From an uncultured bacterium (lineage in GTDB: Bacteria; UBA8481), in NCBI GenBank assembly GCA_964499705.1, contig CAZCME010000007.1:62001-126000 (forward strand): a stretch of DNA of 64,000 nucleotides. The letters are read 5' to 3'. Both the position numbers and the translations under genes were made by a program. Under the pieces are notes generated by a model. That model searched no databases and had not been told where the DNA came from. It saw nothing but the letters and a program-made list of their open reading frames with translations. Position 1 is the first letter of the stretch. Every line of letters begins with the position of its first letter. This document shows positions 1 to 64,000 of this stretch, in pieces.

Positions 1-306
1 TCCCGTGAAGCGGCAGAAATCCGCAAGTTGTTGAAGCTCGCTTTCATCGAGCTCCCACTCCTTGATCATCTCCAGTTGCGGCCGCGTCCCGCAGTTCCGC
101 GCCTGGTATTCCGCCTGTCCGGCCTCCGAGCTTGCCAGAAGTTCAGGTTGGAAGATCTGGAACTTCACCAGATCGGCGCCGCTTTTCTTCGCCGCCATAA
201 CCAGTTCCTGCGCCAGCGCAAGCTCCCCGTTGTGATTGACGCCCGCTTCCGCGATGACAAATGTTCGGCACGGATCGATGACGCGGTTCCAGATCTCGCT
301 CGTCAT
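1..306 (-). CDS. N-acetylneuraminate synthase family protein (NeuB/PseI/LegI), 5' part; runs off the window
   Basis: Not in the ORF track. Manual translation gives [50 protein letters not shown] (IAEAGxNHNG and GADxVKFQ motifs). ATGA overlap with the radC stop. Confidence 0.9.
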
Positions 307-965
307 CCGATCAGCCCGTGCGCCCGGAAACTGAAGAACGTCTTCGGCGTGAGGATCACGTGATCGAGCACGGATATCCCGAGCAGTTCGCCCGCATCGC
401 AGAGTTTCTTCGTGATCTTCCGGTCCCGGGCGCTGGGACGGGCTTCGCCGGAGGGATGATTATGCGCAAGAATGATTCCTGCGGCTCGATCCTTCAGGGG
501 ATCGGCGAAGACTTCGCGCGGATGGATGGAGGTCGCGTTCAGGAGGCCGATCGTCACGACGCGGCACTCGATCACTTCTCCCGCGCCGTTCATGGAGACG
601 CAGACGAGATACTCCTGCTGCTTCGATGCTATGAAGGAGATGTGCGGCAGGATGTCGGCGGGCTTCGCGATCTTCGCGCCGTTTGTCGGAAGTCGGCGGC
701 GCGCCCATTCGCGGGCGGCCAGGATGAGACAGGCCTTGGCCGGTCCCAGCCCCTCGACGGACTGGAGCTCCTTCCAGGTCAGTTCGCCGCCCGAGGCTTC
801 GACTTTCCTGCGGATGGCGTCGGCAAGTTTCATGACCGGAACCTTCGTGGTGCCCGAGCCGAGCAGCACGGCGATGAGCTCCGTGTCCGACAGGGATTCC
901 GCACCCTTCCGGATGAGTTTCTCCCGCGGCCGGTCGATTTCAGGAATGCTCGCTATGCGGCGCAT
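303..965 (-). CDS. radC: RadC family JAB-domain protein
   Basis: [18 protein letters not shown]-terminus; HPREVF; HNHPSG..PS..D; VLDHVI. Confidence 0.95.
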
Positions 966-1046
966 CGGGTGTCAGGCTACCACATGGCCCCATGAAGCCG
1001 TGACAAAATTCGACACTCGATTGTTGTATGCCACAGCCTGACCCCG
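966..1046. repeat. Imperfect terminal-inverted-repeat element filling the intergenic space
   Basis: cgggtgtcaggct (966-978) versus agcctgaccccg (1035-1046). Confidence 0.55.
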
Positions 1047-1047
1047 C

Positions 1048-1533
1048 CTATCTCAGCGGGTAGCCTTCTTCTTTCAGGGTCTCATTCACATCGCGGACCA
1101 TGGACACCCAGAGCGGAACGACGGAGGATGAATCGGCGGCGCCCTCCCAGTGGTATTCGCCGACGGTCCGGATGCCGCGGGTCAGGCGCGCGTTGATGCG
1201 GATCTCGTTCCCCTTGACCCAGTATTCTCCGACGAGGTTATGCCGGGCATCCTGCGCGGACGGCGCGGCAATGGCCTTCCGGCGCCACCCGTGCAGAAAA
1301 AACTCGGACATGGCCGAGGCCATCCATTCGTGCTTCTCCGTCCCCTTCCACATCCGAAACGGCTCGACGTACACCAGCATCTTCTCCTCGCGTGCCGGAT
1401 CCGGCGCCTGCATCTTCACCGCGCCGGGTGCGCGGCACGACGACAGGATCCCGGCCAGGATCACAAGAAGGGCGATGGCGAACGTCGGTTTCATGGGGCA
1501 GAACACATTATCATAACGCGTGATGGACATCAC
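1048..1533 (-). CDS. Hypothetical lipoprotein, possibly TolB-N/CsgG/FlgO-like fold; start may be 1494 (MKPTF)
   Basis: Hydrophobic stretch ending ILSSC (lipobox-like); GEYWVKGNEIRINARL segment; lies within a minus-strand operon. Confidence 0.6.
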   Translation of the reverse strand: MMSITRYDNVFCPMKPTFAIALLVILAGILSSCRAPGAVKMQAPDPAREEKMLVYVEPFRMWKGTEKHEWMASAMSEFFLHGWRRKAIAAPSAQDARHNLVGEYWVKGNEIRINARLTRGIRTVGEYHWEGAADSSSVVPLWVSMVRDVNETLKEEGYPLR

Positions 1534-2495
1534 GCGTTTTTCAGGGCATCGGGGGGTGTTTTTCCACGGAATGCGGCCTCGATATTAAGGGCGCATCTCC
1601 CCGCCATCGCAGTCCTGCTCTCAGTTGTCGCCGATCCGAGATGAGGAGCCAGGACAACATTTTCCAGGTCGAAGAGCGCGGGATGGATGACCGGTTCCTT
1701 CTCGTAAACATCCAACCCGGCCGCGGCGATTCGTTTTTCCCGCAGCGCCTCGGCGAGCGCGGACTCGTCGATGACCGCGCCTCGGCCGGTGTTGACGAGA
1801 ATCGCTGACGATTTCATCAGACGGATCTTCTCCGCGGACAGAATTCCGGATGTCCCGGGATTTTTCGGGAGGTGAATCGAGAGGATATCGGAGCGGGATA
1901 GCAACGCGTCCAGATCGCATCGCGTCGCCTTCGTATCGCGCTCGAATTCGAGTTTCCTGTTCCGCGCGAAATAGAGAAGCGTCACTCCAAAGCCGAGGCC
2001 CATCCGCCCGAAAGCCTGCCCGATCCGGCCGGCACCCAGGATACCGACGGTCTTGCCGGAAATGGCCGATCCGACAAGCTGGGCCGGATCCCAGCCTGTC
2101 CATTTTCCGGCGCGCACGAGCCGCTCTCCTTCGCCGATGCGGCGCGCCGCCGCGAAGACGAGCGCCCACGCCATCTCCGCCGTCGCGTCCGTCAGGACAT
2201 CCGGCGTGTTGGTGGCGTGAATCTCCGCGCGCGATGCCGCGGCCACATCGATGTTGTCGTAACCGACGGCGTAGTTGGCGACAATCTTCAAGGGCCCGCC
2301 TTTCGCCGCCTGGAAAACTTCCGCATCAAAACGATCCGACAGCATCGCGACAATGGCGTCGTATTCCCGGATCGCGGACAGCAGCGCGGCGCGATCGAGC
2401 CCGTTCTCCACGGTAACGGACCATTCCTCCCTACCAAGCGCCTCCAGCGCTGAAGGAATCAGCCGGCGGGTGACGAGAATCTTCTTTCGGTTCAT
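1530..2495 (-). CDS. D-isomer-specific 2-hydroxyacid dehydrogenase (glyoxylate/hydroxypyruvate reductase type)
   Basis: AVGYDNID, NTPDVLTDATAE, GAGRIG, VNTGRG, AGLDVYEKEP, PHLGSAT. Confidence 0.93.
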   Translation of the reverse strand: MNRKKILVTRRLIPSALEALGREEWSVTVENGLDRAALLSAIREYDAIVAMLSDRFDAEVFQAAKGGPLKIVANYAVGYDNIDVAAASRAEIHATNTPDVLTDATAEMAWALVFAAARRIGEGERLVRAGKWTGWDPAQLVGSAISGKTVGILGAGRIGQAFGRMGLGFGVTLLYFARNRKLEFERDTKATRCDLDALLSRSDILSIHLPKNPGTSGILSAEKIRLMKSSAILVNTGRGAVIDESALAEALREKRIAAAGLDVYEKEPVIHPALFDLENVVLAPHLGSATTESRTAMAGRCALNIEAAFRGKTPPDALKNA

Positions 2496-3199
2496 GCGGG
2501 CGCGCCTTCAAGAAGAACGCGAGCATGATGAAAGACGCCATGCCACATCGCGCGCGTCAACCTCCCGGTATTGGTGTTCTGCCGGCTGGGATGGAACGAG
2601 GAGATGAGGACACGGCCATCCGGAAGCCGGCTCGCGTTATCGTGCCGAAACGGCGGACGCTCCGACACCTTCATTGTCCGCCAGTATCCCGCCGCGCGCA
2701 AAAAATTCTCATGCGCGATGCGTCCGAGCACGACGATGACCCGCAGCTTTTTCAACAACGCCAGCTCCGCCGCCAGGTAGGCGCGGCAATCCTCCAGTTC
2801 ATCGAGCGAGGGCTTGTTGTCCGGCGGAGCGCAACGCGCCGCGGCTGTGATGTAGCAGTCGTTCAATTTCATGCCGTCATCCCGCGAAACCGAATGCGGC
2901 TGCGAAGCGAATCCGAACCGGTGCAGCGCTTCGTACAGCCAGTCGCCGCTCGAATCGCCCGTGAAGATTCTCCCGGTCCGATTGCCGCCGTGCGCCGCGG
3001 GAGCCAGTCCCACGACAAAGAGCCGCGCGCCGGGATCTCCGAATCCCGGGACCGGCCGCCCCCAGTAGTCCCAGTCGGCGAATTCGCGTTTCCGTTTCCG
3101 GGAGACATCCCGACAATACGATCTCAACCGCGAGCAGCGATCGCAATCGATAACCGCCTTCTGAATTTCCTGAACGCTTTTCCATTCCAAATCCGGCAT
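2492..3199 (-). CDS. Uracil-DNA glycosylase, family 5 (UdgB type) with Fe-S cysteines
   Basis: CxxCxxL; GLAPAAHGGNRTGRIFTGD; CAPPDNKP; HPSRQNTNTG. Confidence 0.93.
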   Translation of the reverse strand: MPDLEWKSVQEIQKAVIDCDRCSRLRSYCRDVSRKRKREFADWDYWGRPVPGFGDPGARLFVVGLAPAAHGGNRTGRIFTGDSSGDWLYEALHRFGFASQPHSVSRDDGMKLNDCYITAAARCAPPDNKPSLDELEDCRAYLAAELALLKKLRVIVVLGRIAHENFLRAAGYWRTMKVSERPPFRHDNASRLPDGRVLISSFHPSRQNTNTGRLTRAMWHGVFHHARVLLEGAPA

Positions 3200-3205
3200 G
3201 ATTCC

Positions 3206-3237
3206 ATCGTCAATCGTCCGCCGTAAATCGTCAATCG
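3206..3237. repeat. 7-nt-period intergenic tract (ATCGTCA-type)
   Basis: ATCGTCA ATCGTCC GCCGTAA ATCGTCA ATCG. Confidence 0.6.
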
Positions 3238-3239
3238 AT

Positions 3240-3268
3240 TTGCCTTATCGCCCGAAAGCACCCATAAT
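3240..3268 (+). promoter_or_regulatory. Putative sigma70 promoter of glpX
   Basis: TTGCCT-N17-CATAAT, followed by an AGGAGA SD before ATG 3302. Confidence 0.55.
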
Positions 3269-3301
3269 CCGGGGCAGCTCATTACCTCTCAGGAGAAACC
3301 G

Positions 3302-4621
3302 ATGCTAGAAGCGAATCACCCCGACCAGTCCATTCCCGTTGAAATGATGCTGAAGGCCGGCCCGATCGAGAATCTCCGCGCCGTCGACGTGACCCGCACC
3401 GCCGCCATCGCGGTCAGGCCCTGGGTCGGCCGCGGTGACAAGAAGTCCGCCGACGCCGCCGCGGTCCACGCGATGCGGAGAATGCTGAACGACGACATCG
3501 AGATCCGCGGCACGGTGGTGATCGGCGAGGGCGAACGCGACGAGGCTCCGATGCTCTACATCGGAGAGGAAGTCGGCAAGTTCCGGCGTCTGACGGTGCA
3601 GGAGCTTCTGGAGAAAGGCGTCCTGGACAGGGCTCCCGACGGCCTGCATCACTACGAGAAGCTGACTCGCGAGATGCTCGTGGATCTGAAGGTCCTCAAT
3701 ACGCTCCGGAAGCAGAAGATGCCGGAAGAGAGGTGGATGAACGACGATGAGCTCCGCGAGCTCGGGATCTGCGTCGTCGACATCGCCACCGATCCTCTCG
3801 AAGGCACGACTCCCGCCGCCTACAACAACGCCGGAGCCGTCACGGTCATGGCGATGGCGGAGCGCGGCACCGTCCTCCATGCGCCCGATATGTACATGGA
3901 GAAGCTCTGCGTCGGATCCAATGCCGTCGGGGTCATCTCCATCAACGACTCGATCGAGGACCGGATCCGGAAACTCCAGCGCGTCCTCGGCCGGACGTCG
4001 CCGCATGACATCAACATCGCGGTGATGAACCGCGGCCGGAGCCTGAAGCTCATCGAGATGATCCGGGAGGTCGGCGCCACGGTGAAGCTGATCGATGACG
4101 GCGACCTGATGCGCGGCATCGCGTCCGCCATTCGAGGCTCCCAGATCCATGCGCTCATGGGAATCGGCGCCGCGCCCGAGGGAGTCCTGACCGCGATCGC
4201 GATCAATGCGCTCGGCGGGGAGCTACAGGCCAGGCTCGTCTCCCGAAACGTCAATCATACGAACGTGAACGAGAACGGGGAGCTCGTAGGCAAGGGCGAC
4301 GAGGGAGCCATTGACAATCGGAACGCCTTCCGATTTTCGCCGGACGAAAAGGAACGGATGCGACGGATGAAGATACCTGACGTGGAAAAAGTCCTCCGCG
4401 GCGAAAAGATCTTCACCGCATCGGATCTCTGTTCCGCAAACGACGCTGTCTTCTGCGCCACGGGCGTCACGACCGGCGAAGTCCTGAAGGGTGTGCGCGT
4501 CTTCCCGGGCGGCGCCGTCACCGACTCCCTGAAGATCGGTTTCTCCGGAATCGTTCACACGCTCCGGTCGATCTACATCAAGGACAAGAAGAAGACCCCG
4601 ATCAGGATGGATCTGGCCTGA
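3302..4621 (+). CDS. glpX: Class II fructose-1,6-bisphosphatase (possibly FBP/SBPase) with insertions
   Basis: VVIGEGERDEAPMLYIGE, DPLEGT, APDMYMEK, DGD, GIGAAPEGV, ATGVTTG. Confidence 0.92.
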   Translation: MLEANHPDQSIPVEMMLKAGPIENLRAVDVTRTAAIAVRPWVGRGDKKSADAAAVHAMRRMLNDDIEIRGTVVIGEGERDEAPMLYIGEEVGKFRRLTVQELLEKGVLDRAPDGLHHYEKLTREMLVDLKVLNTLRKQKMPEERWMNDDELRELGICVVDIATDPLEGTTPAAYNNAGAVTVMAMAERGTVLHAPDMYMEKLCVGSNAVGVISINDSIEDRIRKLQRVLGRTSPHDINIAVMNRGRSLKLIEMIREVGATVKLIDDGDLMRGIASAIRGSQIHALMGIGAAPEGVLTAIAINALGGELQARLVSRNVNHTNVNENGELVGKGDEGAIDNRNAFRFSPDEKERMRRMKIPDVEKVLRGEKIFTASDLCSANDAVFCATGVTTGEVLKGVRVFPGGAVTDSLKIGFSGIVHTLRSIYIKDKKKTPIRMDLA

Positions 4622-4673
4622 TTGCAATGATGAAGCAGGTCGCCCTACTTCGAAATCGCTGAACTCCTTCTCT

Positions 4674-4682
4674 TGTGGATAA
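4674..4682 (-). promoter_or_regulatory. Single consensus DnaA box
   Basis: TGTGGATAA is the reverse complement of TTATCCACA. Confidence 0.4.
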
Positions 4683-4706
4683 CTTTCACAAGGCTGGATT
4701 TTCCCT

Positions 4707-4734
4707 TTGACAGTGTACATTTTGACACTATCAT
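4707..4734 (+). promoter_or_regulatory. Putative sigma70 promoter of the outer-membrane protein gene
   Basis: TTGACA-N16-TATCAT. Confidence 0.6.
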
Positions 4735-4801
4735 CACCCGGTTTTTCAATCTCAAAGTGTCATCGTGAATCCAATCTGGAGCGATGAAGGAGGAGTCCGA
4801 T

Positions 4802-5518
4802 ATGAAGAAAGTACTGGCAATCGCAATCATCGGGGGCGTCGCGGCCTCCGCCGCACTTGCAGGCCCCATGGGTCCGGTCAAACCGACTCAGGGACGATGG
4901 GGGCTCGAATTCGAAGTCTCCGCCGATCAACGGGACATGGAAGCATCCGGTAACCGCGCCAACAAGCGCGAGAACGACATGCTGAACTTTCTCGGCCGGG
5001 CCAGCTATGGTCTGACCGACAAGGTGGAAGTCTCGGTTCGTCTCGGCGGAGCCGACCTCGAAATCGAGGACAAGGCGGACGTGAACACGACCGTCACGCA
5101 GTATGACGGAAAGAGCGAATTCGCATGGGGCGTTGCCATCGGCGCGATCCTCTACGACGCGGGCACATGGAACATCGGCGTCTCCGGTAACTACCTTTCT
5201 CACTCCGGCCATGCCGGTTCCGGCAGTTTCACCGGCGGCTCGACAGCCAACGATATCGACTATGCGGATTGGAACATCGGCGGCCAGCTCCAGGGCAAGT
5301 ACGACCAGTTCCTCCCCTACGTCGGCATCAAGTATTCGGATGCGCGCACCAGCTACAACAGCGTTGCGGGAGCGGCGGCAGCCGATGACGAGGCTGACGA
5401 CAACTTCGGCGTGTACATCGGAGCCGGCTGGGATCTCTCCCCGCAGTGGTCCGGCTACTTCGAAGGCCGTTTCGTCGACGAGACATCGTTCGGCGGCGGA
5501 GTTCGCTACACGTTCTGA
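4802..5518 (+). CDS. Outer-membrane beta-barrel protein
   Basis: AGGAGGAG SD; signal peptide MKKVLAIAII..ALA; alternating beta strands; C-terminal GVRYTF. Confidence 0.8.
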   Translation: MKKVLAIAIIGGVAASAALAGPMGPVKPTQGRWGLEFEVSADQRDMEASGNRANKRENDMLNFLGRASYGLTDKVEVSVRLGGADLEIEDKADVNTTVTQYDGKSEFAWGVAIGAILYDAGTWNIGVSGNYLSHSGHAGSGSFTGGSTANDIDYADWNIGGQLQGKYDQFLPYVGIKYSDARTSYNSVAGAAAADDEADDNFGVYIGAGWDLSPQWSGYFEGRFVDETSFGGGVRYTF

Positions 5519-5533
5519 TCTGAATCTTCACAG

Positions 5534-5571
5534 CGCCCCGCTCTCCCACAGGAGGGCGGGGCGTTTTTTTT
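5534..5571 (+). terminator. Rho-independent terminator
   Basis: cgccccgctctcc-caca-ggagggcggggcg followed by T8. Confidence 0.85.
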
Positions 5572-5606
5572 GCCCTTCACGCGTTGTTTTTGTTAGCATT
5601 CCCCGG

Positions 5607-6716
5607 ATGAATCATCTTCGCATCCCCTGCCTCACCGTCCTCATCCTGGTTTCCATCTTCCCGGCAAGTGCGGACCTCACTCATACGGTCGCTCCGGGTG
5701 AAACTCTCTCTTCCCTCGCGGAACGATACCTCGGCAATTTCAACGCCTATTCCCGCATCGCGCGGGCGAATGGAATCGAGGCGCCTTATGCGCTCCGCAT
5801 AGGCCAGAAGCTGCGCATCCCGACCGACACCGGCTCGCCAAAGGCATCGCCCGTCCGCGACACCGCGCCGGCTCGCTCTCCGGGCATTCCCGTTCCTCCT
5901 TCGCCTGCGGTCGTCAAAGCTCCTCCGCCGGAAATCGAGATCGAAGAACAGGAGCTTGTCCTCATAGACGTTCTGGGTTACGTCGAGAAGATGAGGAGCG
6001 GCGCCGTCGACACGATCGCGCGCGGAGAAAAGCTTCGTCCCGGAGATTCCCTGAGGACCGCTCCGGCTTCGCATGCGCTCCTGTCGGGAATGAACGGCGA
6101 ACGGTTCGTCCTCGGCCCGTCAACGACTGCGGTCATCCAGGAACTCTCCGCGACCTACTCCGACCGCCGCATCGTCGTCCGGATCGACCAAGGCCAGCTC
6201 GGATTCAGCGTGCCCGAGATCCCCTTCCTCTCCCGCTACCTCTTCGAAACGCCGACGGGAGCGGTCAGCACGCGGTTCGGATCGCTGCAGCTTGTCGTGC
6301 GTCCTCCTGAATTCACGAGCGTCTCCGTCTTCGACGGAAAGGCTCAAGCCCAGGTCCCGATGGGCTCCGTCGACCTGGACGCGGGAACGGGAGCGGTGCT
6401 CCGCACGATGGAGCAAGCGCCGGTGCCTCAACCGTTGCCGCCGAGGCCGGGTCTCTCCGTCGAAACATCCGCGACGATGATCATCCTCGCCGCCGCCGCG
6501 CGCCCCGGGCAGAACATCGCCTTCGACGTCTTCTCCGATGGAAATTACCAGCGCCTCTTCGCCTCCAAGACCGTGCCCACGGATGCCACGGGCGTCGCGC
6601 TGACGCGGATCGATCTTCCGTCCTCGCTCTTCTGGATCCGGTCCCGCGCCGTCGACATGAACGGACTCTCCGGCGAAGCCGCCTTCGCCGGACCGGTCAT
6701 GCCGTCGAGGAATTAG
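5607..6716 (+). CDS. Secreted LysM + FecR-like domain protein
   Basis: Signal peptide from ATG 5607; HTVAPGETLSSLAERYLG..IARANGI..LRIGQKLRIP (LysM); Pro-rich linker; LRPGDSLRT..ETPTGAVSTR..VSVFDG (FecR-like). Confidence 0.8.
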   Translation: MNHLRIPCLTVLILVSIFPASADLTHTVAPGETLSSLAERYLGNFNAYSRIARANGIEAPYALRIGQKLRIPTDTGSPKASPVRDTAPARSPGIPVPPSPAVVKAPPPEIEIEEQELVLIDVLGYVEKMRSGAVDTIARGEKLRPGDSLRTAPASHALLSGMNGERFVLGPSTTAVIQELSATYSDRRIVVRIDQGQLGFSVPEIPFLSRYLFETPTGAVSTRFGSLQLVVRPPEFTSVSVFDGKAQAQVPMGSVDLDAGTGAVLRTMEQAPVPQPLPPRPGLSVETSATMIILAAAARPGQNIAFDVFSDGNYQRLFASKTVPTDATGVALTRIDLPSSLFWIRSRAVDMNGLSGEAAFAGPVMPSRN

Positions 6717-9062
6717 ATGGCCTCTCAGACGCTCACGGTCGAACCGGGGCAGTTTCTTTTTCTCCAGGGCCAGCCCAGCGCGTCGTTCTACATCCTGAAG
6801 AAAGGCATCGCGGAAGTGCTCGTCACGAACGAGCTCGACATGCCGACGGAACAGGAAGTCCTCTCGCACGCGCGGCGTGTCGCGCTCCTGGACAAGCCCA
6901 ACATCCCGATCGGCGAGATCGGTGTCTACGAAGGAACGGGCCGTTCCGCGTCCATCCGCGCGCTCGACCGGTGCGAACTTGTCGAGGTCGCCGGAGGCCG
7001 CCAGGCGCTCCAGGACTGGGTGCGCGGCAATCTCCAGGCCGGGCTTCTCATCGCCCGGACGCTTGTCGCGCGCATTCTCGACAACCACAAGAGATGGCAT
7101 CGGGTGTATATCCTCACGAACCGCATGCGCGTCTACATCGAGAACTTCACTATGCTCTACTCCATATTCAGCACGCGCCACGAGGCGGGCACGCCGTTCG
7201 CCAACCAGGTGGCTCTCGGTCGCGAGCTCATCGCCAAGCTCGATCAGACGACGCCGCCGAATCTTTCGAACGTCGAACGCAACGTGCCCGACGAGAATTC
7301 TCCCTTGCCGCAGAACGAGCCCTTCGCGGAGCTCGAGCTGGCGTACTTCTTCCAAATTCTCCTCTTTCAGCCCGATCGAAACCTGGAGTGGGTCATAGCG
7401 CCGACTCAGCCGCATGCGCTGACGTATATCACGAGCCGGCTGACGGAAATCCTCCCGAAGCTTTCCAAGATCCTGCACGTGGAGATGCGGAAGCTGGAGA
7501 TGACCGTCGATGCGCTCTTCGGCACCGAGGGCCTTGTCCAGGCCTATGTCCAGATGGTCTCGCATCTCTCTCCGGACCAGCGCGAATCGGCTCTGCCGTA
7601 CGTCAACCGACTCTCGACCGTCGCGCGGGACATGCGCGAGAGCGTCACGGCGATGTGGGGCGACACGTTCCCGAAGCTGAAGGAACTCGATACCGAGATC
7701 AACGCGCTCCAGAGCGCCGCGACGGGCGCGTCCCAGGTCATGGCCGCGTCCGCGCAGCAATCGGCGCCGACGCGCGTGGATATGTCCGAGGCGATGAACC
7801 TGCCGGCTGCTCTCGACAGCCTCGTCTTTTCCAACGCGGAGAAGGAAGCGCTGGCCATCTGCATGGGAACGGTGAAAGCCGAGCCGAAGTCCGCCTACTC
7901 GTCCTTCTGGAAGCTGTATCCCCGGCTGTGGCAGTGCACGCTCGGGAAGCACATGCCGGAGCTCATGGCCTTCCTGCGGTACGGCATCGCGTGCCCGGAG
8001 CCCTGGTCGAAGCCGCCGGGAATGGATCTGAACATCCCGATCGGCGGCCCCATCATCTTCGCCGATCAGTGGCTGCATAAGATCTACAGCAGCGAGTCGC
8101 CGCCGTCCCGGAACGACCTGGGGCAGACGATGCAGGAGGTGCTCCGCGAGAGCAAGCAGACGCAATACGCGCCGGACGAACCGGATCCGCACATGGATCC
8201 CGTCCGGTTCGAGATCGACATGATGCTGTCCCGCGCCGCGCGAGCCTTCTCCGGAGGACGCGGCGAGCTGGCGACGATCCGGAGGACGCCCGCCGAAATT
8301 CAGGAGCACGTCGACAAGACCGTCTCGACGGCGCGGATCGCGGAGGCGCTCGTCAAGCTCCTGCAGATCGACTTCACGGCCTTCATCCGCGATGTGCGCG
8401 TGCTGCTGGAGGAACGCTCGGAATTTCTCCCTGCGGAAGTACTGCCGTATGTCATCATCATTCCCTCGGGCGGCGAGCGGGCGATCTGCTGGCAGGAGTT
8501 CGAAGGCCGCGCCAAGGACACTCCGGGCCGGATCTGCTTCCCCCTCCTGTCCGAGAGCGACGTCTTCGACACCGTCATCCTCGCGACGGCCAAGTATCGA
8601 TGGGATCTCGCGAAGTCGGTTGCCGGAGCGGACTGGATGAATCCCGCGGACGGCGGCATGACGGGGCGCTATTTCGATTACTCCTCCTTCTATAAGAAGA
8701 ATCCGGAACTCTCCGACGACCAGAAGGCGAAACTCGACGCGATCTATTCCAAGGCCGCCATGGATGCCGACCGGTACGCGGCGGAATATGCGATGTGGGT
8801 GAAGGGGGAATCCCAGGGCATCCAGAAGCTGAACAAGATCGCGCGCACGATCTTCGCGGAGTTCGTGCCGTTCACGTTCGAGATCCGGCAGAGGCTCGTG
8901 AAGCAGCCCGCCTTCCAGGAGATCCTGCGGAAGGATTCGAACAAGAGACTGAGGAAACGGCAGGAACTGGAGCGGCGCATCTACGCGCTCGAAAAGAAGG
9001 GCGTCGCGGTGGGAACGACATTCGATACGGCGCTGCGTATCAACGAAGTCCTTCCGGAATGA
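6717..9062 (+). CDS. Large cyclic-nucleotide-binding domain protein with an unassigned C-terminal region
   Basis: N-terminal PGQFLFLQGQ..FYILKKG..V and PIGEIG..RSASIRA (cNMP cassette); 781 aa; abuts the upstream stop. Confidence 0.8.
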   Translation: MASQTLTVEPGQFLFLQGQPSASFYILKKGIAEVLVTNELDMPTEQEVLSHARRVALLDKPNIPIGEIGVYEGTGRSASIRALDRCELVEVAGGRQALQDWVRGNLQAGLLIARTLVARILDNHKRWHRVYILTNRMRVYIENFTMLYSIFSTRHEAGTPFANQVALGRELIAKLDQTTPPNLSNVERNVPDENSPLPQNEPFAELELAYFFQILLFQPDRNLEWVIAPTQPHALTYITSRLTEILPKLSKILHVEMRKLEMTVDALFGTEGLVQAYVQMVSHLSPDQRESALPYVNRLSTVARDMRESVTAMWGDTFPKLKELDTEINALQSAATGASQVMAASAQQSAPTRVDMSEAMNLPAALDSLVFSNAEKEALAICMGTVKAEPKSAYSSFWKLYPRLWQCTLGKHMPELMAFLRYGIACPEPWSKPPGMDLNIPIGGPIIFADQWLHKIYSSESPPSRNDLGQTMQEVLRESKQTQYAPDEPDPHMDPVRFEIDMMLSRAARAFSGGRGELATIRRTPAEIQEHVDKTVSTARIAEALVKLLQIDFTAFIRDVRVLLEERSEFLPAEVLPYVIIIPSGGERAICWQEFEGRAKDTPGRICFPLLSESDVFDTVILATAKYRWDLAKSVAGADWMNPADGGMTGRYFDYSSFYKKNPELSDDQKAKLDAIYSKAAMDADRYAAEYAMWVKGESQGIQKLNKIARTIFAEFVPFTFEIRQRLVKQPAFQEILRKDSNKRLRKRQELERRIYALEKKGVAVGTTFDTALRINEVLPE

Positions 9063-9068
9063 GGCATG

Positions 9069-9171
9069 GGGGGACATTCTCCAACATTCCAACATTCGGA
9101 ATGAAGGAGTTACGCCCTAGGAATCGTAAGTATCTGAATTATCAATGTTGGAATGTTGGAGAATGTCCCCC
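9069..9171. repeat. Perfect 28-bp inverted repeat with 47-bp spacer (MITE/REP-like)
   Basis: gggggacattctccaacattccaacatt (9069-9096) and aatgttggaatgttggagaatgtccccc (9144-9171). Confidence 0.9.
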
Positions 9172-10107
9172 TTGTTGCGGATAGGCGTCGTCGGTGTCGG
9201 CCACCTCGGAAAACATCACGCTCGCCTCCTGCGGGACATCGAGGGGTGCCGTGTCTGCGGCATCTTCGACAATAATCCGAAAGCTCTCGATAAAGTCGCG
9301 CGGGAGTTTTCGCTTCCGGTCGCGTCCTCCTTCGAAGCGTTGCTCGATTCCGTCGATGCCCTGACCGTCGCCACTCCGACCGTCACGCACCATCCCGTGG
9401 CCCTGGCGTCTCTCTCTCGCGGCATTCACACCCTGGTCGAAAAACCGATCACGCCATCCCTGGCCGAGGCCGAGGAACTCCTGGCGATGGCGGACAAGTC
9501 GGGAGCGCTGTTGCAGGTGGGACACGTGGAGCGGTTCAACGGGGCCATTCTCGCGGTCAGGGAATACATCAGCGATCCGCGATTCATCGAAGTACACAGG
9601 CTTTCGCCGTTCCCCGATCGCTCGACCGACATCGGCGTCATCCTCGACGTCATGATCCACGACATCGACATCCTGCTGTCGCTCGTGGATTCTCCCGTCG
9701 TCCGGATCGACGCCATCGGCACGAGCGTCATCACGACGATGGAGGATATTGCGAACGCGCGGATCACCTTCGCCTCCGGATGCGTCGCGAACGTCACCGC
9801 CTCGCGCATCTCCTACCAGACCATGCGAAAGCTCCGCATCTTCTGCCCCGACCGGTACATCTCCGTGGATTACCACAAGCAGGACGCGGTGATGTACAGG
9901 AAAAAGTCCGGAGTCACGACTCCTGCAAGCATGAACGACATCGAGCGCGTGGCTCCGAAGATCACGAAGACGGAGCCGTTGAAGCTCGAGCTGGAGGCCT
10001 ACGTCGCGGCCTGCCGCGGCCAGCAGATCCGCGCCGCCTCCGGGACCGAAGGAAGGGACGCGTTGAAGATGGCGTTGGAGATCGGGCGACAGATTCGAAA
10101 GGGATGA
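9163..10107 (+). CDS. Gfo/Idh/MocA oxidoreductase, probable UDP-GlcNAc 3-dehydrogenase (GnnA-like)
   Basis: GVGHLG..HA, LVEKPI, QVGHVERFN, DVMIHDID, ASRIS; directly upstream of lpxB. Confidence 0.85.
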   Translation: MSPLLRIGVVGVGHLGKHHARLLRDIEGCRVCGIFDNNPKALDKVAREFSLPVASSFEALLDSVDALTVATPTVTHHPVALASLSRGIHTLVEKPITPSLAEAEELLAMADKSGALLQVGHVERFNGAILAVREYISDPRFIEVHRLSPFPDRSTDIGVILDVMIHDIDILLSLVDSPVVRIDAIGTSVITTMEDIANARITFASGCVANVTASRISYQTMRKLRIFCPDRYISVDYHKQDAVMYRKKSGVTTPASMNDIERVAPKITKTEPLKLELEAYVAACRGQQIRAASGTEGRDALKMALEIGRQIRKG

Positions 10108-10126
10108 TTTATGAGGGAAGAAGTAC

Positions 10127-10160
10127 TTCATCCTTCATAATTCATCCTTCATCCTTCATA
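10127..10160. repeat. 7-nt tandem tract (TTCATCC-type)
   Basis: TTCATCC TTCATAA TTCATCC TTCATCC TTCATA. Confidence 0.8.
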
Positions 10161-10168
10161 CTGGCCCC

Positions 10169-11269
10169 ATGAGCAGAATTCTCATTATAGCGGGCGATCC
10201 GTCAGGGGACGCCCACGCTGCGGAGATGGTCCGGAGGTTGAAGACGATGTCGCCGGACGAGGAGATCGCCGCGGTCGGCGGACCGGCGCTGGCGGCGGCG
10301 GGGGCGAAGCTGATCGCCAATCTCGTCGGGGAAGCCGTGACCGGTTTTTCGGAGGTGATCGCGCATCTTCCGCATGTCCTGAAGCATTACGTGACGGCGC
10401 TGACGGCGGCAAAGCGCGCCGACCTTGTCGTCTTCGTGGACTATCCCGGATTCAACCTCGCTCTGGCCAGGGACATTTTCAAATTGTCGCCCCGTCCGAA
10501 GATGCTCTGGTATATCGCTCCCCAGGTCTGGGCCTGGAACAAGGGGCGGACCGGCGTCATGAGCCGGATCCTCGACAGGATCGCCGTCGTCTTTCCGTTT
10601 GAGGAGAAGATCTTCCCCAACGCGGAGTACGTCGGGCATCCGCTTCTTGATCTTCCTGTTCCTGAACCGATCGCGGAATTCGACGGATCGCGCGTCGTGG
10701 CGCTCCTGCCGGGTTCGCGGAAGAACGAGATCAGCCGGCACATCGGCGTCATGATCGATGCGGCGAAGATTCTTGCGCGGCGCGGCTGGCGGCCCGTCAT
10801 CTCCATGTCGAATCCGGATTTCCTGCCGCGGTTCGAGCGCGCCGAATGCGAGCTCTACTCCGGCAGTCCCCGCTCGCTCCTGGCTTCCTCCGAGGCGGCC
10901 ATCGTGAAGTCGGGCACGTCCACTCTGGAGACCGCGCTTCTCGGCAAGCCGCTCGTCGCCATCTACCGTCTCTCGTGGATCAGCTACATGATCGGAAAAG
11001 TGCTCGTCGACATCAAGCACTTCGCCATGCCGAACATTCTCCTGGAGGAAGAGGCCGTGCCGGAATTATTGCAGCAGCAGGCAACGGCGGAGCGGATCGT
11101 GTCGAAGCTGGAGCACCTGGACAAGTCCGGTGCCGAAAAAGCATTCTCGCGCCTGCGGGATATTCTCCAGAATCGCGGCAGCGCCCAGCGCACGGCCGAA
11201 ATCTGCCTTGAATTGCTCGGCAAGCGACAAGTCGCCGCACGACAAGTCGTATCTCCTCTCCCCGCATGA
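10169..11269 (+). CDS. lpxB: Lipid A disaccharide synthase
   Basis: AGDPSGD, VDYPGFN, PQVWAW, FPFE, VGHPL, LLPGSR, SGTSTLE, VPELLQ. Confidence 0.95.
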   Translation: MSRILIIAGDPSGDAHAAEMVRRLKTMSPDEEIAAVGGPALAAAGAKLIANLVGEAVTGFSEVIAHLPHVLKHYVTALTAAKRADLVVFVDYPGFNLALARDIFKLSPRPKMLWYIAPQVWAWNKGRTGVMSRILDRIAVVFPFEEKIFPNAEYVGHPLLDLPVPEPIAEFDGSRVVALLPGSRKNEISRHIGVMIDAAKILARRGWRPVISMSNPDFLPRFERAECELYSGSPRSLLASSEAAIVKSGTSTLETALLGKPLVAIYRLSWISYMIGKVLVDIKHFAMPNILLEEEAVPELLQQQATAERIVSKLEHLDKSGAEKAFSRLRDILQNRGSAQRTAEICLELLGKRQVAARQVVSPLPA

Positions 11270-13095
11270 TCCTACGGACAGCGGAACGATTTCGCCCCGC
11301 GCGCATTCCGCTCTTCTGGGCCAACGTCGCCATGGTCGTCGTCGTCGCCACGAACGGCATCTCCCTCGTGACGCTCCAGCCGATCATCGACCGGATCTTC
11401 GTCTCCCCGGAGGATCCTCTTGTCTACGCTGTCCCGTACTCCTCGTTCGTTCTGACCTCCTCGAAGACGAGACTGCTGATGATTCTCACCGCGTTCTTCG
11501 TCGCCTCGCGCATGATCTATTCCATCTCGCTCTACGCGCAGCGCTATCTCATGATGATCGCCGGAGAAAAGATGGTGCATGAGCTCCGGATCGATCTCTA
11601 CCGACAGATCCTCTCGCTCCCGCCCGCGTTCTACGCGAAGCATCGCTCCGGGGAACTCGTCTCGAACCTGACCTCCGACCTCGGGCTCGTCCAGCACCTG
11701 GCTTCGACCATCACGGCGGACCTGATCCGGAGACCGTTCGAGATCGTCTTTCTCATCGCACTTCTCTTCTGGATCAACTCGGGGCTCGCGTCGACGTCGC
11801 TCCTCGTAGCCCCCTTCGTCGTCCTCATCGTGCGGCTCCTGGGCGGATCGGTCCGGCGCCGGTCCGGAAAGATGCAGGCGCGAATGGCCGATATCGCGGG
11901 CAATCTCGGAGAAACCGTCTCGGGGATCCGGATCATCCAGGCGTTCAACGCGGAGCAGACCCTGTTCACGCGCTTCATGAACCTGGCGCAGGATTATGTC
12001 GCGCGGGCGCGCCGGACGTATCTGCTGACGGCGCTGGCGACGCCGGCGACGGAAACGGTCACGGCCCTGGGGATCGCGGCGATCATCATCTACGGAGGCC
12101 GGGCGGTCATACACGGCGATATTTCCACGGGCGAATTTTTCGCCTTCATGGCGATCCTGATGGCGACGTACCAGCCGGTGAAGACCTTTGTCAATGCGCT
12201 CTCGGAAGCCGGGAGGGCCGCCGCCAGTCTCGACCGGGTCTACGCGATTCTCGATACCGTTCCGTCGATCCGCTCCGACCCCGGCAGCGGCAAGCCGGCG
12301 GTTTTCGCCGATGCCCTGCGGATCGAGGATGTGTCCTTCTCATACTTGAGCGGGAAAGATTCCGTGGAAGCGCCTGTGCTCTCTGACATTTCCCTCTCTG
12401 TCAGGAAGGGCGAAACCATCGCGATCGTCGGACCGTCCGGTTCCGGCAAGACAACTCTCCTGTCGCTCATCCCGCGGTTCCACGATCCGAGCTCGGGACG
12501 GATTCTTCTCGACGGCGTCGACTTGAAGGAGCTCGACCTGGTCTCGCTCCGCCGGTTGATCGGGATCGTCACGCAGGATACGTTTCTCTTCCACGACACG
12601 ATCCGCTCCAACATCGCGCTCGGAAGACCTCGCTCCACGGACGCGGAGATCATGGCCGCGGCGAAAGCGGCGCACATCGCGGACTTCATCCGGGCGCTTC
12701 CGGAAGGTCTCGACACGATGGTCGGCGAAAGGGGCACGCGCCTTTCCGGCGGAGAAAAGCAGCGGATCGCGATCGCGCGCGCTCTTCTCGTCGATCCGCC
12801 CATCCTGATTCTCGACGAGGCGACGAGCTCCCTGGACAGCGAATCGGAGCGGCATGTCCAGGCGGCGATCGAGGAGTTGATCGAGGGAAGAACGACGCTC
12901 ATCATCGCGCACCGGCTCTCCACGATCCAGCGCGCGTCGAGGATCGTTGTCGTGTCGGGCGGGCGCATCGTGGAGCAAGGCTCGCACGACGTCCTCCTGT
13001 CCGGGCGAGGACTCTATGCCCGGCTGTATGAGATGCAGTTCGCGGGCATGCCCGGGCCGGGCGCGCCTGACCCGGGCAAACCTGGCCGGGGATGA
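11266..13095 (+). CDS. msbA: ABC exporter, MsbA-like lipid A flippase
   Basis: TMD plus NBD: GPSGSGKT, LSGGEKQR, ILDEATS; located between lpxB and lpxK. Confidence 0.85.
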   Translation: MILRTAERFRPARIPLFWANVAMVVVVATNGISLVTLQPIIDRIFVSPEDPLVYAVPYSSFVLTSSKTRLLMILTAFFVASRMIYSISLYAQRYLMMIAGEKMVHELRIDLYRQILSLPPAFYAKHRSGELVSNLTSDLGLVQHLASTITADLIRRPFEIVFLIALLFWINSGLASTSLLVAPFVVLIVRLLGGSVRRRSGKMQARMADIAGNLGETVSGIRIIQAFNAEQTLFTRFMNLAQDYVARARRTYLLTALATPATETVTALGIAAIIIYGGRAVIHGDISTGEFFAFMAILMATYQPVKTFVNALSEAGRAAASLDRVYAILDTVPSIRSDPGSGKPAVFADALRIEDVSFSYLSGKDSVEAPVLSDISLSVRKGETIAIVGPSGSGKTTLLSLIPRFHDPSSGRILLDGVDLKELDLVSLRRLIGIVTQDTFLFHDTIRSNIALGRPRSTDAEIMAAAKAAHIADFIRALPEGLDTMVGERGTRLSGGEKQRIAIARALLVDPPILILDEATSSLDSESERHVQAAIEELIEGRTTLIIAHRLSTIQRASRIVVVSGGRIVEQGSHDVLLSGRGLYARLYEMQFAGMPGPGAPDPGKPGRG

Positions 13096-14087
13096 CGGAC
13101 TACCTCTTCCGCTCCCGCCTGCTCCGTCTCGCGGCGGCGCCGCTGTCCGCCGCTTATCTCGCCGCGTTGAAGCTCCGCCCCGCCCCCGAGGTCACGCGCC
13201 TGGCGGCGAAGGTGATTTCCATCGGCAATATCCACGTCGGCGGCACCGGCAAGACGCCGCTCGTATTGGCGCTGGCCCGACGATTGAAGGCGCTCGGCGC
13301 GGAACCGGCCATCGTGTCGCGCGGTTACCGTGGCCGCCTCTCCGCCGTGGGCGCCGAAGTCACGGCGGATTCATCCGCGGATGATACGGGCGACGAGCCG
13401 CTCGAGCTCGCCCGGGCCCTGGAAGCCGTTCCCGTCTTCATCGGACGCGACCGCGTGGAGGCCGCGAGAAAAGCGATGCTGAAGGGGCGCGTCCTCATTC
13501 TCGACGACGGCTTTCAGCACCGGCGGCTTCACCGCGACCTCGATGTCGTCGTGATCCCGGGATCATCGCGGCCGCGCGATCAGCGCATGCTACCGCTGGG
13601 ACGATTGCGGGAGCCGCTCCCGGCATTGCAGCGGGCGGATGCCGTGGTCCTTGTGCGGGAGGTCGGCGAGGAGGAATCCGATCCGACAGCCTGGAAGGAG
13701 TGGACGGACGCTCCGATCTTCACGGCGGAGCGGATCATCGACCGCGTTCGCCCGCGGAGGGGAACGGTCGATCCTGTCGCGCTTCTCGGAAGAAAGGTGG
13801 TCGTCTTTTCCGGCGTCGCGAACCCTTCGCGTTTTCTGCGCGTCGTGAAATCCGCGGGAGCGCGGATCGTGGAGGACATCGCCTTCGCCGATCATCACGT
13901 CTACACGGATCAGGATCTGAATCTCCTGAACATTCTTGTCATGACGCACGACGCCGTCGCCGTGACGACGGAAAAAGACGACGCGCGCCTGGGCCATCGG
14001 CCCCTGCCCTTCCCGACGGCCGTTCTCTCCACTTCGCTCACGTGCGATGCCTTTCTCGATTTCTGCGAACGAAGAATCCCCCGATGA
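13092..14087 (+). CDS. lpxK: Tetraacyldisaccharide 4'-kinase
   Basis: SIGNIHVGGTGKTP, SRGY, GDEP, LDDGFQH, LPLGRLREP, TTEKD. Confidence 0.95.
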   Translation: MTDYLFRSRLLRLAAAPLSAAYLAALKLRPAPEVTRLAAKVISIGNIHVGGTGKTPLVLALARRLKALGAEPAIVSRGYRGRLSAVGAEVTADSSADDTGDEPLELARALEAVPVFIGRDRVEAARKAMLKGRVLILDDGFQHRRLHRDLDVVVIPGSSRPRDQRMLPLGRLREPLPALQRADAVVLVREVGEEESDPTAWKEWTDAPIFTAERIIDRVRPRRGTVDPVALLGRKVVVFSGVANPSRFLRVVKSAGARIVEDIAFADHHVYTDQDLNLLNILVMTHDAVAVTTEKDDARLGHRPLPFPTAVLSTSLTCDAFLDFCERRIPR

Positions 14088-14938
14088 AGAACGTTCGTTA
14101 CTACGCGGAGTATCTCTTCCTGTCGAACTTGATCCGTCTCCTGGCCCTTCCCCGCCGCTCGCCGACCCGCACGCTCGGCACCGCGCTCGGCCGCGCCGTG
14201 TATGCGACCGGAGTACGGCGCCAGGATGTTCTCGCCAACCTGAAGACCGCCTTTCCGGAAAAGAGCGACGGGGAACGGAGCGACCTGGCGATCAAATGCT
14301 TCGAGCACCTGGGCAGGGTGATCGTGGACACGGCATCGGTTCCGAAATGGACCGACGAGGAGCTGCGAAGCCGGATAACGCTGGAGGGATGGCATTACCT
14401 GGAGGAAGCGCGCGCCGCCGGGCGCGGAGTCATCATCGCAACCGGACACCTCGGCGTCCCCGATCTCGGCGGAACGCGGATCACCATGGAAGGCGCGCGC
14501 GTGACGGCCGTGTACCAGGGAGTCAAGAATCCATATGTCGACAAATGGATCTTCACGATCAGATGCCAGCGCGGCGCCACCGTCACGAAGCGCGGCATCG
14601 GATTCCGGAAGGTGTACGACGCGCTGAAGAGGAACGAATGCGTCGCGATTCTCGCCGATCAGGACGCCGGTCGAAACGGGCTCTTCATCCCCTTCTTCGG
14701 CCGCACCGCGTCGACCATGAAGGGCCCCGCGGAATTCGCGCTGCGGACCGGAGCGCCGATGCTGACCTGCTTCGGGCCTGTCATCGACGGCAATTACGCG
14801 GTGAAATTCGAGCCGATCATCCCCCACTCCGATGTCGAAACGATGATGCGCGAGTACAACCGCCGTCTCGAAGCCGCCATCCGCCTCTGGCCCGAACAAT
14901 ACTTCTGGCTCCACCGCCGCTGGAAAACGCTGCAATAA
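14084..14938 (+). CDS. Lipid A late acyltransferase (LpxL/HtrB family)
   Basis: ATGA overlap with lpxK; HLGVPD (Hx4D), ADQD, FFG, PEQYFWLHRRWK. Confidence 0.88.
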   Translation: MKNVRYYAEYLFLSNLIRLLALPRRSPTRTLGTALGRAVYATGVRRQDVLANLKTAFPEKSDGERSDLAIKCFEHLGRVIVDTASVPKWTDEELRSRITLEGWHYLEEARAAGRGVIIATGHLGVPDLGGTRITMEGARVTAVYQGVKNPYVDKWIFTIRCQRGATVTKRGIGFRKVYDALKRNECVAILADQDAGRNGLFIPFFGRTASTMKGPAEFALRTGAPMLTCFGPVIDGNYAVKFEPIIPHSDVETMMREYNRRLEAAIRLWPEQYFWLHRRWKTLQ

Positions 14939-14970
14939 AGCGGACAGAGAAACCGGAATAACAGGATGGG

Positions 14971-15040
14971 ATAATACGGGGACAGTATACTATTTTCCGT
15001 GAAGAATTTCACGGAAAATAGTATACTGTCCCCGTATTAT
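14971..15040. repeat. Perfect 33-bp-arm palindrome with 4-nt loop (REP/MITE-like)
   Basis: ataatacggggacagtatactattttccgtgaa-gaat-ttcacggaaaatagtatactgtccccgtattat. Confidence 0.92.
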
Positions 15041-15632
15041 GCTCGTTGTCGCTTCGGATAATCAGGGGAAGTTACGAGAAATTCTCGCGATATTCTCCGC
15101 GCTCATTCCCGGCATCAGGGTCGTGCGCGCGTCGGAGCTGGACATCACGATCGACTATCCGCCGGAGGGAAACGATTACGCTGCCAACGCGGTCGGCAAG
15201 GCGCTGGCCGCGGCGAAGCAGACGGGCTATCCCGCGATCGCGGACGATTCCGGAGTGGAAGTCGACGCCCTGGGAGGCCGGCCGGGCGTTCATTCGGCGC
15301 GATACGCGGATTCGGACGCGGAGCGGATTTCGCGGATGCTCGCGGAGCTTGCTCCCTGGAAGAATGCCTCGGATCGGAAGGCGCGATTCCGCTGCGTCGC
15401 GGCGATCGGATTTCCCGACCGCAGATCGATCACGGCCGAGGGCACATGGGAAGGGACCATCGCGCCTGCGCCCACGGGGGCGGGCGGCTTCGGTTACGAT
15501 CCGATCTTCGTCGACATGGATTCGGGCAGGACCGCGGCGCAACTGTCGCCGGAGGAGAAAGCGGACCGAAGCCATCGGGGCAAGGCGCTTCGCGCGCTGG
15601 CGGCCCTTTACGCAGCTCAGGACAGGGGTTGA
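15039..15632 (+). CDS. rdgB: Non-canonical purine NTP pyrophosphatase (RdgB/HAM1)
   Basis: NQGKLRE, ADDSG, PGVHSARY, GFGYDPIF, SHRG. Confidence 0.95.
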   Translation: MLVVASDNQGKLREILAIFSALIPGIRVVRASELDITIDYPPEGNDYAANAVGKALAAAKQTGYPAIADDSGVEVDALGGRPGVHSARYADSDAERISRMLAELAPWKNASDRKARFRCVAAIGFPDRRSITAEGTWEGTIAPAPTGAGGFGYDPIFVDMDSGRTAAQLSPEEKADRSHRGKALRALAALYAAQDRG

Positions 15633-15633
15633 C

Positions 15634-15957
15634 CTACTCCTTCTTTTTCTTCTTCTTCTCTTTCTCCTTCTTCTCCGGCTTTTTCTTTTCCGCGTCCGCC
15701 GCCTCCGCGGGCTTCGTCTCTTCCTTCTTTGTCGTCTCCGGGGAAACGGTCTCCGCCGCCGGCTCCTTCTTTACATGATGAGCGGGCTTCGAGTCTTTCG
15801 AATACCAGCCGCTGCCCTTCAGGTGGAATGCCGCGAGCGAGATGACGCGCTGCGCCTTCTTGCCGCACTTCGGGCACTTGGCGTGAGGCGGCGCCGAAAA
15901 CGAACGCATCTCCTCGAAATGTTTTCCGCATGTGCATGCGTATTCGTAAATGGGCAT
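15634..15957 (-). CDS. FmdB-family zinc-ribbon protein with Lys/Glu-rich tail
   Basis: MPIYEYACTCG..FE..CPKCG..FHLKGSGWY. Confidence 0.9.
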   Translation of the reverse strand: MPIYEYACTCGKHFEEMRSFSAPPHAKCPKCGKKAQRVISLAAFHLKGSGWYSKDSKPAHHVKKEPAAETVSPETTKKEETKPAEAADAEKKKPEKKEKEKKKKKKE

Positions 15958-16030
15958 TGTAAATTCACTCCTTGATCCTGTTCAGGTATCGAGCATCAGC
16001 GCGAAGGCGTTTTGAGCGTCCGGGACGCGA

Positions 16031-17035
16031 TCAGAACGCCATGTTCAATCTGGCCTGCGCAAACCCTCCGTCATCGATATTCAAGCGGTTGTAGTGCCGG
16101 TCGCCGTAATCGAGCCCTTCGTACCAGAAGCGCTGGAACGCGTAACCGCCCGCGAGTTCGAAGGACGTGCCGGGGCTTAGCGTATATCGGAATCCTCCCG
16201 TCACACGCTTCTCGTGGTACGTCAGCTTGTCGTCGAGGTCCTTGTTGGAGCTGCGGTAATAGTCCTGCTGGTCCCAGTCGAATCCGACGAACTGGACGAT
16301 CTCCTTCGTGAGATTGCGGCCGGCCTCCGTGGAGAGTTTTCTCAGCAGGAGGTAGGAGGTCTTCCAATACGTCTTCTCGTTGAAGCGCAGGTCCATCATC
16401 GCCAGCGGCGCTCCGATCACGAACGTGTACTTCGGTGTGGGCTTCCAGATATAGGCCGCGCCCGGCAGGGGGACGTCGTGGAGATAATCGCGCGTCGAGA
16501 GGTAGTGGACATAGAAGAGCCATTCGTCGCGGTCGCCGCTCGGCGTCCTCGCGAAGAGGTTCGCGCCGACCCGGACGTCGTTCTTGCTGTCGAAGGGATC
16601 GTCGCTCGGAGCCATCACGCTGAAGTTGTATCCCAGCTTCCAGTGACCGGGTGTGTTCCACTTGTAGGTGACGCCGAGCCCGACATCGAAGAGCGGATCG
16701 GGGAATTCGCTGATGGTATTGGGAAGAAGCGCGGGTGTACCGAAATCCCGCATACCCACCTTCACCTGGAACGAGAGGATCCGGTCCGTAATGTTCGGCA
16801 TGTGAATGGGCACGTTGAGATCGAGATCCGTGGAGGCCATCTTGAACCGGCGCCGGCGGAAATCCGTGGCCTCCTCTGAATAGATCCGCGTGCCGAGAGC
16901 GAATGTCGCGCTCTCGGCGGAGACATCGGTCAGGAGAATGTCGGCCATTTCCTGCGGAGACCGCTGCGCGCCCGCCACGGGCGCCAGCATCAAGAGAAGC
17001 AGCGCCGCGCCCCAACAACCCCGTTTGCTCACCAT
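16031..17035 (-). CDS. Hypothetical outer-membrane beta-barrel protein
   Basis: Signal peptide; aromatic-rich alternating strands; terminal Phe (ARLNMAF). Confidence 0.65.
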   Translation of the reverse strand: MVSKRGCWGAALLLLMLAPVAGAQRSPQEMADILLTDVSAESATFALGTRIYSEEATDFRRRRFKMASTDLDLNVPIHMPNITDRILSFQVKVGMRDFGTPALLPNTISEFPDPLFDVGLGVTYKWNTPGHWKLGYNFSVMAPSDDPFDSKNDVRVGANLFARTPSGDRDEWLFYVHYLSTRDYLHDVPLPGAAYIWKPTPKYTFVIGAPLAMMDLRFNEKTYWKTSYLLLRKLSTEAGRNLTKEIVQFVGFDWDQQDYYRSSNKDLDDKLTYHEKRVTGGFRYTLSPGTSFELAGGYAFQRFWYEGLDYGDRHYNRLNIDDGGFAQARLNMAF

Positions 17036-17178
17036 ACGGGTTTTGTATCAGAGCCGTCCCGGTCTGGCAAGCGTGGCGGCTTGCGGCGGCTCACCGCGTG
17101 GCGGATTACCGCGCTGCTTGCCGCTGTACGTCTCTTGCTTTATTCTCCTCACATCCCATTTTCCACGGAGGTCACATC

Positions 17179-17730
17179 ATGTCTCATTCCAGGTTTCTTC
17201 TCCTGTCGGCCCTCATCGCGGTCTTTCTCGCTGGTTTCGCGCTCCCTTCTCATTCGGAGGCCGATGCCACGAGCGAGGAAGAAAGCGGCGGCGGCGTCTT
17301 CAACTGGCTCTCGCAGATGAAGGTCAAGATGATGGCGCAGCAGTACGGGCTCGACACGGGCACGACTGAGAAGCTCATGGCGATCCTGAAACAGGAGGCC
17401 GCGGACAAGAAGAAGACCAACCTTGAGATCAAGTCCCTCATGACGGAAATGGAAGCCTCGCTCACCGGCGCTCCGACCGACCAGGATCTCATGACGAAGA
17501 TGAACGCGATCCAGGAGAAGAAGGTGGAACTCGCGAATATCGAGAACAAGACGTGGAACAACGTCGTCGAGCTCCTCGGCGCGAAGAAGGCGTCCGAATG
17601 GATCCTCGCCCGGCGCGGTGTCGTGGAGCGGATGAGCGGCGCGGTCAAGCGCGCGAATCAGCCCCAGTCGGGTTCCGATACCGGGACTCCCGTGAAGCCG
17701 GTCGGAGCTCCGCGTCGCGGAAACTGGTGA
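17179..17730 (+). CDS. Hypothetical periplasmic helical protein (Spy/CpxP-like pattern)
   Basis: GGAGG SD before ATG 17179; signal peptide; charged helical body. Confidence 0.55.
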   Translation: MSHSRFLLLSALIAVFLAGFALPSHSEADATSEEESGGGVFNWLSQMKVKMMAQQYGLDTGTTEKLMAILKQEAADKKKTNLEIKSLMTEMEASLTGAPTDQDLMTKMNAIQEKKVELANIENKTWNNVVELLGAKKASEWILARRGVVERMSGAVKRANQPQSGSDTGTPVKPVGAPRRGNW

Positions 17731-17734
17731 CCTT

Positions 17735-20209
17735 TCAGCGCTCTCCCATCTGAACGAAGAGCGGATGATGCAGTTCCTTGCGGAAGCTCGGTTGCCCCGC
17801 GATGATCTTCGAACCGCGTAGACGCTCGCCGCGCGCTTCCCGGTAGCCTTTCTCGATCGCGCCGCGAACGAGATTGTCCGCGAAATCGAGCATGCAGAGC
17901 TGGGGCGGTGACGGGCGGAGCGTGAAGATCGCGACGTCGCGTTCGCGCGCGCGCGCGTCGAGAAGCTGCGCCTGGCCGTAGAGATATTCCAGCGCGCCCG
18001 CGGTGTTCCCCACGAGATGACCCATCTCCTGCCGTTCCGCGTCCGGCGAAACTTCCAGGACAATCACATGGGTCGCTCCCCACTTCACCGCCGCCTCGAC
18101 AGGGCTGTTGTGCGCGAAGGCTCCGTCGATCAGTTCCACACGGTCACCGCGGCCCGGAAAATCGGAGATGAGGCGGGGAGGAAATACCGGGAAGACGGAA
18201 CCCGAACCCATCACGACGTCGAAGAGGAGGGAGGGATGATCGGCCAGCGCCACGCCGTGCGCGCCGTAGGCCGGCGGAGCGGCCCTGCTGCCGCGCGATG
18301 CCAGATGGAAATAGAGATCGTTCGGCAACGAGGCCGTCCGCGAAAGACAGGAGGCCGTCACCACGAGATCACGCTTCAGAAGTCCTTCCCTGTTCACGAT
18401 CCCGCTCAATGATTTCAAGGTCTCGGCGGCGGATCCGGCCAAGCCGCGCGACACCCGGGCCTCTTCGCTCGCCTTCGACATCACAAGCCGGCTGAATTGC
18501 TCCGCATAAACGGTCTCGACGCCCGCTCCGGAACAGAGCGTCTTCTCCACGAAGAGCGCGGTCCATGTATGAAGGAGCGGAATCGCCACGGCGCCGAAAA
18601 TGAGCGCGATCCGCAGGCGGGGCAGAAGAGGGGTCGCCTCTTCAAGACCAACCCGCTTCAGCGACCGGCGCGACGCATAGACCAACAGAAGTGCGCCGGC
18701 AACGAGGAGAATCCATCCGCCCCAACGCGCGCCAAGCGTCAGGAGAAGAAAGAGATGATGCATCGTATGATTCGTGCCGAGCCGGCTCCACGACGGACGA
18801 AGCTCGCTGCCCAGCAGGATGAGAAACGCCGCGCCCGCCCAGATGATGACGCACGCGATGAAGGCGCGCCGCCGGCGCCCCGCGGCTCGATTACCGATGA
18901 ACAACCCGAGCCAGACCACAAGGCAGGTCTGCCAGAATCCGGAGAGAATTTCCAGGAACGGCGAGAGCCGGACAAGATCGCGCTGGTCGAAACCATCCCA
19001 TGCCTTGCCGACCGACTCGATGCCCTCCGGAGTCGCCGTGATTCCCAGCGCCGTCGGAACGGCGTTGATCGCTCCGCCCGACGTTCCGACGACCAGCGCG
19101 ATATCGAGCCTCGAATCTCCCGTGGATTCGCGCAAGCCTCGAAGCGCTTCCTCGATCGCGGCCAGCGCGCCGACCTCGAAGGCGCACTTCGCGCCGCCGC
19201 CCGCGAGCACGACGGCCAGCCGGAAAGGCCGCGCCTCACTCCCCTGGCGCACATACTCCTCGAACATGCCGAGTATTTCCGCGAGCGTCACGGTCAGGTA
19301 TTCCGGAATATCGGGCGCGAGGTGAAGCTCGTCCATCCACCCTCGCACCGCCGCGTATCGTGTCTCGGCGTCGTCGACGCGGCGAAAAGCATGATGGCCC
19401 TCCGCATCCTCATGCTGAAGCAGGAGCCGCTCCACGAGCGCGGCATCGCGGAAGCCGCGGCGCGCGACGACGGCATCTCCCGGTATGGCGAGCGCCTCCA
19501 GTTCCGGGATCGCGACGGCACGAAAAGGTTCCGTGCTCGATCCCTCCCGCGCGCGCGCGCCCTCGTCATCCCAGACGAACGCAACCGGCTCGCGGCCTTC
19601 CAGCCGCTCCGCGACGAGCTGCGTCGAATTCCTGTGCGAGTACGTGTATTGAATCCGGTCGGGATCGAGGCTTACGCCTAGTTTCCTCAACATGAACTCG
19701 GGAGCGATCCGTCCCGAGACGGAGAGCGGATGGACGAAGAGCGGTTGGAGTTTTCCCGCGCGGAAACCGGCCATCACATCAGCGGACGAGCGGAGATTCG
19801 ATTTGTCGCGAACGAGGCAAGCGGAGCGATACTCGAAGACATAGGGACTGCCTGGCGAAGCGGCCGGCGAAGGGCGGCCGATCGTCGCGAGATACATCGA
19901 GAGCGGACCGGAAGAATCGCGGTCGTTCATGATCTCCGCGTAAAGCCCCGGCGAAAGAACCGCGATGTCGATATGGCCGTTGCGGAGCCACGCGAGGACT
20001 TCGCCGTAGCTGCCTGCCGCGACCTGGAACTTCAAGACGCCCCGCGAGGCGCGGGTGAAGTCCCGGAAGAGAGGCTGATACAGCGCCATCTCCCCGCGAT
20101 AACTCTGTATGGTGACGATCCCGACGCGCACATCCCGCGCCGCGTTCGCGCTCGGGGTGGATGCGAAAATCAAAAGCGAGACGAGGATGAAGGATGCGCG
20201 GAAGTTCAC
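17735..20209 (-). CDS. Fusion of a PhnD-like substrate-binding domain and a patatin-like phospholipase with a transmembrane insert
   Basis: Signal peptide; SYGEVLAWLRNGHIDIAVLSP, HPLSVSGRIAP, SHRNS, IPGDAVVAR (PhnD-like); GGGAK, GTSGG, DGA (patatin). Confidence 0.8.
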   Translation of the reverse strand: MNFRASFILVSLLIFASTPSANAARDVRVGIVTIQSYRGEMALYQPLFRDFTRASRGVLKFQVAAGSYGEVLAWLRNGHIDIAVLSPGLYAEIMNDRDSSGPLSMYLATIGRPSPAASPGSPYVFEYRSACLVRDKSNLRSSADVMAGFRAGKLQPLFVHPLSVSGRIAPEFMLRKLGVSLDPDRIQYTYSHRNSTQLVAERLEGREPVAFVWDDEGARAREGSSTEPFRAVAIPELEALAIPGDAVVARRGFRDAALVERLLLQHEDAEGHHAFRRVDDAETRYAAVRGWMDELHLAPDIPEYLTVTLAEILGMFEEYVRQGSEARPFRLAVVLAGGGAKCAFEVGALAAIEEALRGLRESTGDSRLDIALVVGTSGGAINAVPTALGITATPEGIESVGKAWDGFDQRDLVRLSPFLEILSGFWQTCLVVWLGLFIGNRAAGRRRRAFIACVIIWAGAAFLILLGSELRPSWSRLGTNHTMHHLFLLLTLGARWGGWILLVAGALLLVYASRRSLKRVGLEEATPLLPRLRIALIFGAVAIPLLHTWTALFVEKTLCSGAGVETVYAEQFSRLVMSKASEEARVSRGLAGSAAETLKSLSGIVNREGLLKRDLVVTASCLSRTASLPNDLYFHLASRGSRAAPPAYGAHGVALADHPSLLFDVVMGSGSVFPVFPPRLISDFPGRGDRVELIDGAFAHNSPVEAAVKWGATHVIVLEVSPDAERQEMGHLVGNTAGALEYLYGQAQLLDARARERDVAIFTLRPSPPQLCMLDFADNLVRGAIEKGYREARGERLRGSKIIAGQPSFRKELHHPLFVQMGER

Positions 20210-20652
20210 TCTCGTCCCCGGAGCGCCCTCGCGATTTCGCGCTGGGAGTCGCGCTTCTTCATCGTCTCCCGCTTGTCGTGGAGCTCCTTGCCCTTGCAGA
20301 GTCCGAACTCCACCTTCACGAGCCCGCGCTTCAGGTACATCTTCAGCGGCACGAGAGTCATGCCTTTCTGCTCGCCCTGCCCGATGAGCCGCTTGATCTC
20401 GGCCTTATGCATGAGCAGTTTTCTCGTGCGTGTCGGCTCGTGGTTCATGATGTTGCCCTGGTCGTACGGAGCGATGTGGCAATTGAGGAGCCACGCTTCG
20501 CCGCGCATGATCCGGACGAAGGAATCGCGGAGCTGGATCCGGCCGGCCTTGGCCGATTTCACCTCCGTCCCTTTCAGGGAAATTCCCGCTTCGAATGTGT
20601 CCGTGACGAAATAGCGATGGCGGGCGATCCGGTTGTCAGCAAGAAGAGTCAA
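20206..20652 (-). CDS. smpB: SsrA-binding protein
   Basis: EAGISLKGTEVKS, RTRKLLMHK, GKELHDKR. Confidence 0.97.
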   Translation of the reverse strand: MTLLADNRIARHRYFVTDTFEAGISLKGTEVKSAKAGRIQLRDSFVRIMRGEAWLLNCHIAPYDQGNIMNHEPTRTRKLLMHKAEIKRLIGQGEQKGMTLVPLKMYLKRGLVKVEFGLCKGKELHDKRETMKKRDSQREIARALRGRE

Positions 20653-22718
20653 CGCCGCTTGCCCCGACCTCGCTTGTGCCGGATCTTCAGGCGCCCGACC
20701 TTCCGGCCTGGCTTTCCGTGGCGCGCGCGGGCTCGGTCTCGTTCCGCGGGAGTATGCGGGGAGGACTTCTTCACGGGCATCCGGGATTCGCCCGCAGTAC
20801 GGGATAGCGAGAGAAATAGTTCGCGGTGAGCGATGTCGATCGCCGCGAGAATCACCTCGATCTCGTCGCCGACCTTGTAGCGCTTGCCCGTGCGACGCCC
20901 CACGAGCGAGAGCGCGTCACGCTCGAAGCGGAATTCCTCGCGGCCCAGTTCGGCGGCGGGAATCAGGCCCCGCGGCCCGAAATCCAGTGTCACGAAGAGC
21001 CCCTCGCGGGAGACGTTGTCGATCCAGCCCATGACCGTCTCGCCGAGATGCTGCTCCGCGTATTCGAGATACTTGATCCGGAGCGCGTCGCGTTCCGCTT
21101 CCATCGCCTCCCGTTCGCGCCGGCTCGTGTGACGCGCGGCCTCGGCAAGCGAATGCTTCGTGCCGATGCCGAGAATGATCCGGTGCGCCAGGAGATCGGG
21201 GTAGCGGCGGATGGGCGACGTGAAATGAGAATACGCGTCCGAGGCCAGTCCGAAATGGCCGGTATTCTCGGAGGAATATTTCGCCTCCTGCATCGTCCGG
21301 AGCGCGAGGTATTCGATGATCCGTTTCGCGGGACTGTCGCGGAAGGCGATGAGGATCTTCTGAACGCTGCCCCGCGTGGGGCCTCCCCCGATGATCGACG
21401 CCATCCGCCGCAGCCGCATGAGCTTCTCCGGATCGGGAGCATCGTGCACGCGGAAGATTCCATGCTTCTTCATCTGCTGCGCGACGTATTCGTTGGCGCG
21501 GATCATCAGTTCCTCGATAAGTCGATGCGACCAGGTCCGGTCGATCCGCTTGATCGCGATGACCTTCCCGTGCAGATCCAGGACCGGCTTTTCCTCCGGG
21601 CGATCGAGATCGATGGCGCCGCGCCCCATCCGCTCGCTGCTCCACATCTGTGCGACACGTTTCAATCCCGAGATCTCCGTATGGAAGAGGCGAGCCTGGT
21701 TACCGGAACCGGCGGCGGGCGCGCCTTGCGCCTCGATCATGTCGAGAATCACGTCGACCTCGTCATAGGTGAAACGCCGTTTCGATCGGATCACCGATCT
21801 CCCATGCCAGGCGCCGACCGTGCGGAATTCCAGGTCCAGTTCGAAGAAGACGGAGACCGTCAGTCGTTCCTGCCCTTCCACGAGGGAGCAGATGCCGTTG
21901 GAGAGCCTTTCGGGCAGCATGGGAATCACCTGCCCCGGCAGATACGTCGACGTCGCCCGGTTGTAGGCTTCGCGATCCAGGGCGGTGCCCTCGGGAATGT
22001 AATGCGACACATCGGCAATGTGAACACCGACCCGCCAGACCGCCTTCGGATTCCGCCGCGGCGGGAGCGAAGATCCGCTCAGGTGTTCCAGGGAAATCGC
22101 GTCATCGAAGTCGCGCGCGTCGGTCGGATCGATCGTGAAGACATCATGATTGCGGAGATCAATCCGGCCTTCGATATCGCGCCGGGAGACTTCATCCGGC
22201 AGCGCGCGGGCCGCAGCCTGGACATCGGCGGGAAATTCGACGGGCACGTTCCAATTGAACCGGGACGCTTCGAGCTCCACCGCCGGCGTTCCCGCTTCAC
22301 CGAGGATCCGCACCAGCCGGCCGCGCGCCGAGAGATGCTCCGTCGGGTAAGTCGTGATCTCCACAACCGCTCGCACGCCCGGCCTGATCTCCGCGCGCTT
22401 GACCGTGGAGTTCTGCAGATCGATCCGGATCGGTTCCGTCGCGCGTTCGTTGATGAGCACGGGCTCGTGTCCGCGAATATCGATCGTGCCGACGATGGAG
22501 TTGGTGGCGCGGTCGAGAATCTTGACGATCCGACCGAAATCACGGCCCTGGCGGACGGCCTTCACGACGACGACGCGATCCCCATCCATGGCGGCGCCCA
22601 GTTCGGAACCGGGTATATAGACGTCGGGCACGGCGCTGTCGACGCCCTCGAGTTCGACGTATCCGAAGCCTTCATTCAGGCGGAGGACACCCTTGTGTTC
22701 ATGATGTTCGCGCTTCAT
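20649..22718 (-). CDS. rnr: Ribonuclease R (short N-terminus); start taken at MKREHH
   Basis: GFGYV cold-shock domain; TIDPTDARDFDDA; HIADVSHY; HFTSPIRRYPDL; S1 domain; basic tail; adjacent to smpB. Confidence 0.92.
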   Translation of the reverse strand: MKREHHEHKGVLRLNEGFGYVELEGVDSAVPDVYIPGSELGAAMDGDRVVVVKAVRQGRDFGRIVKILDRATNSIVGTIDIRGHEPVLINERATEPIRIDLQNSTVKRAEIRPGVRAVVEITTYPTEHLSARGRLVRILGEAGTPAVELEASRFNWNVPVEFPADVQAAARALPDEVSRRDIEGRIDLRNHDVFTIDPTDARDFDDAISLEHLSGSSLPPRRNPKAVWRVGVHIADVSHYIPEGTALDREAYNRATSTYLPGQVIPMLPERLSNGICSLVEGQERLTVSVFFELDLEFRTVGAWHGRSVIRSKRRFTYDEVDVILDMIEAQGAPAAGSGNQARLFHTEISGLKRVAQMWSSERMGRGAIDLDRPEEKPVLDLHGKVIAIKRIDRTWSHRLIEELMIRANEYVAQQMKKHGIFRVHDAPDPEKLMRLRRMASIIGGGPTRGSVQKILIAFRDSPAKRIIEYLALRTMQEAKYSSENTGHFGLASDAYSHFTSPIRRYPDLLAHRIILGIGTKHSLAEAARHTSRREREAMEAERDALRIKYLEYAEQHLGETVMGWIDNVSREGLFVTLDFGPRGLIPAAELGREEFRFERDALSLVGRRTGKRYKVGDEIEVILAAIDIAHRELFLSLSRTAGESRMPVKKSSPHTPAERDRARARHGKPGRKVGRLKIRHKRGRGKRR

Positions 22719-22871
22719 ATAATGAGAATAGCACGCCTGTGACAAAGAAGGATATGAGTGATTTGGAATACTTCGCGTTCCGCGATTATTCGACACGATC
22801 GGAATAATCCGGGATAAGATCATTCGGGGCAGGGCAACAATCATCACCATGTTTCGAAAAGGAGTTTTTCC

Positions 22872-23666
22872 ATGACAGGCAGAATCAGATCTTGCATCAC
22901 GGTCATTTCACTCGCAACGAGCGCGGCGTTTTACGGATGCGGCGGCACTCCGACCGCACCGAAGACGGAGCCGACGACGGCGCCCCCCGCGGCGACCACT
23001 CCCGCCGTCACGGCTGGTGTCAAGGGCAACGCCTCCATCAGCGGCGTCGTGAAGTTCGACGGCGAAGCGCCGAAGATGCCTGTCATCCAGATGGGAGCCG
23101 ATCCCCTATGCAACGCGAAGCACAAGGATCCGATCGTCTCCGAAGCGCTTGTCCTCGGTGCCGACAACACGATGGCCAATGTCTTCGTCTCCGTCACCGA
23201 AGGCCTTCCCGCCGCAACCTGGCCCGCTCCGGCCGAGCCGGTCGTCCTGAACCAGGATGGCTGCCAGTACAAGCCCCACGTCTTCGGGATCCAGGCGGGT
23301 CAGACCCTGAAGATCATGAATCCCGACGGCACGCTCCATAACGTCCACGCCATGTCCAGGGTCAACGCCGAGTTCAACATGGCGATGCCGAAGACGCGCA
23401 CCGAAGCCGAGAAAGTATTCGACAAGCCCGAAGCGATGTTCCCGATCAAGTGCGATGTCCATCCCTGGATGGGCGGCTGGGTCTCCGTCATGGCGCACCC
23501 TTTCTTCGCGGTCACCGGCACGGACGGAGCGTTCACGATCACGGGGCTCCCGGCCGGCACCTACACCATCGAGGCCTGGCACGAGAAGCTCGGGAGCCAG
23601 AAAGCCAGTGTCACCGTCGCCGCCGACGGCACGGCGACCCAGGATTTCCAGTTCAAGAAACCCTGA
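22872..23666 (+). CDS. Lipoprotein with cupredoxin-like and carboxypeptidase-regulatory-like domains
   Basis: FYGC lipobox-like signal; GCQYKPHV, LHNVH, KCDVHPWM, GTYTIEAWHE. Confidence 0.75.
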   Translation: MTGRIRSCITVISLATSAAFYGCGGTPTAPKTEPTTAPPAATTPAVTAGVKGNASISGVVKFDGEAPKMPVIQMGADPLCNAKHKDPIVSEALVLGADNTMANVFVSVTEGLPAATWPAPAEPVVLNQDGCQYKPHVFGIQAGQTLKIMNPDGTLHNVHAMSRVNAEFNMAMPKTRTEAEKVFDKPEAMFPIKCDVHPWMGGWVSVMAHPFFAVTGTDGAFTITGLPAGTYTIEAWHEKLGSQKASVTVAADGTATQDFQFKKP

Positions 23667-23698
23667 CGAGAATCACCACGGCACGACAGCAATTCGAC

Positions 23699-23860
23699 AT
23701 CAAAAATATATTAACAGGATGAGCAGGATAGGCAGGATCGATTTACAGTAGATATTATGGACATGTAGTCCTGTTTTATCGGGAAGTGGTTTAATTCCTC
23801 TCAAATCCTGCCCATCATGCCCATCCTGTTAAATTTTCCGCCATCGGATGGGGAACTTCT
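23699..23860 (+). repeat. ~160-bp dispersed intergenic element, copy 1
   Basis: ttaacaggatgagcaggataggcaggat...atcctgcccatcatgcccatcctgttaa; aligns with the reverse complement of 34631-34790. Confidence 0.85.
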
Positions 23861-23917
23861 GACGGCGCGATTTGAGATTTGAGCTTTCCGGGATTGTGCC
23901 GTATCATCGCGCAGCAC

Positions 23918-24001
23918 GCCGAGGTGGTGGAACTGGCAGACGCGCTAGCTTCAGGAGCTAGTGTCCGCAAGGACGTGCGGGTTCAAGTCCCGCCCTCGGC
24001 A
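23918..24001 (+). tRNA. tRNA-Leu(CAG)
   Basis: GCCGAGG/CCTCGGC acceptor stem; CTAGC-TTCAGGA-GCTAG anticodon arm; long variable arm; GTTCAAGTC; no encoded CCA. Confidence 0.96.
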
Positions 24002-27000
24002 GATTTCCTGATTTCCGCCTGATTGCCCTCAACGCGCCCGGCCAGCAGATCGAGGATCGCCCTGATCGGGCCTTCCGCGCGCTCGGGACGCTTCTTCAGC
24101 TCATAGCCGAGATCATGCATCAACCGGTCCAGCATCGAGAGCCTCAGGAGAAAATCGAACTCCTCCTTGTCGGACGGGAGAAACCGGCCGGTCGAGGCGG
24201 CGGATTGATACGCTTCCAGGAAAATGTCGGAGATCCAGAGATGCCATGTCCGGAGCCATCCCGCAACGTGGGGTGCCTTTTCGGGCGTCACGGCTCCCTG
24301 CGCGATCGACTCTCTCAGGGCCGTCTGCGCGGCGTGGAGAAAGGACTGGAGCATGCCGGCGACATCGCGGAGCGCGGGACGCTTGTGCCGGCGCTCGCTC
24401 ACCGGTTTCCGCGGATCGCCCTCGAAGTCCATGATGACGAAATCCTTGCCGGTGTGGAGCAGTTGCGCGAGGCGATAATCGCCGTGGCAGCGGATCAGGA
24501 GCGCCGCGATCTTTCTCTGGACGATCTCGCGATAGATCGCCAGCAGCGCGGACTCGAGGCCCAGCAGATTCTCGGCGGACGGCCTCGCTGATTCGGGTAG
24601 GACCTGCAGCGACTCGCGCAGCAGAGCCAGGGTCCTGCCGGCCGTGTTCCGCAGCGACTGGTACAGGGATCTCTGATAATGAGGGCTGAATCGTTCCGGC
24701 GCGAATTCGGGGAGACGGGGTTCCGATGCGAGCGCCAGATGCATCTCCGCGGTTCTCCGGCCGAGCATCCTTGCGGATTCCAGATAGGCGCCGATCATTT
24801 CCTCGATCTCGGGAGGAAGCTCGACGTGCGACGGCAGAAGAATCGAGCCCGGCGGTTCCGGGAGCGGACGCGGATCCGTCCGCGTCATCATGCGCTCGAT
24901 GAAGCTGTGGAGATGATCGAGCGTGTAGGCCCAGGCCGTGCCCTGGTTCACGACATAGTCATGCAGTACGGCAAGCGTCCGGGGCGCCTGCCGTCCGGAA
25001 CGATACTGCACCGCGCCGGCGATTCGAAGTGACGGGAGCGATTCCGCGTGATCGTTCAGAAAGAGCCCGATCTCCAGGTCGGGATTCGGTTCATTCTCCA
25101 GTTTCCAGAAGATCTTCATCATGAACCTCTCGCCGAAGGCAACGCAGAGATTGGACCGTTTCGTCTCCACCGGCGGTGAAGGAAATAGGCTCGATCCGGC
25201 TGGAGGCTTTTTAAAGGAAGGGAGCCGGATTCCGACAGCTTCGCCTTGTCGTCCCTTCCATCGCCGACGGCCGGAGATGAGATCGAGCATTCCGGCGGAG
25301 ACCGCCGTGTCAGCGCCGGCATCATGGAGAATTCCCTCGCGCCCGCGAGCGCGCAGGATGCCGATGACATCGCGCGGAGCCCGCTCGCGGATTTTTTCCG
25401 CCGCTCTGCCGTCGGCGAATCCGATCGGCAGCACGTGCGTCTCCGCCACGTCTTCCTGGAACCGGACCTCGACGATCGCGATGCGGAATTGCGCTTCGGG
25501 AGCCGAGGGTGTCAACAGATCGACCAGGTTCGCCGCCGTAATCTGCCGCGGCTGGCCAGCCAGGCTCTGCCTGCTCATGAGCCACTCCGGCAACGCCTCC
25601 TCAAGATTTCTCAAAGCTGGATCGGCGAAGATCGCGTCCCATCGACCGTCCACGGTGAATGTCACCTCCGGAATCGGCCGGTGTTCCAGGGCAACGGCAG
25701 CCCTGGTTTTACTGAGTTCAAACCACATGAACGCATGCGGTCCCAGGCTCAGGAAATAGGAACGCTGCGTCACCACGGGAAATTCCGTTCCCCCGATCAT
25801 TTCAACCGGCACCATGCCCGTGAACGCGGAGAGATCGAGTTCCACATACTGCACGAACCGCGACAGGTTCGCGACGACCAGGAGAAGCTCGCTGTCGTGT
25901 TTCCGGAGAAAGCAGAGCACCTTGTGATTGGCCGGTCGGAGAAACTCGATGGTTCCTCGGCTGAAGGCCGGGTGGCGTTTCCGCAGGGAGATCATGCGCG
26001 TCATCCACCAGAGGAGCGAACTGGGATTCGAAAGCTGCGACTCGACGTTAACCGTCTCGTAGTGATACTCGGGATCGATGTTGACCGGAAGATACAGCCG
26101 CTGCGGATTGGCCTCGGAGAATCCCGCGTTCCGGTCCGGGCTCCACTGCATCGGCGTCCGCACGCCGTTGCGGTCGCCTAGATAGACGTTGTCGCCCATC
26201 CCGAGTTCGTCGCCGTAATAGATGACCGGCGTTCCCGGCAGGGAGAACAGCAGGCTGTTCAGGAGCTCGATGCGGCGGCGGTTGTTCTTCAGGAGAGGCG
26301 CCAGCCTCCGCCGTATTCCCAGGTTGATGCGCGCATGCGTCTCGTGCGCGTACATCCTCCACATGTAATCCCTTTCCTCGTCCGTCACCATCTCCAGTGT
26401 GAGCTCGTCGTGATTCCGGAGAAAGAGCGCCCATTGCGAGGACGAGGGGATCTCGGGTGTCTGTTCGAGAATATCGATGACGGGCAGCCGGTCCTCCATC
26501 GAGAGCGCCATGAAGAGGCGCGGCATGATCGGGAAATGGAATGACATGTGGCACTCGTCGCCCTCCCCAAAATACGCGGCGGCATCCTCCGGCCATTGGT
26601 TCGCTTCCGCGAGGAGCATCCGCCCGCGGAATTTCCGGTCGACGTGGCGCCGCAATTGCTTCAGGAACGCATGCGTCTCCGGTAGATTCTCGCACGACGT
26701 CCCTTCGCGCTCGTAGAGATAGGGGATCGCGTCGAGACGCAACGCATCGACGCCGAGATCAAACCAGAAATCGACGACCTTGAAGAGACCTCGGATGACG
26801 GCCGGATTGTCGAAATTCAGGTCCGGCTGGTGCGAATAGAAACGGTGCCAGTAGTACGCCTGGGCCACGGGATCCCACGTCCAGTTGGATTGCTCGAAAT
26901 CCTTGAAGATGATCCGCGCATCCTTGTACTTGTCCGAATTCTCGCACCAGACATAGAAATCGCGGTGCACGCTTCCGGGCGGCGCGTACCGTGCGCGCTG

Positions 27001-27369
27001 AAACCAGGCGTGCTGGTCCGACGTATGATTCATGACGAGCTCCGTGACGACTTTCAGGCCCCGTTCATGGGCTTCCCGGAGAAGAATCTTGAAGTCAGCC
27101 AGCGTGCCGTAGGAGGAAAGAACGTCGCAATAGTCGCCGATGTCGTATCCGTCGTCGCGGAGCGGAGAAGGAAAGAACGGGAGAAGCCAGATCGCGGAGA
27201 CGCCGAGATCGTGGAGGTAGTCGAGTTTCTCCGTCAGGCCCCGGAAGTCGCCGATTCCATCGCCGTCGATATCGCGGAAGGCTCGCACATGCAGTTCATA
27301 GATGACGGCATCCTTGTACCAGTCATCCGCCCCGCTCCCCTTCACAGCCTTGTCTCCCCCGCCGTGCAT
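23983..27369 (-). CDS. treS: Trehalose synthase (GH13) fused to a maltokinase-like domain
   Basis: WYKDAVIYE, RFYSHQPDLN, LRLDAIPY, LAEANQW, LRNHDELTLE; C-terminal HGDY/DFEG/RDVAGM. Confidence 0.93.
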   Translation of the reverse strand: MHGGGDKAVKGSGADDWYKDAVIYELHVRAFRDIDGDGIGDFRGLTEKLDYLHDLGVSAIWLLPFFPSPLRDDGYDIGDYCDVLSSYGTLADFKILLREAHERGLKVVTELVMNHTSDQHAWFQRARYAPPGSVHRDFYVWCENSDKYKDARIIFKDFEQSNWTWDPVAQAYYWHRFYSHQPDLNFDNPAVIRGLFKVVDFWFDLGVDALRLDAIPYLYEREGTSCENLPETHAFLKQLRRHVDRKFRGRMLLAEANQWPEDAAAYFGEGDECHMSFHFPIMPRLFMALSMEDRLPVIDILEQTPEIPSSSQWALFLRNHDELTLEMVTDEERDYMWRMYAHETHARINLGIRRRLAPLLKNNRRRIELLNSLLFSLPGTPVIYYGDELGMGDNVYLGDRNGVRTPMQWSPDRNAGFSEANPQRLYLPVNIDPEYHYETVNVESQLSNPSSLLWWMTRMISLRKRHPAFSRGTIEFLRPANHKVLCFLRKHDSELLLVVANLSRFVQYVELDLSAFTGMVPVEMIGGTEFPVVTQRSYFLSLGPHAFMWFELSKTRAAVALEHRPIPEVTFTVDGRWDAIFADPALRNLEEALPEWLMSRQSLAGQPRQITAANLVDLLTPSAPEAQFRIAIVEVRFQEDVAETHVLPIGFADGRAAEKIRERAPRDVIGILRARGREGILHDAGADTAVSAGMLDLISGRRRWKGRQGEAVGIRLPSFKKPPAGSSLFPSPPVETKRSNLCVAFGERFMMKIFWKLENEPNPDLEIGLFLNDHAESLPSLRIAGAVQYRSGRQAPRTLAVLHDYVVNQGTAWAYTLDHLHSFIERMMTRTDPRPLPEPPGSILLPSHVELPPEIEEMIGAYLESARMLGRRTAEMHLALASEPRLPEFAPERFSPHYQRSLYQSLRNTAGRTLALLRESLQVLPESARPSAENLLGLESALLAIYREIVQRKIAALLIRCHGDYRLAQLLHTGKDFVIMDFEGDPRKPVSERRHKRPALRDVAGMLQSFLHAAQTALRESIAQGAVTPEKAPHVAGWLRTWHLWISDIFLEAYQSAASTGRFLPSDKEEFDFLLRLSMLDRLMHDLGYELKKRPERAEGPIRAILDLLAGRVEGNQAEIRKSAEGGT

Positions 27370-27416
27370 TTCACCATTATAGCATGCGGAAGGATCGCGT
27401 TCGGCTCAGATGAGTG

Positions 27417-29735
27417 TCATGCCTTCCAGGACGAAGCCGGCTTTGTCAGGATGATTTCGGAGCCGCGCTCCGAAATCTGTGCATCGCTTACTTCGGGAGG
27501 TTTTGATCCCAGGAGAATCACCTTCACGGGCAGGGCGCCCGTGGTTTCAATCGTCATCGTGGAATCCTCGATCCGACCCCGGAGAGTTCGCCTGCTGCCC
27601 GGCATGTTGCCGTCGCCCTCATCCTCGAAGACGGAACCTTCGAAAGTTTCCTGCGGCGCGACAACCCATTCGAGCGGATCCCATCGGGCGGTGCTCGTGT
27701 GATCCGCCGAAGCCGTCATCGGGATGCATGCTCCGCCGCGCACGAAGAGCGGTATCCTCTCCAGGGGCGCCGCGGCGATGATGGAGCAACCTCCGTCGTA
27801 TCGGTGGCCGGTCCAGAAATCGAACCACGTTCCTAGAGGAAGATAGACCATCCGCTCGACCTGGCCGGGACGCGTGACGGGCGCGACGAGAAGATCGCGG
27901 CCGAGGAGAAACTGATCGTGCATCGTGTACGTCTTCGGATCGTCGGGATAATGCAGGAAGAGCGGGCGCAGGAGCGGCCATCCGGTGCGCGTGGCTTCCT
28001 CCGCAAGGGTGTAGAAGAAGGGCAGCAACCGGTAGCGGAACCGGATCGCGTCGCGAACCACATCCTCATGCCGCGACCCGAACTCCCACGGTTCCTGCCG
28101 GCGGCTTCCTTTCCCCGCGTGGTTGCGCATAAAGGGGTAGAAGGCTCCGAGCCATGTCCAGCGCGCGAGCAGTTCTCCGTCGCAATGCTCGCCGAATCCT
28201 CCGACATCGGCACCCGAGAACGGGACGGCGGAGATCCCGAGATTCAGGATCATGGGAATCGACATCTCGAGATGTTCCCAGGCGCTCGCATTGTCGCCGG
28301 TCCAGACCCAGGCATACTTCTGGATCCCGGCGAATCCCGCGCGCGTCAGGACGAATGGTCTTCGTTCCAGGCGAAAAGCCGACAACGCTTCAAACGTGGA
28401 GCGCGACATGAGGTAGCCGTATATGTTGTGAACTTCCGCATGATAGCGCTCGCCGTGCCGGGAATTCGTCGGAAGCGTGTGGCCTGGAGACTGAAAGACG
28501 GCCGGCTCGTTCATGTCGTTCCAGATGCCGTCGAGGCCGACGTCGAGGTAGAGGCGATGGAGCCCGCCCCACCAGCCGCGGACCTTCTCCTTCGTGAAAT
28601 CCGGGAACGCCGTTTTCCCGGGCCACACTTCCCCTTCGAGTTCCTCGTCGCGCGAATTCCTAACGAACATGTCCAGCACGTGGCCGTTCTCGTAGACCTC
28701 ATACCCCGCTTCCTTCTTCACGCCCGGATCCACGATGGCGACCGTCCTGATGCCGTCTTCCTTCAATTCCCGCAGGAGCTTTTCCGGATCGGGAAAGCGC
28801 GTCGGGGAGAAGGTGAAGACCTTGTAGGCATCCATGTAGTCGATATCGAGCCAGAGCGCGTCGAGAGGAATCCCGCGCCGGCGATACTCGCGCGCGATCG
28901 CGCGGATCGTCGTGTCCGTCGGATAGCTCCACCGGCACTGGTGATAACCCAGCGCCCAGAGAGGAGGCATCGGCGGCCGGCCGACGAGAGCCGCGTAGCG
29001 CCGCAGAACATCCAGCGGATCCGGACCCGGGATGAGATAGAGGTCGAACGTGGGGCCGTCGGTGTGAAAAGAACTGCGATCGGCATGCGTCGATCCCAGG
29101 TCGAAGACCGTCCGCCACGTCTCATCCAGGTACAGGCCGAAGGACTTCCCGTTATCCAGGGCCATGACAAAGGGATGCGACTGGTACAGCGGATCCATGT
29201 TCTCGCTGTGGCGGCTGGCCGGATCCGTGTTCCAGTTCGTCCAGGTCTTCCCCTTCTTGTCGAGAAATCCCGTCCGCTCGCCCAGTCCGAAATAACTTCG
29301 CCCGGCCGGCTCCGCGATTTCCATCGTGAGGCCGCACCCGAGCGGCAAGCCGTCGTTCGTCTCCCCCACGGGATCCCATGACGGAGCGTTGTTCGGGAGA
29401 TCTTTTCTCCTTGGGAGCTCCTTCCACCGCTGCGCCGTCAAACCGGTCGACGCGAATTCCCCGACGGTAATCGTGAAGGGAGCGAGAGAAATACAGAGGT
29501 CGTCCGCTCCGTCGGCGCTCAACCGCCACCCGGCTGCGTCTTCCTTCAACAGAAGGTTGGCAAGGTCGTCGGCGGAAACAGTCCAGCTCCCCTTGTCCGT
29601 ATCCTCGATGCGATGCCACACGAGGACACGCCAGATTCCGTCCGCGCGCGCATGGATCCGTGCCTGGAATCTCGAAGAGGAAAGATGGGCGACCCGATCA
29701 ATCACCGAAACCGCATCGAACCGAATCAGATCCAT
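27417..29735 (-). CDS. Glycoside hydrolase family 31 (alpha-glucosidase)
   Basis: GYHQCRWSY, WLDIDYM, GIWNDMNEP, WTGDN, GADVGGF. Confidence 0.93.
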   Translation of the reverse strand: MDLIRFDAVSVIDRVAHLSSSRFQARIHARADGIWRVLVWHRIEDTDKGSWTVSADDLANLLLKEDAAGWRLSADGADDLCISLAPFTITVGEFASTGLTAQRWKELPRRKDLPNNAPSWDPVGETNDGLPLGCGLTMEIAEPAGRSYFGLGERTGFLDKKGKTWTNWNTDPASRHSENMDPLYQSHPFVMALDNGKSFGLYLDETWRTVFDLGSTHADRSSFHTDGPTFDLYLIPGPDPLDVLRRYAALVGRPPMPPLWALGYHQCRWSYPTDTTIRAIAREYRRRGIPLDALWLDIDYMDAYKVFTFSPTRFPDPEKLLRELKEDGIRTVAIVDPGVKKEAGYEVYENGHVLDMFVRNSRDEELEGEVWPGKTAFPDFTKEKVRGWWGGLHRLYLDVGLDGIWNDMNEPAVFQSPGHTLPTNSRHGERYHAEVHNIYGYLMSRSTFEALSAFRLERRPFVLTRAGFAGIQKYAWVWTGDNASAWEHLEMSIPMILNLGISAVPFSGADVGGFGEHCDGELLARWTWLGAFYPFMRNHAGKGSRRQEPWEFGSRHEDVVRDAIRFRYRLLPFFYTLAEEATRTGWPLLRPLFLHYPDDPKTYTMHDQFLLGRDLLVAPVTRPGQVERMVYLPLGTWFDFWTGHRYDGGCSIIAAAPLERIPLFVRGGACIPMTASADHTSTARWDPLEWVVAPQETFEGSVFEDEGDGNMPGSRRTLRGRIEDSTMTIETTGALPVKVILLGSKPPEVSDAQISERGSEIILTKPASSWKA

Positions 29736-29753
29736 CGCGGCGATTCTCCATTC

Positions 29754-29772
29754 GAAATGTGAAATGTGAAAT
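29754..29772. repeat. 7-nt tandem tract (GAAATGT)
   Basis: GAAATGT GAAATGT GAAAT. Confidence 0.55.
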
Positions 29773-29793
29773 CAATCATCCCATGTGCATCCT

Positions 29794-30462
29794 TCATATT
29801 CCCTTGCCTCCATCAACGCGGATCTCCGCTCCCGTCATGAAGGAATTCGTCAGGCAATCCCTGATCGCCGGCAGTATATGACTCGGACTCCCGATCATGT
29901 TCATGGGGTGAGCCTCCCTGATGCGCTCCAACGTCGCGGAACTTGTTCCTTCCGGAGGCAGGATCGTGCCGGGCGAGACCATGTTGACGCGGATCCGCGG
30001 AGCAAGCTCCAGGGCCAGGGTTTCCACCAACGGCCGGAGCGCCGCCTTGGAGACGAGATACGGGAGGTAGTTCAGATGCGGCCGCGCCGTCGCTCCATCG
30101 CCGATGATGACCACGGATCCTGTCTCGATCCTCGTCGCGGCATACATGGTGATGAGAAATGCGGATCGCAGGTTCGTCGACATCATGTCGTCCCAGTCGC
30201 TCGGTATCAGCTCGTCGAAAGGCGTGCGGCGGAACTGCGACGCGGATATCACGACGGCGTCGAGCCCCTTGAGGACCTTGACCGCGCGATCCACGATAAG
30301 GCGGCAACCTTCCGCCTCCCGGAGATCGCCGTCGATGCGCACGGACCTGTAGACGAGCGCGCCGGCGGATTCGAGATCGTCCGCGATCACCTTCCCGACG
30401 CGTTTCGCGCCTCCCGTCACCAGGATGCGCATGGATTTGAGGATGGTCATCCGCGGGAGCAT
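29794..30462 (-). CDS. SDR oxidoreductase, pteridine reductase/FolM-like; exact start uncertain
   Basis: TGGAKRVG, YLVSK, ELAPRIRVN..PG, VDGG. Confidence 0.8.
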   Translation of the reverse strand: MLPRMTILKSMRILVTGGAKRVGKVIADDLESAGALVYRSVRIDGDLREAEGCRLIVDRAVKVLKGLDAVVISASQFRRTPFDELIPSDWDDMMSTNLRSAFLITMYAATRIETGSVVIIGDGATARPHLNYLPYLVSKAALRPLVETLALELAPRIRVNMVSPGTILPPEGTSSATLERIREAHPMNMIGSPSHILPAIRDCLTNSFMTGAEIRVDGGKGI

Positions 30463-30545
30463 ACATCAGGCACCCGGGAACTCAAAAGCGATTCAAAATC
30501 CGCCGAGAAAACCTCTTCGCCTGTCCGAACCACGCCCGATCGGTA

Positions 30546-32120
30546 TCAGAATCGCTCCTCGCACGCGAAGAAATCGAAGTCCGCGTGAACGGAACGGCGC
30601 GAGCGATCGACACAGAAGAGACCGGCGAACGTTCCGGTAAATCCTCCGCAGGCATCGTCCGACAGGCGGCCCGTGTCGCAATCAGGACCGATTTGCATCC
30701 ATGTTTCGCCGTCTTCCGAGATCAGGAACCGAAGAGACGCGTGATCGATCACGGCGCGCAGGTGGACAACGCGATCACTCCCGCCGACCAACCTTTCTCC
30801 TTCGATCATCTCCTCCGCACCTTCAAAGCACGTTGCCAGAATGGGTATCACGACGCCCTGATCGTTCTTCGAAAGAGCAAGGGCGCAGTGATTCTTCGTA
30901 TCGTAGTAGAGCGCCAGGCCCGCGGACTGCTGATGATTTTCCGGAGAAAATTCCATCTTCGCGGTCACGCGGCTTTTCAGCGATGAAAGCCGCCGCGCCA
31001 CCATCGAGACGCCCTGCGGCGACCTGAGCGATGCGCCTCCACGGAGTCGAAGCCAGCCGGGGCGAATCGAAAGCGAACATCGATCGTCCTCGAGCGGAGT
31101 CCTCAGCACGTCGTACTCCGCGGAGAGTTCCGCGATCTCGAAATCGTCGCGTGTTTCCCGCGACATTCCTGTCGCGGCGGACGAAACGGCGATCGGCACT
31201 TCGACCCTCGGATGCCGGCCCTCCTCGTGAAGTTCCGGCCAGCCGTCGTCCGACCATCGCAATCTCTGGAGGCATGTTTCGCGACCGAGCGGACAACGGC
31301 CTCGCGACGAAAGCGGACGGGAGGCCAGATGCGCCATGTACCACGAGCCGTCGGGATTCTCCATGAAAGACGCGTGCCCTGCTTTCTGCAACGGCAAGGA
31401 GGGATCGTCGCGGGATGTCAGGATCGGAGAACGCGGATGAACGTCGTAGGGTCCGCGCAGGAAGCGCGAGCGCGCGACCGTCACCGCGTGCTCGTAGGAG
31501 GTTCCTCCCTCGGCGGTGACGAGATAGTACCATCCCTGGCGCTTGTAGAGGCGGGGACCTTCCGTCGAACCCAGCGAAGTCCCTCCGAAGATGACGGCTG
31601 CCTCGCCGACGAGAGTGCTTGTGGAGATATCGTACTCCTGCAGGACAATCCCGGCGAACGGATTCCGGTCCAGGCGGCCATCCCAGATCATATTCAGCAG
31701 CCAGCTTCTTCCATCCTCATCGTGAAAGAGCGATGGATCGAAACCGCTCGCGTTCAGGAACACCGGCTCCGACCATTCCCCATCGATCCGGTCGCACGTC
31801 ACGACAAAGTTCGGCGTGTCGAACGGACCACCACGCGGAGACCAATGCGCGACATTGGTGTAGACGAGATGGAAGAGGCCGTTCTTCCACGACAGATCCG
31901 GAGCCCATACTCCGCCGGAATCCGGAACGCCCGACAGATCGAGCTGCGATCGCCTCCTCAACGGCTTGGACGCGAGGCGCCAGCAAACCAAGTCGCGGGA
32001 ATGATAAATCCGCACGCCCGGGTACCACTGGAACGTGGAGACGGCGATGTAGTAGTCGTCCCCGACCCGCAGGAGACAAGGATCCGGATGAAAGCCCGGC
32101 AGTATCGGGTTTCTTACCGT
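30546..32120 (-). CDS. Glycoside hydrolase family 43 (beta-xylosidase type) with C-terminal beta-sandwich; no canonical start codon upstream of the conserved N-terminus
   Basis: In-frame VRNPILPGFHPDPC..DDYYIAVSTFQWYPG upstream of the ORF-track GTG at 32015; GVWAP, GFDPSLF, TEGP, AEGGT, AGHAS, GRET. Confidence 0.88.
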   Translation of the reverse strand, partial: TVRNPILPGFHPDPCLLRVGDDYYIAVSTFQWYPGVRIYHSRDLVCWRLASKPLRRRSQLDLSGVPDSGGVWAPDLSWKNGLFHLVYTNVAHWSPRGGPFDTPNFVVTCDRIDGEWSEPVFLNASGFDPSLFHDEDGRSWLLNMIWDGRLDRNPFAGIVLQEYDISTSTLVGEAAVIFGGTSLGSTEGPRLYKRQGWYYLVTAEGGTSYEHAVTVARSRFLRGPYDVHPRSPILTSRDDPSLPLQKAGHASFMENPDGSWYMAHLASRPLSSRGRCPLGRETCLQRLRWSDDGWPELHEEGRHPRVEVPIAVSSAATGMSRETRDDFEIAELSAEYDVLRTPLEDDRCSLSIRPGWLRLRGGASLRSPQGVSMVARRLSSLKSRVTAKMEFSPENHQQSAGLALYYDTKNHCALALSKNDQGVVIPILATCFEGAEEMIEGERLVGGSDRVVHLRAVIDHASLRFLISEDGETWMQIGPDCDTGRLSDDACGGFTGTFAGLFCVDRSRRSVHADFDFFACEERF

Positions 32121-32157
32121 GCGTTCGCTCGATGCCGGGCGTTCGTGCCCGGACTCG

Positions 32158-32871
32158 TCAGAATTCGTAGCGGATATCGTCGAGGTAGAAAATCACTTTC
32201 TGGCCGGTGTTCTGCTTGGAATCGACGGCCCACATGAATCCGAAAACGACGCGCTGCATATTATCCGCGACCGGGATCTCGAATTCCTGCCAGACCTTCG
32301 TCAGCTTGATGTTCGGAACTTCCTTCTTGCCCGTGTCTCCGAACTTGCCGTTGCATCCGCCGAATCCGAACTTCAATGTCTCGCCGCCGTTCTCGCCGCG
32401 CGCCCAGAATTTCAGCGTCTTGGCATTCTTGAGATTGTAGCCGGCTCCGTCGACATCGCCGTTCCAGTTGTTCTCCGGATCCTGCCAGTACGCCCCCGCC
32501 CATCCGTCCTTCTTCTGCGCCAGGTCATACGTCCACTTCATGCAGGTCGTGCCAGAATGGGGCTGAGTTGTCGAACCGGGATCCACGGTGATCGCGGTGA
32601 CGTCGCCCATGTGGCCGGCCGGGATGAAATGATTCGACGGGTCTTCGAGATCCTTGTAGACAAAGAAAGCCGGGCCCTCTTCCGGAGCCTTGAATCCGGC
32701 GGTCGATTCCTCCGCGGCGGGAGCGGTCTGCTCGGGCGCCGTCGCCGGAGCCGGCGCTTCGGCAGCGGGCTTTTCCGCCGCGGGCGCAGGAGCCTCCGTC
32801 TTGCCGCAGGCCGCGATGCCTGCCACGAATACCAATGCTGCTCCAAGGCAGCTATTCCATTTCCTCGTCAT
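32158..32871 (-). CDS. Lipoprotein with a galactose-binding-like (CBM11-like) carbohydrate-binding domain
   Basis: IAAC lipobox; Ala/Pro linker; GWAGAYWQ, LKFWARGENGGE, LTKVWQEFEI, FYLDDIRYE. Confidence 0.7.
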   Translation of the reverse strand: MTRKWNSCLGAALVFVAGIAACGKTEAPAPAAEKPAAEAPAPATAPEQTAPAAEESTAGFKAPEEGPAFFVYKDLEDPSNHFIPAGHMGDVTAITVDPGSTTQPHSGTTCMKWTYDLAQKKDGWAGAYWQDPENNWNGDVDGAGYNLKNAKTLKFWARGENGGETLKFGFGGCNGKFGDTGKKEVPNIKLTKVWQEFEIPVADNMQRVVFGFMWAVDSKQNTGQKVIFYLDDIRYEF

Positions 32872-32950
32872 CTTCGACCTCCCGATCTGCTCAGTTCTTT
32901 CGCTCTAATGCAGGCCTGCAGGGCAGGCGCAATCGTTTGCACGAGCATTC

Positions 32951-32979
32951 AATCTAGTTTGCGTCTATGACACTGTCAA
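32951..32979 (-). promoter_or_regulatory. Putative sigma70 promoter of the CBM lipoprotein-GH43 unit
   Basis: TTGACA-N17-TAGATT on the minus strand. Confidence 0.6.
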
Positions 32980-32984
32980 CGGAT

Positions 32985-34562
32985 TTACGCACGCAGACGG
33001 GCCAGGCGCGTAACGGCGTCGGCGTATTCGAACTCGCGCGCGACCAGCTCCTCCAGTCGCTGCACCGCCTCCGCCTTCAGTCCCGCCGACTCCGCGAGCA
33101 CGCCCGCCGTATAGGACATTTCCGCCCAGACATTCCGCCCCACCTTGTCCGCCTCGGATAGCGTCGCCTCGATCCGGCGATACATCTGCTCCTGCGCCGC
33201 CTTCGGTTCCGACATCACCATCTGCGCGAGGGCGACGAGGCTCTTCCAACGGAGCGGTGTCGCGACGAGATCCTCCAGGTGCGGACGCGCTTCCCGGCTT
33301 CTCCCCACCGCGATGAGATCCTCCGCCATCATCAGCCGGTACGGATCGCCCGGAAATCCGCGCACGGGACCGACGTCGATGAGGAGCTCCAGCAGCGGGA
33401 TGCGCTTTTCCATGTTCCCCTGGACAAAAGTGTTCGCCCGCGCGATCACGGTGTCGGTGCAGAGCCGATCCATCTGGAACGCCTTCCGGAAACAGTCCGC
33501 CGCTTTCTGCGTCGCGCCCAGCGTGAGATAGCTCGACCCGGCCTCGATTCTCTGCGCGGACGCGCATGATCCCGTCGCCAGCTCGTCCAGCGCGGATTCG
33601 ATCCCCGCGTGATCATCGCCTTCCTCGAACATTCTCCGTACAAGCGCGAAGCCCGCGTCGAGATCTCCGAGGGTCCACGCGTCTCTCAGGCAGGATCGAC
33701 TCTCCGCGCGATCTCCCAACGCCAACGCCATGTCCGAAACGCGGCGGACATACCAGCTCTCGCCCGGATGAATTCCGCTCCATCTCGCATACAGATCTTT
33801 CGCCATCGCCCAATCCTGCTGCGCTTCCGCGATCCTCACACGCTCCCCGATCGCCCACTCTTCGCCGGGCGAGGCGGCCAGGATGGAGTCGAGCAACCGA
33901 AGCGAATCGGCATAGCGCGACGTCTGCAGCGCCAGCCATGCCCTGGACGTGGCAGGCAGCCGCTCATCATCGATGATCGAAGCCAGGAGCGATTCCTGCA
34001 GGGGTGGCGGTTGGCTCTGGAGGTGGTGCAGCGCATATTCCAGCTCGCCGCCCATGATATAGCTTCGCGTGATGCGCTCGTGCGGCTCGGCCTCTTCAGG
34101 CGCATGCTGAATCCAGAGCGACAGCATTTCCCGCATGACCGCCTGATCGCCCGCCCGCTCGGCTTCGCGGCTCCGCGCATCAAAATAGGCCGCCCTCAAT
34201 TCCCACTTCACATCCGCGCCGGAAATGTTCGCGAGGGAAGGCGGCGTCGTGCCCGCCGCAAGGGCCGCCGCGGCAAGTCGGATTCGCTCCTCGACACGCG
34301 TGACCGAGCGGGCGAATTGCTCGTGCACTTTCAGAGCCCCATCCACATCTCCCTGTTCCAGAAGGTTCGTGAAGATCCGGTCCCGCGCCGGAACGAAACG
34401 ATCCTCCAGTTCCGCCAGCTTCTTCTTCACCCCGGGAATTGATTGCCGCTCCGTCAGGGCTGCGAGCGCCGCGCGGGCACACAGCAATTCCTCGACGCCG
34501 CCCCCAGTCTCGATCGTTTCAACGGCTGAGGCCGCCTTGCCCCACGGCAAAAGTCTGATCAT
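32985..34562 (-). CDS. Hypothetical TPR-like helical repeat protein
   Basis: Repeated helical Ala/Leu-rich segments with TPR-like patterns; C-terminal EYADAVTRLARL. Confidence 0.6.
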   Translation of the reverse strand: MIRLLPWGKAASAVETIETGGGVEELLCARAALAALTERQSIPGVKKKLAELEDRFVPARDRIFTNLLEQGDVDGALKVHEQFARSVTRVEERIRLAAAALAAGTTPPSLANISGADVKWELRAAYFDARSREAERAGDQAVMREMLSLWIQHAPEEAEPHERITRSYIMGGELEYALHHLQSQPPPLQESLLASIIDDERLPATSRAWLALQTSRYADSLRLLDSILAASPGEEWAIGERVRIAEAQQDWAMAKDLYARWSGIHPGESWYVRRVSDMALALGDRAESRSCLRDAWTLGDLDAGFALVRRMFEEGDDHAGIESALDELATGSCASAQRIEAGSSYLTLGATQKAADCFRKAFQMDRLCTDTVIARANTFVQGNMEKRIPLLELLIDVGPVRGFPGDPYRLMMAEDLIAVGRSREARPHLEDLVATPLRWKSLVALAQMVMSEPKAAQEQMYRRIEATLSEADKVGRNVWAEMSYTAGVLAESAGLKAEAVQRLEELVAREFEYADAVTRLARLRA

Positions 34563-34630
34563 GAAAATCCATCCATGCCGCGCATTCTATGAGAGCACGC
34601 CGCCGATGGAAACGGGGAAGAACCTCGGAT

Positions 34631-34790
34631 AGACGTCCCCCATCCGATGGCGGGAAATATAACAGGATGGGCAGGATGGGCAGGATTTATGAGGAATGAA
34701 AACCACTTCCTGATAACAGGACTAAATTGCCTTCTATTCCACCCTGGCTCGATCCTGCCTATCCTGTTTATCCTGTTAATATTTTTTGAT
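34631..34790 (-). repeat. ~160-bp dispersed intergenic element, copy 2 (inverted relative to copy 1)
   Basis: taacaggatgggcaggatgggcaggat...atcctgcctatcctgtttatcctgtta. Confidence 0.85.
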
Positions 34791-34910
34791 GGGAAGTTCT
34801 GAACCTCCAAGCGCGGCGTTGGCATCCTGATTTCGGCCGCTCATCAGGAATGCCGTCGAGCAAGCCGCCCCAACGGAGAAAAGAAGGCGGAATTCCAGCT
34901 CAAGCCGGGG

Positions 34911-35522
34911 ATGAATTCCGCCGATTACAAAGTTATGCAAACCCTCGCATCTCCCCGCGATATCCTCGATTCCATCCTGACGGCCAGACGTGTCGACGAG
35001 CAGGCGCGCCTGGCTGAAAAAATGGGCGCCGGCGGCGCCCTGAGGAATCAACGCTATTCGATGGAGCAGGTGACGCAAATGGAGCTGGCCGAGAAGCTCC
35101 GACCCGAGCAGGCGATCATGAACATGATGGATTTCAATCGCGACGCGGCAGAGGAACGCCGCCTCGGCCGGAAACGAACGTCCGCCTTCGACGATCTCAT
35201 CGCCGCCAAGGTCGCCTCGACGGTCGGGCCGCTGTATGCATCGGAGTCGGGTCCGAAGCTGGATGTCCTCTCAAGCGATCCCTTCTCCCCGGCCGATGCT
35301 GTGACAAGAATGCAGCCCCGCATCAGCAAGCAGGCGATCACCACGCTGGAAGCGGCTGGTTTCTCGATGGAGCTCTTCACGAATCCCTCGACGGATCCGC
35401 TCACGATGCTTTTCAACCAGATGAGCGAACCGGCGAACAACACGCCGAATTTGAAAAGCTCCGCGCGGGAACTGGACCGGAAGGTAGCACTGGAAAGTTT
35501 CCGCCGACGGGGATATTATTAG
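34911..35522 (+). CDS. Hypothetical protein immediately upstream of tmRNA
   Basis: 203-aa ORF with protein-like composition filling the gap; no recognised motif. Confidence 0.55.
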   Translation: MNSADYKVMQTLASPRDILDSILTARRVDEQARLAEKMGAGGALRNQRYSMEQVTQMELAEKLRPEQAIMNMMDFNRDAAEERRLGRKRTSAFDDLIAAKVASTVGPLYASESGPKLDVLSSDPFSPADAVTRMQPRISKQAITTLEAAGFSMELFTNPSTDPLTMLFNQMSEPANNTPNLKSSARELDRKVALESFRRRGYY

Positions 35523-35533
35523 GTCAGCACACC

Positions 35534-35879
35534 GGGGGCGCACAGGTATCGACGGTGGTTTGGTCTTTCAGGTGGCGCGCCGGGGAAGTCCGGTACCCCC
35601 GTTATCAAATCCGGACAAACTATTAAACGCCAACCAAGAATTGGCTCTAGCCGCGTAAGCGGCGGTTCCGGCTGCGACGTCCGCTAGCGGACGGGACCTA
35701 CAAAGCGGGCTGGCCGAATGTCCTGTCTGGGGGCAAACGGCGAGGTCTTCACCCGGGCTTGGCCGCCGGAGTCGCCCGTTCGTGGGCGTGTCCGGGGCGA
35801 GATCCAAATTCGCGAACTACGCGCGTAGATGACTGACGGATCGGCTTTCCGGACGCGGGTTCGATTCCCGCCGCCTCCA
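35534..35879 (+). ncRNA. ssrA: tmRNA; tag peptide ANQELALAA* at 35629-35658
   Basis: 5' GGGGGCG..GGTATCGAC; tag ORF ending ALAA-TAA; 3' GGACGCGGGTTCGATTCCCGCCGCCTCCA. Confidence 0.96.
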
Positions 35880-35963
35880 GAACGAAGTGAGGGAGAAACG
35901 AATGTCGCGCGGCAGGATGCCGCGCAGCCGATGGGAATCAAGGATCGCCCGGAGCGATCCGTC

Positions 35964-35978
35964 TTCCCGCCGCCTCCA
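35964..35978 (+). repeat. 15-bp direct repeat of the tmRNA 3' end (att-like)
   Basis: ttcccgccgcctcca at 35865-35879 and at 35964-35978. Confidence 0.8.
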
Positions 35979-36051
35979 TTTGGGCCATCACCTCCAGCTA
36001 TTCAGCGGCAAGGAAGGTGAAGCTGGAGGGCTCGGTCACGACCTATGATCG

Positions 36052-37245
36052 CTACTTCGAGAGAAAGCCATGAACCTTTCCCTTCGGCATAGTTTTGACT
36101 CTCTTGAAGAACTCGGTCTCCGTAATCTGAGTGGCCCAGTCCATATTGATGGTGAGCAGATATTCTCCGTCCTCAGGCAGCTTTTTAAACCGAACCGCTT
36201 GCAGCCTTATCAGGTAATTGAGGTCCCGGATCAGCGCTTTAAATGGATTCTTGACCGTATAGAAGTGGCGCGTCTTTTCGGTAAGTATGCTTAACGTCAT
36301 CTCCTCCTCGGCCAGGAGGAGGTTGAGCAGTTGAAGATGCCGCTCGCTCATCACGCGCTTGCGCGGCGACTTCATGCGAACGAAAAGGTCGGTCATCGTG
36401 TTTCTGAAGAGCGCCTTCGCGACATGCTGCCGGATCTCGGCGAAGAGCCTTCGGCATTGACTCTCGATTCCCTTGAGGCCGAACTTAAGAAACGGAGTCA
36501 GATCGTGTTCTCCGGTTCGCGTGTCATTGAGGATATTCAGGTACGCGGTTATGTTCTCGTAGTAGTAATTGGACATGGCGATGAAGAGCGTGTCGCGCAG
36601 ACCTGTCCGCTGAAGCATGAGAGCTTCCAAGGCACGGGCGGTGCGTCCGTTTCCATCGATGAACGGATGCATGGCGGCGAAGTGATAGTGGAGCGTCAGC
36701 GCTTGAATGAGAGGATCGTGGGCTCGAAATGATGTCTGGACGGATTCCGCAAGCTGACGCATGGCCTCGGCGCAGTGCTCGCCCCCTTCGACGCCGCGAT
36801 GGCGAGGCGCCCCGAAGGTGACGTTCTCGTCCGGAGCACGCAACTGACCCGGAACACAATGGTCGTCATCGCATCCGGTGACCAGCCGACGGTGGACGTC
36901 TCGAATCAAATTCTGATCGATCGGAAAATCGGTCGGAAGCGTGGCGATCCAACGATAGGTCGCCACAGCAGCGGCGGCCTGTTTCTGCGAGCGCGTTTCC
37001 AATTGTTCCGGTGTCTCGCGCATGGCCGCGTCAAGTTCGCGCTCCGTAAACTCCGCGCCCTCGATCCGTGAGGTTCCCGCCACTTCGCGTTTGAGCTGAA
37101 CCTCCTGGAGCTTGTCCGCCCAACTCCGTTGAACGGGCATCTGCATCATCGCAAGGAGCGCGGCCTTGGCGTTCATGAGTTCCGTGAAGATCGCCTGATG
37201 ATCGTACCGGATCCAAGCCTCCGGCAAGGCATATCGAATCACCAC
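36052..37245 (-). CDS. Fic-domain protein with probable C-terminal wHTH; start uncertain (GTG at 37245/37242; the ORF is open to 37419)
   Basis: TSRIEG; HPFIDGNGRTAR Fic motif. Confidence 0.88.
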   Translation of the reverse strand: MVIRYALPEAWIRYDHQAIFTELMNAKAALLAMMQMPVQRSWADKLQEVQLKREVAGTSRIEGAEFTERELDAAMRETPEQLETRSQKQAAAAVATYRWIATLPTDFPIDQNLIRDVHRRLVTGCDDDHCVPGQLRAPDENVTFGAPRHRGVEGGEHCAEAMRQLAESVQTSFRAHDPLIQALTLHYHFAAMHPFIDGNGRTARALEALMLQRTGLRDTLFIAMSNYYYENITAYLNILNDTRTGEHDLTPFLKFGLKGIESQCRRLFAEIRQHVAKALFRNTMTDLFVRMKSPRKRVMSERHLQLLNLLLAEEEMTLSILTEKTRHFYTVKNPFKALIRDLNYLIRLQAVRFKKLPEDGEYLLTINMDWATQITETEFFKRVKTMPKGKVHGFLSK

Positions 37246-37701
37246 AGCGTCATTATAATCGTATTCATTTCCGTTTAAAGAGGCCGCGTCAAATATTGTA
37301 AGTATAATATTTACTGTATTATATAAGATTTTTCGCAATGGCATATCGCCGATTTGTTTCCATTTGATTTCCAGCTCATATCCGTAATGGGCGGCATAAA
37401 TAATAAGGTTCACAGTCACGATGCTGAGTCAATCGCGCATGCAACAACTCCCACGGAAGGCGCGTTTCTGGAGGGAGGAGAAGATTTTCTTGGTTGATGC
37501 ATCGCTTCGACCATAACTCCATTGCTCTTCGCAATATTTCTTACCGCGCCGTCCAAGCGCAACTGAATGCTCATTGGCAGTTGCTCCATTGCCCCGGATC
37601 ACGCCGCCGTCATTGGTCCATTTCCGGAGTGCAAAACCGCGTTAAATCTTGCGATCGGTGAAGTCTCTTGCACAAACCAGGCGGGAGGGCATCATAGGAT
37701 C

Positions 37702-38589
37702 ATGTCACTACTACACCACCGGTTGACTCGTCGGCAGTTCGCCGCGTTGGCGGCATTGAGCGCGGCGGGAGTCATTGCCGGAGACACTCTGTGGTGGGAA
37801 ACGCTCCATCCTGAACTGGTCGAGCTTGATCTCGCGTTGCCGGATCTCCCGGCGTCTTTCGACGGCTACAGGATTCTTCATCTCACCGACTTTCACCATT
37901 CCTCCACCGTCCCGCTCTCGCTTATCGAGAGCGTCGTGGAACGCGGCAAGGATCTTCGAGCTGATCTTGTCGCCCTCACCGGCGATTTCGTCACGTCCGA
38001 CAGATACCAGTTCGTGCCGGGACTGCCTTATGCGGCACCCTGCATCCAAGCATTATCCAGACTGAAGGCGCCGGACGGAGTTTTCGCCGTCCTTGGAAAC
38101 CATGACAATCTGACGAACGGAGACGAAATCGCAAAGCTGCTGAAGGACGCCGGAATTCATCTGCTCCGGAACCAGGGACAGCGCATCACTCGAAAGAAAG
38201 ATTCGATCTGGGTCGGGGGCGTGGACGATTTTCTGACGGGCCGCGATGTCGGAAATGGCCTTCGGCGGGCGCTCGAAGGCCGCAACGCCGCGGAAACAAG
38301 TCTGCTGCTCGCGCATAATCCGGATCAGTTCCCTGAATTCGTGGAGCGAGGGGTCTCGGTCGCATTGTGCGGACATACCCATGGCGGCCAGGTGAGACTG
38401 CCGGTCGCCGGTCCGATCTTTGTGCCCTCGCGGTATGGCGGGCGGTTTGCCTACGGTATTTTTCGCGAGCGCGTGACGGCAATGTGGGTCTCGAAAGGAA
38501 TCGGCACGTTCCTTCTTCCCGTAAGAATGCTCTGCCGGGCCGAGATGGTTCTGATCACGATGAGGAGAGAAAATCGGCGTTCCTCCTGA
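37702..38589 (+). CDS. Metallophosphoesterase (YkuE-like) with Tat-like signal
   Basis: TRRQF; DFH, GDF, GNHD, HNPD, GHTHGGQ. Confidence 0.9.
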   Translation: MSLLHHRLTRRQFAALAALSAAGVIAGDTLWWETLHPELVELDLALPDLPASFDGYRILHLTDFHHSSTVPLSLIESVVERGKDLRADLVALTGDFVTSDRYQFVPGLPYAAPCIQALSRLKAPDGVFAVLGNHDNLTNGDEIAKLLKDAGIHLLRNQGQRITRKKDSIWVGGVDDFLTGRDVGNGLRRALEGRNAAETSLLLAHNPDQFPEFVERGVSVALCGHTHGGQVRLPVAGPIFVPSRYGGRFAYGIFRERVTAMWVSKGIGTFLLPVRMLCRAEMVLITMRRENRRSS

Positions 38590-38621
38590 CGGGCGGACTG
38601 TGATTGTTCGACGTTATCGTT

Positions 38622-39737
38622 TTAAGGCGCGCGCGACTCCCAGCCGTCTCGATCGCCGCGCACGCACCAGATTCCGAGGGGGCGCAGGTAAGCCATCAGT
38701 TCGTCGAGGGTCAGGAATCCGATGCACGGGAATGCTCCCGCGCGGGGCGGACCGTGCTGAAGGATCTTTTTCGCGAGCACGATCGAGGCGGAACTGGGCG
38801 TGGCAGGCCCGTCGTCGTTCGTCACGATGGCGATCCTTCGTTCCAGCGGCGCTCCGTCGTGCCCTGTGCCGCGGAGCCAGACGGCAAGAGAGCCGTTCTT
38901 CGTCCCGAACCGCGAGAGCAGGAGCGAGAGGCGAAGGAATAGTCCCGCGTGCTCGTGCAGACGATCCATCGCGATGAATTTGCGAAGCCATGCGAAACCG
39001 GAGAGCGCATAGTTGATGATGCTCAGTTCCACCCCGGCATGAAAACGAACCGTGCTCGCGCCCCAGGATTTCGGGAACAGTTCGAGATCGGGTACGTCGC
39101 AATTGTGCACGCGGCGGCGACCGACCGGCGAAGGAAAGTCCAGACGCCGCGCATCTCCCCAGCCCGGTCGCGGGATCCAGCGACCGCCCTGCCATAACGG
39201 GATGGGGCGCCCGACATAGGTGAGTATGGCGCCGATGGTCGCCGCGCCACGCGGATTCTGGTTGCCAGGGCTCAGCGCCCCATGGATTTCGTCAATCGAT
39301 GCGAACTCGGGCGACAGCGCACCGATCATCGCGTGGGTGATGGCGGGCACCGAACTGACTCCGGAGGAGACGAACAAGCCGCGCCGACGGGCCGGTTCGT
39401 CGAGCCTGCTTATCCCGGCGACGAAGAGCCGGGCGTCGGCCAGGTCGAGATAGTGCGAGCCGCACTCCACGCACATTTCCGCCACGCGATAATCATGTTC
39501 CTGAAACGGACCGGCCGCATGAATGACGATGTGCGATCCCTCGATCGCGCGGCGGAGCGACACGCCGTCCGCCACATCGCCGCATCGGAAATCCGCCCCG
39601 ATCCTCCCGGCGAAGTCGCCCCCCTCGCCGGGATCGCGACCCACGACGCGGACCGAGGTATCGGGATGTCTCGTCAACGCCGACGAAATGCGGCTCCCGA
39701 ATGTGCCATAACCTCCGAGAACGGTCACGGTCTTCAT
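38622..39737 (-). CDS. Saccharopine dehydrogenase family NAD(P)-binding protein
   Basis: GGYGTFG, HAAGPFQ, HYLDLAD, GVSSVPA. Confidence 0.85.
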   Translation of the reverse strand: MKTVTVLGGYGTFGSRISSALTRHPDTSVRVVGRDPGEGGDFAGRIGADFRCGDVADGVSLRRAIEGSHIVIHAAGPFQEHDYRVAEMCVECGSHYLDLADARLFVAGISRLDEPARRRGLFVSSGVSSVPAITHAMIGALSPEFASIDEIHGALSPGNQNPRGAATIGAILTYVGRPIPLWQGGRWIPRPGWGDARRLDFPSPVGRRRVHNCDVPDLELFPKSWGASTVRFHAGVELSIINYALSGFAWLRKFIAMDRLHEHAGLFLRLSLLLSRFGTKNGSLAVWLRGTGHDGAPLERRIAIVTNDDGPATPSSASIVLAKKILQHGPPRAGAFPCIGFLTLDELMAYLRPLGIWCVRGDRDGWESRAP

Positions 39738-40198
39738 GATGTTTTCCGCGGATCCACGACGCGCTCGCGCACGAGGCGCTGCAGTTCGGCGTGGCGAAAA
39801 GCGAAGAAGCGACGGAGCTTCGGCGCCACGAAGAGCTTCACCGTCAGGCTTCCTCCGAGATACCAGGGCAGTCGGACATCGATCCTGTCGCGCAGTATCG
39901 TGCCCGATTCCGCGGGCAGAAACTCGTGGATGTGCTCGAACATTGCGAACGGCCCCCGGATCTGCCGCTCGCCGAACCGACTCGGTGGTTCATAGACGAA
40001 ATGCTCAAACGTCATGGCCACCCGGACCGGGCCGATTCGTTCCTCCACGCGCGTAATGCTCCCGACGCGGATGTGGCCATCGTTGGCGATCATGCGGAAC
40101 GCTGTCCACCCCCGCAATAACAGGGCGAGGTTGTCCGGATTCTCATGAAAGGCGAAGAGCTGTGTCCGCGGAACGGCGAATACGCGCTCGAATTGCAT
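39734..40198 (-). CDS. SRPBCC family protein
   Basis: LFAFHENPDNL, PPSRF.ERQIRGPF..FEHIHEF, FFAFRH; ATGA-coupled to the downstream gene. Confidence 0.8.
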   Translation of the reverse strand: MQFERVFAVPRTQLFAFHENPDNLALLLRGWTAFRMIANDGHIRVGSITRVEERIGPVRVAMTFEHFVYEPPSRFGERQIRGPFAMFEHIHEFLPAESGTILRDRIDVRLPWYLGGSLTVKLFVAPKLRRFFAFRHAELQRLVRERVVDPRKTS

Positions 40199-40366
40199 TT
40201 TCACGCGAACGTGATCCTGCGCCGATCCATTCGGGATCGGACCTCGAACACGAATGCTCTCGATTGACGCTCGCGTGAATTTCCCATACCAGCCTCCGGA
40301 TTGCAGGTGTTTCATTGTAGCGGAACACAGGCGGGGAGCGGCATCCTCCGTCGAAGGGATCCCTAT

Positions 40367-40382
40367 CGGCACGCTGATTGCT
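40367..40382 (+). promoter_or_regulatory. Putative sigma54 (-24/-12) promoter upstream of korAB
   Basis: cGGCACGctgaTTGCt, GG-N10-GC spacing. Confidence 0.65.
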
Positions 40383-40566
40383 TCCTCTATTACCTGTGCA
40401 TCAGGATGAAGTTTACCAAACGAACCGGACCGACGAGAGAAATATCACAGCCGGCATTTCTTATGCCCGCTGATCGCGGAGATTTCCCCCTTCCATGCCG
40501 AATCGTTCGCGTTTTTCGCGCGACCGTCATCATCCCTGAGCGCTATTACCGACGAGGTGCAGACGC

Positions 40567-42408
40567 ATGACTATTTCCACGATTGAGAAAGACGCCGTCA
40601 CGATTCGCTTTGCTGGGGATTCCGGGGACGGCATGCAATTGACCGGCAGCCGATTTTCATCGTCGTCCGCGATCTTCGGAAACGATATCGCGACGTTTCC
40701 GGATTATCCCGCGGAGATCCGCGCACCTTCCGGAACCGTGGCCGGGGTGAGCGGTTTCCAGATTCAGCTCGCCGATCATGACATCTACACGCCGGGAGAT
40801 CATGCCGACTGCCTTGTCGCGATGAATCCCGCCGCGCTGAAAAAATGCCTCCCGGAACTTCTTCCCAACGCGCTCGTCATCCTGAACGAGGACGCCTTCA
40901 CCCCTGGCAACATCGAGAAGGCCGGCTTCGCATCGAATCCGCTCGACGACGGGCTCCTCGGTGAATACCGGATCGTGCTCGTCAAGATCACCTCCCTCAC
41001 CTGCAGCGCCACGGGATCCCTTCTTCCCCGGAAGCAGGCGGAGCGGTGCAAGAATCTCTTCGCCCTGGGCCTGACGCTCTGGATCTTCGGCCGCGATACC
41101 GGCTCCACGCGCGAATGGATCCGGTCGAAATTTTCCAAGAATGCCGCCGTCGCGGAGGCGAACCTGGCGGCGCTGGAAGCAGGATATTCGTACGGCGAAA
41201 CGACGGATCTCGCCGACGCGCGCTATCGCGTCGCTCCCGCGACGGTACGGCCGGGAACCTACGCGCAGGTGAGCGGCAACGAAGGAATCGCTCTCGGACT
41301 TGTCGCCGCGGCGCAATCGGCCCGGTGTCCGCTCTTCTACGGCTCCTATCCCATCACGCCCGCCACGGACATTCTGCATGAACTGGCGAGCCTGTCCGCT
41401 TTCGACGTGACGACGTTCCAGGCGGAGGATGAGATCGCCGCGATGTGCTCCACGATCGGCGCCGCCTTCGCGGGTTCGATCGCGGTCACGGGCACGAGCG
41501 GCCCGGGGCTCTGCCTGAAAAGCGAGGCGATCAATCTCGCGGTCATGACGGAACTGCCGATGGTGATCGTCAACGTCCAGCGCGGAGGACCATCCACGGG
41601 ACTGCCGACGAAGACGGAGCAATCCGACCTGCTGCAGGCCCTGTACGGCCGCAACGGCGAATCTCCTCTCGTCATTCTCGCGCCGCAATCGCCCTCCGAC
41701 TGCTACGCGATCGCCTATGAGGCGGTGCGCATCGCACTGAGGATCATGGGTCCGGTGATCGTTCTTTCCGACGGATACATCGGCAATGGAGCGGAACCAT
41801 GGCGCATTCCTGAGCCGGACTCCATGCCGCCCATCGTCGTCCGATACGCGACCGATCCGGACACATTTCAGCCCTATGCGCGCGATCCGGAAACCTATGC
41901 GCGGCCCTGGGCGATCCCGGGAACGCCCGGCCTCGAACACCGCATCGGCGGTCTCGAAAAGCAAGACGGCTCGGGGCACGTGAGCTATGACCCGGCCAAC
42001 CACCATCGGATGATGGAGCTGCGCGCGGAAAAGGTGCGGCGCCTCGACGCGTTCATTCCGCCGCAGGACGTGTACGGCGAAAAGGAGGGGCGCCTGCTGA
42101 TCCTCGGATGGGGCGGCACGTTCGGCGCGATCAGGACGGCGGCGGAACGGCTTCGCGCGGAAGGGATATCGGTCTCTCACGCCCACCTCCGCTATCTCAA
42201 TCCGTTCCCCTCCAACCTCAGGCGGATTCTTTCGCGCTTCGAGCACGTGCTGGTTCCGGAAATCAATCTCGGCCAGATGGCGTCCGTCATTCGCTCCACG
42301 TACCTTAAAGAAGTGCAGCAACTGAACCAGGTGCGCGGAGTACCCCTCAAGGTCGCGGAAATCTGCGCGCGCGCCAGACAGATATTGAATCAAGGAGTTC
42401 GATCATGA
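40567..42408 (+). CDS. korA: 2-oxoacid:ferredoxin oxidoreductase alpha subunit (gamma-alpha fusion)
   Basis: FAGDSGDGMQLTG, YPITPA, QAEDEIAA, TSGPG, QRGGPSTGLPTK. Confidence 0.93.
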   Translation: MTISTIEKDAVTIRFAGDSGDGMQLTGSRFSSSSAIFGNDIATFPDYPAEIRAPSGTVAGVSGFQIQLADHDIYTPGDHADCLVAMNPAALKKCLPELLPNALVILNEDAFTPGNIEKAGFASNPLDDGLLGEYRIVLVKITSLTCSATGSLLPRKQAERCKNLFALGLTLWIFGRDTGSTREWIRSKFSKNAAVAEANLAALEAGYSYGETTDLADARYRVAPATVRPGTYAQVSGNEGIALGLVAAAQSARCPLFYGSYPITPATDILHELASLSAFDVTTFQAEDEIAAMCSTIGAAFAGSIAVTGTSGPGLCLKSEAINLAVMTELPMVIVNVQRGGPSTGLPTKTEQSDLLQALYGRNGESPLVILAPQSPSDCYAIAYEAVRIALRIMGPVIVLSDGYIGNGAEPWRIPEPDSMPPIVVRYATDPDTFQPYARDPETYARPWAIPGTPGLEHRIGGLEKQDGSGHVSYDPANHHRMMELRAEKVRRLDAFIPPQDVYGEKEGRLLILGWGGTFGAIRTAAERLRAEGISVSHAHLRYLNPFPSNLRRILSRFEHVLVPEINLGQMASVIRSTYLKEVQQLNQVRGVPLKVAEICARARQILNQGVRS

Positions 42409-43445
42409 CATCAGGAACGCTGGCGCCGCCGTGCGAGGCGAGGATTATGGATTCGAGTGCGGAGACATTGACGCGGCAGGATTTCGTCTCGGGGCAGACC
42501 GTGCGATGGTGTCCCGGTTGCGGCGACTACGCGATTCTCGCGCAGATCCAGAATACGCTCCCCACGCTCGGCATTCCGCGCGAAAAAATCGTCGTCATCT
42601 CCGGTATCGGATGCTCCAGCCGGTTCCCCTACTACATGAACACGTACGGCTTTCACACGATCCACGGCCGGGCGGCGGCCATCGCCACCGGCGTGCAACT
42701 GGCGCGCGAGGATCTCCATGTCTGGGTAATTACCGGCGACGGCGATGCGCTCTCCATCGGAGGCAACCACTTCATCCACACGATCCGCCGCAACGTCAAC
42801 CTCCGGTTCATCCTCTTCAACAACGCCATCTACGGCCTGACGAAGGGGCAATATTCTCCCACGTCGCCGAAAGGGACGAAGACCAAGTCCACGCCGCGCG
42901 GCTCGATCGAGAATCCGCTCCACCCGATCTCGCTCGCCCTCGGAACGGAAGCGACCTTCGTCGCGCGAACCCTCGCGGCCGATCCGAAACATCTCGCCAC
43001 CGTTCTGCAGAAGGCGGCGCGCCACAAGGGCACGGCCTTCGTGGAGGTGCTTCAGAATTGCCTCATCTTCAACGACGGGTGCTTCGATTTCCTGGAGGAT
43101 AAAACCCGGCGCGCGGAAACGGCGCTCTATTGCGAAGACGGAAAGCCGCTCCTGTTCGGAGGAACGGAACGCAAGGGGATCGGATTGAACGGCTTTTCTC
43201 CGAAAGTGGTCGCGGGCAACGATCCCGGCGTGCTCGTCCATGACGAGACGAACGAAGATCCCGGCTACGCCTGGTTTCTTTCCCGGCTGCGCCATCCGGA
43301 ATTCCCCGTCCCGCTGGGCGTGTTCCGCTCCATCAGCCGGCCCGTCTTCGACGAGCAGGTTCGCTCCGACGTAGCCCGTGCCCGCGCCGAGAACAAACTC
43401 ACCTGGGACGAATATCTGCTCCGGCGAGGAACCTGGAAGGTCTGA
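42405..43445 (+). CDS. korB: 2-oxoacid:ferredoxin oxidoreductase beta subunit
   Basis: WCPGCGD, GIGCSSR, HTIHGR, GDGD, YGLTKGQYSPT. Confidence 0.93.
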   Translation: MTSGTLAPPCEARIMDSSAETLTRQDFVSGQTVRWCPGCGDYAILAQIQNTLPTLGIPREKIVVISGIGCSSRFPYYMNTYGFHTIHGRAAAIATGVQLAREDLHVWVITGDGDALSIGGNHFIHTIRRNVNLRFILFNNAIYGLTKGQYSPTSPKGTKTKSTPRGSIENPLHPISLALGTEATFVARTLAADPKHLATVLQKAARHKGTAFVEVLQNCLIFNDGCFDFLEDKTRRAETALYCEDGKPLLFGGTERKGIGLNGFSPKVVAGNDPGVLVHDETNEDPGYAWFLSRLRHPEFPVPLGVFRSISRPVFDEQVRSDVARARAENKLTWDEYLLRRGTWKV

Positions 43446-43460
43446 AGGGGGGGGCGGTCG

Positions 43461-44783
43461 TCAGCCCCGATCGATCCTTCCGGCGACAGGACCGTTCTCC
43501 AGGTTCAAGACACCCCGCGGGCAGACCGTCGCGCACATGCCGCAGCCGACACAGGAGGCGCGGACGATATTCCGGCCCCGCTGAGCATACCACCGGACAT
43601 CGATCCCCATCTCGCAGTACGTGGAGCAGTTGCCGCATGAAATGCACTGGCCGCCATTCGTGGTGATGCGGAAGCGCGAGAAGAATCGCTGCAGTATCCC
43701 CAGGATCGCGGCCTGCGGGCAGCCGAAGCGGCACCAGACGCGCGTGCCGAGAATCGGGTAGAAACCCACGCCGATGACTCCGGACCAGAGAGCTCCAATA
43801 TAGAATCCGTACCACTTCGAGAATGTGACGGACCATTCGCCCAGCAGCTTTCCCTGTTGATAGGAGTTGGCCCAGAGCATCGCCGTGGTCAGCGTGATGA
43901 AGACAAGGACAAGATGGATGCTCCATCTTTCCAATCTCCACGCCGCGAGTTTCTTCGAAGAGAGCTGGCGAAAGGAGTCGCCGGCCGTGTTCGCAAGGCC
44001 TCCGCAACCGCAGACCCAGGAGCAGTACCAGCGCTTGCCGAAAAAATATGTCAGGACGGGCACGGCGACGAAGGAGATCAGAATTCCCCACCACGCCATG
44101 AAGGCTCCCAGCCTCCCGGGATGCGAACGCAGGCCGTGAAGGGTGGACGGGAAAAGATAATCGTACTTGAGCGGCCAGAAATAGCTGAAGTAATACTCGG
44201 GCTCGTGGAACAGTTGCAGCACGGAGGGAATCAGGTAGGCGAAGAAAAGCTGCGCGATCATGATCGCCAGGGTGCGGATGACCTGGTATCTCGAATGCCG
44301 ATATCGCGCGATCGCCTTGGCGCCCATCGCCAGGATCGCGACCGTGTAAAGCGTTCCATACAGAAACCATTGGTCCGCCGGTCGACCCCTGAGAAAATGG
44401 CTGAGCGGATCGTGCATGCGTATGGGCCCGCTCAGTTTCGCGGGATACCAGTACAGAACGATGTAACCGGCGGTCAGCGCGACACCGAGAATCCATCCGG
44501 CAGCTCCGCGTGCCGTCACGGAGCCTGACATCATGCCGTTGTTCTGAATGCCGGCGGGGCGGCGGAGATGATGGCGCGTTCCGTAGAGAAGTGCGCCCGC
44601 GAAAATCGACCCTACAGAAAACGCGAGATCACACAAGGCGAATCCTGTGCTTCTCCCCGACAGCGACAGGAGAAATACGAGAAGCCCGATCCCGAGGAGA
44701 GCCAGCCCGGATTTTTCCGTGGCATCGAGTTCGGGGGGATGCGGGTCCGCCAGTGAAAGAGAAGCCTCCGTCTGTTCCGTCAT
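43461..44783 (-). CDS. Polytopic membrane protein with 4Fe-4S motifs (NapH/YccM-like)
   Basis: Multiple TM segments; YCSWVCGCG, WCRFGCP, CISCGNCSTYC, CVGCGMCATVCP; ATGA overlap at 44780-44783. Confidence 0.88.
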   Translation of the reverse strand: MTEQTEASLSLADPHPPELDATEKSGLALLGIGLLVFLLSLSGRSTGFALCDLAFSVGSIFAGALLYGTRHHLRRPAGIQNNGMMSGSVTARGAAGWILGVALTAGYIVLYWYPAKLSGPIRMHDPLSHFLRGRPADQWFLYGTLYTVAILAMGAKAIARYRHSRYQVIRTLAIMIAQLFFAYLIPSVLQLFHEPEYYFSYFWPLKYDYLFPSTLHGLRSHPGRLGAFMAWWGILISFVAVPVLTYFFGKRWYCSWVCGCGGLANTAGDSFRQLSSKKLAAWRLERWSIHLVLVFITLTTAMLWANSYQQGKLLGEWSVTFSKWYGFYIGALWSGVIGVGFYPILGTRVWCRFGCPQAAILGILQRFFSRFRITTNGGQCISCGNCSTYCEMGIDVRWYAQRGRNIVRASCVGCGMCATVCPRGVLNLENGPVAGRIDRG

Positions 44784-46141
44784 GGCTTCCTCGACGCGAG
44801 AACTTGAAGCGCTGACCACAGGCTCTTTCTTCGCCTGAGGATCACAGGAGATTCCGGATGCGTCCTGTTGTAAACCTCGATCATGTCCGACTCGTACTGC
44901 CGGAAGAACTCCGGATCGAAATTGGCTGCGCCAAGGTCGGCAAGAACTTCTCGAATCGACGTTCCGGCGGCGATCCACGACTCGCAGACTTCGTGACGGT
45001 ATCGCACTCCCATCAGGTTGAATCCGATCACTTTTCCGCCCTGTTTTTCGTAGTCGATCCGGATGGATTTTCTTCGATCCCCGTGCATCCAGAATAATGT
45101 CTCGTGCGTTTCCGGAAGCTGGGGACGGATCTCGCCGTAGACCTGGTACTCGATGCCGAAAAACTTCGCCGAGTTAAACCAGATTCCCGGATCGTACGAT
45201 GCGCTTTCTCCGCAGATGTTGCGGCCCGCGACCTCCCCCATCATCCGACCCGTGTACCAGACCGGTTCGATCGCCCTCCGCCCCGGACGAGGCGTGCGGA
45301 GTTCCACGCAATCGCCCGCCGCGAAGATTCCCGCCGCGTTCGTCGCCAGCCGGTCATCCACCAGGATCCCGCGATTCGTCTCGATCCCGCTCGTCCGCGC
45401 CAGATCCACGTTCGGTTTCACGCCGACCGCGAGCGCGACGAAGTCGCAGGAGATCTCCTCCCCCTTGCTCGTGATCACGGCGCGCACCCGGCCGCCGGAA
45501 TCGCCGAGGAGTTCCTTCAGCTCGGTCTCATGCCGGAGATCGACGCCGTGCTCGCGCACATGCCCGCTCACCATCTCCGCTTCCTCGCGCGGGAGAAAAT
45601 GCGTCGCGAACGCCGGCTCGCGCACCAGGTAGGTCACGTGAATTCCCCGCGACAGGAGCATCTCCGCGACCTCGACGCCGATGAGCCCTCCTCCGACCAC
45701 GACGGCCCGGCGGGCCCTCCGCGTATTCCGTTCCATCGCTTCCAGGTCCGGAAGACCGTAGAAGCCCTGGACGCCGTCCAGGTCCTGTCCCGGCCAGCCG
45801 AAGAAGCTGGATTGCGATCCTGTGGCGAGAAGAAGCGTGTCGTAGCGCAGGGGCGGGCTCCCGTCGCGGAACAGGACCATCTTCCCCGCGGAGTCGATCT
45901 TCTCGACATAGGCCTGCTTCAGCTCGATCCGGTTCTTCTCCCAGAACCAATCCTCGTACGGCTTCGTCGATTCGTACGTCATGTGCCCCATGAAGATGTA
46001 CATGAGCGCCGGCCGGGAATAAAAGTGGCGAGACTCGCCGGATACGACCGTGATGCGCCGGCCCGACAACTGGCGAATGGTCCTCGCGGCGGTGATACCG
46101 GCCACGCCGTTCCCGACGATGACCACATGTTCCATGCTCAT
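44780..46141 (-). CDS. FAD/NAD(P)-dependent pyridine nucleotide-disulfide oxidoreductase family protein
   Basis: GNGVAG, LATGS, GGGLIG.E, IFAAGDC. Confidence 0.9.
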   Translation of the reverse strand: MSMEHVVIVGNGVAGITAARTIRQLSGRRITVVSGESRHFYSRPALMYIFMGHMTYESTKPYEDWFWEKNRIELKQAYVEKIDSAGKMVLFRDGSPPLRYDTLLLATGSQSSFFGWPGQDLDGVQGFYGLPDLEAMERNTRRARRAVVVGGGLIGVEVAEMLLSRGIHVTYLVREPAFATHFLPREEAEMVSGHVREHGVDLRHETELKELLGDSGGRVRAVITSKGEEISCDFVALAVGVKPNVDLARTSGIETNRGILVDDRLATNAAGIFAAGDCVELRTPRPGRRAIEPVWYTGRMMGEVAGRNICGESASYDPGIWFNSAKFFGIEYQVYGEIRPQLPETHETLFWMHGDRRKSIRIDYEKQGGKVIGFNLMGVRYRHEVCESWIAAGTSIREVLADLGAANFDPEFFRQYESDMIEVYNRTHPESPVILRRRKSLWSALQVLASRKP

Positions 46142-46213
46142 TATTTTGTCATCACCTTGCTCTCATCAGTCGGGAATCCGGAGCTTCCGTTACAAGCAGA
46201 TTCCGGCAAAATG

Positions 46214-47203
46214 CTATCGCGATCGGAGCCCCATTTTAGAGAGCGCCGCGGCATCGGCCTCGCCATGGAGCTTCCAGTACGCGAGTCGATCGCTGCCCAT
46301 CAGTTCTCCGGAAAAACTCCCGCCGCCCAGGCGTTTTTGCGGAGATTCCCCCGCGTCCGTCCAAGTCCACGTGATGATGCGATGTGGGTATTCGGATTCC
46401 ACCCGGAATTCACCGACCCGCCCGCTCTCCACTTGAACCTTGAATCGATCGACGCGGAAATCGCCGGCGGCGACGGTAACCTTCTCGCCGGCCGAGGATC
46501 TCGAGATCACGGCCTTCGTCCATTCGGCCGGCTGATGAACCAGTCTCCGATAGAACGCCTCCGGGAGGAACGGCACCGTGCGCGACCGGCCCGGTTCGAG
46601 ATAGGCGCCGCGCAAGCCGCGCAGGAGAATATAGAGTTCCTCTTCGGTGATTCCGCCCTCCGGCCTCGCCAGTTCCCGTTCCGACGACTCGCCCTCGAAA
46701 TAGCTGAAGAATCGCTCGTCGATCTTCGCGTTCCCGAAGAGGAGTTCATCATAAACATGCCCGCACCATTCGGCGGACGAGAAACTGATCTTCAGCGGAG
46801 AAAAGTCGGAGGATTTCGAAAAGAGGGATGTCATCGTGTTGTAATCATAGATCCCGGTCTGGAAGTCGCGGACGAAGTTCAGCTTCAGCACGTCCACCGT
46901 GTCGTCCGGCTTCGCCGAAGGATCGTCGACCTTCACCCGCATCGAGAGACTGAACGGTTCCGTCACGAAGATCATGACGGCCTCGCCTTTGCGTTCTTCT
47001 CCGTATCGATTGACCCGGAACGTGTACCCGTTCATCTCCGCGCGCCCGTCGCGCCACCACGATTCGAAGGAGGGATCCGTCGACGCTCCGTCAGCGCGAT
47101 CAGGCGGCAGCGCGCCGCACGCGATCAGAAACGCATGAGCCGATACGAGCGCCAGACCGCCGCAGAAAAGACGGGTGGTCGTTTTCCAGAAACGTGATCT
47201 CAT
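46214..47203 (-). CDS. Conserved hypothetical lipoprotein
   Basis: LIAC lipobox-like signal; WWRDGRAE, RYGE.R.GEAVMIFVTE, VLKLN..F.TGIYDY, EWCGHVY. Confidence 0.7.
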   Translation of the reverse strand: MRSRFWKTTTRLFCGGLALVSAHAFLIACGALPPDRADGASTDPSFESWWRDGRAEMNGYTFRVNRYGEERKGEAVMIFVTEPFSLSMRVKVDDPSAKPDDTVDVLKLNFVRDFQTGIYDYNTMTSLFSKSSDFSPLKISFSSAEWCGHVYDELLFGNAKIDERFFSYFEGESSERELARPEGGITEEELYILLRGLRGAYLEPGRSRTVPFLPEAFYRRLVHQPAEWTKAVISRSSAGEKVTVAAGDFRVDRFKVQVESGRVGEFRVESEYPHRIITWTWTDAGESPQKRLGGGSFSGELMGSDRLAYWKLHGEADAAALSKMGLRSR

Positions 47204-47285
47204 CGAAAATCCTCCACGGGTAAACTATAACGCTGGGCCGGCGACAAATATCGCATAAAATATCGGGGAGAGGACGGCGACGGTC

Positions 47286-49766
47286 GTGAACAACCTGATG
47301 AATCCTGTTCGGTATATGCTGGCTGGCCTGGGCGCACTCGTCCTGCTGAACACGAGCGCCTTCGCGGCTGAACCTCATCAGCCGGGGCAGCGGTACGACT
47401 ACAGGAATTTCGCGATCCCCGGCAAGATCGTCATCGTCGATTTCTTCTCCGAGTTCTGCGGCCCCTGCGTCCAGCTCTCGCCGTATCTCGATGGGCTGGC
47501 GCGCGCGCGGAGCGATGTTATGATCGCGCGGCTCGACCTCAATCGCCCCGGCGTGCGCGGCATCGACTTTGTTTCGCCTCTGGCCCGCCAGTACCAGCTC
47601 GAATCGATCCCGCACTTCAAGATTCTCGATCGCGACGGGTCGCTCATGGCGGAAGGCGATCCCGCCTATAGCCTGGTTGTTTCGTGGATCAACGATCCCT
47701 CCATGGTCCCCGAGATTTACGTGGAAGACACCGGCCCCCGGGGCTTCAACAGGCTCAACGCGGAGAAGAGCCCGTATCTGCTGCAGCACGCGGACAATCC
47801 GATCTGGTGGTACGCGTGGGGGCCTGAAGCCATGGAGGAAGCGCGGCGGCAGAACAAGCCGATCTTACTTTCAATCGGATACTCCACCTGCTACTGGTGC
47901 CACTTCATGGAGAAGGATTCGTTCGAAAAGGCGGATATCGCGCAGCTCCTGAACCGCTATTTCATCGCGATCAAGGTGGATCGCGAGGAACGGCCGGACG
48001 TGGACAACCTCTACATGACAGCGGTGGTCGCGATGGGCGCCGGCGGAGGTTGGCCGCTCTCCGTCTTCCTGACTCCCGATGGAAAACCCTTCTACGGCGG
48101 CAGCACCGTCTCGCATGACCGGCTGAAGGAATTGCTCCGCAGGGTCACCACCATCTGGCGCAATCAGACGGACCTCGTGCGCACGGAAGCGGACAAGCTT
48201 TCTTCCGTTCTCAAGGGACAGATGTCTTCGACGGAACAACCCGGCCCGATCGATACGGCTCCGCTCGTCGCTCTGGCCCGCCACTCGCGCGAGCAGTTCG
48301 ATAAGGAACACGGAGGATTCGGAACTGGAAGCAAGTTTCCACGGCCGCATGCGCTCTCCGCGATCCTGCGGCTTCACCGCCGGAGCGGCGACACGCAGCT
48401 CCTCGCCGTCGCGACGACCACGCTGAAGGCGATCGCCCGCGGAGGACTGCACGATCAGCTCGGAGGAGGTTTTCACCGGTACTGCGCGGATAGCGGGTGG
48501 GAAGTGCCTCACTTCGAGAAGATGCTGTATGACAACGCGGGCCTCGCCTTCACATACCTCGAAGCGCACCAGGCGACTCGCTCCGAGGAATTCGCCCGCG
48601 TGGCGCGACGCACGCTCGACTGGACGATCAGGGAGATGAGAGATACCGAGGGAGGATTCCATGCCGCGATGGACGCCGGCGATTACGGCAGGGAGGGCGA
48701 CTACTACGCATGGTCGATGGCGGAGCTCCGGAGGCTCCTGACGAAATCCGAATTCAATCGCATCAAGGCCGTGTATCGCCTCCGGCCCCGCGGCAATTTC
48801 GAGACGGCCGCCGGCGCGCCCGCGCGCCACATCTTCCATATTCCGCTCTCGTCCCCTTATCCCGATCCGGCGAAAGACCGCCTCCTCGCATCAGCGCATG
48901 CAAAGCTCCTGCGCGCGCGCGCGCGCCGGGAGAAGCCAAGGATCGACGACAAGGTGATCGCGTCCTGGAACGGGCTCGCGATCGCCGCGCTGGCCCGGGG
49001 CTGGCAGGTGCTCGGCGATTCGCGTTACCTCTCCGCGGCGCAAAAGGCGGCCGGCTTCATCCGCGACAGCATGACCCGCCCCGACGGACGCCTGACACGC
49101 ACGTGGCGGTCCGATCACCGGGCCATGCTCGATGACTATGCATTTCTCATCCACGGGCTCATCGAGCTCTATCAGTCCGACTTTGATCCCCAGTGGCTTT
49201 CCTGGGCGGAGGAACTGCAGAAGATCCAGGATCGCGATTTCGCGGACGCGCGCGGAGGATTTTTTCTCGATGACACTTCCGATACAACGCTCTTCACCCG
49301 GCTCCGCGACGACGATGACGTGGCACTGCCCGGAGGAAATTCCATGGCGGTCCTCAATCTTTTGAGGCTGGCCGATCTCCTGTCCGATCCGCGATACCGC
49401 GCAACGGCCGATTCCGCGCTGGCCGCCGCCGCGGTGCTGATGCGCGGATCCGCCTTCGCCTATCCGGCCCTGTTGATCGCTCTCGACTATCGGCTCGATC
49501 GCTCGAAGGAAATCGCCATCGCGGGCCGCAAGGAGGATCCCGGCACGCGCGCGTTGCTGGCCGCCCTGCGCGGCAGGTTCCTGCCCAACCAGGTCGTGGC
49601 CCTGGCGGACGACACGGCGACGTCCCCGTTAATGAGGAACAAGCCCATGCTGAACGGCCGCGCCACCGCCTATGTCTGCGAGCAGGGATCGTGCCGGCTT
49701 CCGACAACGGAACCCGCGCAAGCGCTCGCGGAAGCAGGGACGTTAATTCCGCTGGATTTGAAATGA
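47286..49766 (+). CDS. Thioredoxin fused to a YyaL/SSP411 (DUF255) protein
   Basis: Signal peptide; CGPC thioredoxin; [45 protein letters not shown]. Confidence 0.88.
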
Positions 49767-49780
49767 GGCCTTTGGAAATT

Positions 49781-49801
49781 CTAAAATCTAAATCCTAAAA
49801 T
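49781..49801. repeat. 7-nt-period tract (CTAAAAT-type)
   Basis: CTAAAAT CTAAATC CTAAAAT. Confidence 0.5.
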
Positions 49802-49833
49802 CATCCTTCGGAGATCAATGTTGGGATTTCCCC

Positions 49834-51588
49834 TTAAGGCGTCGCGCCTTCTTCCGCTTCTTCCAGCTCGAGCCCCGTCTCGCTCCGCGTCTCGAACCAC
49901 GTCATGAAGGCTTCGCCGACGAGCCAGAGGGTGAGCCCGATGAGGACAACGCCAACGGTCAGCTCCACGGTCTTCAGGATGGGCACCGGCCCCTCCTGCA
50001 TCTTTCCCAGGATGGTGGTTGTCGTGTAGCCGAGGCTCCAGAGCGTCATGAAGAGCATGAAGAATGTCCCGAAGAGGGGAAGCGCGCAGGGCTTGCCGAT
50101 CTTCCAGAGCCAGACCGTGACGGCCATGAGGGCCAGGGCGGCGAGGAGCTGGTTCGAGCTGCCGAAGAGGCCCCAGAAGACCTGCCAGAGCGGAAGCGTC
50201 TTACCGGCCATCGTCGCGGGAGGAAGCGAGGCGATGATGGCGGGAAAGGCCAGCGTCACGGCGGTCGCGAGCGCGATTCCGGATCGCCCTGTCCAGCCCG
50301 TCAACTCCATCAGGATATAACGCGCGAGCCGCGTGGCGGCGTCCAGTGTGTCGAAGACGAAGGTCGCGAAGCAGAGGAGCGCGAACTGGTAGGCGGTCGT
50401 GACCGAAAGAAATCCAAACGTCGCATGGTGGAGGAACTGCGAGATACCGTTCGCGTAAAGCGCGTCCGGTTTTCCCTTGGGCGCGGCGATGATCATGATT
50501 GTCGCGAGACTGATGCAGGCGAAGAAGGCCTCGAGAAGCATGGAGCCATAGGCGACGGGCTTCGCGTCGTTTTCGGTCCGGAGCTGCTTCGAGGTCGTTC
50601 CGGAGGTCACGATCGAGTGAAATCCGGAGCAGGCTCCACAGGCGACGGTGATGAAGAGGATGGGGAAAAGCGGCGGCAGATTTCCGGAGGACGTGAAGAA
50701 GGCCGCCTCGGAGAAGGCCGGCGCCTGGATCGTGAGCTCGCCGGAGAGACCGCCGACGAAAATGCCGAGAATTCCGGCGCCGATGATGAAGTACAGAAAG
50801 TAGCCTCCCAGTTCGCCGCGCGGCTGCAGCAGCAGCCAGAGCGGGGCGATGGACGCGAGGAAACAATATCCCAGGAGCAGATAGTTCCAGACCTGCTGGG
50901 GCTTGGCGGCCGGGATATACGCGGAGAGATCGAAGGGGATGGAGGGGCCCGCGACGATCGCCGCCAGCACGAGCGGAAGAAAGATCGCCTTGGCCGCGGT
51001 CGCTCCCAGTTTGCCGTACTTCATCGCAAGCCCCATCGCCACGGCAAGCAGGAGGTAGAGGATCGACGAGGTCGCGACGGCCGCTCCGGGCGCCACGGCA
51101 TCGGCGGTCGCTCCGGCCTGGATGAACGCGCCGGCCGTGACATCCGCGAAGGCGATGATGACATAGATGAGCGAGATCCAGATGAAGAGAAGGAAGAGCA
51201 TGTAGGCGCGCCGGTTCATGTACTGCCGGACAATCTCCGCGATAGAGCGGGCCCTGTGGCGAATGGAGGCGACGAGCGTCGTGATGTCGTGAATGCCCCC
51301 GATGAAGATGGAGCCGAGGATGATCCAGATGTAGGTCGGCAGCCAGCCGAAGGAGACACCGGCGAGGATCGGACCCACGATCGGGCCGGCCGCGGCGATC
51401 GCGGAAAAATGCTGCGGCAGCAGAGTCGACGGTCCGATCGGCTCGAAATCGAGGCCGTCCTTCATGGTATGAGCGGGCGTCGGGACGGCATCGGTCAGGT
51501 CGAGCCAGCGCGCGAGAAATCGTCCCATGAAGTGGTAGGCGACGAGGAGTATCACGGCGGATGCGATCAGAAATACGATCAAAGACAT
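49834..51588 (-). CDS. cstA: Carbon starvation protein A family transporter
   Basis: TPAH..DG.DF, HFSAIAAAGPIVGP, LLQPR, ITVACGACSGFH, FGSSNQLLA. Confidence 0.92.
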   Translation of the reverse strand: MSLIVFLIASAVILLVAYHFMGRFLARWLDLTDAVPTPAHTMKDGLDFEPIGPSTLLPQHFSAIAAAGPIVGPILAGVSFGWLPTYIWIILGSIFIGGIHDITTLVASIRHRARSIAEIVRQYMNRRAYMLFLLFIWISLIYVIIAFADVTAGAFIQAGATADAVAPGAAVATSSILYLLLAVAMGLAMKYGKLGATAAKAIFLPLVLAAIVAGPSIPFDLSAYIPAAKPQQVWNYLLLGYCFLASIAPLWLLLQPRGELGGYFLYFIIGAGILGIFVGGLSGELTIQAPAFSEAAFFTSSGNLPPLFPILFITVACGACSGFHSIVTSGTTSKQLRTENDAKPVAYGSMLLEAFFACISLATIMIIAAPKGKPDALYANGISQFLHHATFGFLSVTTAYQFALLCFATFVFDTLDAATRLARYILMELTGWTGRSGIALATAVTLAFPAIIASLPPATMAGKTLPLWQVFWGLFGSSNQLLAALALMAVTVWLWKIGKPCALPLFGTFFMLFMTLWSLGYTTTTILGKMQEGPVPILKTVELTVGVVLIGLTLWLVGEAFMTWFETRSETGLELEEAEEGATP

Positions 51589-51662
51589 GGGCTTAATCTT
51601 ATCCCATCATGCTCCAGCGAAAAAGCGGGAATTCCTACCCGATTTTCTTCCGGAAGGCGTAC

Positions 51663-51692
51663 AAAAAATGGAGGCCGCGCGAGGCGGCCTCC
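51663..51692 (-). terminator. Rho-independent terminator after the 51699-52205 gene
   Basis: ggaggccgc-loop-gcggcctcc stem followed by a T tract on the minus strand. Confidence 0.75.
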
Positions 51693-51698
51693 CCCACT

Positions 51699-52205
51699 CT
51701 AGTTCTCAAGCGAGCCGCACTTGAGACGAACCTCATGGACGTAGACGACCGTCGCTCCGTTGCTCGCGACGCTTACATCCAGATCCAGGTAAGCCGTCAT
51801 GGTCTCACCATTGGATCCCGTCAACGACGTCGCCACAGTCGCTTTGCCGCTCGAAGGCAGCGGTCCGAGATTGACCGTCGCGCTCGATGATCCTGATGCC
51901 GTGTAAGTCGCTCCATTGGTCAGATTCTGCGCAGCCATGGCTCCCCACGAAGCCGTGATATCGACCTTGGCCGTGCTTGTCGTGACACTCGTCTTCGAGA
52001 CAATATGTGTGTTGCCCGAAACGTTCACCATTTCCGCGTTGTTGCACGGATGGCTGAGCGTCGCATTGACCTGCGCATCCTGTTCCGTCTGCGACTCGAC
52101 GATAGCGATGGCATCGGCCCGTTGGGGCGAACCGACGAGGACTCCCGCCAGCGCCGCCAGACAGATGCAGGACAGCGCGCAATACCCTTTCATGTATCCG
52201 GACAT
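51699..52205 (-). CDS. Hypothetical secreted Ser/Thr-rich beta protein
   Basis: AAGGAGG SD; signal peptide; own promoter and terminator. Confidence 0.65.
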   Translation of the reverse strand: MSGYMKGYCALSCICLAALAGVLVGSPQRADAIAIVESQTEQDAQVNATLSHPCNNAEMVNVSGNTHIVSKTSVTTSTAKVDITASWGAMAAQNLTNGATYTASGSSSATVNLGPLPSSGKATVATSLTGSNGETMTAYLDLDVSVASNGATVVYVHEVRLKCGSLEN

Positions 52206-52306
52206 GACCAGAACCTCCTTCCCCTCTTGCGGAGGGCGGACAAATAAAAAATCAGGAGAACACAACGTGTCTTGAAGACGCCCTGTGTGGCTCCGCAGAA
52301 TGAAAG

Positions 52307-52322
52307 AGCAATGATTGTGCCG
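52307..52322 (-). promoter_or_regulatory. Putative sigma54 promoter
   Basis: cGGCACaatcaTTGCt on the minus strand, GG-N10-GC. Confidence 0.6.
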
Positions 52323-52431
52323 CGCCCGGAAAAGCGCTAACTCGGGAAAATCACCGCGTCGTGGAAAGGATTCGCAAAAGACGTGTGCGGGAGCGGATTA
52401 CTGCCGAACAGGTTCTGTTCGGCCGCGCGGG

Positions 52432-53229
52432 TCAGGGAGAAGAGATGCGTCCGAGCATCACCCACTGCGCGGGATCCCGGCTGATCCATTCCGAAAAGAT
52501 GCGCGCCACATCCTGGGCATCGTTCGCCGGGGCGAAGGTCTCGATGGAGACATGACGCGCGGCATCACGCGCGCATCGGACCGGGATGACGGCCGCGTTG
52601 ACGCGCTCCGCCATGCGAAAGAGCGGCGCCGGAAACAAGGTCCGGCCGCCGAGAAAATCCACGGCGATTCCTTCGGAGCGCGGTTCGTCGATCGCCGCGC
52701 AGACGATGCCTCCTTCTTCGAGGATTCGCCACGCTCCGCGCAGTCCCTGATCCACATCGAGCAGAATATTCGCTCCCCGGCATTTCCGGATCCGCGCGTC
52801 GACGTTCTCATCGCCGGTCGTGCGGATGAGAACGGCGGTGCGGGGAAAAGCGGCGCCGATCGCCAGGGCACCGAATTCCCAGTTGCCGAAATGCGGCGTC
52901 ACAGCGAGGACTCCCCTCCCCGCCGCCACGGCGGCGCGTATCGAGTCGAGCTGAACGCTCGCGACGATTTTCCCGAGACGCGCTGGATCTCCTTCAACGG
53001 CGAGAAACTCCCCGAGGTATCGCGCGAAGTTCGCCATGACTTCCGGAGTAGCAGACCTTGGCAGGCCGAATCTCTCGAAGTTGGCGCGGACATTCTGAAG
53101 ACCGGGGGCGAATGAGTGAAGGAAGCTCGCAAGCATTGCGAAAAAAGGAGGCGCGATTTCCGGGCCCAGCAGCGGAGCCGCTTTACAGGCCAGACGAAGG
53201 AGCGGTGAATATCCTGAGCGGCGGGCCAA
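52432..53229 (-). CDS. Lysophospholipid acyltransferase (LpxL/PatA-like)
   Basis: HFGNWE, VDFLG, PAQW. Confidence 0.8.
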   Translation of the reverse strand: MARRSGYSPLLRLACKAAPLLGPEIAPPFFAMLASFLHSFAPGLQNVRANFERFGLPRSATPEVMANFARYLGEFLAVEGDPARLGKIVASVQLDSIRAAVAAGRGVLAVTPHFGNWEFGALAIGAAFPRTAVLIRTTGDENVDARIRKCRGANILLDVDQGLRGAWRILEEGGIVCAAIDEPRSEGIAVDFLGGRTLFPAPLFRMAERVNAAVIPVRCARDAARHVSIETFAPANDAQDVARIFSEWISRDPAQWVMLGRISSP

Positions 53230-53237
53230 GGCCCCGG

Positions 53238-54383
53238 TTAAGAAATCGCCTGAGCGAGCTGGGAACGTCCCCTGGCCATTTCGAGAGCGATGGAGGCGAT
53301 CTGGCGGGAAGCGCCTGACCGGCCGACGCGGCGGGAGGCCGAAGCCAGCGCGGACAGCTTGGCGCCGTCGGATAGAAGTTCCGAGAGAATATGACTGAGC
53401 TCCGACGGATTCATCGCCTGGAGCGCGGCTCCGGCGCGGGAGAGAAATTGAGCATTGCGGACTTCCTGGCCGGGAAGCGGGGAGATCATGACGAGCGGCA
53501 TTCCCATGGCCGTCGCTTCGGACATGGTGAGGCCGCCCGGCTTGGAGACGAGAACATCCGACGCGGCGTAGTAACGCTCGATGTCCGTCACCGTCGAAAG
53601 AACGAGGCGGAGCTTATTCTCGCAAGGCGGGAGCTTCTGCACCGCGCGCTGGAGCGCTGCGTTGCGGCCGGCGATGACAATCACCGCGTCGACTCCCGGT
53701 GTCCGCTCGATCGAGGCGACGTGATCGGCGGTAACGCCAAGCCCGTTGCCTCCGCCCATCACGAGGACGAAACGCCCTTCCATCGGAAGGCCCAGCGTAT
53801 GGCGGGCGATCTGGCGGGTCGGCGGTTGCTCGAAGATCGCATCCACCGGGATGCCCGTGACGTGGATCCGATCGGACGGAATGCCGTCCCTGATGAGTTC
53901 CTCGGCGGCCATTTCGCAGGGCACGGCGTAACGGTCGATTCCTTCATGAGCCCAATAAGGATGAATGCCGTAATCGGTGGCGACGGCGAGAACCGGGGGC
54001 TTGCAGCGGCCGGACGCCCGGAGATCGGCTATGATCCGGGCCGGAATCGCCTGGGTGCAGATGACGACATCCGGCTCGTGTAGCTCGATCTCCGCTTCGA
54101 ACGCCTCGAAGGCTCGGGCGAGGAAGACCTTGCCGAGCCGGTTGATGCCGGAGGAAATTTCCTTGTTGTGGTAGAGGTAATTCCAGAAGGAGGGCTTATA
54201 GCGGATGATGCTGAGATAGGCATCGGTCAGGATTCTCCGCCGCGACGGACCGATGAGCGACATCGAATCCCGCTCGACGATTTCCGCGTCGGAACACCCG
54301 GCCATCATGGCGCGCGCGACAGCTTCGGCAGCTCTTTGATGCCCCGCACTGATGTTCGTGCTGAAAGTTATCACCCTCGTCAT
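53238..54383 (-). CDS. Diacylglycerol glycosyltransferase (MGDG synthase/UgtP, GT28)
   Basis: AGHQRAA, TDY..H.YW, TGIPV, MGGGNG, SKPGGLTMSE, PGQEVRNA. Confidence 0.85.
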   Translation of the reverse strand: MTRVITFSTNISAGHQRAAEAVARAMMAGCSDAEIVERDSMSLIGPSRRRILTDAYLSIIRYKPSFWNYLYHNKEISSGINRLGKVFLARAFEAFEAEIELHEPDVVICTQAIPARIIADLRASGRCKPPVLAVATDYGIHPYWAHEGIDRYAVPCEMAAEELIRDGIPSDRIHVTGIPVDAIFEQPPTRQIARHTLGLPMEGRFVLVMGGGNGLGVTADHVASIERTPGVDAVIVIAGRNAALQRAVQKLPPCENKLRLVLSTVTDIERYYAASDVLVSKPGGLTMSEATAMGMPLVMISPLPGQEVRNAQFLSRAGAALQAMNPSELSHILSELLSDGAKLSALASASRRVGRSGASRQIASIALEMARGRSQLAQAIS

Positions 54384-54393
54384 ATATAAGCGG

Positions 54394-55767
54394 CTACACT
54401 TCACCAAGAAGGGTTCGCACTGTCAAGATAAAAGGGAGTCCCAGGAGGCAACTCCAGCCGATCCAGTCTCCCAGGAAACTTGCTGCCGTTCGGCCAGAAT
54501 TCAAATGAACTTCGCCCATCAGAACTCCGGATCGACCGGCTTCCAGTTCCGCCAGGGCGGTCCCGGCGGCATCGAGAATGTAGCTTGGCCCCACGTTGCC
54601 GGCCCGTATCAGGGGGCGGGCAAACTCGGCCGCGCGCAGCCTGGCCAGCGCCGCGTGCTGTTCCGCCGCCTCGGGGACGCAGGCCCAGGCATCATTGGAG
54701 AGATTCACGAGGCAGAGGGCTCCCTGGTTTACAAGCGCTCGTGAAAGATACGGAAAGACGCCTTCATAGCAGACGAGCGGCCCATAAATGCCGAGGGCTT
54801 TCGGCAGGATGGAGGGAGAAAAATCGCCGGTTCCCCGCGGGATGAGGACGTGATCGAGATCGGGACCGAGCCCCGGGATGAATTCTCCGAAGGGAACGAG
54901 ATGGAACTTGTCGTATCGCGCGACCTCGCGACGGGGATCGGGTTCGAAAATGTAGATGGAGTTTCGCTTGTCGACGCGTGTCACGATTCCCGGCGCGCCG
55001 AGGATGATGGTGGTACCCGTGTTCGAAGCGAGATTGCTGATTTCCCGGCGCAAAGGAGTCGAGCGATTGAGATACTCGAGTATCACCGTTTCCGACCAGA
55101 AGATGGTTTTTGCTCCTCGCCGCCCCAGTTCCCGCGTCGCCTGAAAGAGATGATCCTTGACGCTGGCCGGTTGAAATTCGAAGTCCTCATCCTGGGAAAA
55201 ATTTCCCTGCACGAGCCCGACGACGACGGATTCACCGGCTCGATCGGATCGCTGTCCCGGAAGAAGAAGCAGTCCGGCGACACAGAGCGAAGTCAGGAGG
55301 GGCCGGATCGAAATCATCGCGGCGAGAAGATAAAAGAGAAGCGAAAGCCCGAAGAGCCCGATCCAGGGCGCGAGCATGCGCAATGGGAGATCAGCCGCGA
55401 GCGAGCCGAGGATACCCCAGGGGAGCGCGAATGTGCCGACGGACCGGATCACTTCCGCGGATGTGAACGCGGCGGCGACAAGGAATGCGTGTCGAAAGCT
55501 CCCGTGCTCTCCGCGCGCGGCAAGCGCCGCGCCACCGTAGGGCAGTGCCGAAACGAGGATGACGCCATAGGGCGCGAGGGGATGGAACGAAGAGAGCCAA
55601 TGCAGTTGAGGGGCGAGCAGACCGACACCGTACAGAAATCCTACCGAGAAACGGGAGTTCTTTCGCAGATGGCGAAAGAAGAGCCCCGGACCGACGAGCG
55701 CCGCCGGAAGAAAAGAGAATGGAGGAAACGCGCAGGAGGTGAAGAGACCGGAACAGAGCGCGATCAA
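54394..55767 (-). CDS. lnt: Apolipoprotein N-acyltransferase
   Basis: TM N-terminus; LPW, VQGN, WSET, YDKFHLVPFGEF, VCYE, SNDAW. Confidence 0.9.
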   Translation of the reverse strand: MIALCSGLFTSCAFPPFSFLPAALVGPGLFFRHLRKNSRFSVGFLYGVGLLAPQLHWLSSFHPLAPYGVILVSALPYGGAALAARGEHGSFRHAFLVAAAFTSAEVIRSVGTFALPWGILGSLAADLPLRMLAPWIGLFGLSLLFYLLAAMISIRPLLTSLCVAGLLLLPGQRSDRAGESVVVGLVQGNFSQDEDFEFQPASVKDHLFQATRELGRRGAKTIFWSETVILEYLNRSTPLRREISNLASNTGTTIILGAPGIVTRVDKRNSIYIFEPDPRREVARYDKFHLVPFGEFIPGLGPDLDHVLIPRGTGDFSPSILPKALGIYGPLVCYEGVFPYLSRALVNQGALCLVNLSNDAWACVPEAAEQHAALARLRAAEFARPLIRAGNVGPSYILDAAGTALAELEAGRSGVLMGEVHLNSGRTAASFLGDWIGWSCLLGLPFILTVRTLLGEV

Positions 55768-55774
55768 GAAAAAG

Positions 55775-55847
55775 AGCCCACGATCAGACTTGAACTGATG
55801 ACCTGCTCATTACGAATGAGCTGCTCTGCCAACTGAGCTACGTGGGC
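55775..55847 (-). tRNA. tRNA-Thr(CGT)
   Basis: GCCCACG/CGTGGGC acceptor; GCTCA-TTCGTAA-TGAGC anticodon arm; GTTCAAGTC. Confidence 0.96.
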
Positions 55848-55860
55848 GAAACCGCGGATG

Positions 55861-55889
55861 ATTTTAGAGGGCAGAGAAAGGATTGTAAA
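55861..55889 (-). promoter_or_regulatory. Putative sigma70 promoter of tRNA-Thr
   Basis: TTTACA-N17-TAAAAT on the minus strand, 13 nt upstream of the tRNA. Confidence 0.65.
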
Positions 55890-55915
55890 GTTCGACATGG
55901 CCGAGGAATCGTAAT

Positions 55916-55936
55916 TCCGCGATCCGCAATCCGCAA
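55916..55936. repeat. 7-nt tandem tract (TCCGCAA)
   Basis: TCCGCGA TCCGCAA TCCGCAA. Confidence 0.55.
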
Positions 55937-56036
55937 GAGACGTGGGCTTGTCGCGCCGCTTCATGCGGCGCTCCTGCAGCCAGGGGAGCCATCCGCGCAT
56001 CCTGCGCGGCGCCCGCCCAATCTTCCACAGGAAGAT

Positions 56037-56110
56037 TGGGCCCTGAAGGACTTGAACCTTCGACCAACGGATTATGAGTCCGCCGCTCTAACCAACTGAG
56101 CTAAGGGCCC
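56037..56110 (-). tRNA. tRNA with CAT anticodon, most likely tRNA-Ile2 (lysidine)
   Basis: GGGCCCTTAGCTCAGTTGGTTAGAGC..CTCATAA..GGTTCAAGTCC..AGGGCCCA; paired G1-C72, so not initiator; Ile2-like acceptor stem. Confidence 0.92.
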
Positions 56111-56120
56111 GGAAAACATG

Positions 56121-56348
56121 CTATGCTCTTCTTGTCATTCGCCTGCGTGGATGATCGGTTGTGTCCGGACGAACCCACATCGTCTTGCCGTTTCGATACA
56201 CGGGAATCTTGAGACCGGCTTCCCTGTGGCGACGCAGAGCGTCCTTGCCTGCGGTCGCGAGTGCTGCGTCGATCGGCGTTCCCAACTCGAAACACTTCGC
56301 GATGGTTCTTGTCCGCCGAGCGGGTCCTGTCATAGTCTTTCTCGCCAT
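56121..56348 (-). CDS. Small basic protein, partner of the zeta-like ATPase
   Basis: TGATG coupling; MARKT..IDAALATAGKDALRRHREAGLKIPVYRNGKTMWV. Confidence 0.7.
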   Translation of the reverse strand: MARKTMTGPARRTRTIAKCFELGTPIDAALATAGKDALRRHREAGLKIPVYRNGKTMWVRPDTTDHPRRRMTRRA

Positions 56349-56938
56349 CACTTCGCACCCTTGCAGATCATTTTCCAGCCGTCCGCATCCCGGATATTCA
56401 TGATGCCATTGCGTGCTCCGTTCGCGATGAGGCGTGGAGTGCCGCATTGAGAAGTATCATAGATTCTCCATGAAGTTGCCATAGATCTGTATAATCCGAA
56501 GAAGTTCCGAAGCCCTGCCTTATAGCGACGCTTGATCGTCGCGGGGGGTACGCCGTGCCCACCGAGCATCACCCGAGCCGCGACGCGGTCGATGGCGAAC
56601 GCGGCGCTCGGCAACCACAGATACACAAGGTGGAAGTCATAGCCGGCCGCGAGGCATTTCCTGATCCTTGGAGCGAATGTCCGCGCGGCCAGTGTGGTTT
56701 CAAAGGCAAATGTTTCTCGTTTCAAGATCAGGTCGCCGATCCTTTCAAGCATGATACGGCCTGCGGAAAAAGCGACCGCCTCAGGATTATAAGCGGCCAG
56801 CCCCTCAGCGATTCGATCGGCGTTGACGAAAGTTCGAATACCGAGCAGATCGCGCAAGAGTGGCGGCCCAGCGGTCGATTTACCGGCGCCGTTGGGTCCT
56901 CCGATGATGACAACGCTTGGTCTTGCGCCTTTCAACAC
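56348..56938 (-). CDS. Zeta-toxin-like P-loop ATPase/kinase
   Basis: GGPNGAGKST, VNADRIA, FETTL, RVAARV..GGHGVP..IKRRY. Confidence 0.88.
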   Translation of the reverse strand: MLKGARPSVVIIGGPNGAGKSTAGPPLLRDLLGIRTFVNADRIAEGLAAYNPEAVAFSAGRIMLERIGDLILKRETFAFETTLAARTFAPRIRKCLAAGYDFHLVYLWLPSAAFAIDRVAARVMLGGHGVPPATIKRRYKAGLRNFFGLYRSMATSWRIYDTSQCGTPRLIANGARNGIMNIRDADGWKMICKGAK

Positions 56939-56963
56939 GCCCTCATTTCACTTCCCATCTGCT

Positions 56964-57015
56964 TTCGACCAACGGATTATGAGTCCGCCGCTCTAACCAA
57001 CTGAGCTAAGGGCCC
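56964..57015 (-). pseudogene. Truncated tRNA(CAT) copy: 5' 52 nt only
   Basis: Identical to the first 52 nt of the tRNA at 56037-56110; lacks the T-loop and 3' acceptor strand. Confidence 0.9.
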
Positions 57016-57076
57016 GGGGGGAAATGATACCGCAGGCGCGAGATGACAGCGAGAAGGAATCGCGGGCGCGTAGATC

Positions 57077-58576
57077 TCATACCGCCATCGCTGCCAGCAA
57101 TTCGCCGATGGAAACGCTCACGATGACGGAGACCCTGTCGCTCATCGCATACGGGAGAATCAGCTCGCGGCCGTGCTTCAGGGATCCGCAGCTGTAAACG
57201 ACGTTCGGAACGTATCCCTCGCGCCCCATTCCCTCGGGCAGGATCAACGGCTCGCGCAGGCGGCCGATCACCTTCGCGGGATCCGCGAGATCGAGAAGGA
57301 CGGCGCCGAGGCAGTACTTTCTCATGGGGCCGACGCCGTGCGTCAGGACGATCCATCCCGCCTCCGTCTCGATGGGCGAACCGCAGTTGCCGATCTTCAC
57401 CGATTCCCAGATCTCGGCGGGCCGGAGAAGCAGTTGCGGATCGTTCCAATAGTGGGGATTGTCGGAGAACATGATGAAGAGGTTTTCGTCATCCTGTCGC
57501 GAAAGCATCGCATAGCGATCGTCGATGCGGCGGGGGAAGAGCGCCATGCCCTTGTTCTGCACCGCGTTGCCGTTCAGCGTGAGGATGCGGAAGTGGAGGA
57601 AGTCCTGGGTTTCGATCAGCTGCGGCAGGATGACGCGGCCGTTGTACGCGGTGTAGGTGGCATAGTACATGACTCCCCCCGCGGGCTGGCCGGTTGCCGA
57701 TTCGCCGCCGGCCTGCTCCGTGAAGCGAACGAACCGCGCGTCCTCGATGCCGTTGGATTCGTTCGGCGAAACAGGGAAAATCGCCCGCTCGCTAAGGCTC
57801 AGAGCCGGGTCGAAATGAAGCTCGTAATTCGAAACGGCGAGCCAGTGGATGCATTCGAGCGTGTGCTTCAGGTCTCGCGGTTCCGGCCGGTGAAGATGGC
57901 GCACATTCCGGACGCGATTATCCAGCTCGCGCAGCGTGAAGTTCTCCGCGAGCGGTTTCATCACCTCGCCGGCATACCCCGGCTCCGTCGCATTGCAGTC
58001 GAAGCCCATCTCGCTCAGCTTGATGATGAAGAGCTTCTTCCGATACGTCGGGTTGGGCTCGACTTCCGCCAGCGAAACGTGGCGAGAGACGGGATCAAGG
58101 GTGATGGCGCCATCTTTGGCGATCAACCCGGAGCGGAATTCGATCGAGGAGATATGGCCTTCTCCGGTTGCCCTGAGGCTCATGATGAACCGGAGGCAGC
58201 CTTCCGCCACGCCGGTCTGGTCAGGGTGCGGAACGATGGATGGATTGAAGAGCGCGGCGGATTCGAGGGCGTACTCGCCGGAGAAGAGCGCGCCGATGAG
58301 AAGCTGCCTGGTGCGCGAAAGCGGCCGCTGCGTGAAGATCTTCGGCTGGATGACCCGGAAATGATCCATGAGCCGCGCCTCCAGATTCCCGTGTCGCGAA
58401 GCGAAGTCGGCAAGGATGATGTCCAGTTCGCGGCCGGCTTCCTCTTCGGAGAGCGAGAGAATCCGCCCGATCATATTGGAGACCTGGTGAGAGTTGGACG
58501 GAATGAACGGCCGGATGATGACGCGGGAGATATCCGGCTGGAGCATCACATCGTGGCGGCGCAATTGCAGTGTCAT
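57077..58576 (-). CDS. Glycoside hydrolase family 130-like protein
   Basis: EYALESAALFNPS, LRATGEGHISS, GIEDARFV, NKGMALFP, GNCGSP, GYVPNVVYSCG. Confidence 0.88.
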   Translation of the reverse strand: MTLQLRRHDVMLQPDISRVIIRPFIPSNSHQVSNMIGRILSLSEEEAGRELDIILADFASRHGNLEARLMDHFRVIQPKIFTQRPLSRTRQLLIGALFSGEYALESAALFNPSIVPHPDQTGVAEGCLRFIMSLRATGEGHISSIEFRSGLIAKDGAITLDPVSRHVSLAEVEPNPTYRKKLFIIKLSEMGFDCNATEPGYAGEVMKPLAENFTLRELDNRVRNVRHLHRPEPRDLKHTLECIHWLAVSNYELHFDPALSLSERAIFPVSPNESNGIEDARFVRFTEQAGGESATGQPAGGVMYYATYTAYNGRVILPQLIETQDFLHFRILTLNGNAVQNKGMALFPRRIDDRYAMLSRQDDENLFIMFSDNPHYWNDPQLLLRPAEIWESVKIGNCGSPIETEAGWIVLTHGVGPMRKYCLGAVLLDLADPAKVIGRLREPLILPEGMGREGYVPNVVYSCGSLKHGRELILPYAMSDRVSVIVSVSIGELLAAMAV

Positions 58577-60999
58577 GAAACCGCGGCCGGCGATGCGGTG
58601 AAAATGCGATGCGGTTCCGGGACCAGGTGTTCCGCATAATTCATCTCCGCCAGAGCCAGGTGGAAGGCCAGGGTCGACTCCGCGCCCTGGTTCTCGTTCG
58701 CGCGGTCGGCGTGCAGACCGTCTCCGCAGCCGCCGGTCGATGGATCATAGAGCGTCAATCCGAGGTCGTTGCGGCCGAGGAACCACTCGAACGCCCGCCT
58801 GGCATGCCGCGACCATGAGGCATCCTGTGTCGCGCGGAAAGCTTCGAGGCAGGCGGAGATCATCGCCTGGGCTTCGACGGGCTGCTGGTCGAAATCCGCC
58901 CGAGCGCCGTCCCGCTGATAGAAGCCGTTGGAACCGATGGGGCGGAAGTGGCCTTCCTGTGTCTTCTGAAGCGACACGAGCCACCGGAGCGACCGGAGAC
59001 CTATCTCCTGCGCGTCCCTGTCCGGCATCCACTGGCCGCACAGGATGAGCGCCTGGGAAAGTCGCGCGTTGTCATACGTGACGACCGGTTCGAACCACGG
59101 CCAGTCTTCCGTCGCGCAGTTCCTCCAGAGAGCGACAAGTTTTCCGGAAAGCGATTCACGAATGGAATTCAACGATGCGTTGGAAGAATACCTTCGAAGA
59201 TATTCGTGGATGCCGAGGAGCGTGAAGGCCCATGCGCGGGGCGACGAGAAAGTTTCCACGAGCCGCAGCCCGCGCTCGAAGAGTTGCGCGGACAATTTCC
59301 GATGGCCGTCGTCGCGGGATCTCCCGGCGCCGACGCCGGCGGCCCAGAGCGCCCTCGCATGACTGTCCTCGCTGCCGCTCACGACCGTGCCCGAATCCTC
59401 CAGCCATTTCCGGCCATGACTCATGAAGTTGCAGGAACGTCCCCGGCCGTGATTCATGGCCGCCGAAAGAAAGGCGAGGTAGATGGTGGATAGCTTCGCG
59501 AGATTTCCGCGCGCGCTGGATTCGACCGCGGGCTGGCTGCCGACTTCATCCAGGAGATTGCAGAGAATGAAGGCGCGCGCGTTATCATCCGTGCAATAGC
59601 CTTCGTGATAATTCGGCACGTTGAAGATCGCGTGCTGGAAAATCCCGGTGTCGTCGGTCATCCGGAGGATATGATCCAGCCGCAGCGGAGGCAGCTCGTA
59701 GTTTCGACTCGCGAGAGTCCATCCGGCAAAGGCGCGACGGGGAGCATCACGTCGATCGGCGCGCGCCTGCTGGAAGGAGGCGAGATACCGTTTCGCAACG
59801 GCGGGCCAGATCATCTCCCGGCCCATCTCATAAGCGATTCTCCGCGTCTCCTTCATCCGTTCAGGATCGTCGAGAAAACGACAGACACCCTCGGCGATGG
59901 CCGTCGGATCGCGAAAGGGAACCAGCACGCCCCGATCGTCCGCCAGCAGTTCCTGCGCGTGCCAGTAGGGAGTGGAAACGACGGCCTTGCCGGCGCCGAA
60001 TACATAGGCGAGCGTGCCCGACGTGATCTGGGCCTCGTTCAGGTAGGGCGTGATATAGATGTCCGTCACGCCGATGAATTCCTTCAGGTCATCGAGCGAG
60101 ACGAAGCGATTGTGAAAGATGACATGCTCCTTCACCCCGCGATCCTCGGCCAGCCGTTCGAGCCCGAGCCGATAGCTTTCTCCGTCGCGCGCGAGAAGAT
60201 GCGGATGCGTGGCCCCGAGCACCAGGTAGACCACATCCGGATGACGCCTTGCGATCTCCGGCAGGGCTTCGATCACATGCTCGATGCCCTTGCCGGGCCC
60301 GAGGAGGCCGAAGGTCAGGAGCACGGTTCGGCCTTCGACGCCGAACTGGGCCTTGTAGAAACTGGTGTCGACGAAAGGAATATCCGGGATTCCATGGGGA
60401 ATGATATCAATCTTGGTTTCGGATACCTGGTAGATCTCCCGCAGCATCCGCGCGCCCTTGGCGGCCATCACGACAACCCGATCGCTGCGTTGCACAAGCT
60501 CCATCATCACGCGGCGTTGCATGGGATCCGGGTCCTTGAGGACCGTGTGCAGCGTCGTCACCACGGGCATCCTGACTTCCTTGAGGAGAGCCAGCACGTG
60601 GCTTCCCGCGGCTCCGCCGAAGATGCCGAATTCATGCTGAAGGCAGAGCACGTCCACGTTGTTGAAGTTCAGGAGGTCCGCCGCCCGGCGATAGGAATCC
60701 AGATCCTTTTCCAGGATTTCAAAGCGCACCCTCGGCGGATACGCATATCCTTCCGTGCGGTCGTTCACCGCGCCGGAAAAACAGAGCGACGCGGGAGCCG
60801 CTTCCGCGACCGCTTCACAGATGTCATGTGTGAAAGTGGCGATGCCACAACGCCGAGGGACGAATCCGCCGAGAAACGCGATGCTTTCGGGAGCCTTGGG
60901 TTCCGGGGACGTGAACAGGGCGGGAGAAGTCCCGGGTTCCGGACGATTTTGAATGATCACTACTGCGCATAGTCTGCGCTTCGCGGACGCGAAAAGCAA
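58573..60999 (-). CDS. GT4 glycosyltransferase with C-terminal (alpha/alpha)6-like domain; start uncertain
   Basis: PRRCGIATFT, QHEFGIFGG, TFGLL.PGKGIE, SGTLAY; C-terminal GYCTDDNARA, YDNARL, DQQP.E, NQGAESTL. Confidence 0.88.
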   Translation of the reverse strand: MLFASAKRRLCAVVIIQNRPEPGTSPALFTSPEPKAPESIAFLGGFVPRRCGIATFTHDICEAVAEAAPASLCFSGAVNDRTEGYAYPPRVRFEILEKDLDSYRRAADLLNFNNVDVLCLQHEFGIFGGAAGSHVLALLKEVRMPVVTTLHTVLKDPDPMQRRVMMELVQRSDRVVVMAAKGARMLREIYQVSETKIDIIPHGIPDIPFVDTSFYKAQFGVEGRTVLLTFGLLGPGKGIEHVIEALPEIARRHPDVVYLVLGATHPHLLARDGESYRLGLERLAEDRGVKEHVIFHNRFVSLDDLKEFIGVTDIYITPYLNEAQITSGTLAYVFGAGKAVVSTPYWHAQELLADDRGVLVPFRDPTAIAEGVCRFLDDPERMKETRRIAYEMGREMIWPAVAKRYLASFQQARADRRDAPRRAFAGWTLASRNYELPPLRLDHILRMTDDTGIFQHAIFNVPNYHEGYCTDDNARAFILCNLLDEVGSQPAVESSARGNLAKLSTIYLAFLSAAMNHGRGRSCNFMSHGRKWLEDSGTVVSGSEDSHARALWAAGVGAGRSRDDGHRKLSAQLFERGLRLVETFSSPRAWAFTLLGIHEYLRRYSSNASLNSIRESLSGKLVALWRNCATEDWPWFEPVVTYDNARLSQALILCGQWMPDRDAQEIGLRSLRWLVSLQKTQEGHFRPIGSNGFYQRDGARADFDQQPVEAQAMISACLEAFRATQDASWSRHARRAFEWFLGRNDLGLTLYDPSTGGCGDGLHADRANENQGAESTLAFHLALAEMNYAEHLVPEPHRIFTASPAAVS

Positions 61000-61005
61000 G
61001 GAGTA

Positions 61006-63198
61006 TCAGCCCGCGGACATGGTCGGAATATGCGCGCCTTCGGAGCGTCGAAGCCTGATGACAGCCGACGCGAGCGCGGGAAGCACCAGGAGCGTTCCGC
61101 TGATCGCGACGACTGTGCCGAAGATGACGGCGAGACCGAACCGGTGCGTCGGCGGAAAATTTGAGAGGAGAAAAATGGAAAATCCCGCGCAGACGATCGC
61201 GGCCGTCGCGGCGGCGGGCTTCCAGAGCCGGTCGACTGACAGCGCCCAGCTGTCACGTGATGAAAGGCCTTTGCGGCGGAGTCGACGCGCGGACGCTGTC
61301 AGGTGAATCATGTCGCCGATGCCGATGGATGTCGCGAGATTGACCGCGGGCGCGGATACGATGTCGACCGGAATTCCGGAAAGTCCGATGATTCCGAGGA
61401 CGATGGCCGGAACGATGCAAAGCGTCGCGCCAAGCGCGAGCGTCCATCGGACGGAGCGTGCCACGAACGCCGAGACAATGAGGAATAGCGCGAGGAGCTG
61501 GCCCATGCCGCTCAGGAGCCCGCCCTGGATGAGATGCGACAGCTGGCCCTGGAGAAAATACATGCCGCCCGAGAGTTCAGGCCGGAAGCCGGCCTTGCGG
61601 ATTCGCGCGTGGATCTCCTCAACCTCCGCCAGCCGGTGATCGCGCGGAACATTCTCCTTCATCCTCAGGTACATCAGCGCGCGCGTGCGGTCCTGGGTCA
61701 CGAATGACGTGGTGACGCGGTCATACATCGGCTTCTCCATCTGCTCCAGGAGAAACCGGAAATTCAGAAGCCACGCGAACGGCACCCGCTTGGCCTCGGC
61801 CATGATGAGCGGCAGCGAGAGAACATTGCCGACCGTAGGATGATCCTCCACGCTCCTCTGCAGCGACCAAAGGCTCGGATATGCCTCCTTCCGATCGAGC
61901 CTCATTCCGCTGGAATGGCGCACCACGATATAGAGCGGGCTGGATCCGCCATTGGAATCGATGTATTCGAGCCCGCGCCGCATCTCGCTGTTCTCCGCAA
62001 AATACGTGAAGAGCCCGGGATCGGTGTTGACGCGGTTCATGCCGGGAGAGGCAAGGAGAGCGATTCCGATGAGTCCCGCCCCGAGGATCATATGCGGCTT
62101 CGCCAGCCAGCCTCCGACTCGATCGACGAATACCGGTTCCGCCGAGTTCTTCTTCACCGACACCACGACCGGCGCGATCCTTCCCCTGTGAAGAAAAGAT
62201 GGAAAGACAAGATACGCGCTTAAAAGGGCCATTACGGCCCCTACCGCCCCGGACCCACCGAGCTCCTTCAGCGGCCTGGCGTCGAGCAGGAGGAGGCTGA
62301 GGAAACCGGCCATCGTCGTCATCATCTCCCAGGAGGACGCGGCCCAGTTCACGCCGATCGATTCGCGTATCGCATCGCGGCGCGGCGTGCCCGGCGGGGA
62401 GAGTCCGAGATCGTGCGCGATATAGACGGTATGCTGGAGCGTCATGATGAAGACGAGGGTGATGAGATTGGCGGAGAGAATGCCGATCCTGATCCCGCCC
62501 AGGTGCAGGATCCCGAGCGTCGCGGCGCAGGCGAAAAAGCACGCCGTGATCGTGCCCGCGAGTACGGGAACCGAGCGAAACATGACGAAAATCATGATGC
62601 CGAAGATGACGACCGCCGCGGAGCTGAAGACGATGAGGTCCTCCTTCAGATTCCTGCGGATGAGCTCCACGAGATAAGGCACGCCGGAGATCGCGACCTG
62701 AAAGGATTCGTCCTGATGTTTCGCCGCGACGCTCTCGATCGCGGAGATGACGCGCGTTCTCGTATCATGCCCGTCCATCACCCAGCCGGAGAGGAACATG
62801 ATGACGAGCGTGGAGCGCTTGTCCTCGCCCACAAGGCATCGGCTCCAGAACGGCCCGGCGAAACCCTCGGAGACGCTCGCCGGACCGGACGTCATGCTGT
62901 AGACCTTATCCGCGCCCTCCACGCGATCGAGGTCCCGCGTCAGGCTCCCGATCTTCCGGTAGTACGCGCTCGAATGAATATCGCCAGCCGCGCTGACGAT
63001 CACCTGCGGCCTCTGGGGAAAGATCTTCACAATCTTCCGATCGCTTTTCAGGGCCGGATCTTCCCTGTCGAAGAAGAAATTTTCGTCGACGGCGGGAACG
63101 AGCTCCACGAATGCCACGACGCAGACCACCATCGCGATCGTTACCGCGATAAAGGGTCCCCTGAGTAAGGGGTGCCCTGCGATGATATTCGAGAACAT
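61006..63198 (-). CDS. MMPL/RND-superfamily membrane transporter
   Basis: Two repeats of TM + large loop + 5 TM; TTMAGFLSL and CAGFSIF..SNFPP..RFG. Confidence 0.82.
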   Translation of the reverse strand: MFSNIIAGHPLLRGPFIAVTIAMVVCVVAFVELVPAVDENFFFDREDPALKSDRKIVKIFPQRPQVIVSAAGDIHSSAYYRKIGSLTRDLDRVEGADKVYSMTSGPASVSEGFAGPFWSRCLVGEDKRSTLVIMFLSGWVMDGHDTRTRVISAIESVAAKHQDESFQVAISGVPYLVELIRRNLKEDLIVFSSAAVVIFGIMIFVMFRSVPVLAGTITACFFACAATLGILHLGGIRIGILSANLITLVFIMTLQHTVYIAHDLGLSPPGTPRRDAIRESIGVNWAASSWEMMTTMAGFLSLLLLDARPLKELGGSGAVGAVMALLSAYLVFPSFLHRGRIAPVVVSVKKNSAEPVFVDRVGGWLAKPHMILGAGLIGIALLASPGMNRVNTDPGLFTYFAENSEMRRGLEYIDSNGGSSPLYIVVRHSSGMRLDRKEAYPSLWSLQRSVEDHPTVGNVLSLPLIMAEAKRVPFAWLLNFRFLLEQMEKPMYDRVTTSFVTQDRTRALMYLRMKENVPRDHRLAEVEEIHARIRKAGFRPELSGGMYFLQGQLSHLIQGGLLSGMGQLLALFLIVSAFVARSVRWTLALGATLCIVPAIVLGIIGLSGIPVDIVSAPAVNLATSIGIGDMIHLTASARRLRRKGLSSRDSWALSVDRLWKPAAATAAIVCAGFSIFLLSNFPPTHRFGLAVIFGTVVAISGTLLVLPALASAVIRLRRSEGAHIPTMSAG

Positions 63199-63361
63199 GC
63201 GCTCGCCTCTGATGAAGAGAGGAGCAAGAAGCAGGCCGTGAGGAGAAGCGGGTCGCGGCGCGAAGATTCAAGAGCGCACAGGATTGATTCAGGGGGAACG
63301 GATTCGGTTCGCCTGATTCCGAAGCGGCACTTCAGCCTGAGGACGTCACGCAGGATTGTTC

Positions 63362-63427
63362 ATCAGCCATTGTTCGTTCGCCATTCTTCATTATTTAATC
63401 ATGATGGGCGAACGAACGATGGCTGAT
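63362..63427. repeat. 21-bp inverted repeat (1 mismatch) with 24-bp AT-rich spacer downstream of pckA
   Basis: atcagccattgttcgttcgcc and ggcgaacgaacgatggctgat. Confidence 0.75.
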
Positions 63428-63435
63428 CAGCCATC

Positions 63436-64000
63436 TCAGTGATTCGTCATGTCCTTGAGATTCTTCGCGAACATCTCCGCAAGTTCCCGCGCCTTCGCAT
63501 CGTACGCGACCGGATCGGGCCAGGAGGCGCGCGGGTTCAGCAATTCCGATGGAACGCCCGGGCAGGATTGCGGAACGCGCAGGCCGAAGATCGGGTCCTG
63601 GCTCGTCGCGACGGATGCGAGCCGGCCGGAGAGCGCCGCACTGATGATCGCGCGCGTGTGGTTCAGGTTGATTCTCTTGCCGACTCCGTAAGGGCCGCCC
63701 TGCCAGCCGGTATTGATGAGCCACACTCGGGAATGGTGGCGCGCGATTTTGTCGCCGAGAAGCTTCGCGTACACCGCGGGACGATGAACGAGAAAAGGCC
63801 CGCCGAAACAGGGACTGAAAACGGCCTTCGGCTCCGTCACTCCCGATTCGGTGCCCGCGACGCGCGCCGTATAGCCGGAGAGAAAATGATCCTGGGCCTG
63901 TTCCGGAGAGAGCGCGGCGATGGGCGGGAGGACGCCGAACGCGTCGCACGTCAGCATCACGATGTGCTCGGGGTGCCGGGCGCAGCCCGTCACGGAGGAA
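63436..64000 (-). CDS. pckA: Phosphoenolpyruvate carboxykinase (ATP), 3' part
   Basis: [44 protein letters not shown]. Confidence 0.95.

Follow-up and report, generated by a model that had tools for sequence, protein, structure and literature searches.

The window analysed here is a stretch of 64,000 nucleotides from an uncultured bacterium (GTDB lineage Bacteria; UBA8481; contig CAZCME010000007.1 of assembly GCA_964499705.1). On its reverse strand, the open reading frame 17735..20209 encodes a protein of 824 amino acids with a GTG start codon (20209-20207), which is the first ATG, GTG or TTG past the upstream stop. The protein joins a substrate-binding protein (SBP) domain to a patatin that is interrupted by membrane helices (Table 1) and is referred to here as the SBP-patatin protein; computation provided its architecture and conservation, its fold, the residues of pocket and active site, and the signals of topology. 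An initial annotation, made from the sequence alone, had described a PhnD-like domain of ~280 residues, the patatin motifs GGGAK, GTSGG and DGA, about four helices and clusters of arginines, and every one of these details was found. The common layout and its motifs are kept in all 31 aligned family members and are thus not due to chance. The AlphaFold2 model is confident as a single body (mean pLDDT 85.6, pTM 0.86), with weak spots in the 10-residue block containing Asp695 (mean of only 70) and in residues 724-754 (<50).

Table 1. Features of the SBP-patatin gene and its upstream neighbour in the window.
Feature	Position	Strand	Residues and basis
GTG start and signal-peptide-like N-terminus	20141..20209	-	aa 1-23, MNFRASFILVSLLIFASTPSANA; cleavage site by eye
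PhnD/AioX-type substrate-binding (Venus-flytrap) domain	19376..20122	-	aa 30-278; Pfam PF12974, Foldseek, pocket alignment
Conserved helical linker	19220..19369	-	aa 281-330, consensus VSLDEIGxxLLHYARS; alignment and model
Patatin N-half with GGGAKC oxyanion-hole loop and GTSGG nucleophile elbow	18962..19219	-	aa 331-416
Four-helix membrane insert	18548..18961	-	aa 417-554; hydropathy, model helices, loop charges, helix counts
Patatin C-half and C-terminal extension	17738..18547	-	aa 555-824; DGA Asp695, HNSPxEAA, conserved helix 724-754
smpB	20206..20652	-	Pfam SmpB E 5e-62; context only

The N-terminal domain matches the Pfam family Phosphonate-bd (PF12974) over residues 30-278 with an E-value of 4e-19 and 69.4 bits (cut-off 27). 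Its assignment to the SBP fold in the initial annotation was borne out by Foldseek, with TM-scores by target of 0.75-0.79 to PtxB, HtxB, ArrX and AioX, the first three in structures with bound ligand; PhnD and the structure of GpxB (9lf9) were also among the fold matches. Candidate pocket residues are Y68, T/S86, Y106, Y127, S163, S165, G166, H192 and D214, and most of them are strongly conserved among 175 family sequences (Y68 in 170, Y106 in 164, Y127 in 153, S163 in 175, S165 in 167, G166 in 173 and H192 in 169). In a HMMER alignment the conserved pocket residues map onto anion-binding residues of ArrX and PhnD; such residues are listed as Tyr88, Tyr131, Ser161, Ser163 and His192 in PMC5908839. 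The anion-binding set of two tyrosines, a Ser-x-Ser-Gly loop and a histidine is thus present, each member being kept in 153-175 of the 175 sequences. The phosphoryl-type ligand suggested earlier is compatible with this oxyanion pocket (Tyr/Tyr/Ser/Ser/His), which is common to PhnD and AioX. Since the domain retains the pocket found in binders of phosphonate, phosphite, arsenate or phosphate, a ligand with a phosphate-like (phosphoryl or phosphonyl) group appears most likely.

The patatin profile (PF01734) matches residues 333-707 with an E-value of 1.1e-11 and 45.7 bits (cut-off 27.7), and as the match spans positions 1-190 of the 191 in the profile, the domain is whole but carries a large insertion. 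The oxyanion loop GGGAKC lies at residues 337-342, the nucleophile elbow GTSGG at 375-379 and the DGA motif at 695-697, with the codons of Ser377 and Asp695 at 19079-19081 and 18125-18127, respectively. Ser377 is invariant in the 175 sequences, and Asp695, the GGG motif and His700 are each found in 174. When aligned to the sequence of CapE, the N-terminal half falls on CapE residues 23-74 and the C-terminal half on 161-200, and the residue after the lysine of the oxyanion loop is cysteine here versus glycine in CapE. Foldseek likewise matched the CapE filament 9ion_D with a probability of 1.00, although the TM-score by target was only 0.54 over 490 columns. The protein would be an acyl hydrolase with a putative Ser377-Asp695 dyad, presumably acting on a lipid. 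In the AlphaFold2 model the binding domain is joined to the first patatin strand by linker helices at residues 281-294, 302-305 and 309-322, and by hydropathy no hydrophobic segment separates the two domains.

Between Ser377 and Asp695, and matching the four helices earlier placed at ~18550-18960, the insert at 18548-18961 contains hydrophobic peaks at residues 421-439, 449-467, 486-510 and 528-554, for which the model has helices at 417-439, 445-468, 481-491 plus 494-516, and 528-554. Arginine clusters follow the first helix (AAGRRRRA, ~443-450) and the third (SRRSLKR, 512-518). The positive-inside pattern that had been read from this one protein holds family-wide: in 31 sequences the loops carry on average 2.0 (loop 1), 0.8 (loop 2) and 4.3 (loop 3) lysines and arginines. 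Loop 2 has a motif of its own, PW..LG.NH.LHH, conserved in the 175 sequences; W474, H481 and H485 are included in the residue numbering of that conservation count. An odd number of helices between Ser and Asp had been named as an observation that would speak against the topology. By a crude counter, which left out a conserved buried patatin segment ~35 residues before the DG, the number was four in 194 of 296 sequences, with peaks at six and eight in forms with a long insert, and odd in 72 of the 296; the modal number is thus even.

The N-terminus (MNFRASFILVSLLIFASTPSANA/ARD) resembles, as judged by eye, a Sec signal peptide (as was initially proposed) in its n-h-c layout and A-x-A motif, and a hydrophobic stretch is found at this place in 29 of the 31 aligned family members, the remaining two appearing truncated. 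In two variants (P0231 and P0240) the binding domain is preceded by a DUF4062 domain, which is cytoplasmic, and a single helix, while another (P0137) consists of signal peptide, linker and lipase without binding domain. Loop charges, the modal even helix count and these two kinds of variants together suggest that binding domain and patatin are both periplasmic, with signal peptide and helices judged by hydropathy and eye; the protein would be exported.

The SBP-patatin-TM architecture is represented by 216 clusters at 50% identity, by more than 100 at 90% identity and in ~110 species genomes, which removes the concern, raised at the outset, that a fusion absent from all relatives would be a chimera. 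Most carriers belong to the Planctomycetota and others to the Acidobacteriota and Vulcanimicrobiota, many of them uncultured. Within lineages the distribution is patchy (the gene was found in 9 of 151, 2 of 101 and 6 of 16 genomes), an odd fit with a general function in lipid homeostasis. A search among proteins of 237-756 residues gave 53 matches, most of which are fragmentary or were called too short. P0111 and P0385 both begin inside the binding domain, and patatins of 370-400 residues from Vulcanimicrobiota, considered as stand-alone relatives, match profile positions 4-90 only, have no membrane helices and are regarded as unrelated soluble patatins. P0212 begins exactly at the patatin strand, and Atlas clusters of 450-490 residues resemble the module. 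The apparent long N-termini of L070 and L057 are reading frame calls extended upstream of the true signal peptide. Among metagenome contigs we found no full-length relatives of P0231, only generic DUF4062 proteins matching its residues 1 to ~180.

The gene had also been described as translationally coupled to rnr-smpB. The GTGA overlap is real, as the GTG start shares two nucleotides with the stop codon of smpB (TGA, 20208-20206), whereas a functional link found no support: homologues of smpB or rnr occur near the gene in none of 80 related loci, and the overlap is unique to the host genome of the window. No neighbour is conserved across the 80 loci, and since the commonest neighbour family occurs in only 8 of them and 121 flanking proteins fall into a mixed set of Pfam families, the gene appears to be a stand-alone unit. 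In the same 121 proteins phosphate-regulon or lipid-synthesis genes are not consistently found and transporter families are absent from the 25 commonest Pfam families; across both data sets no sensor kinase or regulator is conserved nearby. Permease or ATPase genes of an ABC transporter do not accompany the gene in a conserved fashion (80 loci, 121 flanking proteins).

Our preferred reading, to which we assign a probability of about 0.5, is that of an acyl hydrolase that sits in the membrane, faces the periplasm and is under the control of a phosphate-like ligand, i.e., an envelope sensor-enzyme in a single polypeptide, whose gating, ligand and physiological role we infer. Export by the Sec system would place the binding domain and both halves of the patatin at the periplasmic surface of the cytoplasmic membrane, where the four helices, a hairpin pair in the cap region of the patatin, would serve as the enzyme's bilayer anchor and probably supply it with lipid from the outer leaflet. 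A phosphate-like group would be bound by the PhnD/AioX-type domain, and its closing or opening could be relayed by the linker helix, which leads directly to the strand with the oxyanion-hole loop, and so activate or silence the lipase. Most likely, the protein would serve a turnover or remodelling of membrane lipids tied to the supply of phosphorus compounds. A fused periplasmic PF12974 sensor has precedent, since TtrS-type kinases are among the structural neighbours and AioX is described as the sensor for AioS (PMC5908839, PMC8050422).

The conserved oxyanion pocket (175 sequences) may, on the other hand, suit a substrate- or product-binding role equally well as that of a sensor. Instead of switching the enzyme, the domain would then grip a (lyso)phospholipid by its phosphate-bearing head group, or a glycerophospho product, while the patatin domain takes off the acyl chains, and the protein would serve to consume or recycle phospholipids in the periplasm, a reading that we find plausible in outline though unlikely. 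Proteins of the PhnD fold do take organophosphates and lipids, as reported for GpxB with glycerol-1-phosphate (PMC12718374) and BstB with sterols (PMC10942540), and the acidic residue D215 (120 of 175 sequences) aligns with Glu177 of PhnD, described as a contact to the amine of 2-aminoethylphosphonate (PMC5908839). A membrane-bound glycerophosphodiester phosphodiesterase is encoded just upstream in two loci (L013 and L014), but this neighbour is confined to one clade (2 of 121 neighbours), and the PlsC-type acyltransferase seen nearby in five loci is not adjacent in all of them. Moreover, a transporter for uptake of the product is not linked to the gene in the 80 loci, and an anion bound as in PhnD would be buried on domain closure, which would be awkward for a lipid diester still attached to the membrane.

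The protein might also act in conflict or suicide, as a membrane-destroying lipase that is restrained until a periplasmic danger signal, e.g., a phosphorylated metabolite lost from a damaged cell, binds the sensor. In CBASS, patatin lipases are reported to be the most frequent effectors (PMC12480259). The gene is accessory with a patchy distribution, and weak matches exist to models of CBASS and DS2_1 lipases. These matches, however, remain in the N-terminal motif region and far under the cut-offs of the NCBIfam models (15.1 versus 200 bits for NF041079 and 27 versus 400 for NF053870, DS2_1), those of PADLOC are partial (best E-value 2.5e-8 over residues 327-391), no defence families are among the 25 commonest Pfam families of the 121 flanking proteins, a conserved partner is lacking, and the family tree groups by phylum labels rather than reflecting rampant transfer; we therefore consider a suicide effector decidedly improbable. 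The rare variants with an N-terminal DUF4062, described as a TIR-like NADase of anti-phage defence in three 2026 preprints, would fit such a role, yet this form accounts for only 2 of the best 150 representatives and sits on a divergent branch. In a bolder version, which we regard as a long shot, the protein would be a sensor of danger that spans the envelope and is lethal to the cell that makes it: phosphorylated compounds misplaced into the periplasm (metabolites or nucleotides escaping through lesions made by phages or toxins) would unleash the lipase on the membrane, with DUF4062-helix-SBP-patatin as a two-effector form. If so, one extracytoplasmic sensor would drive both NAD+ depletion inside and lipid hydrolysis outside, in an as yet undescribed one-protein, outside-sensing device for abortive infection. 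Practically no weight can be given to an artefact, i.e., an assembly or annotation chimera of a transporter binding protein and a lipase, or a decayed gene. Even though the source is a metagenome-type assembly of 45 contigs and several related loci in other assemblies have the gene split in two or interrupted by an in-frame TGA, this reading is refuted by the recurrence of the fusion in the clusters and species genomes given above, and by the intact frame and invariant catalytic residues. Among the short Logan contigs of four public runs, the junction of the two domains is crossed in two runs and the start in one, with 0 differences, the whole stretch lying in no single piece and X2-X4 being partly uncovered.

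Extracytoplasmic binding-protein sensors are described as signalling to transporters, kinases, chemoreceptors and cyclic-di-GMP enzymes in a review (PMC8050422) whose relevant sections do not mention a patatin. In a sensor-enzyme as preferred here, a binding-protein domain would be linked without intermediary to a hydrolase with which it shares one side of the membrane, giving a one-component system that is wholly periplasmic. As a patatin with membrane helices set into its catalytic fold, it would also have a built-in route from a soluble lipase fold to the lipid of the bilayer. If phosphate-type compounds are sensed, this could explain how the turnover of membrane phospholipids is controlled post-translationally in Planctomycetota, Acidobacteriota and other little-studied phyla, and the protein could double as a ligand-switchable lipase module. 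Because the family is compact and self-contained, with obvious residues to address (S377, D695, S163 and H192) and few candidate ligands, the idea is directly testable.

As the initial annotation had supposed, no characterised protein of SBP-patatin-TM architecture was found in the literature, in which supplementary tables might still hold a patatin fusion. Several known systems share parts of it. Neuropathy target esterase (PNPLA6) is a membrane-anchored patatin esterase fused to ligand-binding domains of the cyclic-nucleotide type; it is eukaryotic, with a catalytic domain facing the cytoplasm, and differs in that its anchor is N-terminal instead of inserted into the fold and the ligand domain belongs to another type. 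With CapV and CapE of CBASS the SBP-patatin protein has in common the glycine-rich oxyanion loop, the GxSxG serine and the DG aspartate, probably the patatin fold, and, as proposed here, the control of the enzyme by a bound small ligand. CapV and CapE are soluble, cytoplasmic and directly activated by cyclic nucleotides, whereas the protein described here has an SBP domain, a presumed export and four helices in the cap region, stays far below the CBASS lipase model NF041079 and, unlike them, has no conserved partner gene.

PhnD, PtxB and HtxB share the fold and the anion-binding loop, and the protein was rejected as a PhnD orthologue (30.7 bits versus a cut-off of 261.1 for TIGR03431 and 34 versus 112.05 for TIGR01098). 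AioX, ArrX and ArxX are nearest in the sequence of the pocket region ('dplSvSGr' versus 'dpmSfSGh' and 'ytysHseSlr' versus 'ytysHdnSlr') and have the Tyr, Tyr, Ser, Ser and His side of the pocket in common with it, the role of the AioX type being sensing rather than transport. The position of AioX Cys106 is Thr or Ser in 153 of the 175 family sequences, so the family falls outside the AioX/ArrX/ArxX subfamily, and in contrast to the fusion its members are free-standing and bind to a separate kinase, the product of an adjacent gene. In kinases of the TtrS/ThsS type, which respond to oxyanions as described in PMC5408782, a PF12974 domain is likewise built covalently into a membrane protein as an extracytoplasmic sensor, and TtrS clusters are structural neighbours of residues 25-300. 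There a kinase in the cytoplasm receives the signal through the membrane, whereas the output enzyme proposed here would lie on the same, periplasmic side and be reached through a soluble linker helix. PlpD of Pseudomonas aeruginosa (patatin-POTRA-Omp85), finally, is described as a bacterial patatin that is delivered to the envelope and tethered to a membrane (PMC11116518), as would be the case here, but it lacks a sensor domain and is held in the outer membrane by a beta-barrel at its C-terminus, while the SBP-patatin protein has alpha-helices inside its catalytic domain.

The initial annotation had described a PhnD-like binding domain fused to a patatin that is split by about four membrane helices, and its account of the open reading frame, both domains, the motifs and the four helices was borne out in all particulars (Table). 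The start codon, a GTG, is the earliest possible one downstream of the preceding stop in the reading of the frame. The patatin match spans the whole 191-position profile across 375 residues, so that the domain is complete, but interrupted; Ser377 and Asp695 flank four stretches that are strongly hydrophobic by hydropathy and that AlphaFold2 models as long helices.

Table. Features of the fusion protein (aa) and of the surrounding genes (window positions).
Feature	Position	Strand	Remark
Fusion gene	17735-20209	-	824 open codons
Phosphonate-bd PF12974	aa 30-278		Pfam E 4e-19, above curated cut-off
Patatin PF01734	aa 333-707		Pfam E 1.1e-11, above curated cut-off
GGGAKC	aa 337-342		patatin motif
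GTSGG	aa 375-379		patatin motif with Ser377
DGA	aa 695-697		patatin motif with Asp695
Modelled helices	aa 417-439, 445-468, 481-516, 528-554		third kinked
ABC-type gene	11266-13095		directly before lpxK pair
lpxK (PF02606), then lipid A acyltransferase (PF03279)	13092-14938		~3 kb from fusion gene
Zn-ribbon protein PF09723	15634-15957	-	long Lys/Glu-rich tail
ORF, signal-like N-terminus	16031-17035	-	no Pfam match
ORF, signal-like N-terminus	16903-17730	+	no Pfam match; converges on fusion-gene end
Alpha-amylase-family protein, 1128 aa	23983-27369	-	catalytic domain in first half; no Pfam call at E <= 1e-5 in long C-terminal extension

Overall confidence of the AlphaFold2 model is high (mean pLDDT 85.6, pTM 0.86). 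Foldseek matched the N-terminal domain in the PDB to PtxB, HtxB, ArrX, AioX, PhnD and GpxB, a glycerol-1-phosphate binder (TM by target up to 0.79), and the rest of the protein to the lipase CapE; as read from a two-part alignment to CapE, Ser377 and Asp695 would assemble into a dyad. Confidence is lower in the Asp695 block (mean pLDDT 70) and falls below 50 in residues 724-754 (window 17948-18040), although these are conserved. This segment is modelled as a helix, and its Q746, Q748 and D751 do not vary among 31 sequences; it may serve in regulation or as a mobile lid.

A chimeric origin can be set aside, since relatives carry the same fusion. Searching 5.8 billion protein sequences gave 131 matches; among the 120 listed, nearly all have ~780-870 aa and both Pfam domains, the best non-self identity is 44%, and named sources are Pirellulales, Planctomycetaceae or Rubripirellula. 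A scan of 185,579 species, one genome each, found 110 relatives, all metagenome-assembled genomes judging by their titles, mostly Planctomycetota but also titled Pyrinomonadaceae/Acidobacteriota, Vulcanimicrobiota, Verrucomicrobia, Bdellovibrionales and others. With a profile of the lipase and membrane-helix module only, 216 of 1.84 billion cluster representatives matched at E <= 1e-30, and in nearly all full-length matches among the best 150 the module starts at about residue 300-430, leaving space for one binding domain ahead. Two public runs have contigs that cross the domain junction, and one has a contig across the gene start, each with 0 differences. None of the NCBIfam models is specific for the family.

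The host genome has a single copy, and the gene was absent from 40 other genomes searched as host relatives, only 4 of them of the same family or order; the nearest match of the host RNase R carries the label Candidatus Hydrogenedentota (48% identity). Carriers are sparse within lineages (9/151, 2/101 and 6/16 genomes per family), the FastTree protein tree groups by phylum label, and the window protein stands alone on a long branch from a fork that the tree leaves unresolved. The family thus looks old, accessory and often lost. In several assemblies the gene is split over two frames or interrupted by a single in-frame TGA (loci L019, L062, L063, L072 and L077; contigs G044:C18, G299:C95 and G300:C72), which may reflect either sequencing errors or decay.

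Conservation was counted over 175 distinct family sequences. In the patatin, S377 is kept in 175, D695 in 174, each Gly of GGG in 174, K341 in 172, N382 in 175 and H700 in 174; in the pocket, the counts are Y68 170, Y106 164, Y127 153, S163 175, S165 167, G166 173, H192 169 and D214 154. When the family profile was aligned to solved structures with HMMER, S163-x-S165-G matched the PhnD anion loop, Ser-Thr-Ser-Gly, and its ArrX counterpart, Ser-Phe-Ser-Gly; H192 corresponded to the pocket His, Y127 to Tyr138 of ArrX and Tyr93 of PhnD, and Y68 to the first of the pocket Tyr residues. These are exactly the residues that PMC5908839 gives for AioX (Tyr88, Tyr131, Ser161, Ser163, His192) as the oxyanion-holding side common to PhnD and AioX, so the domain has most likely retained binding of a tetrahedral oxyanion resembling phosphate. 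Whereas arsenite sensors have a typical pocket Cys, the family has Thr or Ser there. The protein, at 30.7 bits where the cut-off is 261, is no orthologue of PhnD. After GGGAK, Cys342 (window 19184-19186) is Cys in 174 of 175 members and Gly in CapE, a family-specific change of the oxyanion-hole loop.

We infer an extracytoplasmic position for the binding domain and for the two patatin halves; six lines of evidence agree, export itself being predicted. The PhnD-like binding-protein fold is extracytoplasmic, 29 of 31 aligned members have a hydrophobic, signal-like N-terminus, and hydropathy of the fusion protein shows no hydrophobic segment between binding domain and patatin. The proposed positive-inside pattern held across the 31 sequences: with a mean K+R of 2.0 in loop 1 and 4.3 in loop 3, these two are basic, and loop 2, at 0.8, is not. 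Rare variants act as natural controls for placing these domains on one, extracytoplasmic side. P0231 (1098 aa) and P0240 (1160 aa) begin with a DUF4062 domain (E ~1e-25) without a signal peptide; a single hydrophobic helix then leads to a binding domain that is divergent (lacking the pocket His in P0231), and the helix-split patatin comes last; their closest relative among fetched loci, L071 (Phycisphaerales), has a signal peptide in place of DUF4062. P0137 (547 aa, on a 9371-base contig), one example of the rare forms without a binding domain, runs from a signal-like N-terminus through the linker helix into the split patatin, and P0382 has a binding domain shortened to ~190 aa.

An odd helix number between Ser and Asp, named in the initial annotation as counting against this topology, was returned by a crude hydropathy counter for 72 of 296 sequences; we attribute these to threshold misses, though some are possibly real. 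The modal count is even, 4 in 194 of the 296, and for long-insert forms the modes are 6 and 8. These forms, of Acidobacteriota type, have Ser-Asp inserts of ~390-600 aa with ~6-8 or more hydrophobic helices rather than 4 (loci L053, L065, L070, L074, L076, L078, L079 and L081; proteins such as P0153, P0175 and P0196). Loop 2, between helices 2 and 3 (aa 468-485, window 18755-18808), is predicted to face the periplasm and carries the motif PW..LG.NH.LHH.W throughout the family (W474 156/175, H481 157/175, H485 168/175), two conserved His being predicted to adjoin the membrane surface.

As the initial annotation noted, the GTG (20209-20207) does overlap the smpB stop TGA (20208-20206), but smpB or rnr homologues occur near the family gene in 0 of 80 loci, so the overlap is local. 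The gene stands alone, its commonest neighbour cluster recurring 8 times in the 80 loci, and the 121 immediately flanking proteins are heterogeneous (DUF1501 6, TPR 5, SpoIIE 4, GDPD 2). Lipid-turnover enzymes, each limited to its lineage, are a membrane-bound GDPD just upstream in two related Planctomycetota genomes (L013:3938-5809, L014:4034-5890) and, no more than a few kb away in five loci (L032, L034, L072, L075, L080), a PlsC-type acyltransferase with an H(X)4D motif. The lpxK region makes an envelope-lipid neighbourhood in the window; elsewhere it is not kept with the family gene.

What we infer on gating, substrate and role is a reading to which we give a probability of about one half: the protein would be a patatin acyl hydrolase that faces the periplasm, is anchored by helices set into its cap region and is switched by a phosphate-like ligand on the fused domain, the signal passing through the conserved linker helix (aa 281-330), which leads directly into the oxyanion-hole strand. 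That the domain instead serves as a handle for substrate or product is unlikely, though GpxB and BstB, of the same fold, bind organophosphate or lipid, and one clade has the GDPD neighbour. A suicide or defence effector seems more doubtful still: its patchy distribution and the DUF4062 variant, a domain that 2026 preprints report as a defence NADase, would suit it, but neighbourhoods are ordinary, with no defence family among the top 25 Pfam families of the flanking proteins, and defence-model scores are sub-threshold.

Full-text literature searches (patatin with PF12974; patatin with phosphonate-binding; a broader one judged by title and abstract opening for 20 of its 76 papers) found no paper on the SBP-patatin-TM architecture, and the words patatin, phospholipase and transmembrane do not occur in the main texts of three DUF4062 preprints. 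Sensor roles of PF12974 domains are known, both free (AioX, PMC5908839; ArrX) and fused (TtrS-type kinases). The parts are known and their combination is uncharacterised: a binding-protein sensor that shares its side of the membrane with the enzyme to which it is fused, and a patatin with membrane helices interrupting its fold.
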